Source of the DNA: Enterobacteria phage GiZh
Sequence record: NC_054903.1
Reading direction: 5' to 3' (one strand)
Length of the DNA stretch: 64,000 nucleotides
Program-made: the position numbers and the translations under genes
The notes under the pieces: model-generated
What the model was told of the DNA's origin: nothing
The model's input: the letters and a program-made list of their open reading frames with translations, nothing else
Databases searched by the model: none
Shown here: positions 1 to 64,000 of the stretch, in pieces
Layout of the letters: the number at the start of each line of letters is the position of its first letter
Position numbering within the stretch: position 1 is the first letter of the stretch

Positions 1-2933
1 GTCCAAACGAAGAAGTTATGGTATTTGGTGCGAATAACGGAACAACCCAAACAATTGAGCTTCAGCTTCCAACTAATATTTCTGTTGGTGATACTGTTAA
101 AATTTCCATGAATTACATGAGAAAAGGACAAACAGTTAAAATCAAAGCTGCCGGTGAAGATAAAATTGCTTCTTCAGTTCAATTACTGCAATTCCCAAAA
201 CGCTCAGAATATCCGCCTGAAGCTGAATGGGTTACAGTCCAAGAATTAGTTTTTAACGGTGAAACTAATTATGTTCCAGTTTTGCAACTTGCTTACATAG
301 AAGATTCTGATGGAAAATATTGGGTTGTACAGCAAAACGTTCCAACCGTAGAAAGAGTAGACTCTTTAAATGATTCTACTAGAGCAAGATTAGGCGTAAT
401 TGCTTTAGCTACACAAGCTCAAGCTAATGTCGATTTAGAAAATTCTCCACAAAAAGAATTAGCAATTACTCCAGAAACATTAGCTAACCGTACTGCTACT
501 GAAACTCGTAGAGGTATTGCAAGAATAGCAACTACTGCTCAAGTGAATCAGAACACCACATTCTCTTTTGCTGATGATATTATCATCACTCCTAAAAAGC
601 TGAATGAAAGAACTGCTACAGAAACTCGCAGAGGTGTCGCAGAAATTGCTACGCAGCAAGAAACTAATACAGGTACTGATGATACTACAATCATTACTCC
701 TAAAAAGCTTCAAGCTCGTCAAGGTTCTGAATCATTATCTGGTATTGTAACTTTTGTATCTACTGCAGGAGCTACTCCAGCTTCTAGTCGTGAATTAAAT
801 GGTACAAATGTTTATAATAAAAACACTAATAATTTAGTTGTTTCGCCTAAAGCTCTGGATCAGTATAAAGCTACTCCAACACAACAAGGTGCAGTAATTT
901 TAGCAGTTGAAAGTGAAGTAATTGCTGGAAAAAGTCAAGAAGGATGGGCAAATGCTGTTGTAACGCCAGAAACGTTACATAAAAAGACATCAACTGATGG
1001 AAGAATTGGTTTAATTGAAATTGCTACACAAAGTGAAGTTAATACAGGAACTGATTATACTCGTGCAGTCACTCCTAAAACTTTAAATGACCGTAAAGCA
1101 ACTGAAAGTTTAAGTGGTATAGCTGAAATTGCTACACAAGTTGAATTCGACGCAGGCGTCGACGATACTCGTATCTCTACACCATTAAAAATTAAAACTA
1201 GATTTAATAGTACTGATCGTACTTCTGTTGTTGCTCTATCTGGATTAGTTGAATCAGGAACTCTCTGGGACCATTATACCCTTAATATTCTTGAAGCAAA
1301 TGAGACGCAACGTGGTACACTTCGTGTAGCTACACAAGTTGAAGCTGCTGCAGGAACATTAGATAATGTTTTAATAACTCCTAAAAAGCTTTTAGGTACT
1401 AAATCTACCGAATCGCAAGAAGGTGTTATTAAAGTTGCAACTCAAGCTGAAACCGTAGCTGGAACATCAGCAAATACTGCTGTATCTCCAAAAAATTTAA
1501 AATGGATTGTGCAGAGTGAACCTACCTGGGCAGCTACTACTGCAATAAGAGGTTTTGTTAAAACTTCATCTGGTTCAATTACATTCGTTGGTAATGATAC
1601 AGTCGGTTCTACCCAAGATTTAGAACTGTATGAGAAAAATAGCTATGCGGTATCACCGTATGAATTAAACCGTGTATTAGCAAATTATTTGCCATTAAAA
1701 GCAAAAGCTGCTGATACAAATTTATTGGATGGTCTAGATTCATCTCAGTTCATTCGTAGGGATATCGCACAGACGGTTAATGGTTCACTAACCTTAACAC
1801 AACAAACGAATCTGAGTGCCCCTCTTGTATCATCTAGTACTGCTACGTTTGGTGGTTCAGTTTCGGCAAATAGTACATTAACTATTTCTAATACTGGAAC
1901 GGTAACTCGTCTGATTTTTGAGAAAGGACCTCAAACTGGAACTAACCCAGCGCAGACGATGACTATTAGAGTTTGGGGAAATCAGTTTGGTGGCGGATCA
2001 GATACAACACGTTCTACTGTATTTGAAGTTGGTGATGAAACATCTAATCACTTTTATTCTCAACGTAATAAAGCTGGTAATATTACGTTTAGCATTAATG
2101 GTACTGTGATGCCAATAAATGTTAACGCTTCCGGTTCATTGAATGCGAATGGCGTAGCAACATTTGGTAGTTCAGTTACAGCCAATGGTGAATTCATTAG
2201 CAAGTCTGCAAATGCTTTCAGAGCAATAAACGGTGATTATGGATTCTTTATCAGGAATGATGGCGGCAGCACATATTTTATGCTTACTGCATCGGGTGAT
2301 CAGACTGGCGGATTTAATGGATTACGTCCTTTAGCTATTAATAATGCATCTGGTCAAGTAACTATTGGTGAAAGCTTAATCATTGCCAAAGGTGCTACTA
2401 TAAATTCAGGTGGTTTAACTGTTAACTCGAGAATTCGTTCTCAGGGCACTAAAACTTCTGACTTATATACCCGTGCGCCAACATCTGATACTGTAGGATT
2501 CTGGTCAATCGATATTAATGATTCAGCTACTTATAACCAATTCCCGGGTTATTTTAAAATGGTTGAAAAAACTAATGAAGTGACTGGACTTCCATACTTA
2601 GAACGTGGCGAAGAAGTTAAATCTCCTGGTACATTGACTCAGTTTGGTAACACACTTGATTCGCTTTACCAAGATTGGATTACTTATCCAACGACTCCAG
2701 AAGCACGTACCACTCGCTGGACACGTACATGGCAGAAAACCAAAAATTCTTGGTCGAGTTTTGTTCAGGTATTTGATGGAGGTAACCCTCCTCAGCCGTC
2801 TGATATCGGTGCTTTGCCATCTGATAATGCTACAATGGGGAATCTTACTATTCGTGATTTCTTACGAATTGGTAATGTTCGCATTATTCCTGACCCAGTG
2901 AATAAATCTGTTAAATTTGAATGGATTGAATAA
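1..2933 (+). CDS. 34: long tail fibre proximal subunit gp34, C-terminal ~970 aa (5' end upstream of window)
   Basis: ORF 18..2933 stays open back to window start; repeated ~40-aa motifs (TPKKL..ATQ..); sits directly upstream of 35-36-37-38-t as in T4. Confidence 0.85.
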   Translation, partial: PNEEVMVFGANNGTTQTIELQLPTNISVGDTVKISMNYMRKGQTVKIKAAGEDKIASSVQLLQFPKRSEYPPEAEWVTVQELVFNGETNYVPVLQLAYIEDSDGKYWVVQQNVPTVERVDSLNDSTRARLGVIALATQAQANVDLENSPQKELAITPETLANRTATETRRGIARIATTAQVNQNTTFSFADDIIITPKKLNERTATETRRGVAEIATQQETNTGTDDTTIITPKKLQARQGSESLSGIVTFVSTAGATPASSRELNGTNVYNKNTNNLVVSPKALDQYKATPTQQGAVILAVESEVIAGKSQEGWANAVVTPETLHKKTSTDGRIGLIEIATQSEVNTGTDYTRAVTPKTLNDRKATESLSGIAEIATQVEFDAGVDDTRISTPLKIKTRFNSTDRTSVVALSGLVESGTLWDHYTLNILEANETQRGTLRVATQVEAAAGTLDNVLITPKKLLGTKSTESQEGVIKVATQAETVAGTSANTAVSPKNLKWIVQSEPTWAATTAIRGFVKTSSGSITFVGNDTVGSTQDLELYEKNSYAVSPYELNRVLANYLPLKAKAADTNLLDGLDSSQFIRRDIAQTVNGSLTLTQQTNLSAPLVSSSTATFGGSVSANSTLTISNTGTVTRLIFEKGPQTGTNPAQTMTIRVWGNQFGGGSDTTRSTVFEVGDETSNHFYSQRNKAGNITFSINGTVMPINVNASGSLNANGVATFGSSVTANGEFISKSANAFRAINGDYGFFIRNDGGSTYFMLTASGDQTGGFNGLRPLAINNASGQVTIGESLIIAKGATINSGGLTVNSRIRSQGTKTSDLYTRAPTSDTVGFWSIDINDSATYNQFPGYFKMVEKTNEVTGLPYLERGEEVKSPGTLTQFGNTLDSLYQDWITYPTTPEARTTRWTRTWQKTKNSWSSFVQVFDGGNPPQPSDIGALPSDNATMGNLTIRDFLRIGNVRIIPDPVNKSVKFEWIE

Positions 2934-2941
2934 GAGGTATT

Positions 2942-4057
2942 ATGGAAAAATTTATGGCAGAGTTTGGACAAGGATATGTCCAAACGCCATTTTTATCGGA
3001 AAGCAATTCAGTAAGATATAAAATAAGCATAGCGGGTTCTTGCCCGCTTTCTACAGCAGGACCATATGTTAAATTTCAGGATAATCCTGTAGGAAGTCAA
3101 ACATTTAGCGCAGGTCTTCATTTAAGAGTTTTTGATCCTTCTACAGGAGCATTAGTTGATAGTAAGTCATATGCTTTTTCGACTTCAAATGATACTACAT
3201 CAGCTGCTTTTGTTAGTTTCATGAATTCTTTGACAAATAATAGAATTGTTGCTATATTAACTAGTGGAAAGGTTAATTTTCCTCCTGAAGTAGTATCTTG
3301 GTTAAGAACCGCAGGAACGTCTGCTTTTCCATCTGACTCTATATTGTCAAGATTCGACGTATCATATGCTGCTTTTTATACTTCTTCTAAAAGAGCTATC
3401 GCATTAGAGCATGTTAAATTAAGTAATAGAAAAAGCACAGATGATTATCAAACTATTTTAGATGTTGTATTTGACAGTTTAGAAGATGTCGGAGCTACCG
3501 GGTTTCCAAGAAGAACGTATGAAAGCGTTGAGCAATTCATGTCAGCGGTTGGTGGAACTAATAACGAAATTGCGCGTTTACCGACTTCATCCGCGATAAG
3601 TAAACTATCTGACTACAATTTAATTCCTGGTGATGTTCTTTATCTTAAAGCACAGCTATACGCCGATGCTGATTTACTTGCTCTTGGAACTACAAATATA
3701 TCTATCCGTTTTTATAATGCATCTAATGGATATATTTCCTCGACACAAGCTGAATTTACTGGGCAAGCTGGGTCATGGGAATTAAAGGAAGATTATGTAG
3801 TTGTTCCAGAAAACGCAGTAGGATTTACGATATACGCACAGAGAACTGCTCAAGCGGGACAAGGCGGTATGCGAAATTTAAGCTTTTCTGAAGTATCAAG
3901 AAATGGCGGCATTTCAAAACCTGCTGAATTTGGCGTCAATGGTATTCGTGTTAATTATATCTGTGAATCTGCTTCACCTCCGGATATAATGGTACTTCCT
4001 ACGCAAGCATCGTCTAAAACTGGTAAAGTGTTTGGGCAAGAATTTAGAGAAGTATAA
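2942..4057 (+). CDS. 35: long tail fibre hinge connector gp35
   Basis: 371 aa (T4 gp35 ~372 aa); position between 34 and 36. Confidence 0.85.
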   Translation: MEKFMAEFGQGYVQTPFLSESNSVRYKISIAGSCPLSTAGPYVKFQDNPVGSQTFSAGLHLRVFDPSTGALVDSKSYAFSTSNDTTSAAFVSFMNSLTNNRIVAILTSGKVNFPPEVVSWLRTAGTSAFPSDSILSRFDVSYAAFYTSSKRAIALEHVKLSNRKSTDDYQTILDVVFDSLEDVGATGFPRRTYESVEQFMSAVGGTNNEIARLPTSSAISKLSDYNLIPGDVLYLKAQLYADADLLALGTTNISIRFYNASNGYISSTQAEFTGQAGSWELKEDYVVVPENAVGFTIYAQRTAQAGQGGMRNLSFSEVSRNGGISKPAEFGVNGIRVNYICESASPPDIMVLPTQASSKTGKVFGQEFREV

Positions 4058-4062
4058 ATTGA

Positions 4063-4089
4063 GGGAGCCTTCGGGTTCCCTTTTTCTTT
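4063..4089 (+). terminator. hairpin (GGGAGCC-UUCG-GGUUCCC) plus T-run after gene 35
   Basis: stem-loop with UUCG tetraloop followed by tttttcttt. Confidence 0.5.
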
Positions 4090-4096
4090 ATAAATA
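4089..4096 (+). promoter_or_regulatory. T4-type late promoter TATAAATA upstream of gene 36
   Basis: exact TATAAATA ~24 nt upstream of ATG at 4120. Confidence 0.5.
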
Positions 4097-4119
4097 CTAT
4101 TAAAATAAAGGGGCATACA

Positions 4120-4785
4120 ATGGCTGATTTAAAAGTAGGTTCAACAACTGGAGGCTCTGTCATTTGGCATCAAGGAAATTTTCCATTGAATCCAGCCGGT
4201 GACGATGTACTCTATAAATCATTTAAAATATATTCAGAATATAACAAACCACAGGCTGCTGATAACGATTTCGTTTCTAAAGCTAATGGTGGTACTTATG
4301 CATCAAAGGTAACATTTAACGGTGGAGTTCAAGTTCCGTATGCTGTAAACAACACAAACCTATGCGGTGTTTATCCAGGTAACGGTGATAATGCTACTTT
4401 TGCTGTAGCAAATATCGATATTGTTTCGTGGAATGGTATTGGTTTTAAATCATCACAAGGTTCAGCAGCTCGAACTGTTGTAATTAATGCACGTAATGGT
4501 GATATTAGTACAAAAGGCGTTGTGTCGGCAGCAGGTCAAGTAAGAAGTGATGCGGCTGCTCCTATAGCAGCGAATGACCTTACTAGAAAGGACTATGTTG
4601 ATGGAGCAATAAATACTGTTACGGCAAATGCAAACTCTAGGGTGCTACGGTCTGGTGACACCATGATAGGTAATTTAACAGCGCCAAACTTTTTCTCGCA
4701 GAATCCTGCATCTCAACCTTCACACGTTCCACGATTTGACCAAATCGTAATTAAGGATTCTGTTCAAGATTTCGGCTATTATTAA
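4120..4785 (+). CDS. 36: long tail fibre distal subunit gp36
   Basis: 221 aa, same as T4 gp36; synteny. Confidence 0.85.
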
Positions 4786-4793
4786 GAGGACTT

Positions 4794-7700
4794 ATGGCTA
4801 CTTTAAAACAAATACAATTTAAAAGAAGCAAAACCGCAGGTGCACGTCCTGCTGCTTCAGTATTAGCCGAAGGTGAATTGGCTATAAACTTAAAAGATAG
4901 AACAATTTTTACTAAAGATGATTCAGGAAATATCATCGATTTAAGCATTTCTGCTGGTGGTAATATCAGTGGTAATATTACTCAAACTGGTGATTATACA
5001 CAGACTGGAAAATTTAATTTAATTGGTCCGCAAATTGTAGAAAGCGGTGGATATATTGAGTTTAATTATCGTACTACTGGAAGTGGGGCTTGGTCCGGTC
5101 AACATACTGCGAAAGCTCCAATTTTTGTAGATTTAAGCTCAGCTACTTCCACATCTGAATATAATCCTATAATTAAACAGCGCTTTAAAGATGGAACTTT
5201 TTCATTAGGTACTTTAGTTTCTGAAGGTTCGTTGAAGATTCATTATATCAATGAATCTGGCGATTCGAAATATTGGACGTTTCGACGTGACGGCGGATTT
5301 ACTGTTGACGGTGGAGGTTTAGGAGTATCAGGAGGTAGTATAACTACATCTGGAAATATTGCAGCTCTCGGAAATATTACTTCGCCTCAGATTAATACTA
5401 AAAATATTATTTTAGATACAAAAGCATTTGGACAATACGATTCGCAGTCATTAGTTCAATATGTTTATCCTGGAACCGGTGAAGAAAACGGTATAAACTA
5501 TCTTCGTAAAGTTCGAGCTAAATCAGGCGGAACTATTTACCATGAAATCGCTTCAGCTCAAACCGGTAAAAATGATGAAATTTCTTGGTGGACCGGAAAT
5601 ACACTTACTACTAAATTAATGGGTCTTCGTAATGATGGCGCAATGGTATTACGTCGTTCACTTGCTATTGGCACAATTACCACTGACGAAAATACTAACA
5701 ACTATGGTTCTCCTACTCCAATGGGAGAAAGATATATTGCTTTGGGCGATGCTGCCACTGGTTTAAAATACATTAAGCAGGGCGTTTATGATTTAGTAGG
5801 TAATTGGAATTCTGTTGCGTCTATTACTCCTGATAGTTTCCGTAGTACTCGTAAAGCGATATTTGGACGTTCAGAAGACCAAGGCGGAACCTGGACAATG
5901 CCTGGAACGAACGCTGCCTTTTTATCAGTTCAAACACAGGCTGATGAAAACACTGCTGGAGACGGCCAGACGCATATTGGCTATAACTCAGGCGGAAAAA
6001 TGAACCACTATTTCCGTGGTAAAGGCAAAACTAATATTAATACTCAGGAAGGTATGGAAGTTAATCCGGGTATTTTGAAATTGGTAACTGGCTCTAATAA
6101 TGTAATGTTTTATGCTGATGGCGGTATTACATCTGTTAAGCAGCTTTCAATATATAATGGCATATATTTAGCAGCTAATAATTCTACTGCTGGGCTAACA
6201 TTCGCTCCAACTACTACAATTGATGGCACTAAGCAAATTTTGTGGGAAGGCGGTACTCGTGCTGGTCAGAATAAAAGCTATGTAACTGTTAAAGCATGGG
6301 GTAATTCATTTAACGCATCTGGCGATCGTAATCGTGAAACGGTTTTTGAAGTAGCTGATGGACAAGGATATTATTTTTATTCACAGCGTGTGGCTCCAAG
6401 TGGCTCTGAAACTACTGGGCCTGTTGTAACCCAGTTCAATGGACAAGTTAATGCTAGAGGAAGTATTATTACTGACGGAAGTTTTAAAGTTAATGGATTA
6501 AGCACTTTAGTCGGTAATGTTACCATGTCTAATGGTTTGTTTGTCCAAGGTGGTTCTTCTATTACTGGACAAGTAAAAATTGGTGGAACTGCTGATGCAT
6601 TAAGAATTTGGAATGCCGAATACGGTGCTATTTTCCGTCGCTCAGAAACAGCATTACATATTATCCCGACTCCTAAAGATGCCGGTGAAAGTGGTGGAAT
6701 AAGTAATCTCCGCCCACTTAGTATTAGTCTTAATAATGGTATGGTACAAATGCGCCATTCTGTTACGTTAGGCGATGATGGCGCTGGCGGTAATATGATT
6801 ACTGTGGACAACGATACCAAACTTGTTGTTGTTACTAGTCATAGTCGTATTTCTCCTAATTACCGTATGCAGGTAGGACAAGCAGCTTATATTGATGCTG
6901 AATGTACTGACACCGTTCGCCCGGCTGGCGCAGGGTCTTTTGCTTCACAAAATAATGAAAACGTTCGTGCTCCGTTCTATATGAATATTAATCGCACAGA
7001 TACAAGTACTTACGTTCCTATTTTAAAACAACGTTATGTTCAAGGAAATAGCTGTTATTCTTTAGGTACTTTAATAAATGGCGGTAACTTCAGAGTTCAT
7101 TATCATGAAGGTGGAGACGGAAGTTCAACAGGCGCAATTATAAAAGATTTAGGCTGGGAATTTACACGTTCTGGTGATTTTATATCTCCTAAGCGCATTT
7201 CTGCTGGGGGTTCAGTTTATTTAGGTACAGACGGTAACATTACTGGTGGTTCTGGTAATTTTGCCAACTTAAATAGTACAATTGAATCACTTAAAACTGA
7301 TATTGTTTCAAGTTATCCTATTGGAGCTCCGATTCCTTGGCCTACTGATACACCTCCTGAAGGTTATGCCATAATGGAAGGTCAAACATTTGATGTTGGC
7401 TTGTATCCTAAGTTAGCTGCGGTGTATCCTTCCGGCTCTCTGCCTGATATGCGCGGGCAAACTATCAAGGGTAAACCATCTGGGCGTGCTGTATTAAGTA
7501 CAGAAGCAGACGGTGTTAAGTCACATAGTCATAGTGCAAGTGCATCAAGCACGGATTTGGGTACTAAGACCACATCAAGCTTTGACTATGGTACTAAGAC
7601 GACAAGTAGTTTCGACTATGGTACTAAGACCAGTAATAATACTGGTGCTCATACGCATAGTTTGAGCGGTTCCACAAACACCGCCGGTGCGCACAGCCAC

Positions 7701-8015
7701 ACAAGCGCTCTTTATGCGGGAAGTAACAACTCTCCTGGTACTGGTTCTATAAGAGGATCCGCCGGTGGTGGTAATACGCTTGGAACTTCTTCTTCTGGGG
7801 CACATTCGCACTCTATATCTGGTACTGCTGCAAGCGCAGGCGCTCACGCGCATACTGTTGGTATTGGTGCTCATACCCATACTGTAGGTATCGGTGCTCA
7901 TACCCACACGGTAGCAATTGGCTCGCATGGTCATACTATCACTGTAAATAGTACAGGTAATACAGAAAACACGGTTAAAAACATTGCTTTTAACTATATT
8001 GTTCGTTTAGCATAA
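4794..8015 (+). CDS. 37: long tail fibre distal subunit / receptor-recognising gp37 (T4-type, His-box tip)
   Basis: 1073 aa; C-terminal HxH repeats ([16 protein letters not shown]...) typical of T4-type gp37 needle tip; synteny. Confidence 0.9.
7560..7640 (+). repeat. tandem 30-bp coding repeat (~2.7 copies) in gp37 tip region, encoding [10 protein letters not shown] units
   Basis: ggtactaagacNacaNcaagNtttgactat repeated head to tail. Confidence 0.8.
7845..7935 (+). repeat. tandem ~30-bp coding repeat encoding AHTHTVGIG His-box units in gp37
   Basis: ggtgctcatacccaYacNgtaggtatc repeated. Confidence 0.75.
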
Positions 8016-8042
8016 GGAGAGGGGCTTCGGCCCCTTCTAAAT
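8014..8042 (+). promoter_or_regulatory. gene 38 translation initiation region: SD (AGGAG) separated from AUG by a GGGGC-UUCG-GCCCC hairpin
   Basis: SD at 8014-8018 is ~24 nt from ATG 8043 with a stable hairpin in between; T4 gene 38 is known for a structured split RBS. Confidence 0.5.
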
Positions 8043-8594
8043 ATGAAAATCTATCATTATTATTTTGACACTAAAGAATTTTACAAAGAAGAAAATTACA
8101 AACCTGTTAAAGGTCTCGGTCTTCCTGCTCATTCAACAATTAAAAAACCTTTAGAACCTAAAGAAGGATACGCAGTTGTATTTGATGAACGTATTCAGGA
8201 TTGGATTTATGAAGAAGACCATCGCGGTAAACGGGCTTGGACTTTTAATAAAGAAGAAATCTTAATAACTGACATAGGAAGCCCGGTTGGTATAACTTTT
8301 GATGAACCCGGCGAATTTGATATATGGACTGATGATGGTTGGAAAGAAGACGAAACATATAAACGCGTTTTAATTCGCAATAGAAAAATTGAAGAATTAT
8401 ACAAAGAATTCCAAGTTTTAAATAATATGATTGAAGCTTCTGTCGCGAATAAAAAGGAAAAATTCTATTATAAAAACCTTAAGCGGTTCTTTGCTCTTTT
8501 AGAAAAGCATGAGCATTTAGGTGGTGAATTTCCTAAATGGCCTGAAAAAGAACAGAAGCCTTGGTATAAGCGTTTATTCAAGCATTACGTATAA
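8043..8594 (+). CDS. 38: tail fibre assembly chaperone gp38 (T4-type)
   Basis: 183 aa, same as T4 gp38; sequence recognised; follows gene 37. Confidence 0.85.
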   Translation: MKIYHYYFDTKEFYKEENYKPVKGLGLPAHSTIKKPLEPKEGYAVVFDERIQDWIYEEDHRGKRAWTFNKEEILITDIGSPVGITFDEPGEFDIWTDDGWKEDETYKRVLIRNRKIEELYKEFQVLNNMIEASVANKKEKFYYKNLKRFFALLEKHEHLGGEFPKWPEKEQKPWYKRLFKHYV

Positions 8595-8597
8595 ATA
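8590..8597 (+). promoter_or_regulatory. T4-type late promoter TATAAATA upstream of holin gene t
   Basis: exact TATAAATA overlapping gene 38 stop, 18 nt before ATG 8615; SD AAGGAGG. Confidence 0.5.
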
Positions 8598-8614
8598 TCT
8601 TAAAAGGAGGGTCT

Positions 8615-9271
8615 ATGGCAGCACCTAGAATATCATTTTCGCCCTCTGATATTCTATTTGGTGTTCTAGATCGCTTGTTCAAAGATAACGCTACCGGGAA
8701 AGTTCTTGCTTCCCGGGTAGCTGTCGTAATTCTTTTATTTATGATGGCGATTGTTTGGTATAGGGGAGATAGTTTCTTTGAGTACTATAAGCAATCAAAG
8801 TATGAAACATACAGTGAAATTATTGAAAAGGAAAGAAATGCACGCTTTGAATCTGTCGCCCTGGAACAACTCCAGATAGTTCATATATCATCTGAGGCAG
8901 ACTTTAGTGCGGTGTATTCTTTCCGCCCTAAAAACTTAAACTATTTTGTTGATATTATAGCATACGAAGGAAGATTACCTTCAACAATAACTGAAAAATC
9001 ACTTGGAGGATATCCTGTTGATAAAACTATGGATGAATATACAGTTCATTTAAATGGACGTCATTATTATTCTGACTCAAAATTTGCTTTTTTACCAACT
9101 AAAAAGCCTACTCCCGAAATAAACTACATGTACAGTTGTCCATATTTTAATTTGGATAATATCTATGCTGGAACGATAACCATGTACTGGTATAGAAATG
9201 ATCATATAAGTAATGACCGCCTTGAATCAATATGTGCTCAGGCGGCCAGAATATTAGGAAGGGCTAAATAA
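8615..9271 (+). CDS. t: holin T
   Basis: 218 aa, same as T4 holin; sequence recognised (MAAPRISFSPSDILFG..). Confidence 0.9.
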   Translation: MAAPRISFSPSDILFGVLDRLFKDNATGKVLASRVAVVILLFMMAIVWYRGDSFFEYYKQSKYETYSEIIEKERNARFESVALEQLQIVHISSEADFSAVYSFRPKNLNYFVDIIAYEGRLPSTITEKSLGGYPVDKTMDEYTVHLNGRHYYSDSKFAFLPTKKPTPEINYMYSCPYFNLDNIYAGTITMYWYRNDHISNDRLESICAQAARILGRAK

Positions 9272-9544
9272 TTATTTGTTCGTATACATCTCTAGATATC
9301 GATATACACCCTCAAAACCCTCGTTGAATTCGTCGATGAGGGTTTTCTTATCTTCTTGGGTTAATTCAGAAACAATTTTACGGAATGAATTTTGATTTAA
9401 CTTTCTACCTTCATGCGTTACTCCAATCTCATTCAGAAATGCAATAAAATTAGCACGATTTTCAACAATATCTTCTCTGGAAAATTTAATCAAAATAGAC
9501 GCAACAGTAATAATTTCACGAACTGTATCAATGTTTTTATTCAT
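9272..9544 (-). CDS. asiA: anti-sigma70 factor AsiA
   Basis: 90 aa; sequence recognised (MNKNIDTVREIITVASILIKF..). Confidence 0.9.
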   Translation of the reverse strand: MNKNIDTVREIITVASILIKFSREDIVENRANFIAFLNEIGVTHEGRKLNQNSFRKIVSELTQEDKKTLIDEFNEGFEGVYRYLEMYTNK

Positions 9545-9556
9545 TAACTATACCAC

Positions 9557-9709
9557 TCAATTAGTTGACTTTGTTATAATATCATCAGACGTTTGATTTG
9601 TAAACTGGTCTGTATTATTTTCTTCAAAAATTTTTTCTACGAATTCTTTGAACGACTCACGTTCCTGAGCTACATTATGCTCGATTACTTTTTCAAGATT
9701 ATGACTCAT
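9557..9709 (-). CDS. small acidic ORF (50 aa), hypothetical
   Basis: ATG overlaps arn stop (ATGA coupling); below ORF-track size cut-off. Confidence 0.3.
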   Translation of the reverse strand: MSHNLEKVIEHNVAQERESFKEFVEKIFEENNTDQFTNQTSDDIITKSTN

Positions 9710-9984
9710 TCGAAATAATCTTCAATTTCATAATCATGGACATAAATCATTATAGTTTTTAATACATCATCGATACTTTTTCCTGGAGCTGGAATTACGT
9801 AAAAATATCCTGCTTTTGAGAGGTCTTTATAAGTTCCAATCAAGAAATCATTATTCTCAAGATGCAGTTCTTCAACTAATTCATTGACAATTGAATGGTA
9901 TAAATTTGGTAGAAACTTATATAGCTTTTCTAGAATATCAATTTTGATTGTGTATTGAACCACGGACTGAGAATCAATAATCAT
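9706..9984 (-). CDS. arn: Arn-like anti-restriction protein
   Basis: 92 aa, acidic; position next to asiA as in T4. Confidence 0.7.
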   Translation of the reverse strand: MIIDSQSVVQYTIKIDILEKLYKFLPNLYHSIVNELVEELHLENNDFLIGTYKDLSKAGYFYVIPAPGKSIDDVLKTIMIYVHDYEIEDYFE

Positions 9985-10067
9985 AGACCTTCCCCTTATG
10001 TTTCTGTTTGCGATTAGATTCTTTAAACGCTTTCTTCTTATCCTTATGAACAGAAGCTTTATTAAAA

Positions 10068-10286
10068 TTATGTTTTGCGACTAAATTGTTCATAGTGCTG
10101 AATTACCTCTCTCAAACATTTGCATGTGAATGAAAACTTTTTAGCTACACCACATTCAAATATATGTTCTCTTAAATCACGTGTATCGGTATATCCCATC
10201 TCAACAATAAAATGCCGTATTAGATTTTTATCTTTATCATTGAGAGAATTAAAATAATCAGATTTTGAATTAATTTCCCTGGCCAA
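10068..10286 (-). CDS. hypothetical protein (72 aa)
   Basis: ORF in asiA-motA early cluster. Confidence 0.4.
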   Translation of the reverse strand: MAREINSKSDYFNSLNDKDKNLIRHFIVEMGYTDTRDLREHIFECGVAKKFSFTCKCLREVIQHYEQFSRKT

Positions 10287-10566
10287 ATTGAATCACCTTC
10301 AGTTGACGTTTTAGTTCTTTTATCATCTCTTCGTTCATCGCAATATAAAGATCGCGTAAAGCAGGCTTTAGCATTCCATTTATTGGGGAACTAAATGGAC
10401 ATACATAATCTTTTCCTACGAGCTTTTTAGTGAATTCCATATTACAGAACTGAAATGCCGGTTCATTGGCATAAATTCCCCATTTGGTTGACATCATTTT
10501 ATTGGCATATTCCAATGCCTGGATTTGATTCATAATTCCATCAATTTGAAACTTTTTAATATTCAT
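10270..10566 (-). CDS. hypothetical protein (98 aa)
   Basis: ORF; tight packing. Confidence 0.5.
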   Translation of the reverse strand: MNIKKFQIDGIMNQIQALEYANKMMSTKWGIYANEPAFQFCNMEFTKKLVGKDYVCPFSSPINGMLKPALRDLYIAMNEEMIKELKRQLKVIQFGQGN

Positions 10567-11027
10567 TAGTAAAGGTCCTCAGAGTAAAGTTCTTTTTCAC
10601 TACCACCGCGTTCAATACGTACTTGTCCAGCGTAAGTTGCAATAATCATTGCTTCTTCACGTGTCCAATAATTACTATATTGGTCAATAAACCCTTGGTC
10701 ATCATCACAAACTTGTTGAGTAACTAATTGAGGTTTAACTACATCTAAAACTGCTGCCATATCTTTAGAATAATGACGAGCACCCGGAATAACAAGAATT
10801 CGTCCATCTTTTAATTTAAAACGGTTGGCTGCGCAAACAATCCGTCGTTGGTACTTTTGGTTTTCATCCCAGTATGCAGACTGCCAACAGATTTCCGGAA
10901 CTTCTGCAAGAATATCTTCTTCTGTGCATTTATAACCATGTGCTTTAAACTTTTGAACAAGACTTTCTGGAGTCTCACGAGATAAAGGAATATTCAACAT
11001 TTTTAAACGATTAATAAATGGGTTCAT
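10566..11027 (-). CDS. hypothetical protein (153 aa)
   Basis: ORF; ATGA coupling with neighbours. Confidence 0.55.
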
Positions 11028-11353
11028 TTAAACCATCCTTTAATACGCTGCCACAAAGTTTTCTGTTGAGCTTTGTTAACACCAATTGAGCGAATAACTG
11101 GTTGAGATTCCTGGAATTCTTTATAATCGGCAAGGTAAATTTCGTAAGCTGCATCCGTAAATGAACTTATCGCTGCCATAAAATTATTGCGAATACCTAC
11201 TGGAGCATCTTTACTTTCACGAATAATCATGTATTTACCAGTCTTAATCTTTACAATAGTTCCAAGATAAGCTCCATGGTACCAAATATCCCAGCCCTCT
11301 TGAGTAGGTTCTGCGCAACGACGAAGTTCATTGACAATTTCTAACTTGTTCAT
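11024..11353 (-). CDS. hypothetical protein (109 aa)
   Basis: ORF upstream of motA-distal cluster. Confidence 0.55.
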
Positions 11354-11363
11354 TATTTATTCC

Positions 11364-11999
11364 TCACAGTTCAGATGCTACAGTGATTACAGCTTCAATG
11401 TTTTCTACTGAGCGTTTAATGTCAAGATACACATTACCGTTTTTAGCGATTTTACATGACATTCCGATATCAGTAAATTTCTGAATATGATGTTCCATCA
11501 TTTTGTATCCAAAAATTCGCATGTTTCCATTGTTGTTAATTTCAAAATTACGAATTCCGTGAGTGCGTTTTTCTAAAATAGCGAGATAGTTACTGCGATA
11601 AGTTTCGACCTTTTTAAGAACAAATCCATTTTCATCTAAAAGTTTTAACATGAGGTCTTTATCTTCTTCCATATCAGAAGTAATCTCACGAGCTTTACGA
11701 GTTGCTCGTTTTTTCAGCAGTTCCGGAGCATTTTCCTGCGCGTATAAAGTTGCTGCGTTTGAAATAATATCCTGAGCTTCACCTGTAATGATTAATCCAT
11801 CACCAGATTTCTCCACCAGGCCTTTTTTAATCAATACCCCAATATTACTATTAACTACTGCGTTACCTAAATCTGGATGCACCTCACGAACTTCTGCAGC
11901 TGTAATGAAATCTTTCTTAGCAATGGTAATTAAAATCGCAGCAGTTTTTTCATTCAGAACATCGTTAGAAGCTTTGATGATGTAAGTTACTTTAGACAT
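11364..11999 (-). CDS. motA: middle-transcription activator MotA
   Basis: 211 aa; sequence recognised. Confidence 0.9.
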   Translation of the reverse strand: MSKVTYIIKASNDVLNEKTAAILITIAKKDFITAAEVREVHPDLGNAVVNSNIGVLIKKGLVEKSGDGLIITGEAQDIISNAATLYAQENAPELLKKRATRKAREITSDMEEDKDLMLKLLDENGFVLKKVETYRSNYLAILEKRTHGIRNFEINNNGNMRIFGYKMMEHHIQKFTDIGMSCKIAKNGNVYLDIKRSVENIEAVITVASEL

Positions 12000-12035
12000 T
12001 TTCTAATCTCCGTAATTCTGTATCAGTAGTTGATA

Positions 12036-12092
12036 GTTGTATAGTACCACAGTATGCTTTGGTTGTAAACCGTTTTGTGAAAAAATTTTAAA
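12036..12092 (-). promoter_or_regulatory. early (sigma70-type) promoter with A/T-rich UP region, -35 GTTTAC and TGG-TACTAT -10 region, upstream of motA
   Basis: GTTTAC at 12065-12070 (- strand), TACTAT about 18 nt downstream, GGAG SD before ATG 11999; same cassette recurs elsewhere. Confidence 0.6.
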
Positions 12093-12120
12093 ATAAAAAA
12101 GGGAGAGCCTCGGCTCTCCC
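12090..12120 (-). terminator. rho-independent terminator (GGGAGAGCC-GAGG-CUCUCCC + U-run)
   Basis: perfect hairpin followed on - strand by ttttttatttt. Confidence 0.65.
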
Positions 12121-12125
12121 TAAAA

Positions 12126-12275
12126 TTACTGCATGACAGTTATCACAGTCATGATAACACGTTGAATTCCGAACGCAAGAAGACCTCCTGCTATGGCTGG
12201 AACAACGCCTAAACCCGCCAGTAAAATGCTACCAGATACTAATGCAGCGCTTGTAATACCAATGAATGGACTCAT
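12126..12275 (-). CDS. small hydrophobic membrane peptide (49 aa)
   Basis: ATG overlaps gene 52 stop (ATGA); below ORF-track cut-off. Confidence 0.4.
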   Translation of the reverse strand: MSPFIGITSAALVSGSILLAGLGVVPAIAGGLLAFGIQRVIMTVITVMQ

Positions 12276-13600
12276 TTGATTTCCTCTAAATCTTTGGTGT
12301 ATTCGGTAACTACATCAGTAGTTTTCCAATATTCGTTTTCTTCTTTTTTAGCTTTAGCTTCTTCAGCAAGTTTCTTTGCTTCATCGGAAGTCATATGAAA
12401 AATATTCATTCCAACTAGTTTATCAACATAAGAAGAATACATATCGATTTTCGAAAGTTCTTCGGTCAGTTCTTTACGAGTTTTACCCTGTACAACAATT
12501 TCACCTGAAATTACTTTCTTAATGAAATGTGCCTTGGCAAAGGCTAAACGAAAAGCTGACTCAGTTTCTTTGATTTTGTTATCAATTCGTTTTTGGACAT
12601 AAGTTTTACGAACTTCAACAAAGTCTTTAATTAAATCGACTACGTTATCGTAAACTTGTAGTTTTCCTTTCTCATTAATAACCGTAATATTCTGAGAACG
12701 ACGCTCAATCAACCCAAAGTCTTTCATAATTTTTGCATGGCGTTCTTCTTCATTATCGCTCAAAGAATATTCTTTACGGAATTTAACTTTAAAGCCAAAA
12801 CCATGCTCACCACAAGCATCATCCCATGTAATGAAGCCTTTATCTTCAAGTGGGTCTAAGATTTTACTCACATAAGTTTCACGATCATACTTATACGGAA
12901 TCTCAGTGATATGCATTTGAGTTCGTGAAGTAAACTTATATGTTCCACGAATTTCATATTGCCCATCAATTTCAACGACTTCACCACGAAATTCTGGGAA
13001 TTCTACCTTCGGTTTAGTTACTTTCTTTCCTTGAAGAGCTTGCAGTACAGCTTTCTTAACAGAAGAAACACTATGAGGAAGAATGTAAGTTGCATAACCA
13101 GTTGCAATACCGGAAACGCCATTAAGAAGAACAGTAGGAATAATAGGCAAATAGAAAGCAGGCGGAATGTGTTCTTTATCTTGATGTACCGGAGCATATT
13201 CAGTATCTTTATATACGTTATAGAAATTTTTACTTACACGAGCAAAAATATAACGACTTGCTGCTGCTTTTTGGACGGTACGAGAACCAAAGTTTCCTTG
13301 ACCATCTAACAGAGGAAAATTATTATTCCAAGTGTTAGCCATCAAAGCACCTGCGTCTTGCGCAGAGTTTTCACCATGATGATATCCAAGGTCCGCTACA
13401 CCACCTGCAATAGAAGCGAGTTTGTGAAATTTATCTTTATTTCCTCGTGCCAAATCAAGAGCTCGAGCAATAACAAATCGTTGAACTGGCTTAAATCCGT
13501 CAATCATGTTTGGGATAGCACGATTTTCAACCGTGTACATAGCATAAGCCAATGCTTCATTATCAATGATACTTTTTAAATCGCGATTATTCAGTTGCAT
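12272..13600 (-). CDS. 52: DNA topoisomerase II medium subunit gp52
   Basis: 442 aa, same as T4 gp52; type II topoisomerase A-subunit-like sequence. Confidence 0.9.
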   Translation of the reverse strand: MQLNNRDLKSIIDNEALAYAMYTVENRAIPNMIDGFKPVQRFVIARALDLARGNKDKFHKLASIAGGVADLGYHHGENSAQDAGALMANTWNNNFPLLDGQGNFGSRTVQKAAASRYIFARVSKNFYNVYKDTEYAPVHQDKEHIPPAFYLPIIPTVLLNGVSGIATGYATYILPHSVSSVKKAVLQALQGKKVTKPKVEFPEFRGEVVEIDGQYEIRGTYKFTSRTQMHITEIPYKYDRETYVSKILDPLEDKGFITWDDACGEHGFGFKVKFRKEYSLSDNEEERHAKIMKDFGLIERRSQNITVINEKGKLQVYDNVVDLIKDFVEVRKTYVQKRIDNKIKETESAFRLAFAKAHFIKKVISGEIVVQGKTRKELTEELSKIDMYSSYVDKLVGMNIFHMTSDEAKKLAEEAKAKKEENEYWKTTDVVTEYTKDLEEIK

Positions 13601-13604
13601 AAAT

Positions 13605-13745
13605 TTACCATACTAGTGAATGTAGTGCCATAATAACATCAGAAATGAAAAGCACGACTTGAATTAATCCGAACATTACTCCATAATATAGTGCTACTAA
13701 TAAAGTAGCAAGGGCTAATGAATAGCCCAAGATTTTCTTAATCAT
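13605..13745 (-). CDS. small hydrophobic peptide (46 aa)
   Basis: ATG/stop coupling with neighbours; resembles T4 small membrane ORFs (ac/52.1 region). Confidence 0.3.
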   Translation of the reverse strand: MIKKILGYSLALATLLVALYYGVMFGLIQVVLFISDVIMALHSLVW

Positions 13746-13896
13746 TAGTAGATAACAACACAAATGTTAAATATGCACACATACCCTGGGCTAAAGCTTG
13801 TGAAAACACACTGCTAGCATCGATACAGATAGTTAAAACACATGCTACTATCCAACAAATAAATGAAATAACTCCTAATAATTTTGCGATATTCAT
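13738..13896 (-). CDS. small hydrophobic Cys-containing peptide (52 aa)
   Basis: RBS GAGGA upstream; membrane-like. Confidence 0.35.
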   Translation of the reverse strand: MNIAKLLGVISFICWIVACVLTICIDASSVFSQALAQGMCAYLTFVLLSTND

Positions 13897-13983
13897 ATTT
13901 TCCTCACTGGCGTCCGAAGACGCCTTTAGTTTTAAGATTGTTACGATAAAACTGCATCACATGTTCGTTGTGGAAATTACTCA

Positions 13984-14427
13984 TTAATATGCCTGCAAAA
14001 CGAATTTAAAGTTATCAGCCAACATACGGTTCATTTCTTCAAGTGTTTGATACTCAGAATGATGATTACGAGTAAACGCCAAAGCTAACTGACCTTTACC
14101 AAATCCTGTCGTCAGAGGTTTCATCTTAGAAGCAGGCAGATAAAATACTGTGTATGGAACATTGTTATTTGCAATAGTACGCGCAAGTTGAGACCGGCGT
14201 TGACGAATATGACTTAGAACTGCGCTGAATCCTTGCTTAGAACGCTGATTACCCACATAAAATCGTGCGGATACGCATGAACCATCGAATTCATTTACTA
14301 AAAAGTAAAATCCAGGTTTAGATAAAATATCTTTATGCGGAGTTCCCAAAAACCACTCACCGCCCTTGATTGTACCAATAACAGTAGCGCCTGCGTTGTT
14401 CAGATCAGTAACAGCCATATATTTCAT
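13984..14427 (-). CDS. ndd: nucleoid disruption protein Ndd
   Basis: sequence recognised from [19 protein letters not shown]..; RBS GAGGAAA; ORF-track start 14475 probably too long. Confidence 0.8.
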
Positions 14428-14487
14428 TTTAATTTCCTCTAAATTATTTTCTACTCCAAGGCCGCATGAATACATACGGCCGATAAA

Positions 14488-14703
14488 TTAATCGTCGCAG
14501 TCGACGCTCAATTCCCAAAACTCTTCTACAGTATAAGTTTCAGTATCATTTTCAATACAGAAACGTTCATTACTATTATTTGCTAAAGTAGCATTAACTG
14601 TCGGTTTCTCGCTAGTGCTCTTAAGAGGTGAAATACGAATTAACTGATCACCATTATCTAAACAGAAAATTTCACCAACTTTTACATCTTTAAAACTTTT
14701 CAT
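14488..14703 (-). CDS. hypothetical protein (71 aa)
   Basis: ORF. Confidence 0.5.
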   Translation of the reverse strand: MKSFKDVKVGEIFCLDNGDQLIRISPLKSTSEKPTVNATLANNSNERFCIENDTETYTVEEFWELSVDCDD

Positions 14704-14818
14704 AATTCACCTCAAGGAGTATAAAATCCAAATGCAGTTGTTGACCATCCCATCCAATATGGGAAATTTGCACCAATGTAAAACATGAGAATATAAAACC
14801 AACCACTCAGCAAATTCA

Positions 14819-15037
14819 TCATTTTACACCATTCCAAATTGTTTCAACCACAGATTTTAAACCATTTTGATGAATATCCATTCCGACTACCGCCATCAAA
14901 TAGATTCCAACTACAACTGAACCTAAGGCAAAAATCAGCATGAAAATGAATAAAGCCGGAAAAATATTATCGAAAAACCATTCAATAAATGTAAAAGCAC
15001 TACGTTTACGCTTCATATTTTCCTCACATAAATCCAA
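14819..15037 (-). CDS. hypothetical membrane protein (72 aa)
   Basis: hydrophobic segment. Confidence 0.45.
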   Translation of the reverse strand: MDLCEENMKRKRSAFTFIEWFFDNIFPALFIFMLIFALGSVVVGIYLMAVVGMDIHQNGLKSVVETIWNGVK

Positions 15038-15137
15038 AATAAGCGTTTAATACATCAATCATTAAAACGATTGGGAATATACTCAAAACTACTAGTATTA
15101 TAACTACATTCCATATAGCTTTAATAATCTTTTTCAT
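15024..15137 (-). CDS. small membrane peptide (37 aa)
   Basis: ATG with GGAGGAA RBS just downstream of an early-promoter cassette; ORF-track 69-aa version would overlap the promoter. Confidence 0.3.
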   Translation of the reverse strand: MKKIIKAIWNVVIILVVLSIFPIVLMIDVLNAYFGFM

Positions 15138-15159
15138 TTTCTGTTCCTCCGTAGTTGAT

Positions 15160-15215
15160 AGGGTAATAGTACCACGGAAGAACAGTCTTGTAAACAACTT
15201 TTTAAAAATATTCGT
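15160..15215 (-). promoter_or_regulatory. early promoter cassette (GTTTAC ... TACTAT)
   Basis: repeat of the motA-type promoter sequence. Confidence 0.5.
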
Positions 15216-15379
15216 AATAAATGTGAATACCAACTACTACCGCTGAAACCTGTGCAACCCACCACGCACAAGCAATAAGTACAGAATTCAAAATTTTCAT
15301 AATAACCTCATCACAAAAGTAAATGTTAAACAAATTACTGGAATACTAATTAACCAAACAAAACACCACCATAATGAAC

Positions 15380-15643
15380 TCATAGCTCAATCTCAGCGAT
15401 TTTCATTTCATTACTATTAATAGCCTCTTTAAGACTATCTGAAAGAATTACATTCCAGTGGTCATTCATATGACCATTAACTAAGCGTGTAATTTCTTCA
15501 GGAGTTGAAAAATAAGGCTGATCAGACTCCCAATGCGATAATCCTAAGCGAGTATAAATCATGCCTTCATCATCGCTCGAATATTCAACTGACACAAACT
15601 CATCAGTTATTTTATGCTTAGCATAATAAAATTTAAATTTCAT
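15380..15643 (-). CDS. hypothetical protein (87 aa)
   Basis: start set at ATG with GGAGAG RBS downstream of promoter cassette. Confidence 0.5.
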   Translation of the reverse strand: MKFKFYYAKHKITDEFVSVEYSSDDEGMIYTRLGLSHWESDQPYFSTPEEITRLVNGHMNDHWNVILSDSLKEAINSNEMKIAEIEL

Positions 15644-15669
15644 TTTACTCTCCAAATCCGTATCAGTTG

Positions 15670-15725
15670 ATAGTTGTATAGTACCACGGTCCTTGTGGTA
15701 TGTAAACCGTTTTGTGAAAATTTTT
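15670..15725 (-). promoter_or_regulatory. early promoter cassette (GTTTAC ... TACTAT)
   Basis: near-identical to the motA promoter region. Confidence 0.5.
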
Positions 15726-16281
15726 AAATGGAAAGATACCATCCGTTGTAGTTGCTTTTTCTTACAACCTTACGAAGGTCTTCTCTGTCACCGATGAACT
15801 TCGGAGTGTACTGGATGACACCTGGATGAATTTCTTTAGTGTTGAATATAATTATACAGTCGGCGACTTGATGATTTAGAATGGGCCCTAGATTTATTCC
15901 AGAACCATATGGATACTCTCCGCTGCATCCTGTTGTTACCGAAATCCAACGTGAGTCAGTTTGATGTGTCTTAACTTCTACACGAAGCCCACAGTATTTT
16001 GGATGCGCCAATACATCCCATGCGTATGTATACGGGTCATTAACATCCTCTTGGCCTTTATTAACATACCCGCTTAGCCAATCTGCTACAAAAAATTCTG
16101 CGTACACAGCGATACGGCATCTTTCGATAACTTCTGCCTTATCCTGATTTGGATTTTGTTTTAAAGAGTATCTTGCTGTATCAGCAATTTTGACCTTCAT
16201 TTCACTAGTCAAGTCACTGTTCGATAGGGTAAATGTCGGAATCTGAAATAGTCTCTGTAAACCCGGATTCGTTTTCTGCAT
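15724..16281 (-). CDS. denB: endonuclease IV DenB
   Basis: 185 aa, same as T4 DenB; position next to rIIB. Confidence 0.8.
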   Translation of the reverse strand: MQKTNPGLQRLFQIPTFTLSNSDLTSEMKVKIADTARYSLKQNPNQDKAEVIERCRIAVYAEFFVADWLSGYVNKGQEDVNDPYTYAWDVLAHPKYCGLRVEVKTHQTDSRWISVTTGCSGEYPYGSGINLGPILNHQVADCIIIFNTKEIHPGVIQYTPKFIGDREDLRKVVRKSNYNGWYLSI

Positions 16282-16344
16282 TAAACTTTCCTTTTACGTC
16301 GGAATCACTGATATTCATACAATAAATCATAGTTTCCCTTAAAA

Positions 16345-16366
16345 CAAAAGGGCCGAAGCCCCTTAT
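16345..16366 (-). terminator. hairpin (GGGGCUUCGGCCC) + U-run
   Basis: stem-loop with UUCG loop and ttttgtttt. Confidence 0.5.
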
Positions 16367-16367
16367 T

Positions 16368-16562
16368 TTATTTGAATTGTGCAATTCTTTTTTCTAAACA
16401 CTCTGCGTAAGATTTCATTGAGATGAACTGTGAAAGTAGAAGTTCTTGCTCAACTGCACTAACTGTTAGAAACTTTGTGCTTTCTAAAAATTTGCTCAGT
16501 GCATTAATTTTGAGCATTAATTGATCGTATTCTTCTTTTACTCGTGCTTGATAACCTAACAT
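16368..16562 (-). CDS. hypothetical protein (64 aa)
   Basis: ORF between rIIB and denB. Confidence 0.5.
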   Translation of the reverse strand: MLGYQARVKEEYDQLMLKINALSKFLESTKFLTVSAVEQELLLSQFISMKSYAECLEKRIAQFK

Positions 16563-16590
16563 AATTTTCCTTAGTTAAGGGCCAAAGCCC

Positions 16591-17529
16591 TTATTTAAAT
16601 TGTTCAGTAACGTCTTCAACTACTTCGTATTGGCAGGTACGCATTTTAGCATCGTTGTAATCAATCGGAATTGATACTACATCACGTGGATGTACTTTAA
16701 CTTTTACAACTCGGCTGGTTGAACTGCCAAAGTGACGAATATAAGATTTAGAACACACATGCAGACCACGAGAACAAGTTTGTGTATCATCGTCATTCAC
16801 ACGAGTACGCGGCATTTTAACTACTTTACCAGGACTGTTATCAAAGGTGTTTGAGTGACAGTCAAAGTAGTTGTCACGAACTACTTTCCAAGCATAGAAG
16901 TAACCATCTTCTGTAATTTCAATATCGTTTGCTACCAAGAAATCAAAGAGTCGAGATACCGCTTTCTGGCTTGGGTTTTCCAGCAGATTTTCCAAGAACG
17001 GAAAATAAAATTCAAAGTTTTCACCTTTTTCCATCGAATCGAGAATACGATCAACTAAACCAGACCGTAATTCGATATTTTGATAGAACAAGCTTCCGCC
17101 TTCAATTCGAACATCGCCGGAAATATATTTTTCAACAGCGCGACGAACATTAATTTTTTGTGCCGCTTCTTCCAACTTATCTGCTACAAGCAGATTAAGA
17201 ATTTCCTGGAAGTTTGAATGAGTATTAGGAGTTGCGTTATAAGTTACACCGTCAACAGTAATTGAAATGAATTTTTTAGATGCATTCCAAATAATGTCAG
17301 ATTTAGCAACTGGAGCAATAACTGCATCGCTATTAACTTTAATTGTAATATCACCGCTAATAGTAACTTTAGAGCGTTTAGCTTCTTCAGCATTTTTCAA
17401 AACACGACGAATTGTGTCAACCGATACACCTTGCCAATCAGCCAATTCCTGTTGGGTGTAATTACCACTTGAATACAGCTTAACAATTTCAGCTTGTTCG
17501 TTTTTGGTCAGGCATTTAATATTGTACAT
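16591..17529 (-). CDS. rIIB: rIIB (membrane-associated rapid-lysis / Rex-exclusion protein)
   Basis: 312 aa, same as T4 rIIB; directly downstream of rIIA. Confidence 0.9.
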   Translation of the reverse strand: MYNIKCLTKNEQAEIVKLYSSGNYTQQELADWQGVSVDTIRRVLKNAEEAKRSKVTISGDITIKVNSDAVIAPVAKSDIIWNASKKFISITVDGVTYNATPNTHSNFQEILNLLVADKLEEAAQKINVRRAVEKYISGDVRIEGGSLFYQNIELRSGLVDRILDSMEKGENFEFYFPFLENLLENPSQKAVSRLFDFLVANDIEITEDGYFYAWKVVRDNYFDCHSNTFDNSPGKVVKMPRTRVNDDDTQTCSRGLHVCSKSYIRHFGSSTSRVVKVKVHPRDVVSIPIDYNDAKMRTCQYEVVEDVTEQFK

Positions 17530-17540
17530 AATTTTCCTTA

Positions 17541-19718
17541 TTAGGCCGCAAGGGCCTTCATAGTTTTAGCGATTTGGGAAACTTCATCATCACTTAAAGA
17601 GTTGCGATAACCGATGAAGTCGGAAACAATACGGAATTTCTTGGTAAACTCAGCAACCATTTTATCACTATTTTTTGAAGCATTACGTGATAATTCATCA
17701 AAGAGATTAGTTACTGTCCAGATATCATGACCGATGGTATCTTTTCCACCATTGAAATACACACCGCGTAATGAACTAACCATATTACCAAGTCGTGTAT
17801 ATTCTTCAGAAACTTCATCTGTACTGAAGTACTTCATCATAAAATCTAGTTCAGGATACTTGATAATTTTATCAATATATCGTTGAGCTGAACTTGAATA
17901 ACCTACATACTTATCATAATCTACATCATCAAAAGCATCTACATATAAATCACGCAAAGCTTCAAAAATACATTGGCACTGACCGAGTTCTTTTACCTTT
18001 TTCTGTAAAAGCGGACGAATAACATAAAATTCATTAATGCCAATAAGATTAGCCATACGAATCAAAATATTCATAGATGGATGACAAAGTGATGTAGTAC
18101 CATCCATAGAGAAAATATCAGAACGATGCATATACGCTACATAACCAGTAATTTCATCTGCTTCTGACGTAAGTGTAAATAATTCCTCTTTTTCCCAACG
18201 CCCATCTTTAATTTCAAACTTAAATGCTGTAGCAGCTTTAGGACGAGGAGCTTTACTTTTAACTACCTTTGGAATATAGCTTTTAACTAAAGCTTCAATT
18301 TCTGACAAATAATGAATGTTAACTTCATCACTTTCAAACATTGCCATAATATCAGGTAGTAAATCAATCTGCGATTCTACTTCCGGATTAATAAACAGAA
18401 GACGCTCATTGTGATGAATATTTAAAGTGTTATTAAATTCACTATCATCTAGCGCATGTGCTAATCCACGGACAATATTAACACGATTTTTAATATTATC
18501 AATAACGATATTAATTTTTGTTGTATTAATACCAAACAGACGATAACTTGACGCAACGGCTGATGTTTCATGACTTTGCTTAATGCGCTTCAGTCGAGGG
18601 TCAAGATTTACTTCATACACAACTCCTGCATTACATAACTTACTGTCAGGTTCAAACATGCTCTGCATTTTCTTATATGACAGATTTTTAGTCGTGAATT
18701 TGACTGAATTACTAATCATATAATCTCGAGCAGAATACCCCATCTTCATCAATTCACGATATGTGTGACGAGGAGATGTAGATTCTTTAAATCGTTTTAC
18801 ATCTTCATTAAATGCTTTCTCACTAAGCTCTTTAACTCGTTCAATGATATTTTTACGAGTGCGATCATCTAGTGAAAGAGCCTCGCGAGATGGAGCAATA
18901 TCAAGTGAACCCATTGGAAACTTAATGTAATTCACTTCATTGCGAATGCTTAGCCAGTTACGGTCTCTAATAACACCATCGATAGGATAAACAATACCGC
19001 CATAGATAGCATATAATCCACCACGATCAGGCCAGTATCTTTCTGGATTTACACCATAATAATCATCAAAATCAGGAAAATAATCAATTTCGCGGTCAAG
19101 ACCATTAATGATAGCCAAATCTTTGAACGGTCGCATGATATAAGAAACTTCATAAGCAAAGTTTCTAAAGTCTTTTTCTTCAACTGGAACTACGATTTCA
19201 ATACCAGTTTTATCATCTGGACCCATTTCTTTTACGAATGTAGGTTTAATCTGTGGGCCATCACCATCCATGTAAGCTACATAACCACGAATTTCACCTT
19301 TATGATACGAAGTAATACTAAACGTATCAGTATAACTAAACGGAGATTTAGAACCTAAACCAAATCCGCCAATAAAGTCATTAGATTCAGCCTTAGATGA
19401 ACTGAAGTATGAATTATACAGCCCAGGAGAATTATCATCACCCTGAATATCAAAATCACTCATACCCGGACCAAAATCTCGACAAACAAATCGTGGATCT
19501 AATCGTCCTGGAACTTGAATGATAAATTTTTCAGGATTTCCATTAAGTGCATGAGCATCAATCATGTTAGTAATCAATTCACGGACTACTGCGCGAATCT
19601 TGTTTGTATACAAATCAGATGACAGAATTTTAAATACTTTAGGATTTGCTGCGATGCTAAATGCTTTTGATTTAGAACCATTGCCAAGAATTGTTTCTTT
19701 TTCAGTGGTGATAATCAT
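17541..19718 (-). CDS. rIIA: rIIA
   Basis: 725 aa, same as T4 rIIA; GHKL-ATPase-like N-terminus. Confidence 0.9.
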
Positions 19719-19728
19719 AATTTCCTCA

Positions 19729-20001
19729 TTAATTCATATTACGTTTAATAACTTCAGCAACTTCTAGTAGTTCATCTTTAGTTGCGGTGTCGGATTGAAT
19801 TTTATCTCTAATATCTTTAAAGCGGTTTTTAAATTCTTCGGCTTCTCCCATATCGAAAAAGCGTTGAATGATTCTATATTCTCGATGAACTGCTTTATCA
19901 AAAAGTTCTAAATTTACTCTATATGATTTCATTTCAATATCCTCATTTGCCCAATTAATTATACCACATCCTTGTGTAAAGTAAACTACTGGCTCATCCA
20001 T
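19729..20001 (-). CDS. hypothetical protein (90 aa), rIIA.1-like
   Basis: ORF between gene 39 and rIIA. Confidence 0.55.
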
Positions 20002-21806
20002 TCTTTACGAAGGTCAGCATTATCTCCCATGAGCATTTCAAAAAGCTCTTTCCAATTCTCAGGAAGTTTAACAACATCATATACTGGATTTTGAATCATC
20101 TCACGATATTCAGATTTTTCCAAAGAGCCAAGTCCCTTAATATAACGGATGCTATGTTTAGGTAGAGCATCTTTGGCACTCTCATATTCAGCGACTGTAT
20201 AAAACCATTCTTGTTTTTTACCGACCTGAGCGATGATTACAGGAGTTTTGACAAAGCGAATTCGTCCTTGCTCAAACAATTCTGGCCAATTACTAAAAAA
20301 TCCGAGCAGAGAAGGATAAATGCTTCCTAGACCATCATGGTCAGCATCAGTCATAATAGCAATATTGCGATAATTCAAGTTTTCAGCTTTTTCACCAAGA
20401 ACTAGACCAGTGATTGCGCAAATATCAAATAGTTCTTTGTTTTTAAGCATATCGGCATATGACATACCCCAGCTATTAAGAACTTTACCGCGCAATGGAT
20501 AACCACCATGAAGTTCTTTATCGCGAACATCAATAAGATATCCGATAGCTGAATCACCCTCAGTCAAGAACAATGTAGTGTCAGCATCTTTACCGCAAAG
20601 ATTCGCTTTAATATGTTTATGAACCTTAGCTTTAGAAGCCTTTTTAGCTGCTTTAGTTTCTGCTGCTTTTTCTGCCGCCAATTTACGAGCCAAAGCAGCT
20701 TCAATAATCGGCATCAGAATTGCTTCATTATTTAGAATAGCGCGTGAAATCTTTTTAGCGTCAAGTTGAATATGACTACGAATTTCGCCAAATGGAGAAG
20801 TCAAACGCTCTTTAGTTTGAGAATCAAATCGCATGTTTTTCATATCACGAACAAACATAACGATAGTCAAACATTCTTTAACGCGTGCTTTAGTTACATC
20901 AATTTTGAACTTACGTTTGATTTGTGGAATAAGGTCTTCACAAATATCATCCATAACACAGTCAATGTGATGGCCACCATTCTTAGTATGAATGTTATTG
21001 ACGTATGTTAATTGACGAAAACCATCCGGTGAACGACCAACCGCAATAGAACAATTTTCTTGTTCTTGAACGATAGCATGTTCATCATATTGGCGTGCGT
21101 ATTTCTTAAAATTACCCTGAACCTTTTTACCATTAAAGGTAAATTGAATATCAGGATAAACAACAGCAAGTGTTTGGAGACGATCTAGTGTAATGTCAAG
21201 ATAAACTTGGGACAGCTCATTAGTTTCAAATGACATAAAATCAGGAATGAAAGTAACACGGGTTCCTTTCCATTTTCCAGGAATATCTTCCCATGATTTA
21301 TTTTCCATGCCGTTTGAACAACGAACTACAATATTATTTTGACCATCACCAGTTTCACCGACAAACATCACAGAAAAAATGTTTGTCAAACTAGAACCAA
21401 CACCATTCATACCACCGGTGACGCGTTCTTTATCATCACCGAAGTTACCACCTGCTTTTGGAATAGTCCACGCAGCAACAGGACCAGGAATTTCTTCACC
21501 GGTAGGTGTTTTAACCATCGCCTGTGGAATACCACGACCGTTATCTTCAACTGTTACTTGATTATTTTTAATAGTAACATTAATTTTATTCGCGAATTTA
21601 AACTTAGTACGAATACCTTCATCTACTGAGTTATCGATAATTTCATCAATAAGCTTAACAAGACCAGGTACATACTGAACACTTTCCCATTTACCAAACA
21701 GAAAGCGCTCATGCATTTCATTAGCTGAAGAGCCAATGTACATGCCGCTACGCTTTTTGATATGTTCAATATCGCTCAGAATTTTAATTTCATTCTTAAT
21801 CATCAC
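19986..21806 (-). CDS. 39: DNA topoisomerase II large (ATPase, GyrB-like) subunit, uninterrupted 39/60 form
   Basis: 606 aa single ORF; GHKL ATPase and TOPRIM-like motifs; T4 splits this into 39 + 60 with a translational bypass. Confidence 0.9.
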   Translation of the reverse strand: MMIKNEIKILSDIEHIKKRSGMYIGSSANEMHERFLFGKWESVQYVPGLVKLIDEIIDNSVDEGIRTKFKFANKINVTIKNNQVTVEDNGRGIPQAMVKTPTGEEIPGPVAAWTIPKAGGNFGDDKERVTGGMNGVGSSLTNIFSVMFVGETGDGQNNIVVRCSNGMENKSWEDIPGKWKGTRVTFIPDFMSFETNELSQVYLDITLDRLQTLAVVYPDIQFTFNGKKVQGNFKKYARQYDEHAIVQEQENCSIAVGRSPDGFRQLTYVNNIHTKNGGHHIDCVMDDICEDLIPQIKRKFKIDVTKARVKECLTIVMFVRDMKNMRFDSQTKERLTSPFGEIRSHIQLDAKKISRAILNNEAILMPIIEAALARKLAAEKAAETKAAKKASKAKVHKHIKANLCGKDADTTLFLTEGDSAIGYLIDVRDKELHGGYPLRGKVLNSWGMSYADMLKNKELFDICAITGLVLGEKAENLNYRNIAIMTDADHDGLGSIYPSLLGFFSNWPELFEQGRIRFVKTPVIIAQVGKKQEWFYTVAEYESAKDALPKHSIRYIKGLGSLEKSEYREMIQNPVYDVVKLPENWKELFEMLMGDNADLRKEWMSQ

Positions 21807-21830
21807 TTATCCTCGTTTGGTTTCGGGAAT

Positions 21831-21858
21831 ATTATACTCCGGTAATCATAAAGCTAAA
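21831..21858 (-). promoter_or_regulatory. putative MotA-dependent middle promoter (AGCTTTA box, 12-nt spacer, TATAAT) upstream of gene 39
   Basis: - strand reads ttAGCTTTA-N12-TATAAT; same arrangement recurs at 54435..54459. Confidence 0.4.
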
Positions 21859-21872
21859 GGCCCGAAGGCCTT

Positions 21873-22142
21873 TTATTTAAAACGAATAGTTGAATCCTTA
21901 AAGAACAGCCCAGAACATACTGTTCCTTCTACTTTCTGCCCGGTAGGTCCAATAGCACGAAATCCAGTATGTTGGAAATCATTTTCAGAACAACCGAACC
22001 AGTTATATCCAGTGATTTCAATATTAGTAAAACCGCTTGAAGATAAAACTTTGGTTGCATTATCAGCATCAGTACATCCTACTAAAGACACTGTTAATAC
22101 TAATGCTGCAATAGAACGATTAATATATTTCATAATTTTCAC
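21873..22142 (-). CDS. small lipoprotein (89 aa)
   Basis: signal peptide ending in lipobox LVGC. Confidence 0.6.
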   Translation of the reverse strand: MKIMKYINRSIAALVLTVSLVGCTDADNATKVLSSSGFTNIEITGYNWFGCSENDFQHTGFRAIGPTGQKVEGTVCSGLFFKDSTIRFK

Positions 22143-22510
22143 TTAAATTTAATGGCTTGAAGAAGACTAATAATTCTCAAGCGACTTCTTTCATCTTTAA
22201 CTGTAAAAGAAAGAGGGTCACCAGATTTCATAGTAATAGTACATTCAAAATCAAAATCTTCGGAAACTTCTTTGAAGAAGTCAAATTCTTCATCATAAAT
22301 TAGAACATTACTCTGACAACTATGAAGAATTTTTCCATCATTTCCAGATGCTGTACTAATCATTGTAACATTATGACCTTTCATATCTTCAATGATAAAT
22401 TCACTAGTCAATATTACAGCATTAATAGAACTATTCCTATTACTAGCAGAAAGTAGATATTTCTGTTCTTCACCTTCACGAATGCAATATTTCTTACCGA
22501 TTTTAAACAT
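22139..22510 (-). CDS. hypothetical protein (123 aa)
   Basis: ORF, ATGA coupling. Confidence 0.55.
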   Translation of the reverse strand: MFKIGKKYCIREGEEQKYLLSASNRNSSINAVILTSEFIIEDMKGHNVTMISTASGNDGKILHSCQSNVLIYDEEFDFFKEVSEDFDFECTITMKSGDPLSFTVKDERSRLRIISLLQAIKFK

Positions 22511-22512
22511 AA

Positions 22513-22689
22513 TTATCCTTTAAGTAAGTCGTAAAATCCGCCATTCACATGCTTAGGAGCAGAAGGCCGACGAGTAGACAAACGATGACATTTAGGGCAA
22601 ACATCATTTTCTCGTTCAGAAATCTTTTTAATTTTTTCATATTCATGCCCGCAATCTTCGGATTGGCATTTATAATCATACATTGGCAT
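22513..22689 (-). CDS. small zinc-ribbon protein (58 aa; CxxC...CxxC)
   Basis: MPMYDYKCQSEDCGHEY...CPKCH; below ORF-track cut-off. Confidence 0.45.
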   Translation of the reverse strand: MPMYDYKCQSEDCGHEYEKIKKISERENDVCPKCHRLSTRRPSAPKHVNGGFYDLLKG

Positions 22690-22691
22690 AA

Positions 22692-23117
22692 TTATTCCTT
22701 AAAGTGTGCTTTCAGCATTTGATACAAGGACCATGCCTGTTCATTATTTTCAATAGTAACTTTCATGACAGGAAATTCTGTGAAATCTTCTATTTGTTCT
22801 TGCTCTTTCTCTTCCTGCTCTTGCTCTTCAGCTGCCTGATATGGATTTTCCACTTCATCAAAGAACTCGGCTTCGTTAGTAGAGAGCCAGATAAAGTTTT
22901 CGTCAAGGATATCACCATGTGTTGCATATCCAATTGTGCCAGTAAATGACATAATTTTAGTAGGACGACCAAGATGGTCAACATCTAAAATTTTAAAAGG
23001 ATGCATACCTAAACGGCGTGCATAGATTCCGTTATCAGTATGATCTTTAATAAAATTTTCTTGAGCTTGTTTATTTTTAAATTGATACCATTTATTAACT
23101 TCAAATCTAATAGCCAT
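22692..23117 (-). CDS. goF: hypothetical acidic protein (141 aa), goF-like by position and size
   Basis: 141 aa ORF adjacent to cef; acidic [11 protein letters not shown] stretch. Confidence 0.4.
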
Positions 23118-23332
23118 TAATAAATTTCCTTCCAGTAAGTTGTGCCATCTTCAGTAATTTCACGAAATACACCGTAAATTGGTTGTTTATCACCAACCTT
23201 TTCATACACATAAACCGAAGTCAAGTGAGTAAACTTAACGGTATGTTCCTTTTGAACCACTACCAAATCTGGATCAAATAATACATCTTCAAATTCGTCA
23301 TTAGTGCAATTCTGAACAATTTTACGTTTCAT
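23117..23332 (-). CDS. cef: Cef-like protein (tRNA processing modifier)
   Basis: 71 aa, same length as T4 Cef; position. Confidence 0.55.
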
Positions 23333-23345
23333 TACAATTTCCTCA

Positions 23346-23615
23346 TTAATTAAACATTGGAGCGATACGTTTCAGAAGAGTAGCAGCACCTTTAGCGAAT
23401 TTTACATCATGAAAAACAGTTTCTTCTTCTGTAACAACTCGAACTTTAATATTTTCACAATCCCAATTTTTACGAACAATCTTCAAAAGCTGCAGTAAAT
23501 CTTTACATTCAGCAATATCGATAACACATCCACGAGAATCTTCCATTATCGCACGATAACCGTAAGCCATACCATAATCATTAAAAGATTGCTCGATGAT
23601 AATTAAGTTTTCCAT
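23346..23615 (-). CDS. hypothetical protein (89 aa)
   Basis: start chosen at ATG with GGAGAA RBS downstream of promoter cassette. Confidence 0.5.
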   Translation of the reverse strand: MENLIIIEQSFNDYGMAYGYRAIMEDSRGCVIDIAECKDLLQLLKIVRKNWDCENIKVRVVTEEETVFHDVKFAKGAATLLKRIAPMFN

Positions 23616-23633
23616 TTTATTCTCCAAGTTTTT

Positions 23634-23700
23634 CTGTATCAGTAGTTGATATTGATATAGTACCATAATCAACTACTGATGTATATAGTTTTATGAAAAA
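23634..23700 (-). promoter_or_regulatory. early promoter cassette variant with A/T-run UP element
   Basis: shares the conserved leader CAACTATCAACTACTGATACAG. Confidence 0.45.
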
Positions 23701-23725
23701 AAAAAAATTTAAACTTTATGCAAAT

Positions 23726-24145
23726 TTATGCTAAAGCTGCTTCGCACCATTTTTTAATTTGGAATTCAGGAACTACCATGAACTGGCCTGCAAAAACAAT
23801 ATTGTAGAGCTTGACACCATCTTCTACCCAACGGTCCGAAATAAAACCAGCGACTTGATTCGTTGTCCATGGAGTTCCATCTGTTGCCGCCGCAATTGTG
23901 AATTTATGGTCTTTTACAACTAAAACTGAAGAACAAAGTTTCCATTTAAATGCGCGTTCTTCTGGCTCAATGAACTGACTTGAGACATAACCAATGTTAC
24001 CATCAGCGTCACGAACTTTAACCTCGTTACGACCAAAAACTGGATCACTTACAGAAAGAACTTCAACCAGCTTTCCTGCAACTTTAGAACGAGAAGCAAC
24101 GGATACATATACGTAATCACCAGTAGAGAGATTTACAATATTCAT
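23726..24145 (-). CDS. paralog-family protein A (139 aa; C-terminal DRWVEDGVKLYNIVF motif)
   Basis: shares N- and C-terminal similarity with the next ORF. Confidence 0.6.
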   Translation of the reverse strand: MNIVNLSTGDYVYVSVASRSKVAGKLVEVLSVSDPVFGRNEVKVRDADGNIGYVSSQFIEPEERAFKWKLCSSVLVVKDHKFTIAAATDGTPWTTNQVAGFISDRWVEDGVKLYNIVFAGQFMVVPEFQIKKWCEAALA

Positions 24146-24154
24146 AATAATTCC

Positions 24155-24628
24155 TTAAGCTTTACGAGGAGAAGCATAACGAGTGATTTCAGATTCTTCA
24201 ACAACCCGGAAGTCACCTAAGAATACGATATTGTAGAGCTTTTCACCATCTTCAACCCATTGGTCTGTGATGAAGCCACACATCCTATCAGTTTTACTTG
24301 GACCAGCGAAATCATCAATATAATCGAATTCTTCATCAGTTACAAATTCAACGCCTTTACACAACGCCCATTTAAATTGTGTATTAGACTCAGTGGATTC
24401 AACTTCTTCAACAGAAGCAAAATGAGAGCTAACACGAGTTTCCAGAAATTTAGGACTTACGTAAGCGTACTGAGTTTCAGTTTTTCCAGAACTAGGAATG
24501 ATTCGAACTTTAACTTCTTTAACACGACCAGTACCATTAGTACGAAGTCCTACCACTTCAACTAGACGACCTGCAGCTTTAGAACGAGATGCAGACGATA
24601 CACGCTTAATTTCACCGATAGTAATCAT
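24155..24628 (-). CDS. paralog-family protein B (157 aa)
   Basis: start set at ATG 24628 (ORF-track 24673 lacks RBS); SASRSKAAGRLVEV and DQWVEDGEKLYNIVF motifs. Confidence 0.6.
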   Translation of the reverse strand: MITIGEIKRVSSASRSKAAGRLVEVVGLRTNGTGRVKEVKVRIIPSSGKTETQYAYVSPKFLETRVSSHFASVEEVESTESNTQFKWALCKGVEFVTDEEFDYIDDFAGPSKTDRMCGFITDQWVEDGEKLYNIVFLGDFRVVEESEITRYASPRKA

Positions 24629-24700
24629 AATTTTTCTCTCTTTGTTGTTAAGATTTATACTCCGCAGGACCATTATACTCTGGTCCCAAGAGTTTGTAAA

Positions 24701-25138
24701 CTAGCTTACACGAACATTAATCACTGCGCTGCGAGGAACTACAGAGTACTCTCCAGCATGAACTACGTTCAGAAGTTCAACACCATCTTCAATCCACTGA
24801 TCAGTCACCCATCCACCCACAGGATTCGCGAATGGACGACGAATATAAACTGCCTTACACAGCAGATCAGTTGGATCTTCAGGTTTTTCAATTTCTGTCA
24901 ATAGACTAAAATCTTTTTCATAAATAATAAGCGGTGATACCATTCCATAATAGTTTCTAATTTCAATATACATCATACCGATAAGAATTCCGCTATTAAC
25001 ACTAATAACAGTAAAAGGATATCCGCCAGTTAAACCAAGAAGTTCACAAAACTTATTATGAGCTGTATTAGACAGTACCGAAAAATTCTTAATTTCATCA
25101 AATTTTTTCAATTGATAAACAGCATTATTTTTAATCAT
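24701..25138 (-). CDS. paralog-family protein C (145 aa; shares only the C-terminal motif)
   Basis: C-terminal TDQWIEDGVELLNVVHAG. Confidence 0.55.
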   Translation of the reverse strand: MIKNNAVYQLKKFDEIKNFSVLSNTAHNKFCELLGLTGGYPFTVISVNSGILIGMMYIEIRNYYGMVSPLIIYEKDFSLLTEIEKPEDPTDLLCKAVYIRRPFANPVGGWVTDQWIEDGVELLNVVHAGEYSVVPRSAVINVRVS

Positions 25139-25148
25139 AATTTTCTCT

Positions 25149-25652
25149 TTAATCTAAGGTAATAAAGCCTTTTAATTCGGCATGGGATTTACGGAACATT
25201 ACTTGGTGCCCGCCAATGATAACTTGATCATCTGGAACTTCGTATACAGCAAGATAAAATCCTTTAGAAGATAATTCTTCACGCTCTTCTCGTGTGAACC
25301 ATCTCATCATATCATATTCACTAGCAAAAGCAAAATGATAAAGAGCTATAAACCATCCGGGAATATAATGATCTACGCCTACATATTCTTCTTTCTCAAA
25401 GTTAGTATTAATTGCTATATTAGCATTTTTAACTAATAATTTGTCTTCGTGTGGAAGAGGAATTCTTTTATTATCATTACTATGATGCATAAAATTAGGT
25501 CTGTCATAACCTACGTGTAATAACCACTCTTCGCTCCATGAATCTATTATACTCCTGTATGGCGTTATTTGAACACAAAGATCTCGACGTATTGTTATAG
25601 CATCTTCATAATTAAGAATACTAAACGATGATTCAACACGATAAATTTTCAT
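25149..25652 (-). CDS. hypothetical protein (167 aa)
   Basis: start at ATG with GAGGA RBS downstream of promoter cassette. Confidence 0.55.
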   Translation of the reverse strand: MKIYRVESSFSILNYEDAITIRRDLCVQITPYRSIIDSWSEEWLLHVGYDRPNFMHHSNDNKRIPLPHEDKLLVKNANIAINTNFEKEEYVGVDHYIPGWFIALYHFAFASEYDMMRWFTREEREELSSKGFYLAVYEVPDDQVIIGGHQVMFRKSHAELKGFITLD

Positions 25653-25669
25653 TTTATTATCCTCAGTAG

Positions 25670-25725
25670 CTATGGTGTTATAGTACCACAACTAACCGAG
25701 GAAGTAAACAACTTTTTATCGTTTT
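25670..25725 (-). promoter_or_regulatory. early promoter cassette
   Basis: GTTTAC ... GGTACTAT arrangement. Confidence 0.45.
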
Positions 25726-26399
25726 GTTGGAAGAGATAGAGGATCGCAATCTTCCTCTGATGGAGCATCTTCAAGACCCATAGCATATCGCAAAGCATAC
25801 TTCATCATCAGGATGTCTTTCGCACAGTCATGAATAGAATCATGTGCAACGAATCCATCTAAAGTTCCCTTTGGAAGAGGACATGTGGTCATATCACGAA
25901 CAAGCAAAAGTGCTTCAATTCTAGTACGAATATCACGTTGATTCCAGAATTTACATGGTTCTAACTTAAATGTGTCAAGTTCATTCTCGGAAACGCCGTT
26001 AAGACGCTGAATATCGCGAATGAGATCGACTAAAATTGGAAAATCAAACGACATTCCACGGCACCAGCCTTGAGATTTCCAAGGATCGATGTTATGTGCA
26101 TTGATGTAATCATTAAATTTTGCAATACCATCGATAGTGCTTACATCTTCATCTGATGGCGCAATATTTTTTCGAGCTTCAGGAGATTGATTCTTCCACC
26201 ATTCGATAGTGCTTTTAGTAAAAAGACGATGTCCTTTTTGGCTTTTTAAATCAAATTTGATTTTAATGCCACGTGAAACTAATTCATCAAATGTTTCAAC
26301 GACTTCTGGGTTAGGGTCAAAAGCAATTACAGCCAAATCAATAACAGCTGCTTTTTCACCGCTTCCCATTGTTTCAAAATCTATAATAAAATCAAACAT
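25716..26399 (-). CDS. dexA: exonuclease A DexA (DnaQ-like 3'-5' exonuclease)
   Basis: 227 aa, same as T4 DexA; DEDD-type motifs (FDFETMG). Confidence 0.85.
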   Translation of the reverse strand: MFDFIIDFETMGSGEKAAVIDLAVIAFDPNPEVVETFDELVSRGIKIKFDLKSQKGHRLFTKSTIEWWKNQSPEARKNIAPSDEDVSTIDGIAKFNDYINAHNIDPWKSQGWCRGMSFDFPILVDLIRDIQRLNGVSENELDTFKLEPCKFWNQRDIRTRIEALLLVRDMTTCPLPKGTLDGFVAHDSIHDCAKDILMMKYALRYAMGLEDAPSEEDCDPLSLPTKR

Positions 26400-26656
26400 T
26401 AAATTTTCCTCGCTAAATCACGAATTTGACCTACAGTATAGTCTTGAATATAAACTTTATTAATAGGCTCATCAATAAATTTTGCCATAGATTCAATGTC
26501 TTTTTGTATCTCTTCAAGACTGTATACTATCTTTAAAGCTTTTTCGCGAATAGTAACATTATCAGGTCCTGAATTTTCTTGAATGACAGCTTTAACATTT
26601 GCCATAAGAGATTTAAACTGGTACCAACTTAATTCAATCATTAATAATCGCCTCAT
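26399..26656 (-). CDS. small paralog 1 (85 aa)
   Basis: first of three tandem similar ~85-aa ORFs. Confidence 0.5.
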   Translation of the reverse strand: MRRLLMIELSWYQFKSLMANVKAVIQENSGPDNVTIREKALKIVYSLEEIQKDIESMAKFIDEPINKVYIQDYTVGQIRDLARKI

Positions 26657-26894
26657 AAAGATAGCTAATTTCGCCTAAAACGTAATCATTGATTGTAACA
26701 GTTTTCACTTCACCACAAAAGAATTCTAACGCAATTAAATCTCGTTCAATTTCTTCTAATTGAAGCATCAACTTACTAGATTCAATTTTTACAGTTTCAC
26801 GATTTTTACCATGAGCAATTTCATAAATTTCGCTAACTTTATCCTGAAGAAGATAAAACTGGTCTTTAGTTATTTCCACGAATAGCTTCCTCAA
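26634..26894 (-). CDS. small paralog 2 (86 aa)
   Basis: clear similarity to paralog 1 (MRRL/MRKL, LEEIQKDI/LEEIERDL). Confidence 0.5.
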   Translation of the reverse strand: MRKLFVEITKDQFYLLQDKVSEIYEIAHGKNRETVKIESSKLMLQLEEIERDLIALEFFCGEVKTVTINDYVLGEISYLYEAIIND

Positions 26895-27126
26895 ATTTAA
26901 TTAGTAATTTACAGACACTTTCATCTAGTGTAATTACCGTATCTGTATTACTGTGATATGATTGTTTTTCAATTCGTTTAATTGCTAATATAGTATCACT
27001 TATAAGATAAAGCTTATGAAGGAGCTCAGCTCCTGTTACCATAACATCGAGATTATCTTGCTTATTAGTATGCTTCCTTATACCATCTATTAGACGATTT
27101 AAATATTTTGAATTGATGTTAATCAT
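26866..27126 (-). CDS. small paralog 3 (86 aa, divergent)
   Basis: same size and position, weaker similarity. Confidence 0.45.
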   Translation of the reverse strand: MININSKYLNRLIDGIRKHTNKQDNLDVMVTGAELLHKLYLISDTILAIKRIEKQSYHSNTDTVITLDESVCKLLIKFEEAIRGNN

Positions 27127-27132
27127 ATAGCC

Positions 27133-28452
27133 TCACACATAAAACACATCATAACGACCACGTGTTACACCAACATAAAGAAGTTGTTGAGCTAATTCAG
27201 CATCTGCATAATGAATACAAGGCGTATAAATGAAAGCACGGTCTACAGACATACCCTGTGCTTTATGGAATGTTGATGCAGGAAGTGCTTTCACTTTACT
27301 AAACTGTGATTTAGCATCCCAAAAATCACTCCATGGAGCTTTTCCGCCTTTGTTCCAATTTTTATAAGTTTCTGCTGTTTTACCTAAAAATAGGTTAAAC
27401 TTATACAATTCTTCATCAGATGAAATTATTTTAATCTTTTCACGATAATATTCATCATCGCCGTAAGTTTCTACTGTTAAATCCCAATGACGAATTAAGT
27501 ATTCTCCTGGAACACCACGAGCTTTAACAAACGTTGATGTATACTCTGCTTCTATAATACGAACTAATTGTCCGTTATTAAAAATAATTTCTGACACAGG
27601 CTTTCCATCAATTTTATATGTTTTAATTAATGGTTCCTGCATTACAATAATTTCACCGACAATAAAATCTTTATCAGTTTCAAAAATCTTTTTACGAATA
27701 ATGCTATTTAACTTGTCAACAGATTTATTCGTAAATGCCATTACGCGATTTTCAAACAAATCATCTAGTGATTTGACGATTGAAAAATAATTTACCATAA
27801 AATCGCGTAAAGCGGTATCACCAGTAAATCCACGTACTCCATGCCCGTCAACAACTTTATCATAAATCCACTTACCGTTGCGAACATCAGTAGCTACATC
27901 AATAATAGGAGCATTACTGCGTTTAACTTCAGTGAGTTCACACTGATAAAAATCTTTATGTGTAAAGAATGGACTGATATAAGCAGTGTTTTCTCCTGGG
28001 TCAACAGGTCTAATTTGCTTATTATCACCTATTCCAATTATAGTACACCACGGCGGGATAGTTGAAAGCAGAATTTTAAATAGCTTTCTATCATACATTG
28101 ACACTTCATCGCAGATTAATACTCTGCATTTAGCTAAATCTGGTACTTCCTTCTGCTCAAAGAGGACATTTTCTTCATATGTTACCGGGTTAATTTTGAG
28201 AATACTGTGAATAGTACTCGCTTCTTTCCCTGATAGTTTTGAAAGAATCTTTTTAGCTGCATGAGTAGGAGCTGCTAAAATAATGCCAGTTTCGCCCGTA
28301 GATATTAAGGCTTCAATGATGAACTTAGTAAGAGTAGTCTTACCAGTACCAGCAGGTCCATTAATAGTTACATGATGTTTCTTTTCTTTAATAGCCCTCA
28401 TAACGATGTTAAAGGCATTTTTCTGGCCTTCTGTCAAATCATCAAATGTCAT
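27133..28452 (-). CDS. dda: Dda DNA helicase (SF1B)
   Basis: 439 aa, same as T4 Dda; Walker A GPAGTGKTT. Confidence 0.9.
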   Translation of the reverse strand: MTFDDLTEGQKNAFNIVMRAIKEKKHHVTINGPAGTGKTTLTKFIIEALISTGETGIILAAPTHAAKKILSKLSGKEASTIHSILKINPVTYEENVLFEQKEVPDLAKCRVLICDEVSMYDRKLFKILLSTIPPWCTIIGIGDNKQIRPVDPGENTAYISPFFTHKDFYQCELTEVKRSNAPIIDVATDVRNGKWIYDKVVDGHGVRGFTGDTALRDFMVNYFSIVKSLDDLFENRVMAFTNKSVDKLNSIIRKKIFETDKDFIVGEIIVMQEPLIKTYKIDGKPVSEIIFNNGQLVRIIEAEYTSTFVKARGVPGEYLIRHWDLTVETYGDDEYYREKIKIISSDEELYKFNLFLGKTAETYKNWNKGGKAPWSDFWDAKSQFSKVKALPASTFHKAQGMSVDRAFIYTPCIHYADAELAQQLLYVGVTRGRYDVFYV

Positions 28453-28760
28453 CGGAAAGTCCCTGCAATTGGAATACTAACAATACGCCCAGTATCTAGA
28501 ATTCGTTGATATAATCTTTGTGTATCTACATCAGGCTTAACATGTTTAACTTCTATTTTATTAAACCAAAACTTACGTGGAGTCTCAACTAATCTTGGAA
28601 TTCCTTTACCTAAAGCTAGTTTATATTGGTCTTTGAGAGTAGTAAAAACTCTATCAGCAATCTCTCTTTCAAAAAACACAGCAGGACGATGTTCATCAAG
28701 TGGAACTGGCGCCGTAAATCCGTCTTTGTCTCGGTAAACTATCGCATATACATAAACCAT
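28449..28760 (-). CDS. hypothetical protein (103 aa)
   Basis: ORF, ATGA coupling with dda. Confidence 0.55.
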   Translation of the reverse strand: MVYVYAIVYRDKDGFTAPVPLDEHRPAVFFEREIADRVFTTLKDQYKLALGKGIPRLVETPRKFWFNKIEVKHVKPDVDTQRLYQRILDTGRIVSIPIAGTFR

Positions 28761-28761
28761 A

Positions 28762-29508
28762 TTATCCTCGGATAAGTTTAAAAATTGAACAATTTAGCGG
28801 GTATCCTCTTTTCAGTTTAAGTTTATCAATAAAAGACAAGTTTTGATACCGCTCTACACCTTGAATAATTTTATCACACATATCATATTGCATTTCTGCT
28901 TCTGACAACTTTTTCACAATTTTCCAATCCGAGCCTTTAAGAAGAACGTTCAGTTTAACAACTTCAGCGCCTTCTGCTATGCGAGAACCATCAATACGAG
29001 CTTTAAGTGCTATAATCCTTAGCTTAATGTCAGAGGTCTGTTTTGATTTAGAAAGCTGAGAAATATGTTCAATTCGATTTTCACGCTTTTTCTGTATAGC
29101 TTTAATTTGATTATAAGTCTTTTTGATTTTAGCCCATTTCTTTTCATCTAAATTTAGTTTATGAACTTTTTTCGCAGATGAACGACCAATTCGCAAAGCA
29201 AATAAATCCCGTTTTTCAATCAACTCTTCTAAAGTATAATCAGAACGAAATGTATTATACTTTTTCTTTACTGCAATAACATTCCCTTTAATGTATCCAA
29301 TGTTATTATCAAAACGTTCTAATGATAATTTCTCTCCTTCAATACGATTATCAAAAGGTTCTCCCGAGTAAGCACAAACTTTTTGATCTAAAATGTTCTT
29401 AATGTAATTGAAGTCTAAGTTAAAATCTTTAGAACGTCTTTTTGCAGATGCCTGAGTATGCTCTAAACGACGTTTAATTTTACGAATTTGGTTATTAGAC
29501 AGCTTCAT
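28762..29508 (-). CDS. srd: basic protein (248 aa), Srd-like by position
   Basis: Lys/Arg-rich; located between dda and modA/modB. Confidence 0.4.
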   Translation of the reverse strand: MKLSNNQIRKIKRRLEHTQASAKRRSKDFNLDFNYIKNILDQKVCAYSGEPFDNRIEGEKLSLERFDNNIGYIKGNVIAVKKKYNTFRSDYTLEELIEKRDLFALRIGRSSAKKVHKLNLDEKKWAKIKKTYNQIKAIQKKRENRIEHISQLSKSKQTSDIKLRIIALKARIDGSRIAEGAEVVKLNVLLKGSDWKIVKKLSEAEMQYDMCDKIIQGVERYQNLSFIDKLKLKRGYPLNCSIFKLIRG

Positions 29509-29631
29509 ATTTTTCTCACATCTTACGGACGGTTAACTACTTATACTATAACATTTTTACTTTAACTTGTAAACAACTTTATGTAAAAATGCTTTAAAAA
29601 TTTCATGGTATAATGAATCTAAGTCCTTCCA

Positions 29632-30234
29632 TTATAGATTAAATCCTTCAAAATCAAGAGTATAGATAGTGTATGTTGAATACTTTTTGTACTCATATCT
29701 ATCTGCAATTCTAAATACACTTCCAGCTGGTATCATTACTTCTTGTTCATCTGAAACTAATTCCATATTACGATAACGATGGCTATCCGGAAACTTAAAG
29801 TTTGGATTGTATTCTTTACAGCGTAGAGCTTTTATAGCATACTCCTGGAAATTGAATACCATAGGAGCTTTGAATTCAAAAATAACTTGTGTGTTATACT
29901 CTAAACCGGAAGCAAAATGTAGAGCTATATTTTTATCATATGAAGCTGATACGACTTTATCAAATGTAATAATATCAATTCCTTGATTTAATACTTGCTT
30001 AGTCTCAGCTGGAACACCTCTCCAAAGAGGTTTATCGTTTGGAACCAAACGAGATTTGATTATTTCATTTAACCAAGTATGGTCATCTGGTTTATTAGTA
30101 ATACAATGAATTAAAAGTTCAATTTCAGATAAATTAAACCCTTCAGAAAGTAATTCTTCACGAATAGAAGCACGCACCGATGCATCCATTGATTTTATTT
30201 TAAAATCTTTTAGTTGCATTACTGAGTATTTCAT
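29632..30234 (-). CDS. modA: ADP-ribosyltransferase ModA-like
   Basis: 200 aa; adjacent paralogous 207-aa gene; R...S...E pattern. Confidence 0.6.
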   Translation of the reverse strand: MKYSVMQLKDFKIKSMDASVRASIREELLSEGFNLSEIELLIHCITNKPDDHTWLNEIIKSRLVPNDKPLWRGVPAETKQVLNQGIDIITFDKVVSASYDKNIALHFASGLEYNTQVIFEFKAPMVFNFQEYAIKALRCKEYNPNFKFPDSHRYRNMELVSDEQEVMIPAGSVFRIADRYEYKKYSTYTIYTLDFEGFNL

Positions 30235-30854
30235 TCAACTACCTCAATATCATAAACTTTAAATGTTCCAAATGAATCGTGTAATTTTTCTTTTGAAATA
30301 GAAGTTATTCTATACTTTCCAATTGGAATCATCCATTCTTGTTCATGTACAATCATCATTAAGTTATCAGTTCTTTCTGAATCTAACCCATCAGTATCTT
30401 CATACGTGTACTTAAACTCAGTATTAGGAGAAGAAAGTATAATATCGCTGATATGGTCAGAATAATTAAAAGCTTTATCAGTTTTTAAGCGAAGTACTAT
30501 TTCAGTGAAATATTCATCATAAGAAAAAGAACACGCTGTATGCAAACTAGTAGTAAATGAATCTACCCTGTTCGTTGAAAACACTTCTCCAACTTGCAAA
30601 TCTTTAATAAGTTCTTTTGTCGATTTTGATATACCACGATATAATTGATAAGGCGATTTAGTTAAATGCTTTTTAATGATTTTATTCAACTGTCTGTGAA
30701 GAGCTTCATTCTTTTTGGCTTCCATACATTGCCAAAGAACAGACTGCTCAAAGTCAGTAAATTTTTCACAGACTTTTTTATACATATCATATTGAAAATC
30801 AACGCTTTCAGCTTTTATAGATAACTGTTCAACATCTACAGGATTAATAATCAT
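30231..30854 (-). CDS. modB: ADP-ribosyltransferase ModB-like
   Basis: 207 aa; tandem with modA. Confidence 0.6.
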   Translation of the reverse strand: MIINPVDVEQLSIKAESVDFQYDMYKKVCEKFTDFEQSVLWQCMEAKKNEALHRQLNKIIKKHLTKSPYQLYRGISKSTKELIKDLQVGEVFSTNRVDSFTTSLHTACSFSYDEYFTEIVLRLKTDKAFNYSDHISDIILSSPNTEFKYTYEDTDGLDSERTDNLMMIVHEQEWMIPIGKYRITSISKEKLHDSFGTFKVYDIEVVE

Positions 30855-30921
30855 GATAGCCTCCGTATACTTCAGAAGCTATCATATCATCGTTAGAAAG
30901 GAAAGTAAACAACTTTTTGAA

Positions 30922-31104
30922 TTATTTTGCCCAGGGAGCCCAAGGCGGAGGGTCAAGATGGTATGAAGCTAGTTCTTCTAGAAGAGCATCTGGGGCTTCA
31001 ATTCCATAATTCTGTAATACTATACGGTACTCTTTCTTATAATCACTAGAATCATTCTGGTTATTCGTAGAATGATTATCTTCTAACATCTCAAATAAAT
31101 CCAT
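30922..31104 (-). CDS. hypothetical protein (60 aa)
   Basis: ORF. Confidence 0.4.
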   Translation of the reverse strand: MDLFEMLEDNHSTNNQNDSSDYKKEYRIVLQNYGIEAPDALLEELASYHLDPPPWAPWAK

Positions 31105-31112
31105 ATTAATTC

Positions 31113-31583
31113 CTAGCGATAAAAACCAAAGTGACGATTAGCTTCAATGATCTTTCTTTCTTCTTCGGACATTCTCCAGCGTAGTCCAACATCAAAATGA
31201 GCCCAGACCATCCTAACAAATGCATTTATATCTTTAATATCTTCAATAATGAATGTTTTACTTTTAGAAGGTTGACTCGCTAATTTAACTTTATCGTCTT
31301 CAAACATGTCAAAAAGACCATATTCATGAGCTCTTTTATAGCCTTTAATAGTTAAAGCTTCAGAAGAAGAAAATGGTGAATCTGTATTCTGCAAAATATC
31401 TTCAGTATGCTTTATAATTAGAATAACATTTTCTGGATATTTTCTTTCTTTTATATCTTTAATTAAAATATCCGGATTTTCTGCTAAAGGAATAATTAAC
31501 GAGCATTTTTTATCAAGTGTATTTACTGATTTACCTTCTTTAGACATAAATTCTATTGAATATAATTTTGCTACTTCAATCAT
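31113..31583 (-). CDS. hypothetical protein (156 aa)
   Basis: ORF. Confidence 0.55.
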
Positions 31584-31740
31584 GTGATTTCCTTTTGCCT
31601 ACTAATGGACCGTCAGGAATTTTGTTTTCCTGAATGTATTTCTCATTTTCTTCCATCATTTTACTACCGATTTTAAGAAGCAAATCCATTGCTTCATTTG
31701 CTTTAGCCTTTGCCTCTTCTAACGTCATATCTTTGGTCAT
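31576..31740 (-). CDS. small hypothetical protein (54 aa)
   Basis: ORF overlapping neighbours by a few nt; below ORF-track cut-off. Confidence 0.35.
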
Positions 31741-31940
31741 GATTTATCACCATAGATGTCTCTCATCAATTTAAGCGCTGAGCGTTCTAATTTCTTTTCT
31801 TTCTCAGCACTAATCATTGATTTCATCCATTCTTCTGACTCGTTCTGTATTTCTTTATTTGCCTGTTCAACCCAACCATCATCAATATACATTGAGTTTG
31901 GTCTATTGAACCATTCAAGCATTTTCTTCAGAACTTTCAT
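31737..31940 (-). CDS. hypothetical protein (67 aa)
   Basis: ORF. Confidence 0.45.
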
Positions 31941-32400
31941 TTGTTTTACCTAAAACAATAGTAGGAGCATCGTCAAATTCATGAATTTTTAGCAATTTTG
32001 GATTTAAATTATTCCATACATAATAAATAAAGTATGATAAAGCATCTTCACTCGCAATTATAAATTTATTTCCTTCATTTATTTTCCAGTCATATACTGA
32101 ATCGTACGAATAAAAAGATAAAGGATTACCATTATATTGTTCTGCGCTAACATTAATGTATTCGGATTTAGTAAATGCTTCAATTGCTCTAAACGGACTA
32201 TTTGGCACAGTTTCAATAATTCCGATCTTTTTAAGTTTTATTTCAACATCTTCTGGAACTGGCATTGAAACGAAATTTTCTACGAGATACATAGGGTTAC
32301 AATAACCCTTATCAATCACTACGGCTACAGTAATTGGAACATCTTTAGCAAACGACATGCTATTACTGCTAATATACATTTCAAACAAAATCGCTTCCAT
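31915..32400 (-). CDS. mrh: hypothetical protein (161 aa), Mrh-like by size and position
   Basis: start at ATG with GAGGAAAA RBS gives 161 aa. Confidence 0.4.
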
Positions 32401-32408
32401 AATTTTCC

Positions 32409-32750
32409 TCAATCACAAGATGTAGATGAACAACTAGAATCACAAGAACTTCCACATGAATCACCTGCCCATACATGAACAGGAACATTGGTGTCATATG
32501 AATCAGAACTAGACTGTGTATTCTGTGCATTAGATGATGTAGTAGGTACTGACCAGCGCCAAGGATTTTTATAATATTCTTGGGCTTCTTCATAAGTCAT
32601 AGTAACTGCTTCTACTGTTCCATCTCCCATATAAACATATTCAACTACAGTTAAAGGAAGATAGTCATTTGAAATAGGAACTACACCTTCTCCCGGAGTT
32701 GTAGAGAAAAAATCTGTAAAGAAATTTTTAAACCAATTAAAGATAAACAT
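32409..32750 (-). CDS. hypothetical protein with Cys/Ser-rich C-terminal tail (113 aa)
   Basis: C-terminus [18 protein letters not shown]. Confidence 0.55.
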
Positions 32751-32962
32751 TACAAAAAGCCTCTTTGAAATTCGACTCTTTGAAATCCACCCCAGTCAGT
32801 ATATCGCATTTCAGCATTGAACTCGACTGAACCATCTGCATGCATCATGAATGAATGCGTGACGACATCACAATCCCAGCTTTTCATACCCCATTTATCA
32901 GAGATAGCTTTATCAAGAACCTTCTGAAGGTCTTCATTTGGTTTAATCCAACGATTTAACAT
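32750..32962 (-). CDS. hypothetical protein (70 aa)
   Basis: ORF. Confidence 0.5.
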   Translation of the reverse strand: MLNRWIKPNEDLQKVLDKAISDKWGMKSWDCDVVTHSFMMHADGSVEFNAEMRYTDWGGFQRVEFQRGFL

Positions 32963-33060
32963 AGTGTTCTCCTCTATAAGATATTTTTATTATACCACAC
33001 TCATTTTGACATGTAAACCATAAAATGAAAAAAGGAATCCCGAAGGATTCCTTAAATTAT

Positions 33061-33318
33061 TTAACCACCTACACCAGGTGTAGGTGTAACAGTCCAAAGA
33101 CCTTCATTAGCAGTGATCCATTCAGTACGCTGATTTTCTTCATATACTGTAGAATATGCTGCTTTTTCAGAAGGGAATGTCTGATAATGAGCACCAGAAA
33201 TTTTGTGAACATCAGAATAAAGAGGGAAAGCTACAGAAATTTCTTTACCCTGAATTGTACCACCATCAACTGCTTGGTCAAATGTTTTGATATTAACATA
33301 ACCGCGAGTACTAGCCAT
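33061..33318 (-). CDS. soc: small outer capsid protein Soc
   Basis: sequence recognised (MASTRGYVNIKTF...AFPLYSDVHKISGAHYQTF); 85 aa vs 80 in T4. Confidence 0.85.
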   Translation of the reverse strand: MASTRGYVNIKTFDQAVDGGTIQGKEISVAFPLYSDVHKISGAHYQTFPSEKAAYSTVYEENQRTEWITANEGLWTVTPTPGVGG

Positions 33319-33334
33319 GTAATTCTCCTTTTAT

Positions 33335-33544
33335 TTAAATTACATGATTATTTATAATAAATTCTCGCGGAACGTTAAAATACCCGATTTTAGTTAATAT
33401 AACAACATCGCCGTTAATAATTACCGGAGAATAATCTTCTGGAGCATTAAATTTCCAATGGGCTCTAATATTATATCCATCAGAACCAAATGCTCGCGTA
33501 GCTGGTCTCCCAGCTTTTTGCCATGCGTAGAAATCAAATTTCAT
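33335..33544 (-). CDS. hypothetical protein (69 aa)
   Basis: ORF between soc and 56. Confidence 0.5.
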   Translation of the reverse strand: MKFDFYAWQKAGRPATRAFGSDGYNIRAHWKFNAPEDYSPVIINGDVVILTKIGYFNVPREFIINNHVI

Positions 33545-33735
33545 TTTGAATGCTCTATAATTAATTTTAAAGCTTCTTCACTGACAAAAATTTCGTCAGG
33601 ACCTTCTATAACTTCAACCATACGAAGTTGATTAGTTAAGAGCTCACATACGAGCTCCTTGTTATAATCTTTAAATAGCTGGTCAATACGTTTCTTATGG
33701 GCTTTCTTGAGCTGACGCTTATTTAAACGAGCCAT
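33541..33735 (-). CDS. hypothetical protein (64 aa)
   Basis: ORF. Confidence 0.5.
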   Translation of the reverse strand: MARLNKRQLKKAHKKRIDQLFKDYNKELVCELLTNQLRMVEVIEGPDEIFVSEEALKLIIEHSK

Positions 33736-34253
33736 TAATAACCTCGGTCTTGACGAGCGAAGTTTTCAGCATTTTTCAGATAATAAAGTTTAAATATTTC
33801 TTCAGCTGACATTCCAAGAGCAATGAATTTATTCATGAAAAAGTGAAATTGATCAATCAGTTCAAATTTAATTTCAAGCTGATCTTCAGGAGATAAATCT
33901 TGAATTTTCTTGGATTGCATTTCAGAATAACGTTTCTTCCAAGGTTTCCATACAGCAGAAGCTTCTTTTTCGCCATTACTCATACCACCGAGAGAAGTAT
34001 ATAGCTCGCGAGTTTCGTCTGCGATATAATCGTCTTGGTTTCGCAACCAAGCAAGAACTTCTCCCGCAGTTTCAAGTGAATCAGGATGACGATTTGTTTC
34101 TGGTTTATCATTAGCCAAACGAATCTGTAAATGCCGCTGCATGTCAAGCATAACCTGCAGTGGGTCAATATTGTGCATAATATTCTCAGCATATGCACGA
34201 TTTGCTTTATCAACACCTTCGATCAAATGAGCACATTCATTAAAGTAAGCCAT
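33735..34253 (-). CDS. 56: dCTPase/dUTPase gp56 (MazG-like)
   Basis: 171 aa from ATG 34253 with RBS (ORF-track N-terminal extension not used); same length as T4 gp56. Confidence 0.8.
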   Translation of the reverse strand: MAYFNECAHLIEGVDKANRAYAENIMHNIDPLQVMLDMQRHLQIRLANDKPETNRHPDSLETAGEVLAWLRNQDDYIADETRELYTSLGGMSNGEKEASAVWKPWKKRYSEMQSKKIQDLSPEDQLEIKFELIDQFHFFMNKFIALGMSAEEIFKLYYLKNAENFARQDRGY

Positions 34254-34324
34254 TATTTTTCCTTTCAATTCATGGGTTAGTAGATTAATTATACAATAAA
34301 TATATAAAGCAATAAGGAGGACAT

Positions 34325-34525
34325 ATGGTACAAAAATTAATGGCACTTGTTAATGCCATCAAAGGTAATAAGAAACGTATAGCTTTTACTATTTCTGCTA
34401 TGGTAGGAATTTTACTCTGGAACTTTATTTTATCACCAATTGCAATTGCACATGGTGTTAATATTCCAGTAGTTACTCTTGATACATTTGTAGATTTAGC
34501 ATTTGCTTTAGTTGGGTTAATTTAA
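34325..34525 (+). CDS. small two-helix membrane protein (66 aa), the only + strand ORF in the early region
   Basis: perfect SD AAGGAGG 5 nt before ATG; hydrophobic; stop overlaps gene 61 stop on opposite strand. Confidence 0.5.
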   Translation: MVQKLMALVNAIKGNKKRIAFTISAMVGILLWNFILSPIAIAHGVNIPVVTLDTFVDLAFALVGLI

Positions 34526-35550
34526 ATCTTAGCATATTTAGATAACCGCATTTTAGCCATCAACCCCTGGGCAATATTATTTTTCATATATTCCATAATT
34601 TGTTCAGGGGTTGCACCTTCCTTTCTAATCATATCATTAACATCTTTTGATTTCCAGGGAGATTTATCCCAAAACATAACCCTTTCTCCTGCATCAACTA
34701 ATTTAGTCATTCGCTTAATAGTGTCAGGATGACGAGGTTCATTATCTAAGACCCACACACGCCTATCTTTAAATGGAACAACTTCTAGGTCTAATTGACC
34801 ACCCGTAATAGCTATACCATTTTCAATAAAAAGTGAATCTATAGGTCCTTCTAAAACATATACATCACCATCTTTAACTCGTTCGACTCCATATATTTTT
34901 GTTGCCTCAGGATAAGCTTTGATGGTGATATATTTTTGAGGAGCATCTTTCTTTAATGCACGTCCTTGAAAAGACTCAGCTTTTCCATTAGCATTATAAA
35001 TTGGAATAACAAGACGAGGCTCAGAAATTTCCTTTTTGTATGTTCCCGGTGCTATGCTATTAACTAATTTAGGCCATTCAGTTGTAAACCAAAGATATTT
35101 CCATTTATCCTTTGGAATACAACGAGCTTTTACATATTTTATAATTGCATGGTCTTCCGCCAGTTTATCTAATCGAACACATGACGGAAGAGATTTAATT
35201 ATTTTCTTCTCAGGTTGTTTAGGAAGTTCTTTAGGTTTTTCTACTGGACGACTTTTACCTTTTTCTTTTCTTATTTCAAAGATATACTCACGATATAAAT
35301 CAGGTTCAAACTCCTTTAAATATATTCCGATTGGTGCATGATAGTTACAGTTATAACAATGAATATTTCCTTCATTATTATCACCATAATACCATCCACG
35401 AGCTTTATTCTGGTCGGTTTTTGAATCTCCACAAACAGGACATCTAAACCGTAATTTAAAAGTTGAACTATTATTTACTTGTGTGAATTTAGGTAAATGA
35501 GCTAATGCACGGTATGCAAACTCATTATCAATCCAAGGTATTGATGACAT
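34522..35550 (-). CDS. 61: DNA primase gp61
   Basis: 342 aa, same as T4 gp61; N-terminal zinc ribbon CPVCGDSK...CYNC and TOPRIM region. Confidence 0.9.
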   Translation of the reverse strand: MSSIPWIDNEFAYRALAHLPKFTQVNNSSTFKLRFRCPVCGDSKTDQNKARGWYYGDNNEGNIHCYNCNYHAPIGIYLKEFEPDLYREYIFEIRKEKGKSRPVEKPKELPKQPEKKIIKSLPSCVRLDKLAEDHAIIKYVKARCIPKDKWKYLWFTTEWPKLVNSIAPGTYKKEISEPRLVIPIYNANGKAESFQGRALKKDAPQKYITIKAYPEATKIYGVERVKDGDVYVLEGPIDSLFIENGIAITGGQLDLEVVPFKDRRVWVLDNEPRHPDTIKRMTKLVDAGERVMFWDKSPWKSKDVNDMIRKEGATPEQIMEYMKNNIAQGLMAKMRLSKYAKI

Positions 35551-35713
35551 TTTTACTCTTCTTTTTCTTTAGATTCCTCTTTTTTTTAGGAATCTGTTCA
35601 GGACCTTTATTTACTACAGCGCCTGATGTTGTTCCAGTAGAGATATTTTCAGGATTACCACCTGAATCTCCAGCTACCATATCTTCTTTAATAAATTCTT
35701 TATATGTTTTCAT
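35528..35713 (-). CDS. hypothetical basic protein (61 aa)
   Basis: ORF overlapping gene 61 start by 23 nt. Confidence 0.4.
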   Translation of the reverse strand: MKTYKEFIKEDMVAGDSGGNPENISTGTTSGAVVNKGPEQIPKKKRNLKKKKSKNVINTLD

Positions 35714-35760
35714 ATTAACCTCTATTCATAAAAGCATTAAAAATTTGGTCATCAATAGAT
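35711..35760. repeat. ~50-bp direct repeat copy 1 (3' end of 118-aa gene and downstream)
   Basis: about 48/51 identical to 36069..36118. Confidence 0.8.
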
Positions 35761-36071
35761 GGAATAGCAACCTTTTCGGCATCATTTAGCAAATCATTAA
35801 TTTCATCAGATAGCATAACACATGTGCCTTTATTTCCTGTAATTGTTACTGCGCAATTACGAACGTTTTCTTTATCAAATTTTAGGTTAATATTTTCGTA
35901 GTGAAAATCCTTTAATGCCGAATATATCTTTAAAATGAAATTGTCTTTTACTACAATAAACCCAACCTCACTATTAAAACGCGGTTCATGGAAACTGTAA
36001 TAAACCTTTTCATCTATAAAATCGTATGAAATTTTTTCCATTTTTAAATATGAAAATTCAGAACTATACAT
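35715..36071 (-). CDS. hypothetical protein (118 aa), one copy of a repeated domain
   Basis: homologous to C-terminal half of the neighbouring 210-aa protein; ends DDQIFNAFMNRG. Confidence 0.5.
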   Translation of the reverse strand: MYSSEFSYLKMEKISYDFIDEKVYYSFHEPRFNSEVGFIVVKDNFILKIYSALKDFHYENINLKFDKENVRNCAVTITGNKGTCVMLSDEINDLLNDAEKVAIPSIDDQIFNAFMNRG

Positions 36072-36118
36072 ATTAACCTTTATTCATAAAAGCATTAAAA
36101 ATTTGATCGTCAATAGAA
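36069..36118. repeat. ~50-bp direct repeat copy 2
   Basis: matches 35711..35760. Confidence 0.8.
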
Positions 36119-36705
36119 ACTTTTACTTTAGGCTGTTCTTCAAACGGTAATTCATATCCACATATTACAATTTTGTGATCGATACCAAAATACACAGAAG
36201 CAATATTATTAATATTATTTTCAGTGAAATCTAAATCAACATCAATATCTTTTTGACTAACGCTCAAAGGATAATTAATACGAATAATTCGATTATCTTT
36301 AACAAAGATTCCACCGACATACTCTGTGCTGCGTTTAAAGTTTACACGTTTCCTAAATGAAAAATATTCAGGTTCTTTATGCGCTCGACTCATAGGGCTT
36401 AAAGTGTATTCCGAATATGAAATATCAAATCCTACACCTTCAATATGAGCCAAAGTGTCATGATTAAACCAATTATAATCGTATGCCAAATCCATTAAAT
36501 TGTAATATGTGAAAGGCACCGGATTAACATCATATGTTGTACCTTTAAAATCTGCCCAGGCAACGATTTCGTTATCTTTAACAATTACAAAAATTGTGCC
36601 AATAAGATATCCACGGTTATTTTCATCAGGTGTTATATTATAACATTGTGCATCAGGAAATTTACCGTATTTAAACGGTGGATTTTTGTGCATATAATAA
36701 ATCAT
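36073..36705 (-). CDS. hypothetical protein (210 aa) with internal domain duplication; positional equivalent of T4 61.2
   Basis: two (F/I)VKDN-containing repeats; ends DDQIFNAFMNKG. Confidence 0.55.
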   Translation of the reverse strand: MIYYMHKNPPFKYGKFPDAQCYNITPDENNRGYLIGTIFVIVKDNEIVAWADFKGTTYDVNPVPFTYYNLMDLAYDYNWFNHDTLAHIEGVGFDISYSEYTLSPMSRAHKEPEYFSFRKRVNFKRSTEYVGGIFVKDNRIIRINYPLSVSQKDIDVDLDFTENNINNIASVYFGIDHKIVICGYELPFEEQPKVKVSIDDQIFNAFMNKG

Positions 36706-36706
36706 A

Positions 36707-37000
36707 TTATTCGCCTGTGATTTCGGTTACGATATTTTTGTTATTAAAGTTTTTATCGCAATACAGAACATAATTATACTGCATTACACCACCAGACTTA
36801 AGCTGTTTTTGTACTTCAGCTTTCATTTCAGGACGATCGCGCTCAACGATATTCATAATATCCGCTTCAATTTGAGTTTCAACTTCAGTCTGATCTGCAG
36901 TCATAGACCATTCACACAAATCTTTATCATAGCCTGCCATAGCAGGCTGAGCAGCACAAGAAGCCAAAGTAAAAATTGTAGCAAAAATAAATTTTTTCAT
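36707..37000 (-). CDS. sp: Spackle (Sp), periplasmic superinfection-exclusion / lysozyme-inhibitor protein
   Basis: 97 aa with signal peptide; same length and position as T4 sp. Confidence 0.8.
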   Translation of the reverse strand: MKKFIFATIFTLASCAAQPAMAGYDKDLCEWSMTADQTEVETQIEADIMNIVERDRPEMKAEVQKQLKSGGVMQYNYVLYCDKNFNNKNIVTEITGE

Positions 37001-37060
37001 GATAATCTCCTCAGTAGTTTATGTTTATATAGTATCTCAATTTCCAACAAAAGTAAACAG

Positions 37061-37318
37061 CTATTTTAAAACTTCTGCGTAATCACATGTTACAAACTGT
37101 TTCTCTAGCTTAACGATTTTACGAAAATGCCTTTTACACTGACGAATCTGCCTCTTCGTAGGACGTACAACAAACTTAATAAATTCCACTCGACCAAATG
37201 GAGGACTTTCTTCTGCTGGAATATCTAACACCAATTCCCATGTATCCGCAATAAGCGCTTTGAATTGCGTATTTTTCCTGACGTTATACGGAGTAGGTTT
37301 AAATAAAACAATATGCAT
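37061..37318 (-). CDS. hypothetical basic protein (85 aa), positional equivalent of T4 61.4
   Basis: immediately upstream of dmd. Confidence 0.5.
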   Translation of the reverse strand: MHIVLFKPTPYNVRKNTQFKALIADTWELVLDIPAEESPPFGRVEFIKFVVRPTKRQIRQCKRHFRKIVKLEKQFVTCDYAEVLK

Positions 37319-37319
37319 A

Positions 37320-37502
37320 TTATCCTCGGCAATCTACTTCACATACTTTCTTGTCATCAATGAAAGCTTTAACTAATGCTTTATTAACTTCAGCATATTG
37401 AGTAGTAGCCCATTGAACGTCATCTTTCATCATTGTGATTTCTTTAGTAAACATGCTTTCATTCTTAAACCACCCCATAAAAACTACCTTTACCAATTCC
37501 AT
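37320..37502 (-). CDS. dmd: Dmd, inhibitor of host RnlA/LsoA toxins
   Basis: 60 aa; sequence recognised. Confidence 0.85.
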   Translation of the reverse strand: MELVKVVFMGWFKNESMFTKEITMMKDDVQWATTQYAEVNKALVKAFIDDKKVCEVDCRG

Positions 37503-37560
37503 AACAATCTCCTCATTTAACCAACAAGACTACTATACCATAGTCTTGTCAGCTTGTAAA

Positions 37561-38988
37561 CTAAAATTTTAATTCATTTGCCAAAGCATCTAACTGAGCT
37601 CGAGCGGATTCGTTTCTTTGATAGCGATTCTGTTCAGCCTGAATCTGCTGTGAACCTGCTACTTCGTTCACTTCAGTTGGAGTAGAATCTTGTTCAATTT
37701 CTACCCATTTTTGATTTCCTTTTTGAACACCCATCAAAAACTTATTCCACTTATTCTTATCACCATATCGTGATTTGATTTGCTTAATAAGTTGTTGTTC
37801 AGCAGCTGCCAACTCCTCGGTTTCAATGACCGCAAGCATAAAATCGGCTGTCGCTGGAAGACCAGCAGATTCTGCGATATCACTCATGTTAACATCAGAA
37901 GAATCCCAAGCTTGTTTACCAACCTGTGCTGCAGTCCAAAGAACAGTTTCGGTTTCAACAGCAAGAGCACGCAATTCCTCTGCAATAGCTTTAACAGTTG
38001 TGTAACTATTTTCTGAATAAACTCTAATGCGGCAAGATTTACAAATACCTAGATAGTCGACAATAATGATTGTTGGAACAAAATTCTTTTTGAGCTTCAA
38101 TTCATTCAAGAGAGACCTGAATGTGTTAGCATCTGCTCCACCAGTAGGGTACTGTTTAACGATTAAACGACCAAGAGTAGATTTCTCACGCCATTTTTCC
38201 ATTTTTCCTTTATACTCAGCGTAAGAAATATGTCCATCATCAATATCGTCAAGAGAAACATCGAGCATGTTAGCATCAATACGTTTAGCACAGACTTCTT
38301 CTGCCATTTCCATGGAAATGTAAAGAACATTATGTCCGAGCTGTAAATAATCTGCTGCCAATGAACACAATCCTAATGACTTACCAACGTTAACGCCAGC
38401 CATTAAAACGTTCAGCGTTCCAGTTTCAGCTCCGCCTTTCGTAATTTTGTTTAGAATTCTGAGTTTAAATGGAACCTTACGAGCTTTATTCATATAAGAT
38501 AGCCAACGTGCTTCGTAGTCATCCATCCAATCATGACCAACGTAGCTATCAAATGAAATTGATAATGCTTGACGCATGATGTCAGGAATAGCACCAACAT
38601 CCGGCATTTTCTTATTTCGTTTTTCCGGAGGAAGCTCAGCATTAGTTTGAATTTCGATTATTTTAGACGTAGCATTAAACATCGCCCTTTGCTGAACATA
38701 TTTTTCTGTTTCTTTTACTAACCAGCTGTGGTCTTCTGGAGAATCGGCTAGTTTTGAAATAAGTGTTTTTACACCAGAATATTCCGTTTCAGTAAATGAA
38801 CTATTTTCTAATGCAACATTTAACGCATTAATAGATGGAACGCTATGATACTCATTAACATGAGATTTAATTAATTTGAATGTATTTTTAGCTGGACCAC
38901 TTTCAAAATATTCTGAATCCATATATGGCCAAACTTTTGAAAAATAAGCTTGATCAAATATGAGATGAGAAAGAATAATTTCTACCAC
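37561..38988 (-). CDS. 41: replicative DNA helicase gp41 (DnaB-like)
   Basis: 475 aa, same as T4 gp41; Walker A GVNVGKS. Confidence 0.9.
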   Translation of the reverse strand: MVEIILSHLIFDQAYFSKVWPYMDSEYFESGPAKNTFKLIKSHVNEYHSVPSINALNVALENSSFTETEYSGVKTLISKLADSPEDHSWLVKETEKYVQQRAMFNATSKIIEIQTNAELPPEKRNKKMPDVGAIPDIMRQALSISFDSYVGHDWMDDYEARWLSYMNKARKVPFKLRILNKITKGGAETGTLNVLMAGVNVGKSLGLCSLAADYLQLGHNVLYISMEMAEEVCAKRIDANMLDVSLDDIDDGHISYAEYKGKMEKWREKSTLGRLIVKQYPTGGADANTFRSLLNELKLKKNFVPTIIIVDYLGICKSCRIRVYSENSYTTVKAIAEELRALAVETETVLWTAAQVGKQAWDSSDVNMSDIAESAGLPATADFMLAVIETEELAAAEQQLIKQIKSRYGDKNKWNKFLMGVQKGNQKWVEIEQDSTPTEVNEVAGSQQIQAEQNRYQRNESARAQLDALANELKF

Positions 38989-38997
38989 ACTTACTCC

Positions 38998-39342
38998 TTA
39001 AAAGAATTTAAATTTTTTCTTTGACCTTTTATTAAATGCATCTTGTAGTTGCATTGTAATACATTTTTCTACATGAGGAGCTAACTCAGCTTTTCTTTCT
39101 TGGTCAAGAACAGCAAAGTCCATTACGACTTTTCCATCAACCCAATCTAATTTTGTCACATACACAATGTGTGTAGAACCGTCTTCTAGTTTAATGACAA
39201 TCTCCTGGATAACATTTTCCATGGCAGATTTAATTATCTTAAGAGATTCATTAAAAAGACGTTCTTTTCTTTCTTCTTCCCCCTCCGAAGAGGGGGATTC
39301 ATCGATAATTTCTAGATCTAAATCTAAATCATCTTTATTCAT
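38998..39342 (-). CDS. 40: gp40-like protein
   Basis: position between 41 and uvsX; ~114 aa from internal ATG. Confidence 0.5.
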   Translation of the reverse strand: MNKDDLDLDLEIIDESPSSEGEEERKERLFNESLKIIKSAMENVIQEIVIKLEDGSTHIVYVTKLDWVDGKVVMDFAVLDQERKAELAPHVEKCITMQLQDAFNKRSKKKFKFF

Positions 39343-40516
39343 TAAATTCTTCCATATCACTTAACTGCTCGAGGTCAGTTTCTAAATCAGCAGCTGATTT
39401 ACTTTTACTTTCTGGAGATTTAAATTTTTCAACCTTTGAGTTAATCAATTCATCAACTTCAGCTTCAACAATTTCATTACTATCAATAGCACCTAACTGA
39501 TAAGCACGTTTAATAGCATCTCGGAATGGTTGATGCTTAAATAAAGGACCCCAGAATGTGGTGCAGTTGGTATCTTTTGCACGCCAAGATTTTTCTTCGC
39601 GAATCATCTCACCGGTTTCTTCATCAAGAAATTCACGAGCATACCAACCATTTTTAGGTTTTACCACGAATCCTAATTCTAGAGCCATATCTAACAATCC
39701 AGAATAAGGATCGATACCGCCGTCAAATTTAACATCAATAAAGAATTTACTTTTTTCTTTAACGGTACGAGATTTTTCTACATTTAGAACAAATTGATAC
39801 CCCTGAAGATCAGAACCATCTTTAATCTGGCGTTTACCGATAATGAATACAGTATCAGCCGAATACATTACGCCTGTACCACCTGTCATCACGGTTTTAC
39901 TAAACATTTCAATTGTTTCAATTGTATGGTTAACCGCAACACATGGAATATTTTTAATGCTAAAATAAGGAGTAACAATACGGAATAATGACTTCAGTGA
40001 TTTAGCACGAGTCATATCTGCCACAGATTTTTCATTCAAGGCATCTTCCGTTTCTTTCTTAGAAGCCATATTACCGATTGAGTCGATGAATACAATAACC
40101 TTTTCACCACGCTCAATAGCTTCAAGCTGATTCACCATATCAATTTTCAGCTGTTCAACTGACTGGATTGGCGTATGAATTACTCGTTCCGGGTCAACTC
40201 CCATGGATCGCAAATAAGCTGGAGTAATACCAAATTCGCTATCATAGAATAGACAAACCGCGTCAGGATATTTGTTCAAATACGCCGCAACCATAGTCAA
40301 AGACATATTTGATTTAAAGTGTTTAGAAGGACCTGCAAAAATAGTTAAACCAGACTGCATGCCGCCATCAATCGCACCAGAAATAGCAATATTAAGCATT
40401 GGAATTTTTGTACGAATTACATCCTTTTCATTAAAGAATTTAGATGTAGTCAGTTCAGCAGTCATTTTAGAAGTGGAAGCTTTAATCAAACGGGATTTTA
40501 AATCTGCAATAGACAT
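39335..40516 (-). CDS. uvsX: UvsX recombinase (RecA-like)
   Basis: 393 aa; RecA-fold motifs; T4 UvsX ~391 aa. Confidence 0.9.
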   Translation of the reverse strand: MSIADLKSRLIKASTSKMTAELTTSKFFNEKDVIRTKIPMLNIAISGAIDGGMQSGLTIFAGPSKHFKSNMSLTMVAAYLNKYPDAVCLFYDSEFGITPAYLRSMGVDPERVIHTPIQSVEQLKIDMVNQLEAIERGEKVIVFIDSIGNMASKKETEDALNEKSVADMTRAKSLKSLFRIVTPYFSIKNIPCVAVNHTIETIEMFSKTVMTGGTGVMYSADTVFIIGKRQIKDGSDLQGYQFVLNVEKSRTVKEKSKFFIDVKFDGGIDPYSGLLDMALELGFVVKPKNGWYAREFLDEETGEMIREEKSWRAKDTNCTTFWGPLFKHQPFRDAIKRAYQLGAIDSNEIVEAEVDELINSKVEKFKSPESKSKSAADLETDLEQLSDMEEFNE

Positions 40517-40593
40517 TCATTTTTTCCATAGGCATCATTATATTTTCCTCACTGGTTAAAGATAGAGTAATTATAACACAATAAATTTAGGCA

Positions 40594-41442
40594 TTAATCA
40601 ACTGCTATTGGATGAATAGCATTAAACTTATGAAATGCTTCTGATTTTTCTTTACGCGAAACACACATGCGAAGAACCTTTAGTGGTTCATCTTCTTCAC
40701 CCAACGATTTTCGTTTTTCAATATTAGAAGTTTTCCAACGAGCTTGCTCTGGAAACTCTCTATTGATTTGCTCAAGCGCTCTATTATGTTTAGAATTACT
40801 GCGAATTGAACTGCACCCGCCAGGAGCTTGTGCTTTTCCAGATACAACCAGATATTTGAACAAGGCCAAATGCGGATAACCTTGATTAATTAAATTGAGA
40901 AATGCATACATATCTTCGCACAAATCAATTTTTCCATACCCAATTTGTTCTGTCGTAAGTTTTCCAAGGTCATACCATGTATTCGTGAATCCATATGAAT
41001 TTTCACGATAATTACCCCAAGATGAAGTAATTTTAAAAATAGGTAGACGAGCATGGCCATGATAATACCCACAATCCATGGCATCCTCAACATATTGAAT
41101 CAATTCATAGAACTGTTCACGAGTCAATTGATTGACTTTATCCACACAACGACGATCATCTCTTTTTCGCATTGAACTCATACGAATAGTAGTATCATCG
41201 TCAATCATCCAGATTCGTTGACCTGCATACATATCAGTAATTGCTTTACGAGTGCCGGCAATTCCGTTTACATCATCAGGAATAGTTACAATTTTAGCTC
41301 TAGACCCGTAAGCGTCATAATAAGCTTTTTCTTCGTGTTCACGCACTACAATATGGGGTTCATAATCAGTCGGAAACATATCAAGGGCAGAAACTGCCCC
41401 TACACGTTGATAGCTCGGAATTACGAATTGAATCATTTCCAC
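40594..41442 (-). CDS. putative DNA-hydroxymethylcytosine glycosyltransferase, GT-A type (not T4 beta-gt)
   Basis: 282 aa at the locus where T4 has beta-gt (351 aa); DDD (DxD-like) motif in IWMIDDDTTI; no resemblance to T4 beta-gt as I recall it. Confidence 0.4.
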   Translation of the reverse strand: MEMIQFVIPSYQRVGAVSALDMFPTDYEPHIVVREHEEKAYYDAYGSRAKIVTIPDDVNGIAGTRKAITDMYAGQRIWMIDDDTTIRMSSMRKRDDRRCVDKVNQLTREQFYELIQYVEDAMDCGYYHGHARLPIFKITSSWGNYRENSYGFTNTWYDLGKLTTEQIGYGKIDLCEDMYAFLNLINQGYPHLALFKYLVVSGKAQAPGGCSSIRSNSKHNRALEQINREFPEQARWKTSNIEKRKSLGEEDEPLKVLRMCVSRKEKSEAFHKFNAIHPIAVD

Positions 41443-42173
41443 TCACCGTTATAATCTTTTTTCACAATATGAGTTTCGCCAGTATTCCACCAATGATCAA
41501 CCAAGTAAAAATGACGAGAATATACATGAAGACTTCCAACATTCCATATAATAGAACCTGCTTTATACTGACGAGTTGAATCGCCTGCATTCAAATCAGA
41601 TACTAATTTATCTAATACGTATTTTTGCCATGCATAATCATTACGGAATCCGAAGACCACGTCATTTGAGCGCATGCTTACTACTGCATTGACTTTCTTA
41701 TCACGAATCAGGTACTGTACTGTATTAGTACACATGAAATCTGACATACCATCTTTATTGTAGTCAAATTGCATGGATGGACGAGTATAAATCATGATAC
41801 CACGTCGAGAATCAGGATTTTGACCAAGTTCAGCTAAACACATATCATACTGGGCATAGTTATCTTCTGACCAAATAGCCCAACCATAATTCGAGTTAAT
41901 TTCGCCTTTAGAAGATGCTACCTGCTGCCAAATCTTTGGTGTTTCACCTGGAATATCTTTAACAAACAAGCTCTTAGATTTATACCATTCAAGTTCACGC
42001 TGAATGTATTCATCATTAAGAGCGCCAAAAATAAACGGTTCATCTGCTACAAATGATGCGCCAATAATTTCAATAGTTTTAACACCAGTTTTATCAACTA
42101 CGAAATCTTTTTCCTTTAATGCAAGCCCCAAATGAAGACGGATTTCTTCAACTGTCATAGAGTCACTAATCAT
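41433..42173 (-). CDS. 42: dCMP hydroxymethylase gp42
   Basis: 246 aa, same as T4 gp42; thymidylate-synthase-like fold motifs. Confidence 0.85.
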   Translation of the reverse strand: MISDSMTVEEIRLHLGLALKEKDFVVDKTGVKTIEIIGASFVADEPFIFGALNDEYIQRELEWYKSKSLFVKDIPGETPKIWQQVASSKGEINSNYGWAIWSEDNYAQYDMCLAELGQNPDSRRGIMIYTRPSMQFDYNKDGMSDFMCTNTVQYLIRDKKVNAVVSMRSNDVVFGFRNDYAWQKYVLDKLVSDLNAGDSTRQYKAGSIIWNVGSLHVYSRHFYLVDHWWNTGETHIVKKDYNGEWK

Positions 42174-42180
42174 TTAAACC

Positions 42181-42330
42181 TCAATTGATGCATTCATATT
42201 TAAATTGTAACAGTAATAAACCCCACCCTATGATAAGAGTTGGAATCATAGCAGGAACTGTTACGCTATAGTATATACTTATTATAACCATCAAGATTAA
42301 AAGCAACACTGTTATAATTTTGCTTTTCAT
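42181..42330 (-). CDS. small membrane peptide (49 aa)
   Basis: hydrophobic; ATG overlaps imm stop; below cut-off. Confidence 0.3.
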   Translation of the reverse strand: MKSKIITVLLLILMVIISIYYSVTVPAMIPTLIIGWGLLLLQFKYECIN

Positions 42331-42578
42331 TCTTTCTCTCTGATGATAATTACCTGATTTGGCTGTGCAGACTTTTTAGTTTCACTAGCAATTGACCAAA
42401 TAAATGTAATAAACCAACCAATAATTGACCAGTTAAACAGTAAAGACGTGAAAAAGATTCCTACTGTCGATTTTGACCCACGCATCAAGGCGATAAACCA
42501 TGGAAGCATGTATATAATAATAGCCAACACACCTGAAACTAAAACCATAAAAATTGAACCTGCTACTAAAGTTTCCAT
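42327..42578 (-). CDS. imm: immunity (superinfection exclusion) protein Imm
   Basis: 83 aa; sequence recognised; two TM helices. Confidence 0.85.
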   Translation of the reverse strand: METLVAGSIFMVLVSGVLAIIIYMLPWFIALMRGSKSTVGIFFTSLLFNWSIIGWFITFIWSIASETKKSAQPNQVIIIREKE

Positions 42579-42593
42579 GTTTTCCTCACTTAG

Positions 42594-42968
42594 TCAATTT
42601 TTTTTTACACATGAATTATAAGAATTCACTACATACTCCATCGGAGCATTTTTACCAGTACGCCATTGGTAATTATTAGCCCAATTAGCCCAAATTTCGG
42701 CGCAGTAGTTTTCAATTTTTTCTTCGCGTGTAATTACATCAGAATTACGATATGCTTGAGCAGATTCATCTGGACGAATAGCTTCGTCAAAATTCGCCTG
42801 CATTTGTTCTACTGTTTGCTTTGGAGCTTCTTTATAACACTTGACATTAGGATTATAAAATTTGCTTGAACAGTTTACAATTTTTCCTACACCAGACTGA
42901 TTTACTACCGGTCCTTGAGCTACACAACCAGTAAGACCTAATGCAATAACCAAAATAGCGATTTTCAT
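42594..42968 (-). CDS. lipoprotein (124 aa)
   Basis: signal peptide with lipobox LTGC. Confidence 0.55.
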   Translation of the reverse strand: MKIAILVIALGLTGCVAQGPVVNQSGVGKIVNCSSKFYNPNVKCYKEAPKQTVEQMQANFDEAIRPDESAQAYRNSDVITREEKIENYCAEIWANWANNYQWRTGKNAPMEYVVNSYNSCVKKN

Positions 42969-42978
42969 AATAATTTCC

Positions 42979-43215
42979 TCAAATGCAAGTAGTAATTACT
43001 CCAGTAGTGCTTATGCAGGTATTACCCATTTGCACACCTAAAGATCCATTTGTATTCACATGAAGATTATCATCAATTTTAACTGATATTTTACCATTAG
43101 TGTGAATAACGGTGCTAGATTCAATCACAGGTTGAGTATCATTTTCAACACTAACAAATGGAACTGCTGCTAATGCAACTAAACAAACTGCTAAGCATCC
43201 CATAACAATTTTCAT
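42979..43215 (-). CDS. secreted/envelope protein (78 aa)
   Basis: signal peptide; start at ATG with GGAGAA RBS. Confidence 0.5.
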   Translation of the reverse strand: MKIVMGCLAVCLVALAAVPFVSVENDTQPVIESSTVIHTNGKISVKIDDNLHVNTNGSLGVQMGNTCISTTGVITTCI

Positions 43216-43244
43216 TTTATTCTCCAAATCTGTATCAGTAGTTG

Positions 43245-43305
43245 ATAGTTGTATAGTACCATGGAAGAACAGTCTTGTAAACAGTTTTGTGAAAATTTTT
43301 TAGGG
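43245..43305 (-). promoter_or_regulatory. early promoter cassette
   Basis: GTTTAC at 43277-43282 (- strand) and GGTACTATAC; conserved leader. Confidence 0.55.
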
Positions 43306-43360
43306 AATTCTAAAGGTCCAGAATCATCTGTTTTTCATAAGTATAGATTTATATTACTTG

Positions 43361-43386
43361 TATGAAAAAGGGACCCGGAGGTCCCT
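43361..43386 (-). terminator. hairpin (GGGACC-UCCG-GGUCCC) + U-run after gene 43
   Basis: stem-loop followed by tttttcata on - strand. Confidence 0.55.
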
Positions 43387-43398
43387 AGATTTATTCTA

Positions 43399-46095
43399 TC
43401 AGCCAAACAGGAAGTCTAACGAAGCTTTTTCTTCATAGTCCATACCAGCCGATTCACACATGCCTGCAAGCGGTTTAACAAACGATTTTTGGAACAAAGT
43501 TGAGTAGTCAATCCAAGACAATACGTCAGAACGAATTTCTTTTGGAAGTTCTGTGCCCGACGGCCAAGCAATGCACTTGTCACCAAATGGATTTCCTTCA
43601 CGCAATGGAAGAACCATTACTTTATTTCCATCCAAAATTGGAGCTACACCTAAACCGTTAACAGCTCGACGATAAGTTAGCACACCACGAATATGGAACG
43701 GGCATTTAAATCCTGGCCAACCTTTATCATCATATTTCGCTATATCGTTCGCAGTTTTTACTTCAGCGATAACTTTATAGTCAAGTTGACGATATTCTTT
43801 CTCGAAGTTCTTGTAGTATTCTTGAACAGACTCTTCACCTTCCTGAAGAATACGACGAATACTTTCTTCGAGTGCTTCTTGCACTGCTTTTGGTGTTGAA
43901 CTCTGCTGAGTTTCCATACCCATGATTTTTAGATGCGGTTCAGCAAATCGCTTATCTTCCATATCATAAACGTTCAGAGCATAACGCTTTTTCGCTTTCC
44001 AAAATCCGCCAACGCCCTTTGAACCAAGTGGAGGGCAAGAAATAGCTTCACGGTCCATATGCATCAGATGCTCGCGGTTATTCATATAATCACATAACTC
44101 ACGATATGCAACATCAATCATAGGTTCCATCTTTTTCTTACCGAATTGATTCATGAATTCAACTAAATCGTTCTGCTCTTTGAATCGGTCAAGACCAACT
44201 TTTTCAATAACTTTATCTACACAAACATATACCGAATCAGTATCACCTGCTGCGATGAAATCTTCGCCATTAGTTCCACATACTTTATTCAGATACTCAT
44301 TAATTTTACGAGCAATCCACTGAATACCAACTTGACCAAAAATTGTGATAGCAGTAGCATTTCGCAAATCATAGTAACGGAAATGAATGTTACCAAGAGC
44401 ACCATAAAGACTATTAATAAGAATTTTACGGTTCAGCTGATTTGTGTTAGCAAGTGTAGCTGCTTTTTCACATTCTTCAATCAAACTATTGAGAACAGAT
44501 TCAGTATAATTCGATAGTTCATTTAAGAAATCATCACTGAACTTAACATATCGTTCAACTTCAGGTTTAGTTGAACAAGACCCTGCGCCTTTCATAATAA
44601 TCTTTTTAATAGCTTCGGCATTCATTTCTTCAGCGAACATTTTCTTTTTCCAATCTTTACGCTGGAAAAATACTTTAGCGATTTCCTTTGGAATGATACC
44701 TTCTTGATGCTTATCGTACATCCATCCATTCGGAGAACAAGAATATTCATCACTCGGTTTAGGAGCTGTTCCTGCGATATATTCATGAATTGGATGAACT
44801 TTAAACTGCCCACGAATAGTCTCAGGACTAATGTTAACCTGACGAATAATGCTCGGATACAGAGACGTCAAGTCAAAACTCATAATATATCGACGAGCAA
44901 TTGGTTTAGGTTCAAACACAAATGCACCCGGAAAACTCTGTTTAACATGCGAACCTTGTTGAGGAATAACCTTATGTTCACCTTTCAATGAGTTAAAAAT
45001 AATAGCATCCCAGGTTTTAATAGGACTCATTACACCAGAAAAAGGCATTTTAGCGTAATAAGACATACTTAAAACTAGATCGATAAACCCGCGGATTTTA
45101 TCAATTGCTTGAACTGATTCTACGTCAATGATGTTATAACTAATGTATCGTTGATGATTAGTCTCACGAAGTTTATTAATAGGACCGTCGTATGGTAATT
45201 TACCTTTTTTGGTTTCATGCTGAGCAACTGATTCCAAAGAGAATGACGGCAAATTAGTAAATGCGAATTTCTTATACAAATCTAAATAATCAAGAATAGA
45301 TACGCCATCAATAGAATAAATTTCTTTGCTACCGTACATATTTTGGATAAGTTTAGATTTTACTCGACCGATTGGAGAGAAGCGTTTCATACTACGTTCA
45401 CCGAGAACCATTTTAACGCGATTCATGATATACGGAACGTCAAATCCCTCAATATTCCAACCAGTAAAAATAGCAGGTCGTTTCTGTTCCCAAAGATTGA
45501 TATATTCCATGAGCATATCACGCTCGTTATCGAATGGCATATAAATTACTCGGTCAAGAATTTCTTGAGGAACTTCATCACCACCTTCACAGTCAAGCTT
45601 AGCAGCTAACTTTGCATCCCATTTTGATACTGAACCGTACATTGAATTCAAAAGGTCGAAAACATAAAAACGGTCATCAATTGAATCGTAATGAGTGATA
45701 GCATCAATTTCATATTCTGCTTTCATTGGGTCAGGAAATTTATCACCAGTAACCTCAATGTCACAGTTAGCTACACGAACAAATTTTCGGTCATAAACAA
45801 TTTCTGAACCATATGTATCACTGATATAAGCGAGTTTAAAATCGTTCATACCGAGAGCTTCGAGACCGATGTCTTCCATTCGCTTCATCCAGTCTCGAGC
45901 ATCTTTCATTGATGGAAATTTTTGAGGAGCGCAATTTTTACCATAGATGTCTTTGTATTTTGACTCTTCCTTACAATGTCTAAACATAGTTGGAAGATAT
46001 TCTACTTCACGAGTACGTTCCTTTCCGTTTTCATCAATATAACGTTCAACAATGTTATTTCCGACTGTTTCAATAGAGATATAAAATTCTTTCAT
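43399..46095 (-). CDS. 43: DNA polymerase gp43 (family B)
   Basis: 898 aa, same as T4 gp43; exonuclease and polymerase motifs. Confidence 0.95.
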   Translation of the reverse strand: MKEFYISIETVGNNIVERYIDENGKERTREVEYLPTMFRHCKEESKYKDIYGKNCAPQKFPSMKDARDWMKRMEDIGLEALGMNDFKLAYISDTYGSEIVYDRKFVRVANCDIEVTGDKFPDPMKAEYEIDAITHYDSIDDRFYVFDLLNSMYGSVSKWDAKLAAKLDCEGGDEVPQEILDRVIYMPFDNERDMLMEYINLWEQKRPAIFTGWNIEGFDVPYIMNRVKMVLGERSMKRFSPIGRVKSKLIQNMYGSKEIYSIDGVSILDYLDLYKKFAFTNLPSFSLESVAQHETKKGKLPYDGPINKLRETNHQRYISYNIIDVESVQAIDKIRGFIDLVLSMSYYAKMPFSGVMSPIKTWDAIIFNSLKGEHKVIPQQGSHVKQSFPGAFVFEPKPIARRYIMSFDLTSLYPSIIRQVNISPETIRGQFKVHPIHEYIAGTAPKPSDEYSCSPNGWMYDKHQEGIIPKEIAKVFFQRKDWKKKMFAEEMNAEAIKKIIMKGAGSCSTKPEVERYVKFSDDFLNELSNYTESVLNSLIEECEKAATLANTNQLNRKILINSLYGALGNIHFRYYDLRNATAITIFGQVGIQWIARKINEYLNKVCGTNGEDFIAAGDTDSVYVCVDKVIEKVGLDRFKEQNDLVEFMNQFGKKKMEPMIDVAYRELCDYMNNREHLMHMDREAISCPPLGSKGVGGFWKAKKRYALNVYDMEDKRFAEPHLKIMGMETQQSSTPKAVQEALEESIRRILQEGEESVQEYYKNFEKEYRQLDYKVIAEVKTANDIAKYDDKGWPGFKCPFHIRGVLTYRRAVNGLGVAPILDGNKVMVLPLREGNPFGDKCIAWPSGTELPKEIRSDVLSWIDYSTLFQKSFVKPLAGMCESAGMDYEEKASLDFLFG

Positions 46096-46135
46096 AGATA
46101 TTCCTTAGTTTATAGCCCGAGTTATTAGGCTCTTG
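46096..46135 (-). promoter_or_regulatory. gene 43 translational operator hairpin (GAGCC-UAAUAACUC-GGGCU) plus SD
   Basis: matches the T4 gp43 autoregulatory RNA hairpin with loop AAUAACUC followed by AAGGA and AUG. Confidence 0.65.
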
Positions 46136-46153
46136 ATATATTATACTCCAAAT

Positions 46154-46171
46154 AAGGGGCCGAAGCCCCTT
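46154..46171 (-). terminator. hairpin (GGGGCUUCGGCCCC) between the 73-aa ORF and gene 43
   Basis: perfect UUCG-loop stem; weak U-run; TATAAT follows on - strand. Confidence 0.4.
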
Positions 46172-46173
46172 GC

Positions 46174-46395
46174 TTAAATTAGTACTATTTGTCGGTGAAA
46201 AATTGTCATTCCATCTGCATTAATTGACTTAACGACTGCAGTAAAGTGTTTTTGTTCTGGGTGAATTAATTTTTGAAATTCTACCTGAAATTTTAGTTGA
46301 AGGTTTTCTGGTAAATCGAAAAGTGTTTCTGTTGCAGAAAGATTATATTTTTCTTTAAGAGACGCCATGTATTCTTGTGGAGTTATAGCAGTCAT
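46174..46395 (-). CDS. hypothetical protein (73 aa) between regA and gene 43
   Basis: ATG overlaps regA stop region; ORF-track 87-aa version overlaps regA. Confidence 0.45.
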   Translation of the reverse strand: MTAITPQEYMASLKEKYNLSATETLFDLPENLQLKFQVEFQKLIHPEQKHFTAVVKSINADGMTIFHRQIVLI

Positions 46396-46396
46396 A

Positions 46397-46765
46397 TTAA
46401 TTACCAATCGTATATTTAGGAACGAGTTTCCATTCATGTTTTTGTTTAAAAGAAATAACTCGGAAGTTATTAGTTAAATCTTTCATAAAAGTTCTTTGAC
46501 CAGGAACGATTTCAATCAGCCCCCAATCTTCTAACAACCATGCAATCGAATCACGACGAACTTCATCTTCTTCTGTCATTTCAACTTGACGACCATCCAT
46601 ACGAAGCATTTCTTTAAAATGAACGATATAGTATAGTCCTTTTTTCTGAAGAATATGACAGGACTGATACAGAACTTTATCTTTATTATTAGCAATTCCC
46701 ATACGAGTCAAAGTTTCTTTTACTTTCAGAAAATCTTCAGGTTTTTTAAGAGTAATTTCAATCAT
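46397..46765 (-). CDS. regA: translational repressor RegA
   Basis: 122 aa; sequence recognised. Confidence 0.85.
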   Translation of the reverse strand: MIEITLKKPEDFLKVKETLTRMGIANNKDKVLYQSCHILQKKGLYYIVHFKEMLRMDGRQVEMTEEDEVRRDSIAWLLEDWGLIEIVPGQRTFMKDLTNNFRVISFKQKHEWKLVPKYTIGN

Positions 46766-46766
46766 T

Positions 46767-47330
46767 TTACCATTCCAATGCTAGTTTTTTGAGTTGTTTC
46801 TGTTCTTTTACGTTCTTAGTCACTTCTTTCAAAAAATCATCCGTGACTAAACCTTTTAGTTCTTTTAATACTAAAGGAAGTTTTCCATTTTTAGTAAGAA
46901 TTGATTTATAGTTAATTGCATCATTTGTATTAACTTGATACCGCTTAGCAATTAACTTAATAATCAATACTTCGGTGGAATCTTCAACTAGTTTTGCCCA
47001 TTTACCATATCTTTTACCACGAGGAACTGCAGCCATTAGATAATTAAAATGAGCTTCATCACTTAAGCCTGATCCAATTAAATTCATAGCATATACAGCT
47101 GGCATGCACTCTGGAAATTGTGATAATGCATTTTCAACCATGAATTTTGAATAATCTTTTTGAGCAATAGAGCATTTAGTTTTATTATTAATAGCTCCAA
47201 TTATTTCAAAAAACTCATTTTCAGCTTTTTCTTTAAAAGAATCAGCAGCGGATTGGACAGCTGTCCAATCTTTTGAATACCAAGCAACTTGATGCTCGTT
47301 TAATTGAATATCATCTTCAAATAAGCTCAT
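46767..47330 (-). CDS. 62: clamp loader small subunit gp62
   Basis: 187 aa, same as T4 gp62. Confidence 0.85.
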
Positions 47331-47331
47331 A

Positions 47332-48291
47332 TCACTTCCACTGCATTTCGCATGCTAATTGAATGAAAAGATATGCTAAATGTAATTCCGTATTAGCCGC
47401 AATTCCATGATACTGGTTATTTTCACCAACAATTTCATACATACGAATAATACTTTGCGGAGTTACGCGTGTATAGATTTCTTCGGCAAGTTTACCAACG
47501 AACCACGAATAATCAGCCGCATATTTTGGTGCTAAAGCTCTGAGTTGTTTAACATCTTTATTTTTGAGAGACTCAAGAACATCATCAATAGCACCACGAT
47601 CGTTAGTAACCAGTGATAAAATACCAGCATCCAAAACACCTTTAGACGAATAACTATCGAGCTCGCCAATAGTTTTACGAAAATCAGGAAAATTCTTTTT
47701 AACCAAAGCTGCTACAACTTTCATATCAGCTATAGCAATTCCTTCATGCTTACAGATTTCAGTCAATCGACGAATCATCTGCTTCATCATTTCAATTTTA
47801 TCTTCATCGGTTGGTTGACCGAACGTAATAACTCGGCAGCGTGACTGAAGTGGTTTAATAATACCATCAATATTGTTAGCAGTAATAATAATACTACAGT
47901 TTGAACTATAAGCTTCCATAAAGGAACGAAGATGTCGCTGAGACTCTGCTAACCCTGAACGGTCAAATTCATCAATAACGATTACTTTTTGACGACCATC
48001 AAATGAAGCTGCACTAGCAAAATTAGTTAAAGGACCACGAACGAAATCAATTTTACAATCTGACCCATTCACAAACATCATATCAGCATTTACATCATGA
48101 CACAATGCTTTTGCTACAGTTGTTTTACCTGTTCCTGGAGAAGGAGAATGAAGAATAATATGTGGAATCTTACCTTTACTTGTAATAGATTTAAAGGTTT
48201 CTTTATCAAAGGCGGGAAGAATACATTCATCGATAGTAGATGGACGATATTTCTGTTCAAGAATGTGTTCTTTTTCATTTACAGTAATCAT
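47332..48291 (-). CDS. 44: clamp loader ATPase gp44
   Basis: 319 aa from ATG with GAGGAAA RBS; Walker A GTGKTT. Confidence 0.85.
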
Positions 48292-48322
48292 AATTTCCTC
48301 ATTCAAGTTTTAGTGTAAATTA

Positions 48323-48342
48323 TAAAGGGCCGAAGCCCTCTA
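48323..48342 (-). terminator. hairpin (GAGGGCUUCGGCCCUU) after gene 45
   Basis: UUCG-loop hairpin immediately after gene 45 stop. Confidence 0.4.
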
Positions 48343-49029
48343 TTAAAAATCGTGGGTAGAATCAGCTTCAAGAGCTACTACATAATTCGCATGTTCACCT
48401 TCAAATTTAGCAGCACCTTGTTTACCTTTTGCCCAGAGCAGAAGTTTATAATTTCCTGGTTGCATTTTCATATTTGCCATATTGATAATGAAATTAAATG
48501 TATTTTCACCATCATAATCACCAAGAGTCAAAGAATATTTAACACGAGTCAAAGCAGAATCTTCTACTTTATTAAAACCGTTAATTACGATTTTACCTTC
48601 TTTTACCGTGATAGCAATTGTATCAATTTGCAGACCACGAGATACACGCAACAGTTGTTGAAGGTCTTCAGCTTTAATTTCAGTAACAACAGATGCTACC
48701 GGGAATGGAATTGGTTTATTAGGAGCAACTACTGTACTCGGATCGGCTGCTGGCCAAAAAATTGTTGAACGAGCATCAGCAATTTTAATATTTCCATCTT
48801 CTGACTGGGAAATTTCTGCATCATCATTAACTAGAGACAGAATACCAAGAAAACCGTTCAAATCGTAAATCGCTACATCAAAATCAATAGTGTCAGAAAT
48901 ATTTGCTTCTGCATAAGTTGTACCATTAACTGCGCGAGTCATAATAAATTGACCTGATTTAAGCATAATGCCAGAGTTAATAGTAGCGAAATTTTTCAAA
49001 ATATTCAGTGTGTCTTTAGATAATTTCAT
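48343..49029 (-). CDS. 45: sliding clamp gp45
   Basis: 228 aa, same as T4 gp45. Confidence 0.9.
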   Translation of the reverse strand: MKLSKDTLNILKNFATINSGIMLKSGQFIMTRAVNGTTYAEANISDTIDFDVAIYDLNGFLGILSLVNDDAEISQSEDGNIKIADARSTIFWPAADPSTVVAPNKPIPFPVASVVTEIKAEDLQQLLRVSRGLQIDTIAITVKEGKIVINGFNKVEDSALTRVKYSLTLGDYDGENTFNFIINMANMKMQPGNYKLLLWAKGKQGAAKFEGEHANYVVALEADSTHDF

Positions 49030-49913
49030 TTCAATTTCCTATTTACATAATAGTTAGACCAGGACCGTACAGCACCCTGATAAGATTCGTCGTTAAACCC
49101 ATTAGCTACTGCAATTTTACGAAATTTATTATAACTTGGTTTTCCGTAAGCATGCCATAAAGATTTTAATTCATCTTCATGTTCAATCCAAGTTCCTCTA
49201 GCTTTAGATTTTCTAAATTTTGATTTGAATTCCGGTAAATTATTTCTAACAGTTGCTTGAATTGAAGCTCTCTGTCTTCTTTCAGCATTATTCCATAATT
49301 CTTTTTGAGATTTAGAAATTTTTGATCTTACACTTTCTGAATTCATTATATCACTAAACTTTTTAGCATAACTACAATCAAGATATTTCAATTTCATCTT
49401 ATTTGAGAGTTTAAGCTTTTTCTCATCGGTCCAGTGATTCTTCATTGAATTAGATATTTTGTATTTTACTTCAGAACTATGTTTGTAACCTTTACGAATA
49501 CCGACATACTCAGGCGTAATTTCAGATTGCGAAAGCTTTACAATTTTTCCAGTTAAAACATTTTTATATGTTCCATATCCTTTAGCACCAATTAAAGTAT
49601 TTTCATCTGCGTATGCTTTATTAAAATATTTTATATTACTCTTTGCTTTAACTTTTAATTGAAAAAATCTCTCCAATTTTCTTGGATCTAATATAGTTTC
49701 AGCTAAAATTTTGACGGTATATTTAGTGGTTTTAATAAGTTCAAAATATTCATCGCTATAACTCGATGACACGCTTCCAGTATAAATCTTTCCAGCTGAA
49801 TCAATTATATTTGTTCCATCGAAAATTGCGTTAATTTTTGAACCTATATAATAACACGGAAAAATATTTTTAGCTTCCCGCTCTGGAAAGCTAATAAGAT
49901 ATACTAAATTCAT
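49026..49913 (-). mobile_element. putative Seg-like GIY-YIG homing endonuclease gene (295 aa)
   Basis: N-terminal VYLIS...YYIGS (GIY-YIG-like) and repeated basic K/S-rich C-terminal motifs; T4 has no large gene here. Confidence 0.45.
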
Positions 49914-50299
49914 TTATTAAACTCGGCCACAATTGTTTCCGCAACAATTTGTGCAGCAACAATCAGACGTTCATCTGCATTACCGCAATAATCATCTTCA
50001 AGGCGTTCACCACATGAAGTCATAATAAATTTAGCACCGGCGTTTAGGGATTCTGTAGTATGTTTGCGCATTAGTTCAATCCATTTATTACTTACTTCAC
50101 GATCGATAGCTTCATAATACGCATGACGAGCAGGTGCAGATTTAATTTTGTTCTGAATAACTTCCATTGCGTTATCAGAAAGAGACAAAACCCATGCGCG
50201 ACGAATTTTATTTTGGTTTTGTGGATTTGATTCAGAACGCACGTGTTTTGGCTGAATATCTTTTACATCAACAGTATAATTCACAGTAATTTTAGTCAT
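49910..50299 (-). CDS. rpbA: RNA polymerase-binding protein RpbA
   Basis: 129 aa, same as T4 RpbA; position upstream of 45. Confidence 0.7.
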
Positions 50300-50308
50300 A
50301 ATACACCT

Positions 50309-50497
50309 TTAGTCATAATAATCAGTAACAGTCCAAGCTTCATTTCTATTGGACATTATTTTTGTATATTCTGCTTTAAATGCATTCCTAAGCATAGATT
50401 CAGTAACTATATGCTCTTCATTAGAAAAATTATTTCTCAGAATATATCGTTTTATTTCAGGAAAAGTTAATAAATGCTGTCCAGTTGAATATTCCAT
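50309..50497 (-). CDS. hypothetical protein (62 aa)
   Basis: ORF. Confidence 0.45.
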   Translation of the reverse strand: MEYSTGQHLLTFPEIKRYILRNNFSNEEHIVTESMLRNAFKAEYTKIMSNRNEAWTVTDYYD

Positions 50498-50552
50498 GTT
50501 TTTCCTCCATAGAGATTATACTCTAATAAATTAAAGCATAATCTCTTATAAA

Positions 50553-52235
50553 TTAAACCATTACAGTAAATCGACCAACTTTCTTCATTTGAAGATGCTG
50601 ACCATATTCTTGCGGGTCATGGTCTTTATGCGAAATTATAAAAACATTAGTGTTTTTCATTGAATTTATAATATTAGCTACACCTTTAATACCTTCGGCA
50701 TCAAATGACCCATCAAACACTTCATCGAGTATTAACGTACTAATACTAACACCAGATACAATAGAAGCAATATCACGCCAAGTAAATAAAAGAGCAATAT
50801 CAATTCGTGCTTTTTCACCTTCACTAAATGAAGCATAACTAAAATCTTCACGACCACGGGATTTAATTGTCTCATTAAATTCTTCATCTAATGTAAACAC
50901 ATAATCCGCTTCCATTATTTTAAGATAATGGTTAATCTGCTTATTAAATAATGGAATGTACTTTTTAATAATAGCACCTTTAATACCAGAATCTTTGAGC
51001 ATATCAGTCAAAATTCCTCGGTGGTATTTTTCCATTACTAAATTAGTTTTTGTCTTAACAATTTTATCAAGTTCTTCTTGAAGCAGTGCTATTTCATCAG
51101 CATGGTCAATAAACTCAGAAGATGCTTTTTCTATAGCTGCTTTAACTTTTTTAGCTTTATCTACCGTCGTGATTAGAGATTGCTTTTTATTGCGAATATC
51201 ATTTGCCAACGACTGCTGGGTTTTAATATTATCTCGGTATTCATCAACAAGAACTTTTAAATTATCACGGTGCGTTGAAAGCTGTTCAAACGAATGCGTA
51301 CATTCAGAAACTTTATCTTTAATTTTAGAAACAACTTTATCGCCGGAACTTAATTGTGACAAACAGGTTGGACATAATCCACCTTCGTGATACATATTAA
51401 TGACTTTATTATACGAGTCAATTTTTGATTTAATTAAAACTGCTTCTTGACCGATTTTATTAAATGCATCAGTCGGGTCTTCATCTAAAACAATATTAAC
51501 TAATCTTTCGTTAGCTTCTTCTATTTCCGATTTTAACGTTCTAGCTTCTTTTGCCAAATCATCATACATATTTTGCAGACGAGTAAGGTTGTCACCAGAC
51601 AATTTTTTCTGGCGTTCAACATTATCATTATATATTTTAATTTGTTGGATAATACTATCTTTTTTAACATCAAGCACTTGGTTTTGTGAATTTAATTCAC
51701 GTATTAGTGCTTTATTAAGCTTATCCATTTCAGCTAATGTTCCTACCTCAAGCAGGTCTTCCACAAGCTTTCTTCGTGCAGGGGTCGACAAACCCATGAA
51801 AGGGGTATACCCTGCTGTACCAAGGACAACAATCTGCTTGAAACTGGCATATGACATTCCGATAAGCTGTTCAAATTCTGCTTGGAAATCTTTACTGCTG
51901 GCAGATTCATTAAGACGTGTACCGTTAACGGTGATTTCGAAAACGTTCGGTTTTTGTCCTCTTTTGATATAGTACTTTTTCTCATCATATTCCATCCACA
52001 ATTCAACTAAAAGTTCTTTCTTATTTGTGCTGTTTATTAATTGACCTTTCTTTACATCACGAAATGGCTTGCCAAAAAGCCCAAATGTGATGGCTTCTAA
52101 CATAGTAGACTTACCACCGCCATTTCGTCCAGTAATAAGAGTTTTTTGAACCTTATCTAATTGAATGTCAATAGGATTTCCACCTACTGACATTATATTT
52201 TGATACCTAACTCGGTTTAGTTTAAAATTCTTCAC
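50553..52235 (-). CDS. 46: recombination endonuclease subunit gp46 (Rad50/SbcC-like)
   Basis: 560 aa, same as T4 gp46; Walker A GRNGGGKST, coiled coil, CPTC zinc hook. Confidence 0.9.
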   Translation of the reverse strand: MKNFKLNRVRYQNIMSVGGNPIDIQLDKVQKTLITGRNGGGKSTMLEAITFGLFGKPFRDVKKGQLINSTNKKELLVELWMEYDEKKYYIKRGQKPNVFEITVNGTRLNESASSKDFQAEFEQLIGMSYASFKQIVVLGTAGYTPFMGLSTPARRKLVEDLLEVGTLAEMDKLNKALIRELNSQNQVLDVKKDSIIQQIKIYNDNVERQKKLSGDNLTRLQNMYDDLAKEARTLKSEIEEANERLVNIVLDEDPTDAFNKIGQEAVLIKSKIDSYNKVINMYHEGGLCPTCLSQLSSGDKVVSKIKDKVSECTHSFEQLSTHRDNLKVLVDEYRDNIKTQQSLANDIRNKKQSLITTVDKAKKVKAAIEKASSEFIDHADEIALLQEELDKIVKTKTNLVMEKYHRGILTDMLKDSGIKGAIIKKYIPLFNKQINHYLKIMEADYVFTLDEEFNETIKSRGREDFSYASFSEGEKARIDIALLFTWRDIASIVSGVSISTLILDEVFDGSFDAEGIKGVANIINSMKNTNVFIISHKDHDPQEYGQHLQMKKVGRFTVMV

Positions 52236-52495
52236 AAAAGATTCCTTTTAATGTATCTTTTAGACCATTCTATCATATCATCATAATCTAAAAAGTATTC
52301 ATCAAATTCAGCCATGCAAACAACACCTTGTGCTGTTTTTGATGTAATATAAATTATTCCAACATATCTAGAATCTTCTTCGGTATAATCAATATTTGCT
52401 ATGAATTCATCATTAATGTCAAATGTCGAAAACTTCACAGTATGCATCCTTAATACAAGATACAGCCATATCTCGTAATGATTTAGGTGTGTCAT
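52232..52495 (-). CDS. hypothetical protein (87 aa)
   Basis: ORF between 47 and 46. Confidence 0.5.
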   Translation of the reverse strand: MTHLNHYEIWLYLVLRMHTVKFSTFDINDEFIANIDYTEEDSRYVGIIYITSKTAQGVVCMAEFDEYFLDYDDMIEWSKRYIKRNLL

Positions 52496-52682
52496 TATCT
52501 AAAATGTTGAAGTTAAAAGATACAGCCCAGTCAGTGCAGACTGTAACCTTTTTAATACAATTATCTTCAACCTCTAGCGGTTCAAACCAATATTCAATAA
52601 TTTCTTTATGTCCAATATCATCTTTTACTTCGCATTCAAAATGCTGACTCATCATAACATTTTTAAATTCATCAAAAGTCAT
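52419..52682 (-). CDS. hypothetical protein (87 aa or shorter)
   Basis: ORF; overlaps previous, true start uncertain. Confidence 0.4.
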   Translation of the reverse strand: MTFDEFKNVMMSQHFECEVKDDIGHKEIIEYWFEPLEVEDNCIKKVTVCTDWAVSFNFNILDNDTPKSLRDMAVSCIKDAYCEVFDI

Positions 52683-53698
52683 TGTGTTGCCTCTACATAT
52701 AGCTGATTTGCATATTGAATAAGTGCTTCGCGATCAGAATCAGTGATGTCTGGAATTGCATTAATGTATTCTTCCATCAATGTCTGAAGAGATTGAACTT
52801 CAACTTCTTCACTGTCATCTGACTCAACAGAGTTATCAATCTTTGACACAACTCGTAATGAATGCACAACTTTTTCTAGTTCAGATTCGAACTTCGTTAG
52901 ATTTTTGTCTACTTCAGTTACTATAACACGTACTGATAGATTTGTAAAATCTTTATAGTCAATTTTTCCTTTAAATGGATAATGAATTCTACGATGCCAT
53001 GTAGTATTGTTTGGAATAAATTCCATTCGTTCTGTTTCTGTATCAAACATCCAGAACCCGCGAGGGTCATTCTCGTCACCTGCAGTTAGTGTCCATGGTG
53101 TCCCAATATATCTGACGTTAGCAGCCTCAGAAATAGTATGGAAGTGACCAGACCACACTTCCTTATAAGTCTTAAGGAAATCAGGTTCAAGACCGTGAGA
53201 TTTCATTCCTTTATAAAAATAAAATCCGTTCAGTTCCCAGTGACCAACACAAAAAGAAGCAGAAGAAGTTTTTATGTGCTCGAGAATTTCACCAGTATTT
53301 TCTTCACACATCCAAGGAATTAAATCAATTAAACATCCGTCAAAATCTACTGTAGTAGGCTTATCATATACTTTAACATTAGGATATTTAGCCAAAAGCT
53401 CAGTAGAGGCATTTGGATGCATTACATTTTTGTAGTGGAGATCGTGATTTCCTACAATAGTATGTAATGTGATTCCAGCATCATCAAGCATTTGAACTAT
53501 TTCACGAGCAAACTCCATAGTTTTATGCGTGATTGCTTTTCGCACATCAAAAATATCACCGTATTGAATCCAGGTAGTAATTCCATTTTTCTTAGAATAT
53601 TCTATCGCTTGTTTAATTCCATCAATTTGAATACCGCGAATCCACTCATCATCAGCTTTAACGCCTAAATGCCAATCACCCAAGTTTAGTATTTTCAT
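52679..53698 (-). CDS. 47: recombination endonuclease subunit gp47 (Mre11/SbcD-like)
   Basis: 339 aa; sequence recognised (MKILNLGDWHLG..). Confidence 0.9.
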   Translation of the reverse strand: MKILNLGDWHLGVKADDEWIRGIQIDGIKQAIEYSKKNGITTWIQYGDIFDVRKAITHKTMEFAREIVQMLDDAGITLHTIVGNHDLHYKNVMHPNASTELLAKYPNVKVYDKPTTVDFDGCLIDLIPWMCEENTGEILEHIKTSSASFCVGHWELNGFYFYKGMKSHGLEPDFLKTYKEVWSGHFHTISEAANVRYIGTPWTLTAGDENDPRGFWMFDTETERMEFIPNNTTWHRRIHYPFKGKIDYKDFTNLSVRVIVTEVDKNLTKFESELEKVVHSLRVVSKIDNSVESDDSEEVEVQSLQTLMEEYINAIPDITDSDREALIQYANQLYVEATQ

Positions 53699-54299
53699 GG
53701 TGTCTTTTCCATCCTAATTTAGCTGCTTTTGAAACCAGTTCTTTAATTTTTCCTTTTGTCCATTCAGGACCAGGAGGTTCATGACATAACATTTGCTTAA
53801 CTCCGTTATTATACCATTTTTTACCTTTATTATGTGATGAAGCTTTAAATTTATTTGACCTTCCTTTTACATAACCTTCTGGAATATAAGGTAAAAATGC
53901 AGATTTTCCTGTTAATGGATCATGTGAATGTATATTTCCTTTACAATTATGAGAACCATATAATGGATGATTTTTTCCTTTAATATCTCTTCCAAATGAA
54001 CCTTTTGGAGCAGCATATGACATATTAAAGAATAATGGATTTTTAACTGCATCATGCAATCGTTGATAATATAACTCGCATTTAATAGCTTCTTCACGCG
54101 TATCAAATTCAGCTAAAATGCATGAATCAAATAAGTGAGGATTATCTGAAAGCTCTTTATTATAAATTTTCTTATACTTTTTAGATAAAACTGAACCATG
54201 ATATCCAGCTAAATGCCTATCTAAAGACGTAGATCCAATATAAAAAGGAGGAAGTTTATCTCCACTATATATTGTTAAATAAGTTATATATTTTTTCAT
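53676..54299 (-). mobile_element. Seg-like GIY-YIG homing endonuclease gene (207 aa)
   Basis: YITYLTIYSG...FYIGSTS...R...E...N pattern; C-terminal KKWYNNG motif; overlaps gene 47 start by 23 nt. Confidence 0.6.
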
Positions 54300-54434
54300 A
54301 TATCAAGAACCGTCATTGAAATGCAAAATAAAATTATTGAAATAAATCCATCTGGCGTGCTAAAGAACCCAATCCAACATGCTCTAGCAAATAGATAAAA
54401 TGCAAGAAAAAGTATCACATATCCAAGAAATATC

Positions 54435-54459
54435 ATTATATCAAACTCCGTATAAAGCT
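54435..54459 (-). promoter_or_regulatory. putative MotA-dependent middle promoter (AGCTTTA-N12-TATAAT)
   Basis: same box, spacing and -10 as the gene 39 upstream element. Confidence 0.4.
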
Positions 54460-54461
54460 AA

Positions 54462-54479
54462 AGGGCCGAAGCCCTTTAT
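54462..54479 (-). terminator. hairpin (AAGGGCUUCGGCCCUU) at the 3' end of a-gt
   Basis: UUCG-loop hairpin overlapping the a-gt stop codon. Confidence 0.4.
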
Positions 54480-55678
54480 TTTGTAATAATGTCAAACTGT
54501 TCTTTAAAGCAGAAGCTTGAATCTTGGTGCTGATACAAAAATTCATATGCTTTTTCTCGCTCACGGTCATAAAGAGCTCGGTCAGATGACAGTTCTTTAA
54601 TACGTTCAAATGTTGATTCCATATCATTTTCATCAAACCAAATGATACCGCTATCATGCGAGGTCAAAGGAGTATTATCAACACGGAATTTTAAATTTTC
54701 GCCAGTAGATTTCCAAAATACCGGAATTGTTCCACATGCACCAAGCTCGAGATGAGTATATTCTAAAGAGCGCTGTAGATATTTTTTATCCAACTTACTC
54801 AACTGATAACCAAAACCGGATTTACTCATACGTTCAAGCATTTCGCTATTTACATAACGGTCAAGAATTTGCGTTGGCAAATTAGGAGCAATTTTAATTT
54901 GGTCTACTTGATGAAGACGATAATACTCGTATGGAATTCCTTTTTCTTTAATAGGAATGAACGCTGGAGAACGTTCCAGACCTTCCATAATAGTACTTAG
55001 TCCTGCAGGTTTAAGATGTTTTTCATGAAAATCAAACATCTGATAAAAACCTTTCCATGTAGTCGTACGACCAATCCAACGGTTGATATTCATGTTAATT
55101 TCAGAAACATCTTTCCAGTAGGTTGATCGAACCTTCGCAATATCCATAGGAGGCTGAAAGTTATATACTGTCGGTGCTTCTTCAATATCATCAAACAGAG
55201 AAACAGTTTCTGGATACCACTCTTTCATCAGAACTTTATTAAAATCACCATTATCAGAATGGCTAAAAATAACATCAGCTCGACGAACAGTTTCTTCTAA
55301 TCCCAAATTTCGACGCAAAGAAAGAGAAGAATGGTCATGCTGATAAACTACAACACGAACAGAAGGTTTAATGTTATCAATAATTTTTTTATAGTTATTA
55401 ATAGTGTCTTCTTCAACCGAAGTAGCAGGAACTGAATTGATAATTAGAATATCACAATCATTTACCAGCTTAAGTGTTTTATCGTATTCTTTTGCCAATA
55501 AAACCGGAATTGAAAATGATTTATAATCATGCGCGCAATTACGAGTAAATGATTTATCTTTAGCATAAACCAAAGTTACTTCATGACCATTTTTAATAAA
55601 CCAATCACGTTGCTCGAGTGAGAATTTTGTTACACCACAACCTTCAAGACCTCGAGCCATAAAAATACATACTTTCAT
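54476..55678 (-). CDS. a-gt: DNA alpha-glucosyltransferase
   Basis: 400 aa; near-identical to T4 alpha-gt as recalled. Confidence 0.9.
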   Translation of the reverse strand: MKVCIFMARGLEGCGVTKFSLEQRDWFIKNGHEVTLVYAKDKSFTRNCAHDYKSFSIPVLLAKEYDKTLKLVNDCDILIINSVPATSVEEDTINNYKKIIDNIKPSVRVVVYQHDHSSLSLRRNLGLEETVRRADVIFSHSDNGDFNKVLMKEWYPETVSLFDDIEEAPTVYNFQPPMDIAKVRSTYWKDVSEINMNINRWIGRTTTWKGFYQMFDFHEKHLKPAGLSTIMEGLERSPAFIPIKEKGIPYEYYRLHQVDQIKIAPNLPTQILDRYVNSEMLERMSKSGFGYQLSKLDKKYLQRSLEYTHLELGACGTIPVFWKSTGENLKFRVDNTPLTSHDSGIIWFDENDMESTFERIKELSSDRALYDREREKAYEFLYQHQDSSFCFKEQFDIITK

Positions 55679-55921
55679 TTAATATCCTCATTGTTTTGGT
55701 TTATTTTACCAAAAATTTATAAAGCAATATAGGAGCCGAAGCTCCTATCCGCATAATACACCGTATAGAGGCTCATTAGAGCTTCTAAATTTTATACGCT
55801 TATATGTTATAGTTCCTTCTGCTTTAGCTTTATCATGAGACTCTTTAAAGCGTCTCATCATTTCCTCTTTAGAGGAACGAATTTTATTATAATCTATTTC
55901 AGAAGTCTGGGTGTTCATCTT

Positions 55922-56128
55922 TCATAGTTGCCACCATTTTTTGACTTGATAGGAATCAACCCACACTTTCATATTAGGGTCTGCTCTTACAATAGGAGGA
56001 TTAACTTCTTTAATTGAACTATCATGGTATTCTTTTTCAGAAATTTTCACACAAAGATGACCATTCAAAGATTCAGTAAATCCTGCATTAATTTTAAGAC
56101 GCTTGAATTTTACGTGTGTAAGCATCAA
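55922..56128 (-). CDS. hypothetical protein (68 aa)
   Basis: ORF. Confidence 0.45.
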   Translation of the reverse strand: MMLTHVKFKRLKINAGFTESLNGHLCVKISEKEYHDSSIKEVNPPIVRADPNMKVWVDSYQVKKWWQL

Positions 56129-56411
56129 TCATATCCTCAATTTGCGATCTAGTAGTCTTCCAAAGAATACTGATGAGTTCATCGTTATATGGCTGTTTTA
56201 GAATATCCCGACTTTTCTTGATAGCATATTCGTATTGAGCAAAATTATTATTTTCAGCTGCGATCTGAGCGTGCTTATAAAGACGATTCAGTTCACGTTT
56301 GTTTTTAGACAATAACTTATTTGCTTTTCTTTCTGCTTCAAGACGGTTCTTTTCTTCAATAGAAGAAATAAGCTTTTCCACTTCATCATTAATTTCGGGT
56401 TTATCAGTCAT
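56094..56411 (-). CDS. hypothetical protein (105 aa)
   Basis: ORF. Confidence 0.5.
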   Translation of the reverse strand: MTDKPEINDEVEKLISSIEEKNRLEAERKANKLLSKNKRELNRLYKHAQIAAENNNFAQYEYAIKKSRDILKQPYNDELISILWKTTRSQIEDMIDAYTRKIQAS

Positions 56412-56412
56412 A

Positions 56413-56631
56413 TTATTTCTCTAATATAAAATAAAAATCATCATCTGTTAAATGATACCTGTAATTTAATTCTACACCATTAGATTTAAAAGCGGTATCA
56501 TACGGATTTTCTGGATCAATATCAATGTCAAGAGCTAAAACTTCCCTGAGATACATTTTAAGCAAATAGGGAATAGCTTCAACTTCAGGTATTTCTTCCA
56601 AGAATCCGGAGAGGTTAATCGTTAGCCTCAT
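56413..56631 (-). CDS. hypothetical protein (72 aa)
   Basis: ORF. Confidence 0.5.
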
Positions 56632-57172
56632 ATAAAAAATCCAAACTAGGAGAATCGTCTACAACACTTTTCTTTTCAGCCCCCGGTGTTCTATAGGTTG
56701 ATTCTTCGTAATGCGTCATTTTATCGTAGATGTCTTGAATAAAAGTTTCATCTACTAACGCAACCATATCGTCGTCACGACTGTCATAGACATTGTGAAC
56801 GAAGTAACTATATTTCTTTGCAACTTCCTTACGTTCTTTTTTAATACGCTGGACGAATGCATTAAAACAAGCTTGAGTTATATACGCATGTGGGTTTTTA
56901 TATTTCGTTTCATCAAAATTATGAAGCCCCTTAATAGAAGCTTCTATACCATCTGCAATCATTTCTTGTTTCCAAGACTGGGTGTATCCTGAAAAGTTGA
57001 AACGTTTAGATAAGCCTTCTGCAATAAGCATAATGGCTAATCCGATAGTATCATTCTGACGAACTACTTTATTTGGGTCTTTATTATTTGCTAATTCTGT
57101 TTTCCAATCAATAATAGCTTGTAAAAGCTCTTTATTGTTTACGTAATTATATTTAGGCTTAGTTTCTGACAT
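56615..57172 (-). CDS. 55: late-transcription sigma factor gp55
   Basis: 185 aa from ATG with AAGAGGTGA RBS; sequence recognised. Confidence 0.9.
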
Positions 57173-57250
57173 TTTCACCTCTTAGCTCAATTCATAGATC
57201 TATTATATCATAATATTTGAAGATCTATCTTAAAGCATAGAGGATATCAG

Positions 57251-57520
57251 TTATCTAAGTAAACAGTATGCTTGGAATACTTTCTCCATCATCTTTTTAA
57301 ATTCATGAATATCTATATAATGACTAGTTAGATCAGCATGATATAAAAAGTCTAAAAACTTTTCATGTGTACTAACATATTCACTTTCATTTAATTCAGA
57401 AACATGGCTTTCCCAATATCCAACACCAGTCTTATTTGGGAAAAATGAAATTTTCATGTATTGGTCAACATAGAAAATGCCATAATTTTCAATAGTAATA
57501 GAAATATTAATAAATTTCAT
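57251..57520 (-). CDS. hypothetical protein (89 aa)
   Basis: ORF. Confidence 0.5.
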   Translation of the reverse strand: MKFINISITIENYGIFYVDQYMKISFFPNKTGVGYWESHVSELNESEYVSTHEKFLDFLYHADLTSHYIDIHEFKKMMEKVFQAYCLLR

Positions 57521-57732
57521 ACATTCATCAACTTAGCCGCTCCAAGAGCTGCATCTAGTGAATCAAATTGGTCAACATATTCAATCAATTCGCCGTAATT
57601 GGCATATAACCACCATTGGCTAAATTCATACTCAAGGATGAATCCATTTCCTTCAATTTGAGTTAAACCATTGCCGTTTGTATTTACTTCATATCCGGCA
57701 AGACGCAAATCGTTAATAAGAGCTTCGTTCAT
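57517..57732 (-). CDS. hypothetical protein (71 aa)
   Basis: ORF. Confidence 0.5.
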   Translation of the reverse strand: MNEALINDLRLAGYEVNTNGNGLTQIEGNGFILEYEFSQWWLYANYGELIEYVDQFDSLDAALGAAKLMNV

Positions 57733-57734
57733 AA

Positions 57735-58061
57735 TTATACCTTAGTAATTTTCAGGTCTGCAAATTTTTTCTTGCGTTGATTTTTCATGCGACGAATAGT
57801 TTTATCGGAAATTTCATGCTTTTGATAAGCTTTAGATTCTACACCAAAAGCTTTAACATCAAATTCTGACAAGATATATTGAACCAACAATTCACGGACA
57901 GTATTGCGTCCAATCTTCTGATCATTCTGTTTCATCATTTGATGAAGCTCTTTTTCCCATTTATCCAAAATTTGAGGAGTTACAATATCGCCTTTTTCTA
58001 GCAAAGAAACTACTTTATCATATGCGTAAGAATTGATGGCGTTTTTAATTTGAATAGTCAT
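57735..58061 (-). CDS. hypothetical protein (108 aa)
   Basis: ORF. Confidence 0.5.
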   Translation of the reverse strand: MTIQIKNAINSYAYDKVVSLLEKGDIVTPQILDKWEKELHQMMKQNDQKIGRNTVRELLVQYILSEFDVKAFGVESKAYQKHEISDKTIRRMKNQRKKKFADLKITKV

Positions 58062-58100
58062 ACATTATCCTCAATTGCATTAAAATTTTATTATCCAAAA

Positions 58101-58125
58101 AGGGCCGAAGCCCTTAGCTAAACTT
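58101..58125 (-). terminator. hairpin (AAGGGCUUCGGCCCUUU)
   Basis: UUCG-loop hairpin, U-run on - strand. Confidence 0.45.
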
Positions 58126-58314
58126 TTTGGCACCCTTCCAGCCTTCGTACATCATTGCGGCTGATATTAATATTGCTCCTGAGCAACTTGAATATTTGTG
58201 ATTCCAAAACCAGTTTAGAAAAACTTCATCATCAATACCTTGGGCTATCATATTTTCAAAGAACTGACGACGAGATTCGGCAATTCGTTGTGATAATTTA
58301 GATTCAGGATTCAT
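58114..58314 (-). CDS. hypothetical protein (66 aa)
   Basis: ORF. Confidence 0.45.
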   Translation of the reverse strand: MNPESKLSQRIAESRRQFFENMIAQGIDDEVFLNWFWNHKYSSCSGAILISAAMMYEGWKGAKKFS

Positions 58315-58446
58315 TTAAATTTTCCAGTTACCATTTTCATCAATAAATTTAATCCAGTCATTTACTGACCACTTAGTTGTATCGCCTTTTGGAGTAACAT
58401 TTAAAGTATATAGCCCTTGCTTAAAAAGCATTCGTTTGATATTCAT
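58315..58446 (-). CDS. small hypothetical protein (43 aa)
   Basis: ATG with GAGGAAAA RBS; ORF-track 71-aa version overlaps upstream gene. Confidence 0.3.
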   Translation of the reverse strand: MNIKRMLFKQGLYTLNVTPKGDTTKWSVNDWIKFIDENGNWKI

Positions 58447-58453
58447 ATTTTCC

Positions 58454-58747
58454 TCAGCTGTAACGATAACACTCGTTTGATTTACGTTTAGCAACTCGTT
58501 GAGAAGTATTATAATCAAAATCATCGTCAATGTAAACTGATTTTTTCAACTTTCTTACTTCACCACGTAATTGGCGATTTAGCTCATCTTTAACTTCTGA
58601 ATCAATACCTTTCATTCTACGCCATTTATCTGAGCGAAAAATGTTTTCAACCATATCTTTATGACTTACCCCATCAGGAGCTTTACGCTTTCCGAAATAG
58701 TCATAATCACGAACTTTCAAGTCTTTACGACGATACGTTTTACCCAT
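58454..58747 (-). CDS. hypothetical basic protein (97 aa)
   Basis: ORF, Lys/Arg-rich. Confidence 0.45.
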   Translation of the reverse strand: MGKTYRRKDLKVRDYDYFGKRKAPDGVSHKDMVENIFRSDKWRRMKGIDSEVKDELNRQLRGEVRKLKKSVYIDDDFDYNTSQRVAKRKSNECYRYS

Positions 58748-58922
58748 GGAGTTTAATTTCCTTAGCAACTGAACTAAATACAGCACGATCACAAATCATG
58801 TGTTTATGTAACTTGAGTATAATATAGCAAACTTCAAAACTATTTACATGAGTAACACGAACAGCATTACCATTAATGAGATAATACTGTCCCTTTTTAA
58901 TTTCTTTATCAACCACAACCAT
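58740..58922 (-). CDS. hypothetical protein (60 aa)
   Basis: ORF downstream of promoter cassette at 58945..59005. Confidence 0.4.
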   Translation of the reverse strand: MVVVDKEIKKGQYYLINGNAVRVTHVNSFEVCYIILKLHKHMICDRAVFSSVAKEIKLHG

Positions 58923-58944
58923 ATCAATTCCTCAAAGGTAATTC

Positions 58945-59005
58945 ATGTGTTAATAATACCACAGTTTGAGCTCGTTGTAAACAACTTTGTGAAAATTATT
59001 TTAGG
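58945..59005 (-). promoter_or_regulatory. early promoter cassette (GTTTAC ... TGGTATTA)
   Basis: shares the UP/-35 block of the other cassettes. Confidence 0.4.
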
Positions 59006-59080
59006 GAATGATAAGAAGGGAACGATAGCTTAGAATGGTAATATACAGAATGTAAGAAAGAAAGGCCCAGAGGGCCCGTC

Positions 59081-59389
59081 TTAGTCTTCTATGATATCTC
59101 TATCATATCCAAGTGAAATGAGAGTTTCTTTGAAGTGTTTAATGTTCTTTTGTCTAGAATCATTAATGAAAATGACTGGATAACGAATGTTAAGAGATGT
59201 GAATCCAGCGCGTTTAGCAAGAGATACAATCAGCGGACGATCATACTCAATCTTACCATTATTTGTAAGAACTTTATAGAAAGTAAAAGGAGCATTGAGC
59301 TCCTTTAGAAGTTTTGTAACTGATTGACATCCAGGACAACGACCTACTTCATCTGGAATTCCATAAACTTCAATCTTATTTTGTTTCAC
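59081..59389 (-). CDS. nrdH: glutaredoxin-like protein NrdH
   Basis: 102 aa; CPGC redox motif; next to nrdG/nrdD. Confidence 0.7.
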   Translation of the reverse strand: MKQNKIEVYGIPDEVGRCPGCQSVTKLLKELNAPFTFYKVLTNNGKIEYDRPLIVSLAKRAGFTSLNIRYPVIFINDSRQKNIKHFKETLISLGYDRDIIED

Positions 59390-59391
59390 AA

Positions 59392-59604
59392 CTATTCCTT
59401 ACTAAGAGCAGCATTCAGCTTGTTAGTAATTTTATCCAGACGCTTATTGAACTCACTAGAAGATAAGCCCTTTTCTGGAGAAATTAAACTAATAACGAAA
59501 AATACAACAATAAAAGGAATAAGGAAAATAGCTCCAACTGCCATGAACAAAAAGAATGTTACAGTTGTAAGAAAATCAGCTAAACCTTTACGAAATTTAT
59601 ACAT
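59392..59604 (-). CDS. small membrane protein (70 aa)
   Basis: one TM segment. Confidence 0.5.
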   Translation of the reverse strand: MYKFRKGLADFLTTVTFFLFMAVGAIFLIPFIVVFFVISLISPEKGLSSSEFNKRLDKITNKLNAALSKE

Positions 59605-59719
59605 ATTTTACCCTTAATTGATTAACCAAGCATTGATAAGCACTAAACTATACTGTGAATAAAATTCTGGACCAAAATGAAAAATCATATCATTTATAGT
59701 ATCCATAATATAATTCAAT

Positions 59720-60190
59720 TTAATCATGTTTCCACACCCCATCGGTATTTGACCAAAGTCGCTGATTATCTGATCCTCGCCACAGCTTTTTGGTCGGAAG
59801 ATTTTTCTCATACTTCCCATCAATAATAACATCAACATATTTAAGCATTTCTAGTTGTTTAATATCTTCAAACTTATATCCTGTCCACAACCAAATGCTT
59901 TTACTGGGATAAAGATTTTTTACTGTTTGAACGATGCAATGAATAACATCTCGGTTATCAGGATAGAGAGGGTCTCCTCCAGTTATAGTTAATCCTTCTA
60001 TATAATCATTATTCAAACATTCAATTAATTGCTCTAGTGTTTCACCAGTGAATGGAATACCATTTCTAGCATTCCATGTTGATTTATTATAACACCCTTC
60101 ACATTTATGCAAACAACCTGTAACGAAAAGAACGACCCTGCAACCAGGGCCATTCACAAAATCACAGGGATAAAATCTATCGTAATTCAT
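59720..60190 (-). CDS. nrdG: anaerobic ribonucleotide reductase activase NrdG (radical SAM)
   Basis: 156 aa; CxxxCxxC cluster (GCLHKCEGCYN). Confidence 0.85.
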   Translation of the reverse strand: MNYDRFYPCDFVNGPGCRVVLFVTGCLHKCEGCYNKSTWNARNGIPFTGETLEQLIECLNNDYIEGLTITGGDPLYPDNRDVIHCIVQTVKNLYPSKSIWLWTGYKFEDIKQLEMLKYVDVIIDGKYEKNLPTKKLWRGSDNQRLWSNTDGVWKHD

Positions 60191-62004
60191 TGGTGTTTAA
60201 CCCTATGCATGATTTCTTTATTTTTACCGAGATTAAATCCGCGCTCGTTCGGATTTCCCAAATAACCACATGTTCTTCTTATGGTATTCATCTTTTTAGG
60301 ATCAGTTTCTCCACAAATAGAACAAACAAATCCGTTTTCAGTAGGAGTCATTTCATGGGTACTTCCACATGTAAAACATTTATCTACTGGCATATTAACA
60401 CCAAAATAATCTAAATGTTGTGCAGCATAATCCCATACGGCCTCAAGACCTTTTAAGTTATTTTTCATATCAGGAAGTTCAACATAAGAAATGTGACCAC
60501 CTGTCGCAATGAAATGATATGGCGCTTCACGAGAAATCTTTTCAAACGGAGTAATATTTTCTTCTACTGAAACATGGAAACTGTTAGTGTACCAGCCTTT
60601 ATCAGTAACATCTTTTACACTTCCATATTTTTCTGTATCAAGTTTACAGAAGCGATAACAAAGGTTTTCAGCAGGAGTCGAATATAAACTAAAAGCAAAT
60701 CCAGTTCTTTCAGTCCACTGTTTAAGATGAGCATTCATTTTAGTTAAAATTTCTCGTCCAATATCACGACCGACAAGAATATTCAATTCGTGAATACCAA
60801 TGTATCCTAAAGACACTGAACTTCTACCGTTTTTAAATAACTCAATTATGTCGTCATCAGGTTTAAGACGAACCCCGAATGCACCTTCTTGGTAAAGAAT
60901 AGGAGCAACAGTAGCTTTAACTCCTTTTAAGGAACTAATTCTACACATCAAAGCTTCAAAACACAGATCCATTCGTTCATTGAATAATTCAACAAATTTC
61001 TGTTCATTGAACTGTGTTCCAATATAAGAATCTAACGCGATGCGAGGAAGATTCAGTGTTACAACACCAAGATTATTACGTCCATCAAGAATTTCATTAC
61101 CAGTCGAATCTTTCCATACGCTCAAGAAACTACGGCAGCCCATTGGAGAAACCGGAACTGAAGAACCAGTAATAGCTTTATTATTCTTAGCTGAAATAAT
61201 ATCAGGATACATTCTTTTGCTTGCACATTCTAGAGCAAGCTGTTTAATATCATAGTTCGGATCGTCTTTATAAAGATTAACACCTTCTTCAACGAACATA
61301 ACAAGCTTAGGGAAAATAGGAGTTATCCCATCACGACCGAGACCTTTAATACGATTTTTCAGAATTGCTTTCTGAATCATTCGTTCAGTCCAGTCAGTTC
61401 CTGTACCAAATGTAATTGTTACAAAAGGTGTTTGTCCGTTTGAACTAAAGAGAGTATTTACTTCATATTCATAAGCTTGGAATGCATCGTATACGTCTTT
61501 TTCTGTTTTAGATTGAGCATAATTCAACGCATCAGCGATTTGCCATTTTTCTGCATCCTCAATATGTTTTGCATAGGTGCGTTTAACATAAGGAGAAAGT
61601 ACTTTATCTACATTCGCAAAAGTCGTTCCGCCATATTGATGGGAAGCAACTTGCGCAGTAATTTGTGCCATAATTGCAGTAGCAACGCCAATTGATTTAG
61701 GAGTTTCAATCTGTGCATTACCAAGCTTAAATCCGTTCTCAAGCATTCCTTTTAAATCTACTAAACAGCAATTAGTAAATGGAAGAGCAGGGGAATAATC
61801 AATATCATGGAAATGAATAATTCCGCTTTCATGCGCTTTCATAATAAAAGACGGGACCATATTTTTGGCAATGTGTTTAGACACAATACCAGCCATAAGG
61901 TCCCGTTGAGTTGGAAAAACACGAGAATCTTTATTAGCATTCTCGTTTAAAAGGTCTTTATTAGTTTTATGAATCAATCCTTCAATTTCTTTTTCAATTG
62001 TCAT
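60187..62004 (-). CDS. nrdD: anaerobic ribonucleotide reductase NrdD, uninterrupted
   Basis: 605 aa contiguous ORF; glycyl-radical C-terminus (RTCGYLG); C-terminal Zn site CFTCG...CSICG. Confidence 0.9.
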   Translation of the reverse strand: MTIEKEIEGLIHKTNKDLLNENANKDSRVFPTQRDLMAGIVSKHIAKNMVPSFIMKAHESGIIHFHDIDYSPALPFTNCCLVDLKGMLENGFKLGNAQIETPKSIGVATAIMAQITAQVASHQYGGTTFANVDKVLSPYVKRTYAKHIEDAEKWQIADALNYAQSKTEKDVYDAFQAYEYEVNTLFSSNGQTPFVTITFGTGTDWTERMIQKAILKNRIKGLGRDGITPIFPKLVMFVEEGVNLYKDDPNYDIKQLALECASKRMYPDIISAKNNKAITGSSVPVSPMGCRSFLSVWKDSTGNEILDGRNNLGVVTLNLPRIALDSYIGTQFNEQKFVELFNERMDLCFEALMCRISSLKGVKATVAPILYQEGAFGVRLKPDDDIIELFKNGRSSVSLGYIGIHELNILVGRDIGREILTKMNAHLKQWTERTGFAFSLYSTPAENLCYRFCKLDTEKYGSVKDVTDKGWYTNSFHVSVEENITPFEKISREAPYHFIATGGHISYVELPDMKNNLKGLEAVWDYAAQHLDYFGVNMPVDKCFTCGSTHEMTPTENGFVCSICGETDPKKMNTIRRTCGYLGNPNERGFNLGKNKEIMHRVKHQ

Positions 62005-62474
62005 TTTAAACTCTTTCTAAGCTGCTTCTTAAATGAAGCTATTAATTGTGTTTTAGTGTCAGATTCATTATATTCAAATCCTCTTTGAAGCATCTCAGCC
62101 ATCATTTCCTCTTTTCCTAAACGAGAAAATTCCTTTGATTTATCTCCAACGAAGTTAGGGTGAATATTATTTTGGGTGTAATCGGATTTTAAATAAGTAA
62201 GTAAATTTTCTAGCCATTCAAGATAATCAACGCCTTGTCCCTTTAAGCCAGAACGATTAAATTTATGCTTCATTTGACCTTCCGCAGCATTGCAGAGATT
62301 ACAGAGCAATCCACGTACCTTTCCTGCTTTTGGTCCATTTAATTCATGGTCATGGTCAAGGTGATTAGCTTGAACATCAGGATTTAGTTCTCGTTGGCAA
62401 ATTAAGCATTTACCGTTTTGTGCATTATAAAATTTTTGTTTTTCTTCTTTATATAATTTGCCAGTCAATAACAT
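62001..62474 (-). CDS. 49: endonuclease VII gp49 (Holliday junction resolvase)
   Basis: 157 aa; Zn-binding CLICQ...CNLCN and HLDHDH motif. Confidence 0.85.
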   Translation of the reverse strand: MLLTGKLYKEEKQKFYNAQNGKCLICQRELNPDVQANHLDHDHELNGPKAGKVRGLLCNLCNAAEGQMKHKFNRSGLKGQGVDYLEWLENLLTYLKSDYTQNNIHPNFVGDKSKEFSRLGKEEMMAEMLQRGFEYNESDTKTQLIASFKKQLRKSLK

Positions 62475-62523
62475 AATAAAACCCTTACCTTAAATAGATA
62501 AGGGTATTTATTATTTTCAAGTA

Positions 62524-62988
62524 TTAAAACGCTCGGTCAGAAAAAGAAATTTGAGTTTCAAGCCATTCAATATATTCTGCCGCGGCTTGCATTAAATTTC
62601 CTTCATAATCATCAATATCTTTTTTCAACGCCGATTTAGATAATGCATATGAAATTCGTTCACCCTGAAATCCAGCTTTAGGTTTATGAAGAACTTGATC
62701 AATTCGTTCTACAACTTCTTCAATTTCGCCATTTTCTGCGGATTCAGTATTCCACAAGCACCAATACGTAATTGGCTTATCATAGATGTTAATAATCTTT
62801 CCATCAGAAAGTTCAATTTCAATAATTCCAGTATCAGGTTCTATATCATCTTCGCATTCTTTTGCAAGTTCACGAACTTTAAAGACAGTACCTGCACTAA
62901 GTTCCGGCCAGTAATTACACAGCCCTTTATCAGCACGATTAATTCTAAACCACTTATCTACTGCAATCATGTCCCATCTCCATATCAA
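62524..62988 (-). CDS. hypothetical protein (154 aa)
   Basis: ORF between 49 and nrdC. Confidence 0.5.
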   Translation of the reverse strand: MIWRWDMIAVDKWFRINRADKGLCNYWPELSAGTVFKVRELAKECEDDIEPDTGIIEIELSDGKIINIYDKPITYWCLWNTESAENGEIEEVVERIDQVLHKPKAGFQGERISYALSKSALKKDIDDYEGNLMQAAAEYIEWLETQISFSDRAF

Positions 62989-63093
62989 TTAAGTCATTTA
63001 TTGTTGGTTCATTATATACTGTTTCTTCATCAGTGTAAACCGGTTCTTCCGGCTCTGGCTCTACAGTTTCCCATCTAGCCGCCCACCAAGGTT

Positions 63094-63414
63094 TTATAGC
63101 GTAATCCATTCTCGTACTGTCTGAGTTACTACACGTTCATGGGGCTCGACTAGTTCAACAGTCGGAACTGCATAATACCAGTCAGAATGATAAGAACCTG
63201 ACCGAGATTCATTTACAGCCACATGTACATTATGTTTTGGACTAAAGTAAACACACTGACGATATTGACATTTACCATCTTGCACCCAGTCTTCTATTTC
63301 GACAGGTTTAAGATAATCGGAAAAATCGAAATCATAGTTTTCCGAAAATGCATCATGGTCTTCAATGATTTCGCTCAGAACTGCATCAACATCTAATTTA
63401 TTTTCAATAGTCAT
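63094..63414 (-). CDS. hypothetical acidic protein (106 aa)
   Basis: ORF. Confidence 0.5.
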   Translation of the reverse strand: MTIENKLDVDAVLSEIIEDHDAFSENYDFDFSDYLKPVEIEDWVQDGKCQYRQCVYFSPKHNVHVAVNESRSGSYHSDWYYAVPTVELVEPHERVVTQTVREWITL

Positions 63415-63415
63415 T

Positions 63416-63595
63416 TTTCACCAATTAATTTCGCAATTTATTAAGTTCTTCATCATCAATCCAGGATTCTAGTCCTGATGGCAGGGCACATTCAATTTCC
63501 CAAAGAAGTTCTTCAATTTTCTGAAGACGTTCTAGTTCTTCGGCTGGAATAGCAACCATTGACGGAGCTCGTGATACATTAATATCGTAAATCAT
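63416..63595 (-). CDS. small hypothetical protein (59 aa)
   Basis: below ORF-track cut-off. Confidence 0.3.
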
Positions 63596-63597
63596 AT

Positions 63598-63813
63598 TTA
63601 CCCCAATTTAACCATACAATCGCCGTATTTCCACTTAGAAATAGACTTTTCACCATTAGAATAATAAACTTCGAGTTTAGCACGATTATTTTTAATTTGA
63701 ATAACCTTTGCTGTCATCAAAGTTCCATACCCATAATAAACTGCAACTTCATCACCTACATATACCGCGCTTCCACGATAATCATGGATATAATCAGTTC
63801 CTTCGAGCATCAT
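63598..63813 (-). CDS. hypothetical protein (71 aa)
   Basis: ORF. Confidence 0.5.
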   Translation of the reverse strand: MMLEGTDYIHDYRGSAVYVGDEVAVYYGYGTLMTAKVIQIKNNRAKLEVYYSNGEKSISKWKYGDCMVKLG

Positions 63814-64000
63814 TTAAAGTATTCTCGCAGTTGGTCAAATCCACCAATATGACTTCCATCAGGAGCAAATACCTGAGGCATTGTCAAGCCGATTTGAGTA
63901 TCACGACCTAGTTTAGTCAGAAGCTCAGCGATTTTCTCATCATCAAAAACACCTTTTTCCGGCATAATGTTGATAAATTCAAACGGCTGTTTCTTCACAG
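63810..64000 (-). CDS. nrdC: thioredoxin/glutaredoxin NrdC, 3' part (start lies beyond window end)
   Basis: C-terminal 62 aa recognised (..PQVFAPDGSHIGGFDQLREYFK); ORF continues to window edge. Confidence 0.8.
   Translation of the reverse strand, partial: VKKQPFEFINIMPEKGVFDDEKIAELLTKLGRDTQIGLTMPQVFAPDGSHIGGFDQLREYFK

Follow-up and report, generated by a model that had tools for sequence, protein, structure and literature searches.

The segment at positions 36707-37502 of the DNA analyzed here, a 64,000-nucleotide stretch of Enterobacteria phage GiZh (NC_054903.1; hereafter the window), was found to carry the T4-type genes dmd, tifA and sp. It forms part of a published anti-TA (toxin-antitoxin) island and in all likelihood works as in T4, the activities of its products being transferred from experiments with T4 and RB69. 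Gene identity, orthology, functional residues, conserved promoters and ribosome-binding sites, and synteny were established directly on the window. Right after infection, the early promoter upstream of dmd would give rise to a bicistronic dmd-tifA transcript. Dmd would bind the RNase toxins RnlA and LsoA and thereby replace their labile antitoxins. TifA would bind RNA by its Pro-Thr-capped basic C-terminal helix and, by this helix together with the loop at residue 41, the endoribonuclease ToxN, which would be trapped in a large RNA-protein complex so that phage transcripts escape cleavage once the ToxI RNA antitoxin has decayed. Spackle, expressed from a promoter of its own, would reach the periplasm and block gp5, the tail lysozyme, of T-even phages that superinfect the cell, and AdfA, encoded downstream, would bind and neutralize DarT ADP-ribosyltransferase toxins.

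The window was recognizable as part of the genome of a T4-like phage (Tequatrovirus). A stretch of 2.1 kb around the locus matched 663 phage records and shared 98.9% identity with Shigella phage SHBML-50-1; over the surrounding 16 kb, the identity to this Shigella phage was 97.9%. All genes of the region lie on the minus strand, and the three ORFs of the segment had exactly the boundaries assigned to them in a first-pass annotation. The gene order of T4 (NC_000866), 41-dmd-61.4-sp-61.2-61.1-61, is that of the window except for an additional 118-aa ORF in the latter. By homology and position, the locus is the ortholog of the T4 dmd-61.4-sp segment, placed between the replication genes 41 and 61 (Table 1). 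None of the six proteins of the region was covered by an NCBIfam model, and a scan of the region for intrinsic terminators found none. ORFs on the plus strand (e.g., an 86-aa frame at 36809-37069) were rejected as chance frames, being antisense to well-supported genes and devoid of family support.

Table 1 Features of the region between genes 41 and 61, in window coordinates (functions are predicted by orthology where so indicated)
Feature	Position	Strand	Description
gene 41 helicase	37561-38988	-	ORF
early promoter of dmd-tifA	37532-37560	-	TTTACA-17 nt-TATAGT, TG preceding the -10 hexamer
dmd (61.5)	37320-37502	-	60 aa; RnlA/LsoA RNase toxin inhibitor (antitoxin mimic), by orthology
tifA (61.4)	37061-37318	-	85 aa, basic; ToxN (type III toxin) inhibitor, RNA-binding, by orthology
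tifA-sp intergenic region	37001-37060	-	promoter-like GTTTAC...TACTAT and sp ribosome-binding site GAGGAG
sp (61.3, Spackle)	36707-37000	-	97 aa; gp5 tail lysozyme inhibitor, by orthology
adfA (61.2)	36073-36705	-	210 aa; anti-DarT factor A family
118-aa ORF	35715-36071	-	paralog of the AdfA C-terminal half (BLASTP, Pfam, PHROG 4122)
61.1 homolog	35528-35713	-	61 aa; PHROG 1823
gene 61 primase	34522-35550	-	ORF
49-nt direct repeat, copy 1	35711-35759	.	3' end of the 118-aa gene and junction
49-nt direct repeat, copy 2	36069-36117	.	3' end of adfA and junction

The genes dmd, tifA and adfA were found within 1.43 kb (36073-37502). As judged from their orthologs, half of the six small genes that separate 41 from 61 are counterparts of toxin-neutralizing genes, directed against type II RnlA/LsoA, type III ToxN and type IV DarT, respectively. 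The suggestion of the first-pass annotation that some 1.8 kb of this DNA form a hotspot of counter-defense functions was thus well founded, and the dmd-tifA-adfA region already bears the name 'anti-TA island' (Srikant et al. 2022, PMC9391042). In Tequatrovirus, the dmd-tifA segment was contiguous in 520 phage records. The Mosigvirus members PTK and RB69 also showed adjacent dmd and tifA genes, with imm.1 and imm inserted between tifA and sp. In Dhakavirus VR5, dmd and tifA are neighbors and a second tifA-like gene is located near 61.1. In Gaprivervirus VR20, the place after dmd is taken by another ORF, of 113 aa, and a single tifA-like gene is present, near 61.1. Across these genera, the island thus keeps dmd and sp as anchors, while its cargo is shuffled.

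A similar pattern could arise if the clustering had no functional meaning and the 41-61 gap were simply a 'hyperplastic' region of T-even phages that gathers and shuffles unrelated small, non-essential early genes. Several of the above observations are in line with such a scenario: the gene content of the gap differs between genera, the tifA-like gene of VR20 does not adjoin dmd, and the cluster includes, with Spackle, a phage-phage exclusion protein, as do RB69 and PTK with imm and imm.1, which also serve superinfection exclusion. The recurrent TAATATG gene junctions and short repeats would favor the shuffling of cassettes as well. We nevertheless consider a meaningless clustering unlikely. 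Three of six genes with orthologs demonstrated to act against toxins of three TA types are far above expectation for random T4 early genes, and dmd and tifA are co-transcribed in addition to being contiguous in so many records.

The first-pass annotation had described Dmd and Spackle as recognizable, and both identifications could be corroborated. Dmd was identical to T4 Dmd (gp61.5) in 60/60 residues; its gene differs from that of T4 by one synonymous and no non-synonymous codon change, so that a single nucleotide exchange without any detectable protein difference separates the two. The Pfam family PF17587 was matched with 156.9 bits (cut-off 27), and the sequence corresponded to that of PDB 5hy3 chain B, 'Antitoxin Dmd' (E 1.8e-37). 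T4 Dmd is cited as an inhibitor of the RnlA/LsoA toxins in PMC9391042. The same inhibition is predicted for the Dmd of the window, as follows from the identical sequence.

The signals that would govern expression of the segment agreed closely with those of T4. Directly after gene 41, the TTTACA-17-TATAGT element with its upstream TG represented the top match to the sigma-70 consensus in the region (10/12). The 41-dmd spacer differs from that of T4 by one base, outside the hexamers; the promoter hexamers and ribosome-binding sites are the same as in T4. In T4, dmd and 61.4 are expressed from an early promoter that precedes dmd (PMC9391042), and the annotation of phage Lutter shows a promoter at the equivalent position. 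The dmd gene is preceded by the Shine-Dalgarno sequence GAGGAG, 6 nt upstream of its ATG. At the dmd-tifA junction, stop and start codons are joined as TAATATG with tifA starting one base past the dmd stop, and tifA has the Shine-Dalgarno sequence GAGGA; this arrangement suggests translational coupling of the two genes. The 60-nt spacer between tifA and sp was identical to that of T4 throughout. Its GTTTAC...TACTAT element remained below the threshold of our sigma-70 scan. A promoter downstream of tifA is mentioned for T4 (PMC9391042), and the Lutter annotation places promoters within this spacer; from these two sources we infer that sp has a promoter there.

Spackle was identical to T4 Sp (gp61.3) in 91/97 positions (94%), with four of the six substitutions falling within the last eight residues, and matched Pfam PF25676 (T4_Spackle) with 152.3 bits (cut-off 27). 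Matches to the PDB entries 6x6o/6xc0/6xc1 and 7cn6 were obtained as well, the latter aligning from residue 23, i.e., from the start of the mature chain. T4 Spackle possesses an export signal, a mature protein of 75 aa and a Cys29-Cys81 disulfide (PMC7677548). Apart from the six substitutions, the window protein shares these traits, as it keeps the signal sequence MKKFIFATIFTLASCAAQPAMA at its N-terminus as well as the cysteine pair Cys29/Cys81. The T4 protein acts in the periplasm, where it binds and inhibits gp5, the tail lysozyme with which other phages would superinfect, and in this way mediates superinfection exclusion (PMC7677548). By analogy, Spackle is to be regarded as a phage-phage exclusion protein and not as a counter-defense factor against the host. 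The initial description of sp, the 61.4-like gene and dmd as an anti-defense islet hence holds for dmd and tifA and has to be given up for sp.

The ORF of 85 aa between dmd and sp had been taken for the positional equivalent of T4 61.4. The comparison goes further: the protein is 82/85 (96%) identical to T4 gp61.4, with the substitutions A50V, Y64H and I83V, and can be assigned as the ortholog of TifA, the T4 gp61.4 product. Its basic character was confirmed (pI 9.88; 17 K+R versus 9 D+E), and 10 K/R residues are concentrated between residues 52 and 73. Residues 18-68 matched Pfam DUF7279 (PF23945) with 71.4 bits (cut-off 24.5; E 6e-20), and the protein was assigned to PHROG 2375 (E 3e-37). 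Its supposed conservation proved to be extensive: tblastn detected it in 662 phage records, so that the lack of conservation among relatives by which the first-pass annotation would have been refuted does not apply. The label of the ortholog in nearly all of these more than 600 records is 'hypothetical protein', and in some it is 'DNA polymerase'.

For the more remote relatives of TifA, a word-indexed homolog search returned only seven clusters, all near-identical and uninformative on distant relatives. Of the 11 representative clusters that an exhaustive phmmer search gave at E ≤ 1e-3, the best-scoring one, P0008 (2435 aa), was discarded as a spurious multi-repeat match to a eukaryote-like tandem-repeat protein. 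A family alignment combined divergent homologs retrieved by phmmer with those of Dhakavirus and Gaprivervirus. Here, W27, E28, V44, P53-Q57, R59, K62 and R66 were conserved down to about 31% identity, and P53-Q57, R59, K62 and R66 were invariant or nearly so across 14 TifA homologs. A PDB sequence search with TifA gave no match even at E ≤ 1. AlphaFold2, run on an eight-sequence alignment, yielded a low-confidence model (mean pLDDT 51.5, pTM 0.42) with strands at 20-22, 26-28 and 47-49 and a helix at 55-83. The three short strands and the helix of this tentative fold agree with the description in PMC10853763.

T4 61.4 was renamed tifA, for ToxN inhibitory factor A, in 2022 (Srikant et al., eLife, PMC9391042). 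T4 that had been evolved on toxIN+ E. coli was found to amplify the dmd-tifA locus, and tifA alone was sufficient to restore plaquing and to rescue ToxN toxicity; ToxN was inhibited by all of the TifA proteins from T2, T4, T6 and RB69 (PMC9391042). According to the mechanism described by Guegler et al. (NAR 2023, PMC10853763), TifA traps ToxN on RNA. The Pro-Thr-capped basic C-terminal helix binds the RNA, and TifA and RNA jointly bind ToxN, which is inactive within the resulting ribonucleoprotein of high molecular weight. The TifA mutants P53A T54A and K55A R56A R59A lost RNA binding, ToxN binding and rescue altogether (PMC10853763). Potency is tuned by loop residue 41, where F (as in T4) is weak and S or H are stronger, and the exchanges F41S/H improve inhibition (PMC10853763). 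We found F41, P53, T54, K55, R56 and R59 all kept in the TifA of the window. From the 96% identity we infer that this protein binds and neutralizes ToxN. Chromosomally expressed ToxN is overcome by the native single-copy tifA of T4; plasmid-borne toxIN restricts single-copy T4, and T4-type TifA overcomes it only after roughly tenfold gene amplification (PMC9391042). Given the weak F41 allele and this restriction of T4, the phage probably overcomes only low-level (chromosomal) ToxIN.

The need for amplification also raises the question of whether E. coli ToxN is the natural target. A protein of this family might instead be tuned to a different RNase toxin of type III (ToxN/TenpN/AbiEi-like) or serve mainly as a general early RNA-binding factor, with ToxN inhibition as a weak side activity. 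TifA homologs indeed vary in specificity, several of them inhibiting none of seven tested toxins (PMC10853763), and the authors of PMC9391042 suggest that each TifA is tuned to its cognate toxin. Moreover, TifA shows little sequence specificity in its binding to RNA, ssDNA and dsDNA (PMC10853763). However, the sufficiency of a single native tifA copy against chromosomally expressed ToxN speaks against this reading, and the TifA proteins of T2, T4, T6 and RB69 neutralize four ToxN homologs (PMC10853763). In addition, ToxN escape mutations map to the predicted TifA interface (PMC10853763). A different natural target of the window protein is therefore rated as quite improbable, and ToxN inhibition of the T4 type is retained as the preferred reading.

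[quoted passage not shown] That the 85-aa ORF is a chance frame, or that it acts as an RNA in the manner of a ToxI-like decoy, which its small size, the RNA nature of the native ToxN antitoxin and the cleavage site in the T4 gene might suggest, can be practically dismissed, as these experiments refute the RNA reading for T4, the 13 synonymous versus 3 non-synonymous codon differences between the window and T4 show purifying selection on the protein product of a genuine gene, the protein motif persists to about 31% identity behind a Shine-Dalgarno sequence of its own, and an Rfam search at E ≤ 1 over 35400-37700 matched nothing.

Downstream of sp, and joined to it by another TAATATG, the first-pass annotation had noted duplicated 61.2-like genes, and two related genes are indeed present. 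The 210-aa protein matched Pfam PF23813 (AdfA) over its full length (profile positions 1-211 of 211; 461.7 bits, cut-off 27), and the '61.2-like' gene is on this basis assigned to the AdfA family. The anti-DarT factor A, AdfA (gp61.2), goes back to LeRoux et al. 2022 (cited in PMC9391042 and PMC11257639). The window protein shares 73% identity with T4 AdfA and about 80% with RB69 AdfA. It carries Asn, however, at the site that corresponds to residue 164 of RB69 AdfA, where T4 has His and RB69 has Arg. His at this position leads to neutralization of DarT1 and Arg does not (PMC11257639). Since the window AdfA is without the His of the DarT1-neutralizing allele, its activity on DarT1 cannot be assumed. 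The Asn-164 allele of adfA was common to about 42 records at ≥99% identity (at least 99%).

Like its T4 counterpart, the window adfA follows sp and encodes a full-length family member; only in the window is it followed by a half-length paralog, 61.1 being placed directly after 61.2 in T4, where the 118-aa gene is absent. The 118-aa ORF showed 38% identity to residues 111-210 of the window AdfA (BLASTP, E 9e-12), matched the Pfam AdfA profile at positions 113-211 with 34 bits, above the cut-off, and was present in 331 phage records. The AdfA half matched by this ORF contains the DarT1 specificity residue. The N-terminal half of AdfA did not align with the C-terminal half, and the idea that AdfA arose when the domain present in the 118-aa ORF was duplicated in tandem was rejected for this reason. 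The two copies of the 49-nt direct repeat are 94% identical and spaced by 358 nt, i.e., by exactly one gene unit, and in both, the coding sequence for ...SIDDQIFNAFMN[K/R]G leads into TAATATG. Recombination between them would delete the paralog and yield the T4 arrangement. The 61.1 homolog was 74% identical to T4 gp61.1 (PHROG 1823, E 2e-32), and the last 23 nt of its gene are shared with the start of gene 61.

Only the 118-aa AdfA paralog, the Asn-164 allele of AdfA and gene 61.1 are parts of the island without a published function. Conceivably, though we would put it forward only tentatively, the half-length paralog and the Asn-bearing AdfA are specificity variants that neutralize DarT homologs or another toxin beyond the reach of T4-type AdfA, with the repeats forming a recombination cassette by which the paralog is gained, lost or amplified. 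The paralog, the allele and the 49-nt repeats, all located outside 36707-37502, are modest leads and not discoveries.

The genes, mechanisms and the island concept are already known and have been in print since 2012-2023. The main practical value of the analysis lies in annotation: renaming the orthologs TifA, and 61.2 AdfA, would correct the records of many phages. Such naming would also help to predict the plaquing of therapeutic T4-like phages on hosts with toxIN, rnlAB/lsoAB or darTG, and the alleles F41 (TifA) and N164 (AdfA) represent concrete, testable predictions of host range.

In comparison with the characterized TifA proteins, that of the window is closest to the T4 form. The two have in common the length of 85 aa, the position after dmd, the TAATATG junction and the early promoter, as well as the F41 loop residue, the PT cap and the K55/R56/R59 basic helix; their three substitutions are conservative. 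TifA of RB69, a more potent ToxN inhibitor of 70 aa, belongs to the same family, has the basic helix PTKRQIR and likewise adjoins dmd. It is identical to the window protein in 39/70 positions, but lacks the 15-aa C-terminal extension and carries H41, which is associated with stronger inhibition (PMC10853763), instead of F41. On the level of the whole cluster, an analogy can be drawn to the anti-CRISPR and anti-RM islands of other phages (PMC9391042), which also consist of clustered, small, fast-evolving early genes, each directed against another immune protein of the host. Unlike in those islands, an Aca-like regulator was not evident in the window cluster. The targets differ as well, as the products of the window genes would act on toxins of toxin-antitoxin systems, and essential replication genes border the cluster on both sides.

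The genes of the island are joined in a recurrent fashion, the stop-start motif TAATATG occurring at four junctions, namely dmd to tifA, sp to adfA, adfA to the 118-aa gene and the latter to 61.1. The arrangement suggests translational coupling as well as a common cassette boundary. At its 3′ end, 61.1 shares 23 nt with the beginning of gene 61 (primase), a pair that stands apart in T4; the 61.1 product is also longer than its T4 counterpart (61 aa versus 54 aa, 74% identity).

One unit within this series is the 118-aa gene, a paralogue of the C-terminal half of AdfA that is absent from T4, but was found in 331 records of the phage database. More distant versions, annotated as 'similar to gp61.2', were observed in VR7 and VR20. 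A repeat search revealed that the 118-aa gene and adfA share a 49-nt direct repeat at their 3′ ends. Both copies encode ...SIDDQIFNAFMN[R/K]G followed by TAATATG, and their spacing of 358 nt corresponds to exactly one gene unit. A crossover between the two copies would remove the 118-aa gene, and the remaining AdfA would end in ...MNRG. T4 AdfA has this ...MNRG ending and T4 lacks the 118-aa gene, the same state as the predicted recombination product.

Features of the island and their coordinates in the window
Feature	Coordinates	Details
TAATATG, dmd to tifA	37318-37320	
TAATATG, sp to adfA	36705-36707	
TAATATG, adfA to 118-aa gene	36071-36073	
TAATATG, 118-aa gene to 61.1	35713-35715	
61.1 homologue	35528-35713	61 aa
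118-aa gene, paralogue of AdfA C-terminal half	35715-36071	38% identity, E 9e-12
49-nt direct repeat, copy in 118-aa gene	35711-35759	copies 94% identical; repeat search
49-nt direct repeat, copy in adfA	36069-36117	
19-nt direct repeat, copy at sp	36995-37013	84% identity; repeat search
19-nt direct repeat, copy at dmd	37497-37515	
9-bp inverted repeat	37524-37549	ACAAGACTA / TAGTCTTGT, 8-nt loop
AdfA	36073-36705	N167 (numbered on the long ORF) corresponds to residue 164 of RB69 AdfA

A second direct repeat of 19 nt, with an exact core of 10 nt (AATCTCCTCA), has one copy over the ribosome-binding site and start of sp and the other over those of dmd, so that its copies bracket the dmd-tifA unit at a spacing of 502 nt. 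Segmental amplification of dmd-tifA is reported to be mediated by microhomology (PMC9391042), and the 19-nt repeat is of the kind described for this amplification. Upstream of dmd, a 9-bp inverted repeat, unchanged in T4 and Lutter, overlaps the dmd promoter at its –10 hexamer, with the gene 41 stop codon 12 nt before it. Since the inverted repeat is not followed by a T-run, it is unlike a terminator.

Across related genera, the island is rearranged. Dhakavirus VR5 carries two tifA-like genes (2501-2740 and 3534-3755 of locus L003), and Gaprivervirus VR20 possesses a tifA-like gene only near 61.1 (2489-2710 of locus L004) together with a different 113-aa gene after dmd. In RB69 (locus L007, 4012-4690) and PTK, imm and imm.1 are inserted between tifA and sp. 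The exhaustive TifA search also returned a 72-aa variant (P0007) that matches over residues 1-47 and diverges beyond, a pattern such as a frameshift would produce; the top match, a 2435-aa tandem-repeat protein (P0008), was dismissed as spurious. Several GenBank records (H54, H139 and H3) label the tifA orthologue 'DNA polymerase', almost all others 'hypothetical protein', and one record (H108) designates AdfA a 'superinfection immunity protein'. These labels represent annotation errors or gaps that could be corrected.

Beyond the island, uvsX is directly followed by a single 282-aa ORF (40594-41442) and then by a 246-aa ORF, while T4 harbors segA and beta-gt at the same place. In the nearest relatives, a beta-glucosyl-HMC-alpha-glucosyltransferase is annotated in this stretch; going by this annotation, the window phage probably employs T2/T6-type DNA glucosylation and lacks segA.

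Finally, we compared the AdfA allele with those of T4 and RB69. AdfA neutralizes DarT1 with histidine at the position of RB69 residue 164, but not with arginine (PMC11257639). The window AdfA exhibits asparagine at the equivalent position, as opposed to histidine in T4 and arginine in RB69. Lutter AdfA shares the window residue, and the window allele is common to about 42 phage records at an identity of at least 99%. The window protein is nearer to RB69 AdfA (about 80%) than to T4 AdfA (73%).

Follow-up and report, generated by a model that had tools for sequence, protein, structure and literature searches.

The T4 beta-glucosyltransferase (beta-gt) and the beta-alpha-glucosyltransferase (ba-gt) of phages T2 and T6 both act on hmC-containing phage DNA, forming a beta linkage from UDP-glucose. 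However, the acceptor is the hydroxymethyl group of hmC for T4 beta-gt and the 6-OH of an existing alpha-glucose for ba-gt, and the two enzymes share no sequence similarity, belong to different Pfam families, and differ in fold (GT-B for T4 beta-gt, GT-A for ba-gt), the T4 structure being PDB 1JG7 (cited in PMC13216743). In T2 and T6, ba-gt attaches a glucose by a beta-1,6 linkage to the glucose added by alpha-gt, generating gentiobiosyl-hmC. This form accounts for 72% of T6 hmC and for 5% of T2 hmC, and in either phage about 25% of the hmC carries no sugar (PMC6024577; bioRxiv 10.64898/2026.02.25.707755). T6 without ba-gt contains alpha-glucosyl-hmC only (PMC11078745), and its DNA can then be degraded by two enzymes, the glycosylase Brig1 and the deglucosylase BapA (PMC11078745; bioRxiv 10.64898/2026.02.25.707755).

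We analyzed a 64-kb stretch of the phage GiZh genome (64,000 nucleotides of NC_054903.1), hereafter the window. An uninterrupted open reading frame (ORF) runs along the minus strand at 40594..41442 (282 aa when counted from GTG), in the order uvsX (39335..40516, minus strand; Pfam T4_UVSX_C and RecA), the ORF, and gene 42 (41433..42173), with uvsX as the downstream neighbor that defines the locus. A preliminary description of this DNA had reported a 282-aa ORF between uvsX and gene 42; the ORF and its position stand, while its start, and with it the length, is most likely different. The GTG at 41442 was dropped in favor of the ATG at 41436..41434, which is the most likely start because it overlaps the gene 42 stop codon in an ATGA and because the same start is annotated in every relative inspected (FelixPlatter, T2, and the Durham phages CP, EL, EH2, and BGP). 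The ba-gt (ggt) coding region thus spans 40594..41436 on the minus strand (280 aa plus stop). As read from the sequence, the ATGA occupies 41433..41436 on the same strand, combining the ba-gt start codon with the gene 42 stop TGA (41435..41433), and the annotations of FelixPlatter, T2, CP, EL, and EH2 show the same overlap of four bases. This arrangement suggests co-transcription and translational coupling of ba-gt and gene 42. Scans of 40300..42400 returned no excess of either promoter-like sites (13, versus 10.0 +/- 3.4 in shuffled sequence) or terminator-like sites (2, versus 1.1), and are uninformative on a separate promoter; the overlap is the sole expression signal relied on here.

The ORF almost certainly encodes a T2/T6-type ba-gt (also named ggt or TAGT), which makes gentiobiosyl-hmC together with alpha-gt, and no feature of the sequence speaks against this assignment. 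In the tblastn search, the best match was the "hmC beta-alpha-glucosyltransferase ba-gt" of FelixPlatter (Bas40), identical at 280 of 280 residues, and the comparison with T2 and T6 named as a check in the preliminary description gave 277/280 identical residues (99%) for T2 ggt, in two independent T2 records, and 275/280 (98%, five differences) for T6 (MH550421). The ORF also matches PHROG 842 (phrog_842), "beta-glucosyl-HMC-alpha-glucosyltransferase," with E = 3.3e-89. Together with family membership and synteny, these identities bear out the leading guess of that description, a T2/T6-type beta-alpha-gt. The resemblance to the T2 and T6 enzymes (UniProt Q06717 and Q06718, cited in PMC6024577) extends to the 280-aa length, the position between uvsX and gene 42, the ATGA coupling, and the partner genes a-gt, 42, and 56. 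Over uvsX-ggt-42-imm (39335..42600), the DNA is colinear with T6 at 97.8%. All of this has been published before: the gene, its GT-A fold, the phenotype of the T6 knockout, and the fact that the gene is syntenic with T4 beta-gt. The finding, while correct, is an ordinary one.

Homologues were encoded in 687 of the 50,697 phage records searched by tblastn, so the ORF is not a chance reading frame. In 470 of the 687 records the identity was at least 95%, and almost all of these belong to Tequatrovirus phages from the genera Escherichia, Shigella, and Yersinia. T4-like phages of Klebsiella, Enterobacter, Citrobacter, and Salmonella form another group, with identities of about 65%. The gene is the usual occupant of the uvsX/gene 42 slot in T4-like coliphages, where T4 is the exception and GiZh is not. 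Two IMG/VR contigs encode the identical protein, from a scan whose five loci are too few for allele statistics. For the deep alignment, we used the exhaustive representative search, which gave 336 matches at E values up to 0.001; a word-indexed protein search gave 11 relatives.

The sole Pfam match of the protein was TAGT (TET-associated glycosyltransferase, PF20691), with residues 3-207 aligned to profile positions 2-205 of 205, that is, over the full length of the profile. The family-wide invariant residues and the GT-A fold are shared with TAGT, but the score is modest (38.1 bits against a gathering cut-off of 27.5), and the T-even branch is a divergent member of the family. TAGT was defined mainly on phage and bacterial genes linked to TET/JBP, whereas ba-gt is partnered with the dCMP hydroxymethylase pathway and with no TET/JBP dioxygenase. 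In the alignment of 68 family members (19-78% identity), R11, D80, D175, G186, and G207 were invariant and all are kept by the GiZh protein, as are I6, P7, R63, D79, D81, G206, R212, and P229, each at least 90% conserved; in a 10-sequence alignment, D79, D80, and D81 were all invariant. Homologues with identities as low as 20-30% retain the length and the motifs. The DxD-like IWMIDDDTTI motif singled out in the preliminary description is present, with codons D79-D80-D81 at 41194..41202 (minus strand) forming, from family conservation, a putative DxD-type metal and nucleotide-sugar binding motif. Codon R11, in an N-terminal IPSYxR loop (41404..41406, minus strand), is family-invariant and intact in GiZh, and is His in both T2 records.

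A search of PDB sequences found no solved structure of any ba-gt family member, and the fold was therefore tested on a predicted model. With a pLDDT of 94.6, this model adopts a GT-A fold, in which one alpha/beta/alpha domain of the Rossmann type contains a DxD motif. The GT-A type proposed in the preliminary description, for which it had named structure prediction as a check, thus agrees with the model, and a published AlphaFold 3 (AF3) model of the T6 protein had already been assigned to GT-A, where it was placed as sister to GT2 (PMC13216743). Compared with cellular GT2-type GT-A transferases (TarP, 6H1J; SpsA, 1H7L; GalNAc-T1, 8V9Q), sequence identity is merely 8-15%, and the acceptors differ, being a lipid-, protein-, or polymer-linked sugar for the cellular enzymes and a sugar on duplex DNA for ba-gt. 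Analogy with known GT-A enzymes suggests catalytic roles for the DDD motif and R11, and the fold, read with general knowledge of GT-A transferases, points to a UDP-glucose donor and a metal-dependent inverting mechanism centered on DDD.

The window also holds the genes on which such an enzyme would depend, all on the minus strand: (i) gene 42 (41433..42173; Pfam Thymidylat_synt), encoding the dCMP hydroxymethylase that makes hm-dCMP and syntenic with gene 42 of T4, T6, and T2; (ii) gene 56 (33735..34253), encoding the dCTPase/dUTPase that removes dCTP from the precursor pool, 98.3% identical to T6 gp56 over all 172 aa by tblastn; and (iii) a-gt (54476..55678), encoding the DNA alpha-glucosyltransferase that adds the first glucose. 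The last, described beforehand as a canonical alpha-gt, was recovered as such by Pfam (AGT, PF11440, E = 1.8e-237) and by identity to T2 a-gt at 398 of 400 residues. The window thus contains both the enzyme producing the acceptor and the hmC pathway. In the proposed scheme, gp56 and gp42 would substitute hm-dCTP for dCTP among the DNA precursors; once the DNA has replicated, alpha-gt would glucosylate about three-quarters of the hmC in alpha linkage; and ba-gt, a soluble GT-A enzyme with a DxD motif, would use UDP-glucose to add a second glucose beta-1,6 onto the alpha-glucose, giving gentiobiosyl-hmC. Because the window has no beta-gt, hmC out of reach of alpha-gt would remain unglucosylated in GiZh. 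The reaction itself is taken from the T2/T6 literature; the basis for assigning it here is identity, family, fold, motif residues, synteny, and pathway genes, and we infer that the GiZh allele is active.

The extent of gentiobiosylation can be estimated, though not with certainty, from measured relatives. Nucleosides of field Tequatrovirus phages fall into groups: in CP, EH2, and others there is about one-third 5-hmdC and about two-thirds alpha-5-gentiobiosyl-mdC, with a trace of glucosyl-mdC, and in EL, BGP, and Geo the hmdC : glucosyl-mdC : gentiobiosyl-mdC ratio is approximately 1:2:2 (PMC13390438). The four Durham genomes compared (ba-gt at L013:5119-5961 in EL, L015:199-1041 in BGP, L011:22406-23248 in CP, and L016:2360-3202 in EH2) carry alleles 1-6 aa from that of GiZh, which is one residue from EH2 (V50I) and two from CP. 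Because these nearest measured alleles show the T6-like profile, GiZh virion DNA is predicted to be T6-like/CP-like, with about two-thirds gentiobiosyl-hmC, about one-third hmC, little alpha-glucosyl-hmC, and no beta-glucosyl-hmC, a prediction that is a correlation over four measured field phages plus T2 and in which expression level or alpha-gt could matter equally. A six-residue haplotype (M89I, R95K, C97R, V101I, A202S, and Q203H) is common to EL and BGP and absent from GiZh, CP, and EH2. The ba-gt haplotypes thus track the Durham modification groups, with two phages per group, and this could reflect phylogenetic hitch-hiking.

The T6-like prediction has to be weighed against a weak ba-gt of the T2 kind, which would leave mostly mono-alpha-glucosyl-hmC and a few percent gentiobiosyl-hmC. 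The GiZh protein is in fact slightly closer to T2 (three differences) than to the T6 record (five), its alpha-gt is 99% identical to that of T2, T2 reaches only about 5% gentiobiosyl-hmC (PMC6024577), and field Tequatrovirus phages with ba-gt show at least two modification ratios (PMC13390438). However, the three T2 differences are H11, I50, and S251 in place of R11, V50, and P251 (R11H, V50I, and P251S), and R11H, the one that falls at a conserved site, is absent from GiZh, which has the Arg found in all 68 members. Because the alleles nearest to GiZh among those measured, EH2 and CP, also go with about two-thirds gentiobiosyl-hmC, we regard a T2-like weak enzyme as distinctly improbable and retain the T6-like profile as the prediction for GiZh.

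The alleles of the classical laboratory phages drew separate attention. The T2 ba-gt genes carrying R11H lie at L004:7286-8128 (MH751506) and L005:4283-5125 (AP018813), with the GiZh equivalent of the site at 41404..41406, and in both records the change is CGT to CAT at this family-invariant site. In the T6 record MH550421 (L001:7138-7980), codon 10 of ba-gt is an amber TAG, and the annotated CDS begins only at Met20. In the T6 record AP018814 (L017:4135-4974), codon 10 is CAG and one GAT/GAC Asp codon of the DDD motif is lost in frame, leaving 279 aa. These T6 lesions are odd given the 72% gentiobiosyl-hmC reported for T6, and they could be stock mutations or GAT-repeat errors. R11 is retained in ten other close alleles, both T6 records among them, and Q10, R11, and DDD are kept in GiZh and in nine of nine other alleles (Bas40, the four Durham phages, and IMG/VR contigs). 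A comparison of alleles of this kind raises the idea that GiZh ba-gt might be the intact, fully active wild type and that of the classical laboratory phages damaged, which we put forward tentatively and consider doubtful. If the lesions are real and do not stem from sequencing or from the stocks, R11H may be a hypomorphic allele behind the T2/T6 difference and so explain the historic values of 5% (T2) versus 72% (T6), and selection during laboratory passage may turn against the second glucosylation or cease to maintain it.

A further reading is that the enzyme transfers another sugar or glycosylates bare hmC directly. It would then stand in for T4 beta-gt, or be an arabinosyltransferase of the RB69 kind, and would not act at the second step. 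The ORF does occupy the exact slot of T4 beta-gt, which is the likeness between the two genes: ba-gt in GiZh replaces T4 segA plus b-gt, a T4 segment without counterpart in GiZh, and the alignment with T4 is restricted to the flanks (uvsX, 87%; gene 42, 95%, or 94.9% DNA identity). However, a T4-type beta-gt was rejected for want of any sequence similarity. Just as had been remarked in advance, the ORF protein bears no resemblance to T4 beta-gt, with no significant alignment by BLASTP (best E = 2.2), and a tblastn search of the entire 64-kb window with T4 beta-gt found nothing better than E = 1.4; the absence of beta-gt is judged within this window, where the syntenic slot is filled by ba-gt. 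T4 b-gt matched its own Pfam family (T4-Gluco-transf, PF09198, E = 9.4e-98), while the ORF matched TAGT only. At 98-99% identity to the T2/T6 enzymes it is very unlikely that the donor or the acceptor has changed, deletion of ba-gt in T6 removes the second glucose only and retains alpha-glucosyl-hmC (PMC11078745), and beta-glucosyl-hmdC was not seen in the Durham phages with near-identical alleles (PMC13390438). An arabinosyl system of the RB69 type was likewise rejected, given the T2-type alpha-gt in the window and the listing of RB69 with no a-gt, b-gt, or ba-gt homologue (PMC6024577). We therefore consider another sugar or acceptor highly improbable and keep to the T2/T6-type ba-gt.

There is a negligible likelihood that the ORF is an inactive relic or an accidental reading frame, and this reading was rejected. 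Laboratory T6 records with an amber or a deleted Asp codon do indicate that loss of the gene is evidently tolerable. However, the GiZh genome is AT-rich and the frame stays open for 843 nt, every family-invariant residue is retained, the identical protein occurs in an independent isolate and two IMG/VR contigs, and homologues at 20-30% identity are unchanged in length and motifs.

The ba-gt gene decides the sugar pattern of the phage DNA. Gentiobiosyl-hmC is resistant to the BapA deglucosylase and, in vitro, to the Brig1 glycosylase, and the roughly 25-35% bare hmC that goes with the lack of beta-gt exposes the phage to hmC-specific defenses such as Brig3 (PMC11078745; bioRxiv 10.64898/2026.02.25.707755). 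Knowing that GiZh is T6-like rather than T4-like is useful for annotation and for the choice of therapeutic phages, and adds no new biology.

Several neighboring features were also observed. Between gene 47 and a-gt, an ORF at 53676..54299 (minus strand, 207 aa) shares 23 nt with the beginning of gene 47 and matches PHROG 10820 and 314 (homing endonuclease), with a weak Pfam GIY-YIG hit below the cut-off (E = 3e-4). The same interval in T2 and T6 is only a short intergenic gap, so the GiZh ORF looks like a mobile seg-like insertion beside the glucosyltransferase gene. A tblastn search with the T4 Dam methyltransferase (E up to 1e-5) gave no match anywhere in the window; dam seems to be missing from the 56/61 interval of GiZh (34254..36000), as it is from the T6 record, while T4 and T2 carry it there. 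On either side of imm and imm.1 lie two short, membrane-like ORFs, at 42181..42330 (minus strand, 49 aa; PHROG 3610) and 42979..43227 (minus strand, 82 aa; PHROG 4189); FelixPlatter and the Durham phages have both, and neither is annotated in T4.

What the first reader, a model, noticed from the sequence alone, without database searches (positions are those of the whole stretch)
42181..43215. Cluster of envelope-targeted small proteins around imm
Four adjacent genes encode membrane or exported proteins: a 49-aa hydrophobic peptide, Imm (two TM helices), a 124-aa lipoprotein (lipobox LTGC) and a 78-aa signal-peptide protein. Imm is a known superinfection-exclusion factor, and the neighbours are candidates for further exclusion, receptor-masking or periplasmic functions.
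Basis: partly seen in the sequence, partly recalled or inferred. Interest (0 to 1): 0.45.

Follow-up and report, generated by a model that had tools for sequence, protein, structure and literature searches.

The report
T-even imm envelope gene cluster
This is the known imm region of a T4-like phage: four real, early-transcribed genes for small membrane or periplasmic proteins. Only Imm has a known job, blocking a second infection, but the lipoprotein gene imm.1 lies next to imm in every T4-like lineage examined, so it is a testable candidate partner.

Summary
On the minus strand, 42181-43215 holds four back-to-back genes: ORF78, imm.1, imm and a 49-aa gene that RB32 annotates as 42.1. The window is a Tequatrovirus, 99.7% identical to Shigella phage SHBML-50-1.

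All four are real genes. Their reading frames are intact in 9-15 related phages, and dN/dS is 0.04-0.35. All four carry a hydrophobic N-terminus, a lipobox or transmembrane segments. A run of four such genes is unlikely by chance (shuffling P about 0.007, on crude gene calls).

They follow the gene 43 terminator and a T4-early-type promoter.

- **Imm** is the known superinfection-immunity protein.
- **Imm.1** (DUF5481) is a predicted outer-membrane lipoprotein. It, or a similar lipoprotein, lies next to imm in every T4-like lineage sampled. That includes RB69, where the pair sits beside spackle.
- **42.1** is a conserved two-helix micro-protein whose start overlaps the imm stop in five lineages.
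- **ORF78** is a strain-variable accessory gene. T4 lacks it through a 248-bp indel between two similar start regions.

No function has been shown for any of the three neighbours. The genes are already annotated. The conserved Imm-lipoprotein pairing is the useful lead.

The parts
43369..43386 (-). Intrinsic-terminator-like hairpin (AGGGACC-TCCG-GGTCCCT followed by TTTTTC) just after the gene 43 stop. It separates gene 43 from the cluster.
   Evidence: Conserved in T4. Annotated as a terminator in phage G8.
43253..43281 (-). Promoter-like site TTTACA-17 nt-TACTAT with TG before the -10 hexamer. From my own knowledge it resembles the T4 early-promoter form (GTTTACA ... TGGTACTAT). It is the putative start of the ORF78-imm.1-imm-42.1-42 transcript.
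   Evidence: Identical in T4. Consensus match only; transcription was not shown.
42979..43215 (-). ORF78 (phrog_4189). The N-terminal hydrophobic segment (residues 3-23) is a signal peptide or signal anchor. The C-terminal ~55 residues are beta-rich, with Cys67 and Cys77. It is a strain-variable accessory gene.
   Evidence: AF2 pLDDT 55.7, six short strands. Present in 324 phage records, all Tequatrovirus-like. Absent in T4. dN/dS 0.33.
43202..43225 (.). Translation-initiation region of ORF78. It is one copy of a 24-nt direct repeat, 75% identical, including ATGAAAAT.
   Evidence: family D2, spacing 247. The T4 junction falls in this repeat.
42955..42978 (.). Translation-initiation region of imm.1, the second copy of the same repeat. 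Recombination between the two copies would give the T4 arrangement, which lacks ORF78.
42594..42968 (-). imm.1 (DUF5481). A predicted lipoprotein with lipobox LTGC (Cys15) and Val at +2, so outer-membrane sorting by the E. coli +2 rule. The mature part has four Cys. The C-terminal helical hairpin (81-123) holds the family-invariant Cys89 and Cys120.
   Evidence: dN/dS 0.043. Found in 655 phage records.
42327..42578 (-). imm, the superinfection-immunity inner-membrane protein (83 aa, two hydrophobic segments).
   Evidence: PF14373, E 7.7e-16. 97-99% identical to T4 Imm. dN/dS 0.057.
42181..42330 (-). Gene 42.1 in RB32 naming (phrog_3610; PF26865 in precomputed tables). A 49-aa two-helix hairpin micro-protein with invariant P-x-MIPT...W...LQ...C-x-N. 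Its ATG overlaps the imm stop (ATGA), and its stop sits in the Shine-Dalgarno sequence of gene 42.
   Evidence: Unannotated in T4 NC_000866, although the ORF is intact there.
41433..42173 (-). Gene 42 (dCMP hydroxymethylase), the next cistron downstream. Context only.
36707..37000 (-). sp (Spackle), the other T4 superinfection-exclusion gene, 5.3 kb away in this phage. In RB69 it lies directly after imm.1-imm.
   Evidence: PF25676, E 5.8e-45. RB69 gene order.

Best explanation
This is the early 'imm operon' of a T-even phage. After the gene 43 terminator, one early-type promoter reads ORF78, imm.1, imm, 42.1 and then gene 42.

The four small products go to the cell envelope soon after infection.

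- **Imm** inserts in the inner membrane. By established knowledge it stops DNA of a superinfecting T-even phage from crossing that membrane.
- **Imm.1** is exported and lipidated at Cys15. Having no Asp at +2, it would be carried to the inner face of the outer membrane, with a disulfide-braced helical domain hanging into the periplasm. I infer that it works in the same process as Imm, either superinfection exclusion or protection of the infected envelope from secondary adsorption. The likely site is the periplasmic stage, where an incoming tail tip passes.
- **42.1** is a two-helix inner-membrane micro-protein made by translational coupling to imm. It is probably a membrane partner or modulator of Imm.
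- **ORF78** is a dispensable accessory periplasmic or membrane-anchored protein. It occupies a variable slot and has no assignable role.

Shown here: the genes are real, the targeting signals are present at sequence level, the operon layout fits, and the gene linkage is conserved. Inferred: lipidation, outer-membrane location, and any role of Imm.1, 42.1 or ORF78 in exclusion.
For: **Gene reality and selection.**

**Targeting features.**. None of nine lipoprotein lineages has Asp at +2.

**Operon signals.** Terminator and promoter. The ATGA overlap of imm and 42.1 and the Shine-Dalgarno sites can be read directly.

**Linkage of imm.1 with imm.**
- Tequatrovirus: 43-(ORF78)-imm.1-imm.
- RB69: the pair has moved to 61.4-imm.1-imm-sp.
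- Three metagenomic homologues at 33-44% identity each sit directly upstream of a PF14373 gene.
- Phage-database counts match by genus: Imm 497 + 155 records, Imm.1 about 500 + 155.
- Gelderlandvirus, Jiaodavirus and Muldoonvirus have a 147-148-aa lipobox protein directly upstream of imm. Dhakavirus and Gaprivervirus have a 166-176-aa one after imm-42.1.
- These proteins share the first ~30 mature residues with DUF5481. hhalign gives 97% with the signal peptide and 84% (E 7e-6) without it.
- In an IMG/VR sample, 20 of 20 T4-like Imm loci have a lipobox ORF within 152 nt of imm, and only one other lipobox ORF lies in their ±3 kb flanks. Among 60 non-T4-like Imm loci, 3 have a lipobox ORF within 400 nt.

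**Linkage of 42.1 with imm.** Its start overlaps the imm stop in Tequatrovirus, Gaprivervirus, Dhakavirus and the metagenomic loci L021 and L023.
Against: - No experiment on Imm.1, 42.1 or ORF78 was found. The one paper that mentions Imm.1 says its role in exclusion 'remains to be proven'.
- The linkage data are phylogenetically non-independent. Only about three distinct arrangements exist.
- Homology between DUF5481 and the other Imm-adjacent lipoproteins is supported only for a short N-terminal module.
- One family member (P0004) has an ordinary signal peptide instead of a lipobox.
- Most non-T4-like Imm homologues have no such neighbour, so Imm does not generally need one.
- 42.1 is separated from imm in RB69. 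It is absent next to imm in L020, Gelderlandvirus and Jiaodavirus.
- ORF78 is missing from T4 and from roughly a third of Tequatroviruses.
- The structure models are poor (pLDDT 61.5 and 55.7) and gave no informative fold match.
- From memory, not checked here: plasmid-borne imm alone gives exclusion (Lu and Henning 1989).
Confidence: 0.5

Rival explanations
1. The neighbours are unrelated small accessory genes ('morons') that happen to sit in a plastic early region downstream of gene 43. Adjacency reflects shared ancestry and shared early expression, not a shared function with Imm.
For: - The slot between gene 43 and imm.1 is variable. It is empty in T4, L003, L020 and L021. It holds ORF78 here and a frd.3-like gene in L023.
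- CT01 carries a degraded ORF78 with duplicated flanks.
- 42.1 is split from imm in RB69 and absent in several lineages.
- ORF78 and 42.1 evolve under looser constraint, with dN/dS about 0.33-0.35.
Against: - imm.1 and imm moved together to a new site in RB69, next to the other exclusion gene sp.
- A lipoprotein gene flanks imm in 20 of 20 T4-like loci, against one other lipobox ORF in about 120 kb of flanks.
- imm.1 is as constrained as imm (dN/dS 0.043 against 0.057).
Confidence: 0.25
2. Imm.1, and perhaps ORF78, acts like T5 Llp or the Cor proteins. On this view it is an outer-membrane lipoprotein that binds and masks the phage's own receptor, which blocks adsorption of later phages and protects released progeny.
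For: Imm.1 is a predicted outer-membrane lipoprotein made early. This is the same cell location and timing as Llp (PMC9586334, listed).
Against: - Imm.1 is 96-99% identical across Tequatroviruses, including T2 and T4. By textbook knowledge these use different outer-membrane receptors.
- dN/dS of 0.043 shows none of the diversification expected of a receptor-specific binder.
- No sequence or fold match to any named family beyond DUF5481.
- From general knowledge, T-even-infected cells still adsorb secondary phage, which is the basis of lysis inhibition.
Confidence: 0.07
3. The cluster serves lysis control or envelope stability rather than DNA exclusion. Imm.1 and 42.1 would strengthen the envelope against lysis from without or tune lysis inhibition. 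ORF78 would be a releasable signal-anchor (SAR-type) periplasmic regulator like the RI antiholin.
For: [quoted passage not shown]
- The ORF78 N-terminal segment is rich in small residues (G, A, C). It tolerates 7-residue duplications, as a membrane segment would rather than a tightly specified signal peptide.
Against: There is no similarity to RI, RIII, holin or spanin families. ORF78 is absent from T4, the phage in which lysis inhibition was defined. The idea is purely inferential.
Confidence: 0.15

Closest known systems
T4 imm / imm.1 region (NC_000866: 42 - imm - imm.1 - 43)
   Same: The order, strand, promoter and terminator match. The shared sequence is about 95-97% identical. Imm and Imm.1 are orthologues.
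   Different: The window carries an extra 78-aa gene between imm.1 and gene 43, which T4 lacks through a 248-bp indel. The 49-aa gene is present in T4 but unannotated in that record. RefSeq labels T4 imm.1 'iduronate sulfatase'. No family search here returned any sulfatase match.
RB69 (Mosigvirus) imm.1-imm-sp cluster
   Same: It has the same imm.1-imm pair in the same order (Imm.1 32% identical, Imm 64%). Both products carry the same targeting features.
   Different: The pair lies between 61.4 and sp rather than between 43 and 42. The 42.1 homologue (RB69ORF054c) stayed downstream of gene 43. There is no ORF78.
T4 Spackle (gp61.3, PF25676)
   Same: It is an early, small, exported periplasmic protein that contributes to superinfection exclusion. 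It is encoded next to imm.1-imm in RB69.
   Different: There is no sequence similarity to Imm.1 or ORF78. Spackle has a cleaved type I signal peptide and a known target, the gp5 lysozyme (PMC7677548). No target is known for Imm.1.
T5 Llp and Cor-type exclusion lipoproteins
   Same: They are phage-encoded outer-membrane lipoproteins made early, and they protect the infected cell from further infection.
   Different: No sequence similarity was detected. The conservation pattern of Imm.1 argues against receptor-specific masking. Imm.1 is paired with an inner-membrane protein.
Imm-adjacent lipoproteins of Gelderland-, Jiaoda-, Muldoon-, Dhaka- and Gaprivervirus
   Same: They share a lipobox and lack Asp at +2. 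They share a post-lipobox motif (G-D/E-x-V-x-A-x-E-V/I-G-K/Q) and two C-terminal Cys 31-49 residues apart. All lie next to imm.
   Different: They are 147-176 aa long. They do not match PF17578. Homology to DUF5481 is supported only over about 30 residues. In Dhakavirus and Gaprivervirus the gene lies downstream of imm-42.1.

Membership tests
Imm_superinfect (PF14373; T4 Imm) | Profile match above the Pfam gathering score | tested here: met
   58.2 bits against 27.9, E 7.7e-16. phrog_1039 'immunity to superinfection', E 2e-32.
Imm_superinfect (PF14373; T4 Imm) | Small protein with two hydrophobic membrane segments; orthology to T4 Imm | tested here: met
   83 aa, with hydrophobic stretches at 1-34 and 39-65. 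It differs from T4 Imm at 2 of 83 residues.
Imm_superinfect (PF14373; T4 Imm) | Blocks DNA entry of superinfecting T-even phage | not testable with these tools
   Needs a phage challenge experiment.
DUF5481 / Imm.1 (PF17578) | Profile match above the gathering score | tested here: met
   230.7 bits against 27, covering profile positions 1-102 of 103. phrog_1754, E 3e-43.
DUF5481 / Imm.1 (PF17578) | Encoded directly upstream of an Imm (PF14373) gene | tested here: met
   Met in the window, T4, RB69 and the loci of P0004, P0005 and P0007.
Bacterial lipoproteins (Lgt/LspA/Lnt substrates) | Positively charged n-region, hydrophobic h-region, and lipobox [LVI][ASTVI][GAS]C with the Cys at about 15-25 | tested here: met
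   Imm.1 begins MKIAILVIALGLTGC, with lipobox LTGC and Cys15. The lipobox is conserved in 5 of 6 family representatives. P0004 has a type I signal instead.
Bacterial lipoproteins (Lgt/LspA/Lnt substrates) | Actual lipidation and outer-membrane sorting (no Asp at +2) | tested here: inconclusive
   The +2 residue is Val here, and G, A, V, S or Q in homologues and analogues. That predicts outer-membrane sorting. Lipidation and location cannot be tested in silico here.
gp42.1 micro-protein family (phrog_3610; PF26865 in precomputed tables) | Profile match and the conserved P-x-MIPT...W...LQ...C-x-N motif | tested here: met
   phrog_3610, E 2.4e-26. Close homologues carry PF26865. Invariant columns. 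The local Pfam copy gave no hit.
phrog_4189 (ORF78 family) | Profile match | tested here: met
   E 4.8e-30, covering profile positions 1-71 of 71. No Pfam, NCBIfam or PADLOC family matched.
Type I (Sec/SPase I) signal peptide, for ORF78 | An n-h-c structure with small residues at -3 and -1 | tested here: inconclusive
   K2, hydrophobic residues 3-23, and ALA|A at 14-16. The h-region is about 20 residues long and tolerates 7-residue duplications, so an uncleaved anchor is equally possible. SignalP was not available.
Receptor-masking exclusion lipoproteins (T5 Llp, Cor) | Sequence or fold relatedness | tested here: not met
   No match beyond DUF5481 in Pfam, PHROGs, NCBIfam, PADLOC, PDB sequences, or Foldseek against PDB and BFVD. 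The model used for the fold searches was low-confidence.
Receptor-masking exclusion lipoproteins (T5 Llp, Cor) | Specificity that tracks the phage's receptor | tested here: not met
   Imm.1 is 96-99% identical in T2, T4 and about 500 Tequatroviruses. dN/dS is 0.043.
Spackle (PF25676) | Profile match | tested here: not met
   Neither Imm.1 nor ORF78 hits it at E <= 1. The true sp gene at 36707-37000 does hit it.

The most novel reading that the evidence does not exclude
Imm does not act alone in T4-like phages. Imm in the inner membrane and an outer-membrane lipoprotein (Imm.1 and its analogues) would form a conserved two-part exclusion module spanning the envelope. The translationally coupled 42.1 micro-protein would often be a third part. 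The lipoprotein would meet the incoming tail tip in the periplasm, and Imm would close the inner-membrane step. This would give a handle on the Imm mechanism, which as far as I know is still unsolved.
Probability: 0.3. Interest if true: 0.6.

Novelty: already known. Interest (0 to 1): 0.3.

Why it matters
As far as I know, how Imm stops DNA entry is still unexplained decades after its discovery. The recent review read here still calls its action poorly understood (PMC6832632). Spackle, by contrast, now has a structure and a known target (PMC7677548).

The three neighbours are annotated as 'hypothetical', 'immunity' or even 'iduronate sulfatase', and none has been studied. A lipoprotein gene travels with imm across the T4-like lineages sampled, which makes it a concrete and cheap candidate partner to test by deletions and co-expression.

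If the pairing is functional, it would change how T-even superinfection exclusion is modelled. It would also bear on phage-cocktail design, where related T-even phages exclude each other. If it is not functional, the cluster is simply a well-conserved set of small envelope proteins of unknown role.

Tried and rejected
- **Structure of Imm.1.** AF2 on a 6-sequence alignment gave mean pLDDT 61.5, with only the C-terminal helical hairpin confident. Foldseek against PDB gave nothing below E 3.7. Foldseek against BFVD found only its own family. A profile search of PDB sequences found nothing.
- **Structure of ORF78.** AF2 gave pLDDT 55.7, too poor for a fold search, so none was run.
- **Wider homologues of Imm.1.** The word-indexed search found 3 clusters. 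Full HMMER over 1.84 billion representatives found only 6. The family is confined to T-even-like phages.
- **Other libraries.** NCBIfam and PADLOC gave no meaningful hits. Rfam found no RNA family anywhere in the window.
- **Literature.** Searches for imm.1 and DUF5481 gave only one passing mention. One broad search returned only irrelevant papers. The 2003 T4 genome review is not held.
- **Full-length homology to other Imm-adjacent lipoproteins.** hhalign supports only the N-terminal module, so I call them analogues or possible remote homologues.
- **Lipoprotein reading of ORF78.** Rejected for this window. VMGC at residues 4-7 is too close to the N-terminus, and LAVC has Val at -1. Some variants do gain a formal LAAC lipobox through a 7-residue duplication.
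- **TTG start at 43227 for ORF78 (82 aa).** Rejected, because it overlaps the Shine-Dalgarno sequence of the ATG at 43215.

Full report
**What the window is.** The window is part of a T4-like phage genome (Tequatrovirus). The 1.35 kb around the finding is 99.7% identical to Shigella phage SHBML-50-1. It matches 517 phage records at 80% identity or more.

On the minus strand the gene order is:
- uvsX
- a 282-aa TAGT-family glucosyltransferase
- gene 42
- a 49-aa ORF
- imm
- imm.1
- a 78-aa ORF
- gene 43

The other T4 exclusion gene, sp, lies 5.3 kb away at 36707-37000.

**Checking the observation.** All four ORFs exist at the stated coordinates.
- Imm hits PF14373 above its cut-off.
- The 124-aa protein hits DUF5481 (PF17578) at 230.7 bits. 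This is T4 gene imm.1.
- The 49-aa and 78-aa ORFs hit phrog_3610 and phrog_4189, both of unknown function.

My own hydropathy and motif rules gave the following:
- two hydrophobic segments in the 49-aa protein and in Imm;
- a canonical lipobox LTGC (Cys15, Val at +2) in Imm.1;
- a 20-residue hydrophobic N-terminus with ALA|A in ORF78.

SignalP, LipoP and TMHMM were not available, so these are rule-based calls.

With crude gene calls, 11 of 106 ORFs in the window have such a hydrophobic segment. The only run of four is this one, and shuffling gives P about 0.007.

**Are they real genes?** Yes. Across 15 Tequatrovirus loci (9 for ORF78) no reading frame is interrupted. dN/dS values are listed below:

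| Gene | dN/dS |
|---|---|
| imm | 0.057 |
| imm.1 | 0.043 |
| 49-aa gene | 0.35 |
| ORF78 | 0.33 |
| gene 42 | 0.068 |
| gene 43 (3' end) | 0.010 |

The 49-aa gene is called 42.1 in RB32. It has homologues in 760 phage records across several genera.

Seven divergent homologues share an invariant P-x-MIPT...W...LQ...C-x-N pattern. Synonymous differences exceed non-synonymous ones in all 21 pairs. It is therefore a conserved micro-protein, not just an 'intercistronic region' as the RB69 annotation note puts it. It is unannotated in the T4 reference, although the ORF is intact there.

**Layout.** A terminator-like hairpin follows gene 43 at 43386-43369. A promoter-like site (TTTACA-17-TACTAT with TG) lies at 43281-43253. 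Both are conserved in T4.
- ORF78, imm.1, imm and gene 42 each have a GGAG or GAGG Shine-Dalgarno sequence.
- The ATG of 42.1 overlaps the imm stop (ATGA).
- The stop of 42.1 lies inside the Shine-Dalgarno sequence of gene 42 (read).

This fits one early transcript with tight translational packing. Transcription itself was not shown.

**ORF78 is accessory.** T4 lacks it exactly. The alignment shows a 248-bp indel whose ends fall in two similar translation-start regions, a 24-nt direct repeat containing ATGAAAAT with spacing 247.

ORF78 is present in 324 phage records, against about 500 Tequatroviruses that carry imm.1.

Several observations mark this as a plastic slot:
- Variants carry 7-residue duplications inside the hydrophobic N-terminus.
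- Phage CT01 has a degraded copy flanked by a duplicated promoter and imm.1 5' end.
- Other lineages have nothing, or a frd.3-like gene, at this position.

AF2 gives a weak, beta-rich model.

**Imm.1 and Imm travel together.** This is the main result.

The DUF5481 family is tiny. Only six representatives at 50% identity were found among 1.84 billion proteins.

In every member whose context could be read, the gene sits directly upstream of an Imm gene:
- the window and T4;
- the metagenomic loci of P0004, P0005 and P0007;
- RB69, where the pair has left the 43-42 interval and sits as 61.4-imm.1-imm-sp, beside Spackle.

In the phage database the counts match by genus. Imm has 497 Tequatrovirus and 155 Mosigvirus records. 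Imm.1 has about 500 and 155.

Genera without a detectable DUF5481 protein still have a lipobox protein next to imm:
- 147-148 aa, upstream of imm, in Gelderlandvirus, Jiaodavirus and Muldoonvirus;
- 166-176 aa, after imm-42.1, in Dhakavirus and Gaprivervirus.

These proteins share three features with DUF5481: a post-lipobox motif, two C-terminal cysteines, and no Asp at +2. Profile comparison supports homology only over the first ~30 mature residues. hhalign gives 97% with the signal peptide and 84% (E 7e-6) without it.

In an unselected IMG/VR sample of 80 Imm loci, 20 of 20 T4-like loci have a lipobox ORF within 152 nt of imm. Only one other lipobox ORF occurs in their flanks. Among the 60 non-T4-like loci, 3 have a lipobox ORF within 400 nt. 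The pairing is therefore a trait of T4-like phages, not of all Imm homologues. The sample is phylogenetically non-independent.

**42.1 and Imm.** The 42.1 start overlaps the imm stop in Tequatrovirus, Gaprivervirus, Dhakavirus, L021 and L023. In RB69 it stayed behind near gene 43 when imm.1-imm moved. It is missing next to imm in L020, Gelderlandvirus and Jiaodavirus. The link is frequent but looser.

**Most likely mechanism.**
- Imm is the inner-membrane exclusion factor (established knowledge; review).
- Imm.1 is predicted to be lipidated and sent to the inner face of the outer membrane. Its disulfide-braced helical hairpin is the only confident part of the AF2 model (residues 81-123) and contains the invariant Cys89 and Cys120. 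Because it is inherited with imm and, in RB69, with sp, I infer that it acts in the same process at the periplasmic stage.
- 42.1 is a probable inner-membrane partner of Imm.
- ORF78 has no assignable role.

Receptor masking of the Llp type is unlikely for Imm.1. It is nearly invariant across Tequatroviruses, including T2 and T4, which by textbook knowledge use different receptors. It also shows strong purifying selection.

**Comparison with what is known, and novelty.** The genes are already annotated in hundreds of genomes. Pfam and PHROG families exist for them. One paper mentions Imm.1 as a T4-group marker whose role in exclusion 'remains to be proven'.

No experimental work on Imm.1, DUF5481, 42.1 or ORF78 was found in the library. 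The RefSeq label 'iduronate sulfatase' for T4 imm.1 found no support: none of the family searches here returned a sulfatase match.

**Verdict.** As a feature it is already known. The conserved Imm-lipoprotein pairing is a modest but testable lead. Interest 0.3.

Noticed in passing
window 42594-42606 (3' end of imm.1): A run of nine A changes the last residues of Imm.1 to ...SCVKKN (124 aa). T4 has ...SCVKNLT and most relatives have ...SCVKNLTK. The difference is a homopolymer-length polymorphism, shared only with SHBML-50-1 among the loci read.
   Followed up: partly
window 42384-42386 (Imm codon 65): Imm here has Ser65, where all 14 other Tequatrovirus loci compared have Gly (SIASETKK against SIAGETKK).
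   Followed up: no
L011 2284-2433 (phage G8 gene 42.1): The otherwise invariant Cys47 of the 42.1 micro-protein is Tyr in phage G8 (KYEYIN), so that cysteine is not strictly essential.
   Followed up: no
L017 1109-1946 (Shigella phage CT01): The promoter leader and the first 96 nt of imm.1 are duplicated on either side of an ORF78 fragment. The record annotates this as a 179-aa fusion ORF. It looks like a recombination scar at the variable slot.
   Followed up: partly
P0012, P0018, P0019 (ORF78 variants); L035, about 400 nt upstream of imm: The hydrophobic N-terminus of ORF78 carries 7-residue tandem duplications (CLVALAA). One form creates a formal lipobox (LAAC), and UniRef names it 'Lipoprotein'.
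   Followed up: partly
L023 450-662: In one metagenomic relative, a frd.3-like gene (PF05798) fills the slot between gene 43 and imm.1. In that relative the Imm.1 homologue (P0004) has an ordinary signal peptide instead of a lipobox.
   Followed up: partly
window 40594-41442: A 282-aa TAGT-family glucosyltransferase (PF20691) overlaps the end of gene 42. T4 has the 351-aa beta-glucosyltransferase plus the segA homing endonuclease at this position. Related genomes label it beta-glucosyl-HMC-alpha-glucosyltransferase.
   Followed up: partly
window 12126-15016: A second, looser group of four small ORFs (46-65 aa) with strongly hydrophobic segments lies at 12126-12275, 13605-13745, 13738-13896 and 14819-15016. 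They were not examined further.
   Followed up: no
L029 842-1362 (siphovirus Sa179lw) and L030 1186-1508 (Acinetobacter phage): Outside the T4-like phages, one Imm homologue is preceded by a 97-aa protein with a type I signal peptide and two Cys. Another is followed by an overlapping 37-aa single-helix peptide. Most other non-T4-like Imm loci show no such neighbour.
   Followed up: partly
L001 3137-3514 (T4 RefSeq NC_000866): The T4 reference record names imm.1 'iduronate sulfatase' and does not annotate the intact 49-aa ORF between imm and gene 42.
   Followed up: yes

Follow-up and report, generated by a model that had tools for sequence, protein, structure and literature searches.

The 73-aa open reading frame (ORF) between regA and gene 43 of Enterobacteria phage GiZh is orf43.1, an already-known optional accessory gene and not an unrecognized novelty, and it is very likely that the junction as a whole is a T-even-type regA-43 junction that carries this optional gene in its RB18-type allele. 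The window, that is, the whole stretch of DNA that was analyzed, comprises 64,000 nucleotides of sequence record NC_054903.1. An earlier note, made from the letters of the window alone, had pointed to a 73-aa ORF between regA and the gene 43 operator, and the ORF is indeed there, on the minus strand. Its product matches Pfam family PF25760 ("Phage RB18 ORF43.1 protein," Phage_RB18_ORF43) over profile positions 1 to 69 of 69, at 105.9 bits (E = 9.6e-31) against a curated gathering threshold of 27 bits, and it matches phrog_3826 at an E value of 5e-38. Its position is also that of a PF25760 member, between regA and gene 43, and relatives are laid out likewise. The closest named counterpart is gp43.1 of phage RB18 (recorded as "gp43.1; 43.1"), a protein 100% identical to that of the window, with the same slot, length, and start context; at the DNA level the two genes differ by a few synonymous changes (pS 0.065, pN 0). 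The variable orf43.1 was reportedly first described by Miller and Jozwik (J Bacteriol, 1990). The full-text literature that was searched, including the 2010 Virology Journal reviews, contained no mention of orf43.1.

An 87-aa version of the ORF, starting at position 46437 inside regA, was rejected, as homologues align only from the ATG at 46395 and the annotations all use 46395. Family entries of 85 to 127 aa do occur (P0001, from Escherichia phages KK4 and GADU22; P0011, P0013, and P0014; and positions 2884 to 3201 of L007). The extra length probably reflects gene callers that picked an upstream ATG inside regA and is unlikely to be a genuine N-terminal extension.

The surrounding locus, the regA-43 junction, is of the T-even type (Tequatrovirus), with the minus-strand order 45-44-62-regA-(ORF)-43, as in T4. 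In a search of phage records, the junction was 100% identical to that of Shigella phage SHBML-50-1. By blastn, the DNA of regA is ~98% and that of gene 43 ~97% identical to T4, and gene 43 is labeled "DNA polymerase" in all matching records. Positions of the features discussed below are collected in Table 1.

Table 1. Features of the regA-43 junction and related elements (window positions unless a locus is named)
Feature	Position	Strand	Basis or remark
regA, translational repressor, 122 aa	46765..46397	-	Pfam PF01818, E = 1.2e-74; PHROG 242
regA stop TAA	46399-46397	-	sequence; 1 nt ahead of orf43.1 ATG
Spacer T, single nt between regA stop and orf43.1 ATG	46396	-	sequence
orf43.1 (gp43.1), 73 aa, very likely the RB18-type allele	46395..46174	-	Pfam PF25760, phrog_3826
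orf43.1 start ATG	46395	-	sequence
orf43.1 stop TAA	46176-46174	-	sequence
223-nt segment without counterpart in T4, T2, T6	46396..46174	-	alignment, blastn break points
C(UUCG)G tetraloop hairpin AAGGGGC-UUCG-GCCCCUU, perfect 7-bp stem	46171..46154	-	predicted fold
GGAG, between UUCG hairpin and -10 box	46149-46146	-	sequence; same in T4
TATAAT, -10 box of gene 43 promoter	46145-46140	-	sequence; same in T4
Gene 43 translational operator hairpin	46131..46114	-	predicted fold; same in T4
Gene 43 Shine-Dalgarno AAGGAA	46106-46101	-	sequence
Gene 43, DNA polymerase, 898 aa; ATG at 46095	43399..46095	-	ORF list
gp55	56615-57172	-	C-terminus carries clamp-binding tail motif
Compared locus, L004	1789-1880		
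Compared locus, L007	3195-3285		
Compared locus, L015	4216-4324		
Compared locus, L012	3195-3302		

The ORF is conserved in relatives, and a homology search recovers the PF25760 family from RB18 to CkP1. When the 451-nt junction was used as the query, 176 of the 503 phage records that matched it (about a third) carried the RB18-type orf43.1 nearly unchanged, counting as RB18-type those records in which at least 80% of the query was covered; the remaining records cover ~52%. Among the matches listed, the span is 228 nt and empty of any ORF in T4, T2, T6, RB6, and RB27, and it is ~477 nt in RB51/RB32, FelixPlatter, UFV05, and PYps55T, where it contains another allele. Homologues were found by tblastn in 309 records, with identity below 60% in 133 of these. 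When 1.84 billion representative proteins were scanned exhaustively with an HMM, only 7 clusters emerged, and a profile search of 5.8 billion proteins returned 31 clusters at 90% identity, all of them PF25760; every named cluster among the 31 was a T4-like phage or an E. coli-labeled record or contig. The orf43.1 family is thus small, confined to T4-like enterobacterial phages, and always located between regA and gene 43. Diverged alleles (33 to 47% identical) occupy the same slot in RB51/RB32, the JS98 group, CkP1, and others, the most distant member being that of Citrobacter phage CkP1 (33% identity), and the slot is also filled in a JS98-like genome and an Enterobacter phage. Structure comparison adds Edwardsiella phage PEi26 (23% identity, TM 0.81) and VR25.

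Judged by its pattern of substitution, orf43.1 genuinely encodes a protein and is subject to purifying selection. Between alleles, synonymous divergence is saturated (pS 0.6 to 0.8) and pN is 0.35 to 0.45; dN/dS is 0.10 to 0.28 in the closer pairs, ranges from 0.10 to 0.52 overall, and does not exceed 0.55 in any comparison. An alignment of 22 sequences displays a conserved core, LK..YGL...Q.(L/V/I)FDL.E..Q.EFQ...P...F....G....R..E, in which five columns are invariant and ten nearly so. An AlphaFold2 model of gp43.1 built on a 9-sequence alignment (pLDDT 88.2, pTM 0.71) predicts a helix at residues 6 to 16, a loop with a short turn at 25 to 27, a second helix at 30 to 44, and a beta-hairpin formed by residues 50 to 58 and 64 to 72. 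The protein is small and near-neutral (8.5 kDa, pI 6.3), and catalytic-looking motifs or enzyme-like features were not found in it. A profile search of gp43.1 against the PDB gave no match below an E value of 0.65, a BFVD structure search returned family members only and no structural or functional analogue, and PADLOC, queried for defense and anti-defense functions, gave no match. Given this near-neutral charge, the lack of catalytic-looking motifs, and the lack of an informative functional match, we take gp43.1 to be, as a best guess, a dispensable binding or modulator protein that is produced together with the proteins of replication.

A more specific role would be that of a hypervariable host-interaction or anti-defense protein whose allelic diversity reflects an arms race with host factors. 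Such a role would account for alleles that are 40 to 45% identical inside flanks that are 95 to 99% identical and for the presence/absence polymorphism of the gene, and orf43.1 is small, non-essential, and of early or middle expression, like many genes of this class. However, none of the comparisons gives a dN/dS as high as 1 or hints at diversifying selection, neither PADLOC nor any other family link connects gp43.1 to such functions, and its strictly conserved position in a replication operon would be unusual for a host-takeover gene. We regard this interpretation as unlikely and retain that of a dispensable binding or modulator protein.

We compared the junction with that of T4 (NC_000866), which the earlier note had supposed to lack an ORF at this position. 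The alignment agrees: T4 has no ORF at the site, and its regA stop is followed directly by GCAAGGGGCTTCGG, so that the order past the stop is GCAAGGGGCTTCGGCCCC...TATAAT...operator...ATG. Over the 78 nt that precede the gene 43 ATG, from the hairpin on, the two phages do not differ by a single base; this region abuts the regA stop in T4, whereas in the window it abuts the orf43.1 stop, with the same TAA-GC-AAGGGG spacing. The 223-nt indel runs from the regA stop to the orf43.1 stop and has the edges ...GGTAATTAA / T ATG...AATTTAA / GCAAGG. A TTAA microhomology is present at both of its borders, and the blastn segments overlap by exactly these 4 nt.

As to how the two states are related, the reading of the ORF as an insertion probably had the direction wrong. 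Several genera carry the gene in this slot, which makes its loss in the T4/T2/T6 lineage the more parsimonious history, and the T4 state most likely arose there by a 223-nt deletion between two TTAA stop contexts. The alternative is that the coding segment alone was gained in an RB18-type ancestor by illegitimate recombination. The TTAA microhomology fits either direction, T4-like genomes are mosaics in which small ORFs come and go at gene boundaries, and a second small-ORF example lies 3 kb away. Gain nevertheless appears quite improbable, given that diverged alleles sit in the exact slot in the JS98 group, CkP1, and an Enterobacter phage and, by structural similarity, in PEi26, and that ancestral presence followed by loss needs fewer events. 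Beyond the deletion that we favor for T4, the alleles themselves may have been swapped by homologous recombination in near-identical flanks; by blastn, the Tequatrovirus flanks are 95 to 98% identical whatever the orf43.1 allele.

The second small-ORF difference from T4 is a 78-aa ORF just downstream of gene 43 (42979-43215, minus strand). It has a signal-peptide-like N-terminus (MKIVMGCLAVCLVALAAVPF...) and matches phrog_4189 but no Pfam family. The insertion point coincides precisely with the start codon of an imm.1 homologue (DUF5481, 42594-42968); in T4, gene 43 and imm.1 are separated by no more than a 183-nt gap. The edges of this indel are an 8-nt direct repeat, ATGAAAAT, with which both ORFs begin, in the same codon-boundary style as the orf43.1 indel.

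The most conserved stretch of gp43.1, TLFDLPE, with the pattern (T)(L/V/I)FDL(P/S)E at residues 24 to 30, resembles both the clamp-binding C-terminal tail of RB69/JS98-type gp43 (A-S/T-LFDMFDF) and the clamp-binding tails of T4-type gp43 and gp55 (SLDFLF/Y), a motif that also ends the gp43 of the window (SLDFLFG). A combined clamp-motif pattern matches only gp43, gp55, and gp43.1 in the window, and this pattern was written after the motif had been seen. If gp43.1 were a ligand of the sliding clamp (gp45), a role with which its location inside a clamp, clamp-loader, and polymerase operon would be consistent, it could modulate the access of polymerase or late transcription to the clamp. We consider such a role very doubtful: in the predicted structure the motif is internal to a confidently folded region and not a free tail, and phages without orf43.1 replicate normally.

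The ATG of orf43.1 follows the regA stop after a single nucleotide (TAA-T-ATG), and the only Shine-Dalgarno candidate is a weak GGU. Other lineages keep a tight junction, in the form of TAA-T-ATG, TGA-T-ATG, TAA-T-GTG, or an overlapping stop and start. Given this spacing, the poor Shine-Dalgarno, and the retention of the geometry elsewhere, orf43.1 is probably translated by termination-reinitiation coupling to regA. Such coupling is not universal; the RB51 type is an exception, with a 10-nt spacer and its own AAGG Shine-Dalgarno. The start region of orf43.1, AAUUAAUAUG, is A+U-rich, with the AUG inside it and an embedded UAA. Targets of RegA are described as unstructured and A+U-rich, taking in the AUG or lying just ahead of it, often with an upstream UAA (PMC3014915). 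The stretch GGUAAUUAAUAUGACU agrees with this broad description and is similar to the dexA site, AAAAUUUAAUGUUU, and to a SELEX sequence, AAAAUUGUUAUGUAA (PMC3014915), although the RegA consensus is too weak to discriminate. Repression of orf43.1 by RegA is plausible on the strength of this resemblance.

The weak Shine-Dalgarno, the lack of a known function, and dispensability in T4 might also be taken to mean that orf43.1 is untranslated, a noncoding spacer or RNA element whose frame is fortuitous. This is highly improbable: alleles that are saturated at synonymous sites hold 40 to 47% amino acid identity at the same length and in the same frame, dN/dS is 0.1 to 0.5, columns are conserved across 22 sequences, the fold is predicted with confidence, and Rfam gave no family match between 45900 and 46900 at E values up to 1.

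Two bases beyond the orf43.1 stop begins the UUCG hairpin. The perfect hairpin and the TATAAT that had been described after the ORF are both present. The hairpin is conserved in 10 of 10 diverged loci, with 100% of cells paired. Within GGGGC-UUCG-GCCCC the closing C-G pair is invariant, and the stem shows the compensatory changes expected around a C(UUCG)G tetraloop; stem position 4, for example, is G-C in Tequatrovirus, A-U in the JS98 group, and C-G in CkP1 and L012. The record of phage e11/2 labels this hairpin "terminator." A consensus scan of positions 45800 to 47400, with an intrinsic terminator defined as a G+C-rich hairpin directly followed by at least 5 U in 8 nt, called no terminator; the scan skips the UUCG hairpin because its tail is UUAUUUGG, which has no canonical U-run. 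We suggest that the hairpin serves as the 3′ end, a stabilizer, or a weak terminator of 45-44-62-regA(-43.1) transcripts. Neither this hairpin nor that of the operator corresponds to any curated family in Rfam.

Between the hairpin and the operator lie the GGAG and TATAAT motifs. The endoribonuclease RegB cleaves at GGAG motifs between genes, and its processing activity is reported to stimulate the synthesis of gp43 (PMC3014915); judging from the motif, the GGAG of the window may be the processing site behind this stimulation. No sigma-70 -35 partner was found for the TATAAT, and no full sigma-70 promoter was called on the minus strand. The record of phage fPS-2 annotates a "predicted middle promoter" at this site. 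A MotA box in the standard register was rejected: the candidate GGCTTCG, within the hairpin, is separated from the -10 box by 15 nt, too great a distance, and for this reason we do not claim a verified middle promoter.

The earlier note had suggested that the hairpin and TATAAT may be the insertion's own terminator and promoter punctuation, a reading that fails on comparison with T4, where both are likewise present and equally far from a TAA stop. None of the signals from the hairpin to the Shine-Dalgarno (the GGAG, TATAAT, and operator included) falls within the 223-nt indel. Since the hairpin and TATAAT are outside the indel and identical in T4, they are resident T4 signals. In other genera, too, the 43.1 allele is followed by the UUCG hairpin and TATAAT. 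That a foreign cassette was inserted into a T4-like junction with its own terminator hairpin and promoter, as the absence of the ORF from T4 and the position of both elements directly 3′ of it might suggest, is therefore scarcely credible: these signals, with GGAG and the operator, are identical in T4 beyond the indel, phages with no ORF retain the hairpin, the same arrangement recurs in other genera with covarying stems, and the segment holds only the 73-aa ORF, with no nuclease, recombinase, integrase, or homing-endonuclease features, no terminal or other repeats, and no cassette-borne signals, between borders that are stop-codon microhomologies.

The description of the gene 43 operator as intact and T4-matching holds over all 78 nt up to the ATG. 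The hairpin itself stands, but not the register first given for it, GAGCC-UAAUAACUC-GGGCU; instead, the predicted fold has a 5-bp stem, AGCCU/GGGCU, and an 8-nt loop, AAUAACUC, that contains UAAC, and it is contiguous with the gene 43 Shine-Dalgarno and AUG. The T4 operator has been described as an 18-base hairpin with a -UAAC- loop (PMC3014915), and the hairpin of the window is identical to it in sequence and matches that description. Since the operator is identical and gp43 near-identical to those of T4, we infer by analogy that gp43 binds its own operator RNA and represses its own translation. In CkP1 the operator stem covaries (GGUCU/GGACC) and the loop stays AAUNACUC.

As a separate observation, the loops of some relatives are variants that do not correspond to the UAAC loop on which work in T4 and RB69 has centered. 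These are AAUCACUC in the JS98 group, on a 4-bp AGAC/GUCU stem, AAUGACUC in CkP1, on the stem given above, and AAUUACUC in L012, on an AGCCU/GGGCU stem.

Altogether, these features are consistent with a scheme in which orf43.1 would be transcribed on polycistronic 45-44-62-regA messages that the UUCG hairpin ends or stabilizes. Most of its translation would come from ribosomes that, having terminated at regA, reinitiate 1 nt further on, so that the output of orf43.1 would follow that of RegA, and the A+U-rich start region would itself be a RegA target. Gene 43 would be expressed from its own promoter and repressed by gp43 acting on the operator, exactly as in T4.

For orf43.1 itself, the finding matters little beyond correct annotation. 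The junction illustrates how T-even genomes gain or lose single small genes at stop- and start-codon microhomologies while dense regulatory signals are left undisturbed; here, 78 nt pack a terminator-like hairpin, a RegB motif, a promoter, and an autoregulatory operator. Among the named alleles, that of RB51 (ORF050; RB32ORF047c in RB32) encodes 78 aa, is labeled "similar to RB18 43.1," and is 45% identical to the window's protein over 62 residues; it differs from the window's allele in an extra 5-residue N-terminal insertion and in having its own Shine-Dalgarno 10 nt past regA. JS98 orf47 and its relatives represent a 71-aa allele in the same slot. The RB32/RB51 and JS98 alleles thus share with that of GiZh the slot, a similar size (71 to 78 aa), and a common conserved core, although they are only 40 to 45% identical to it.
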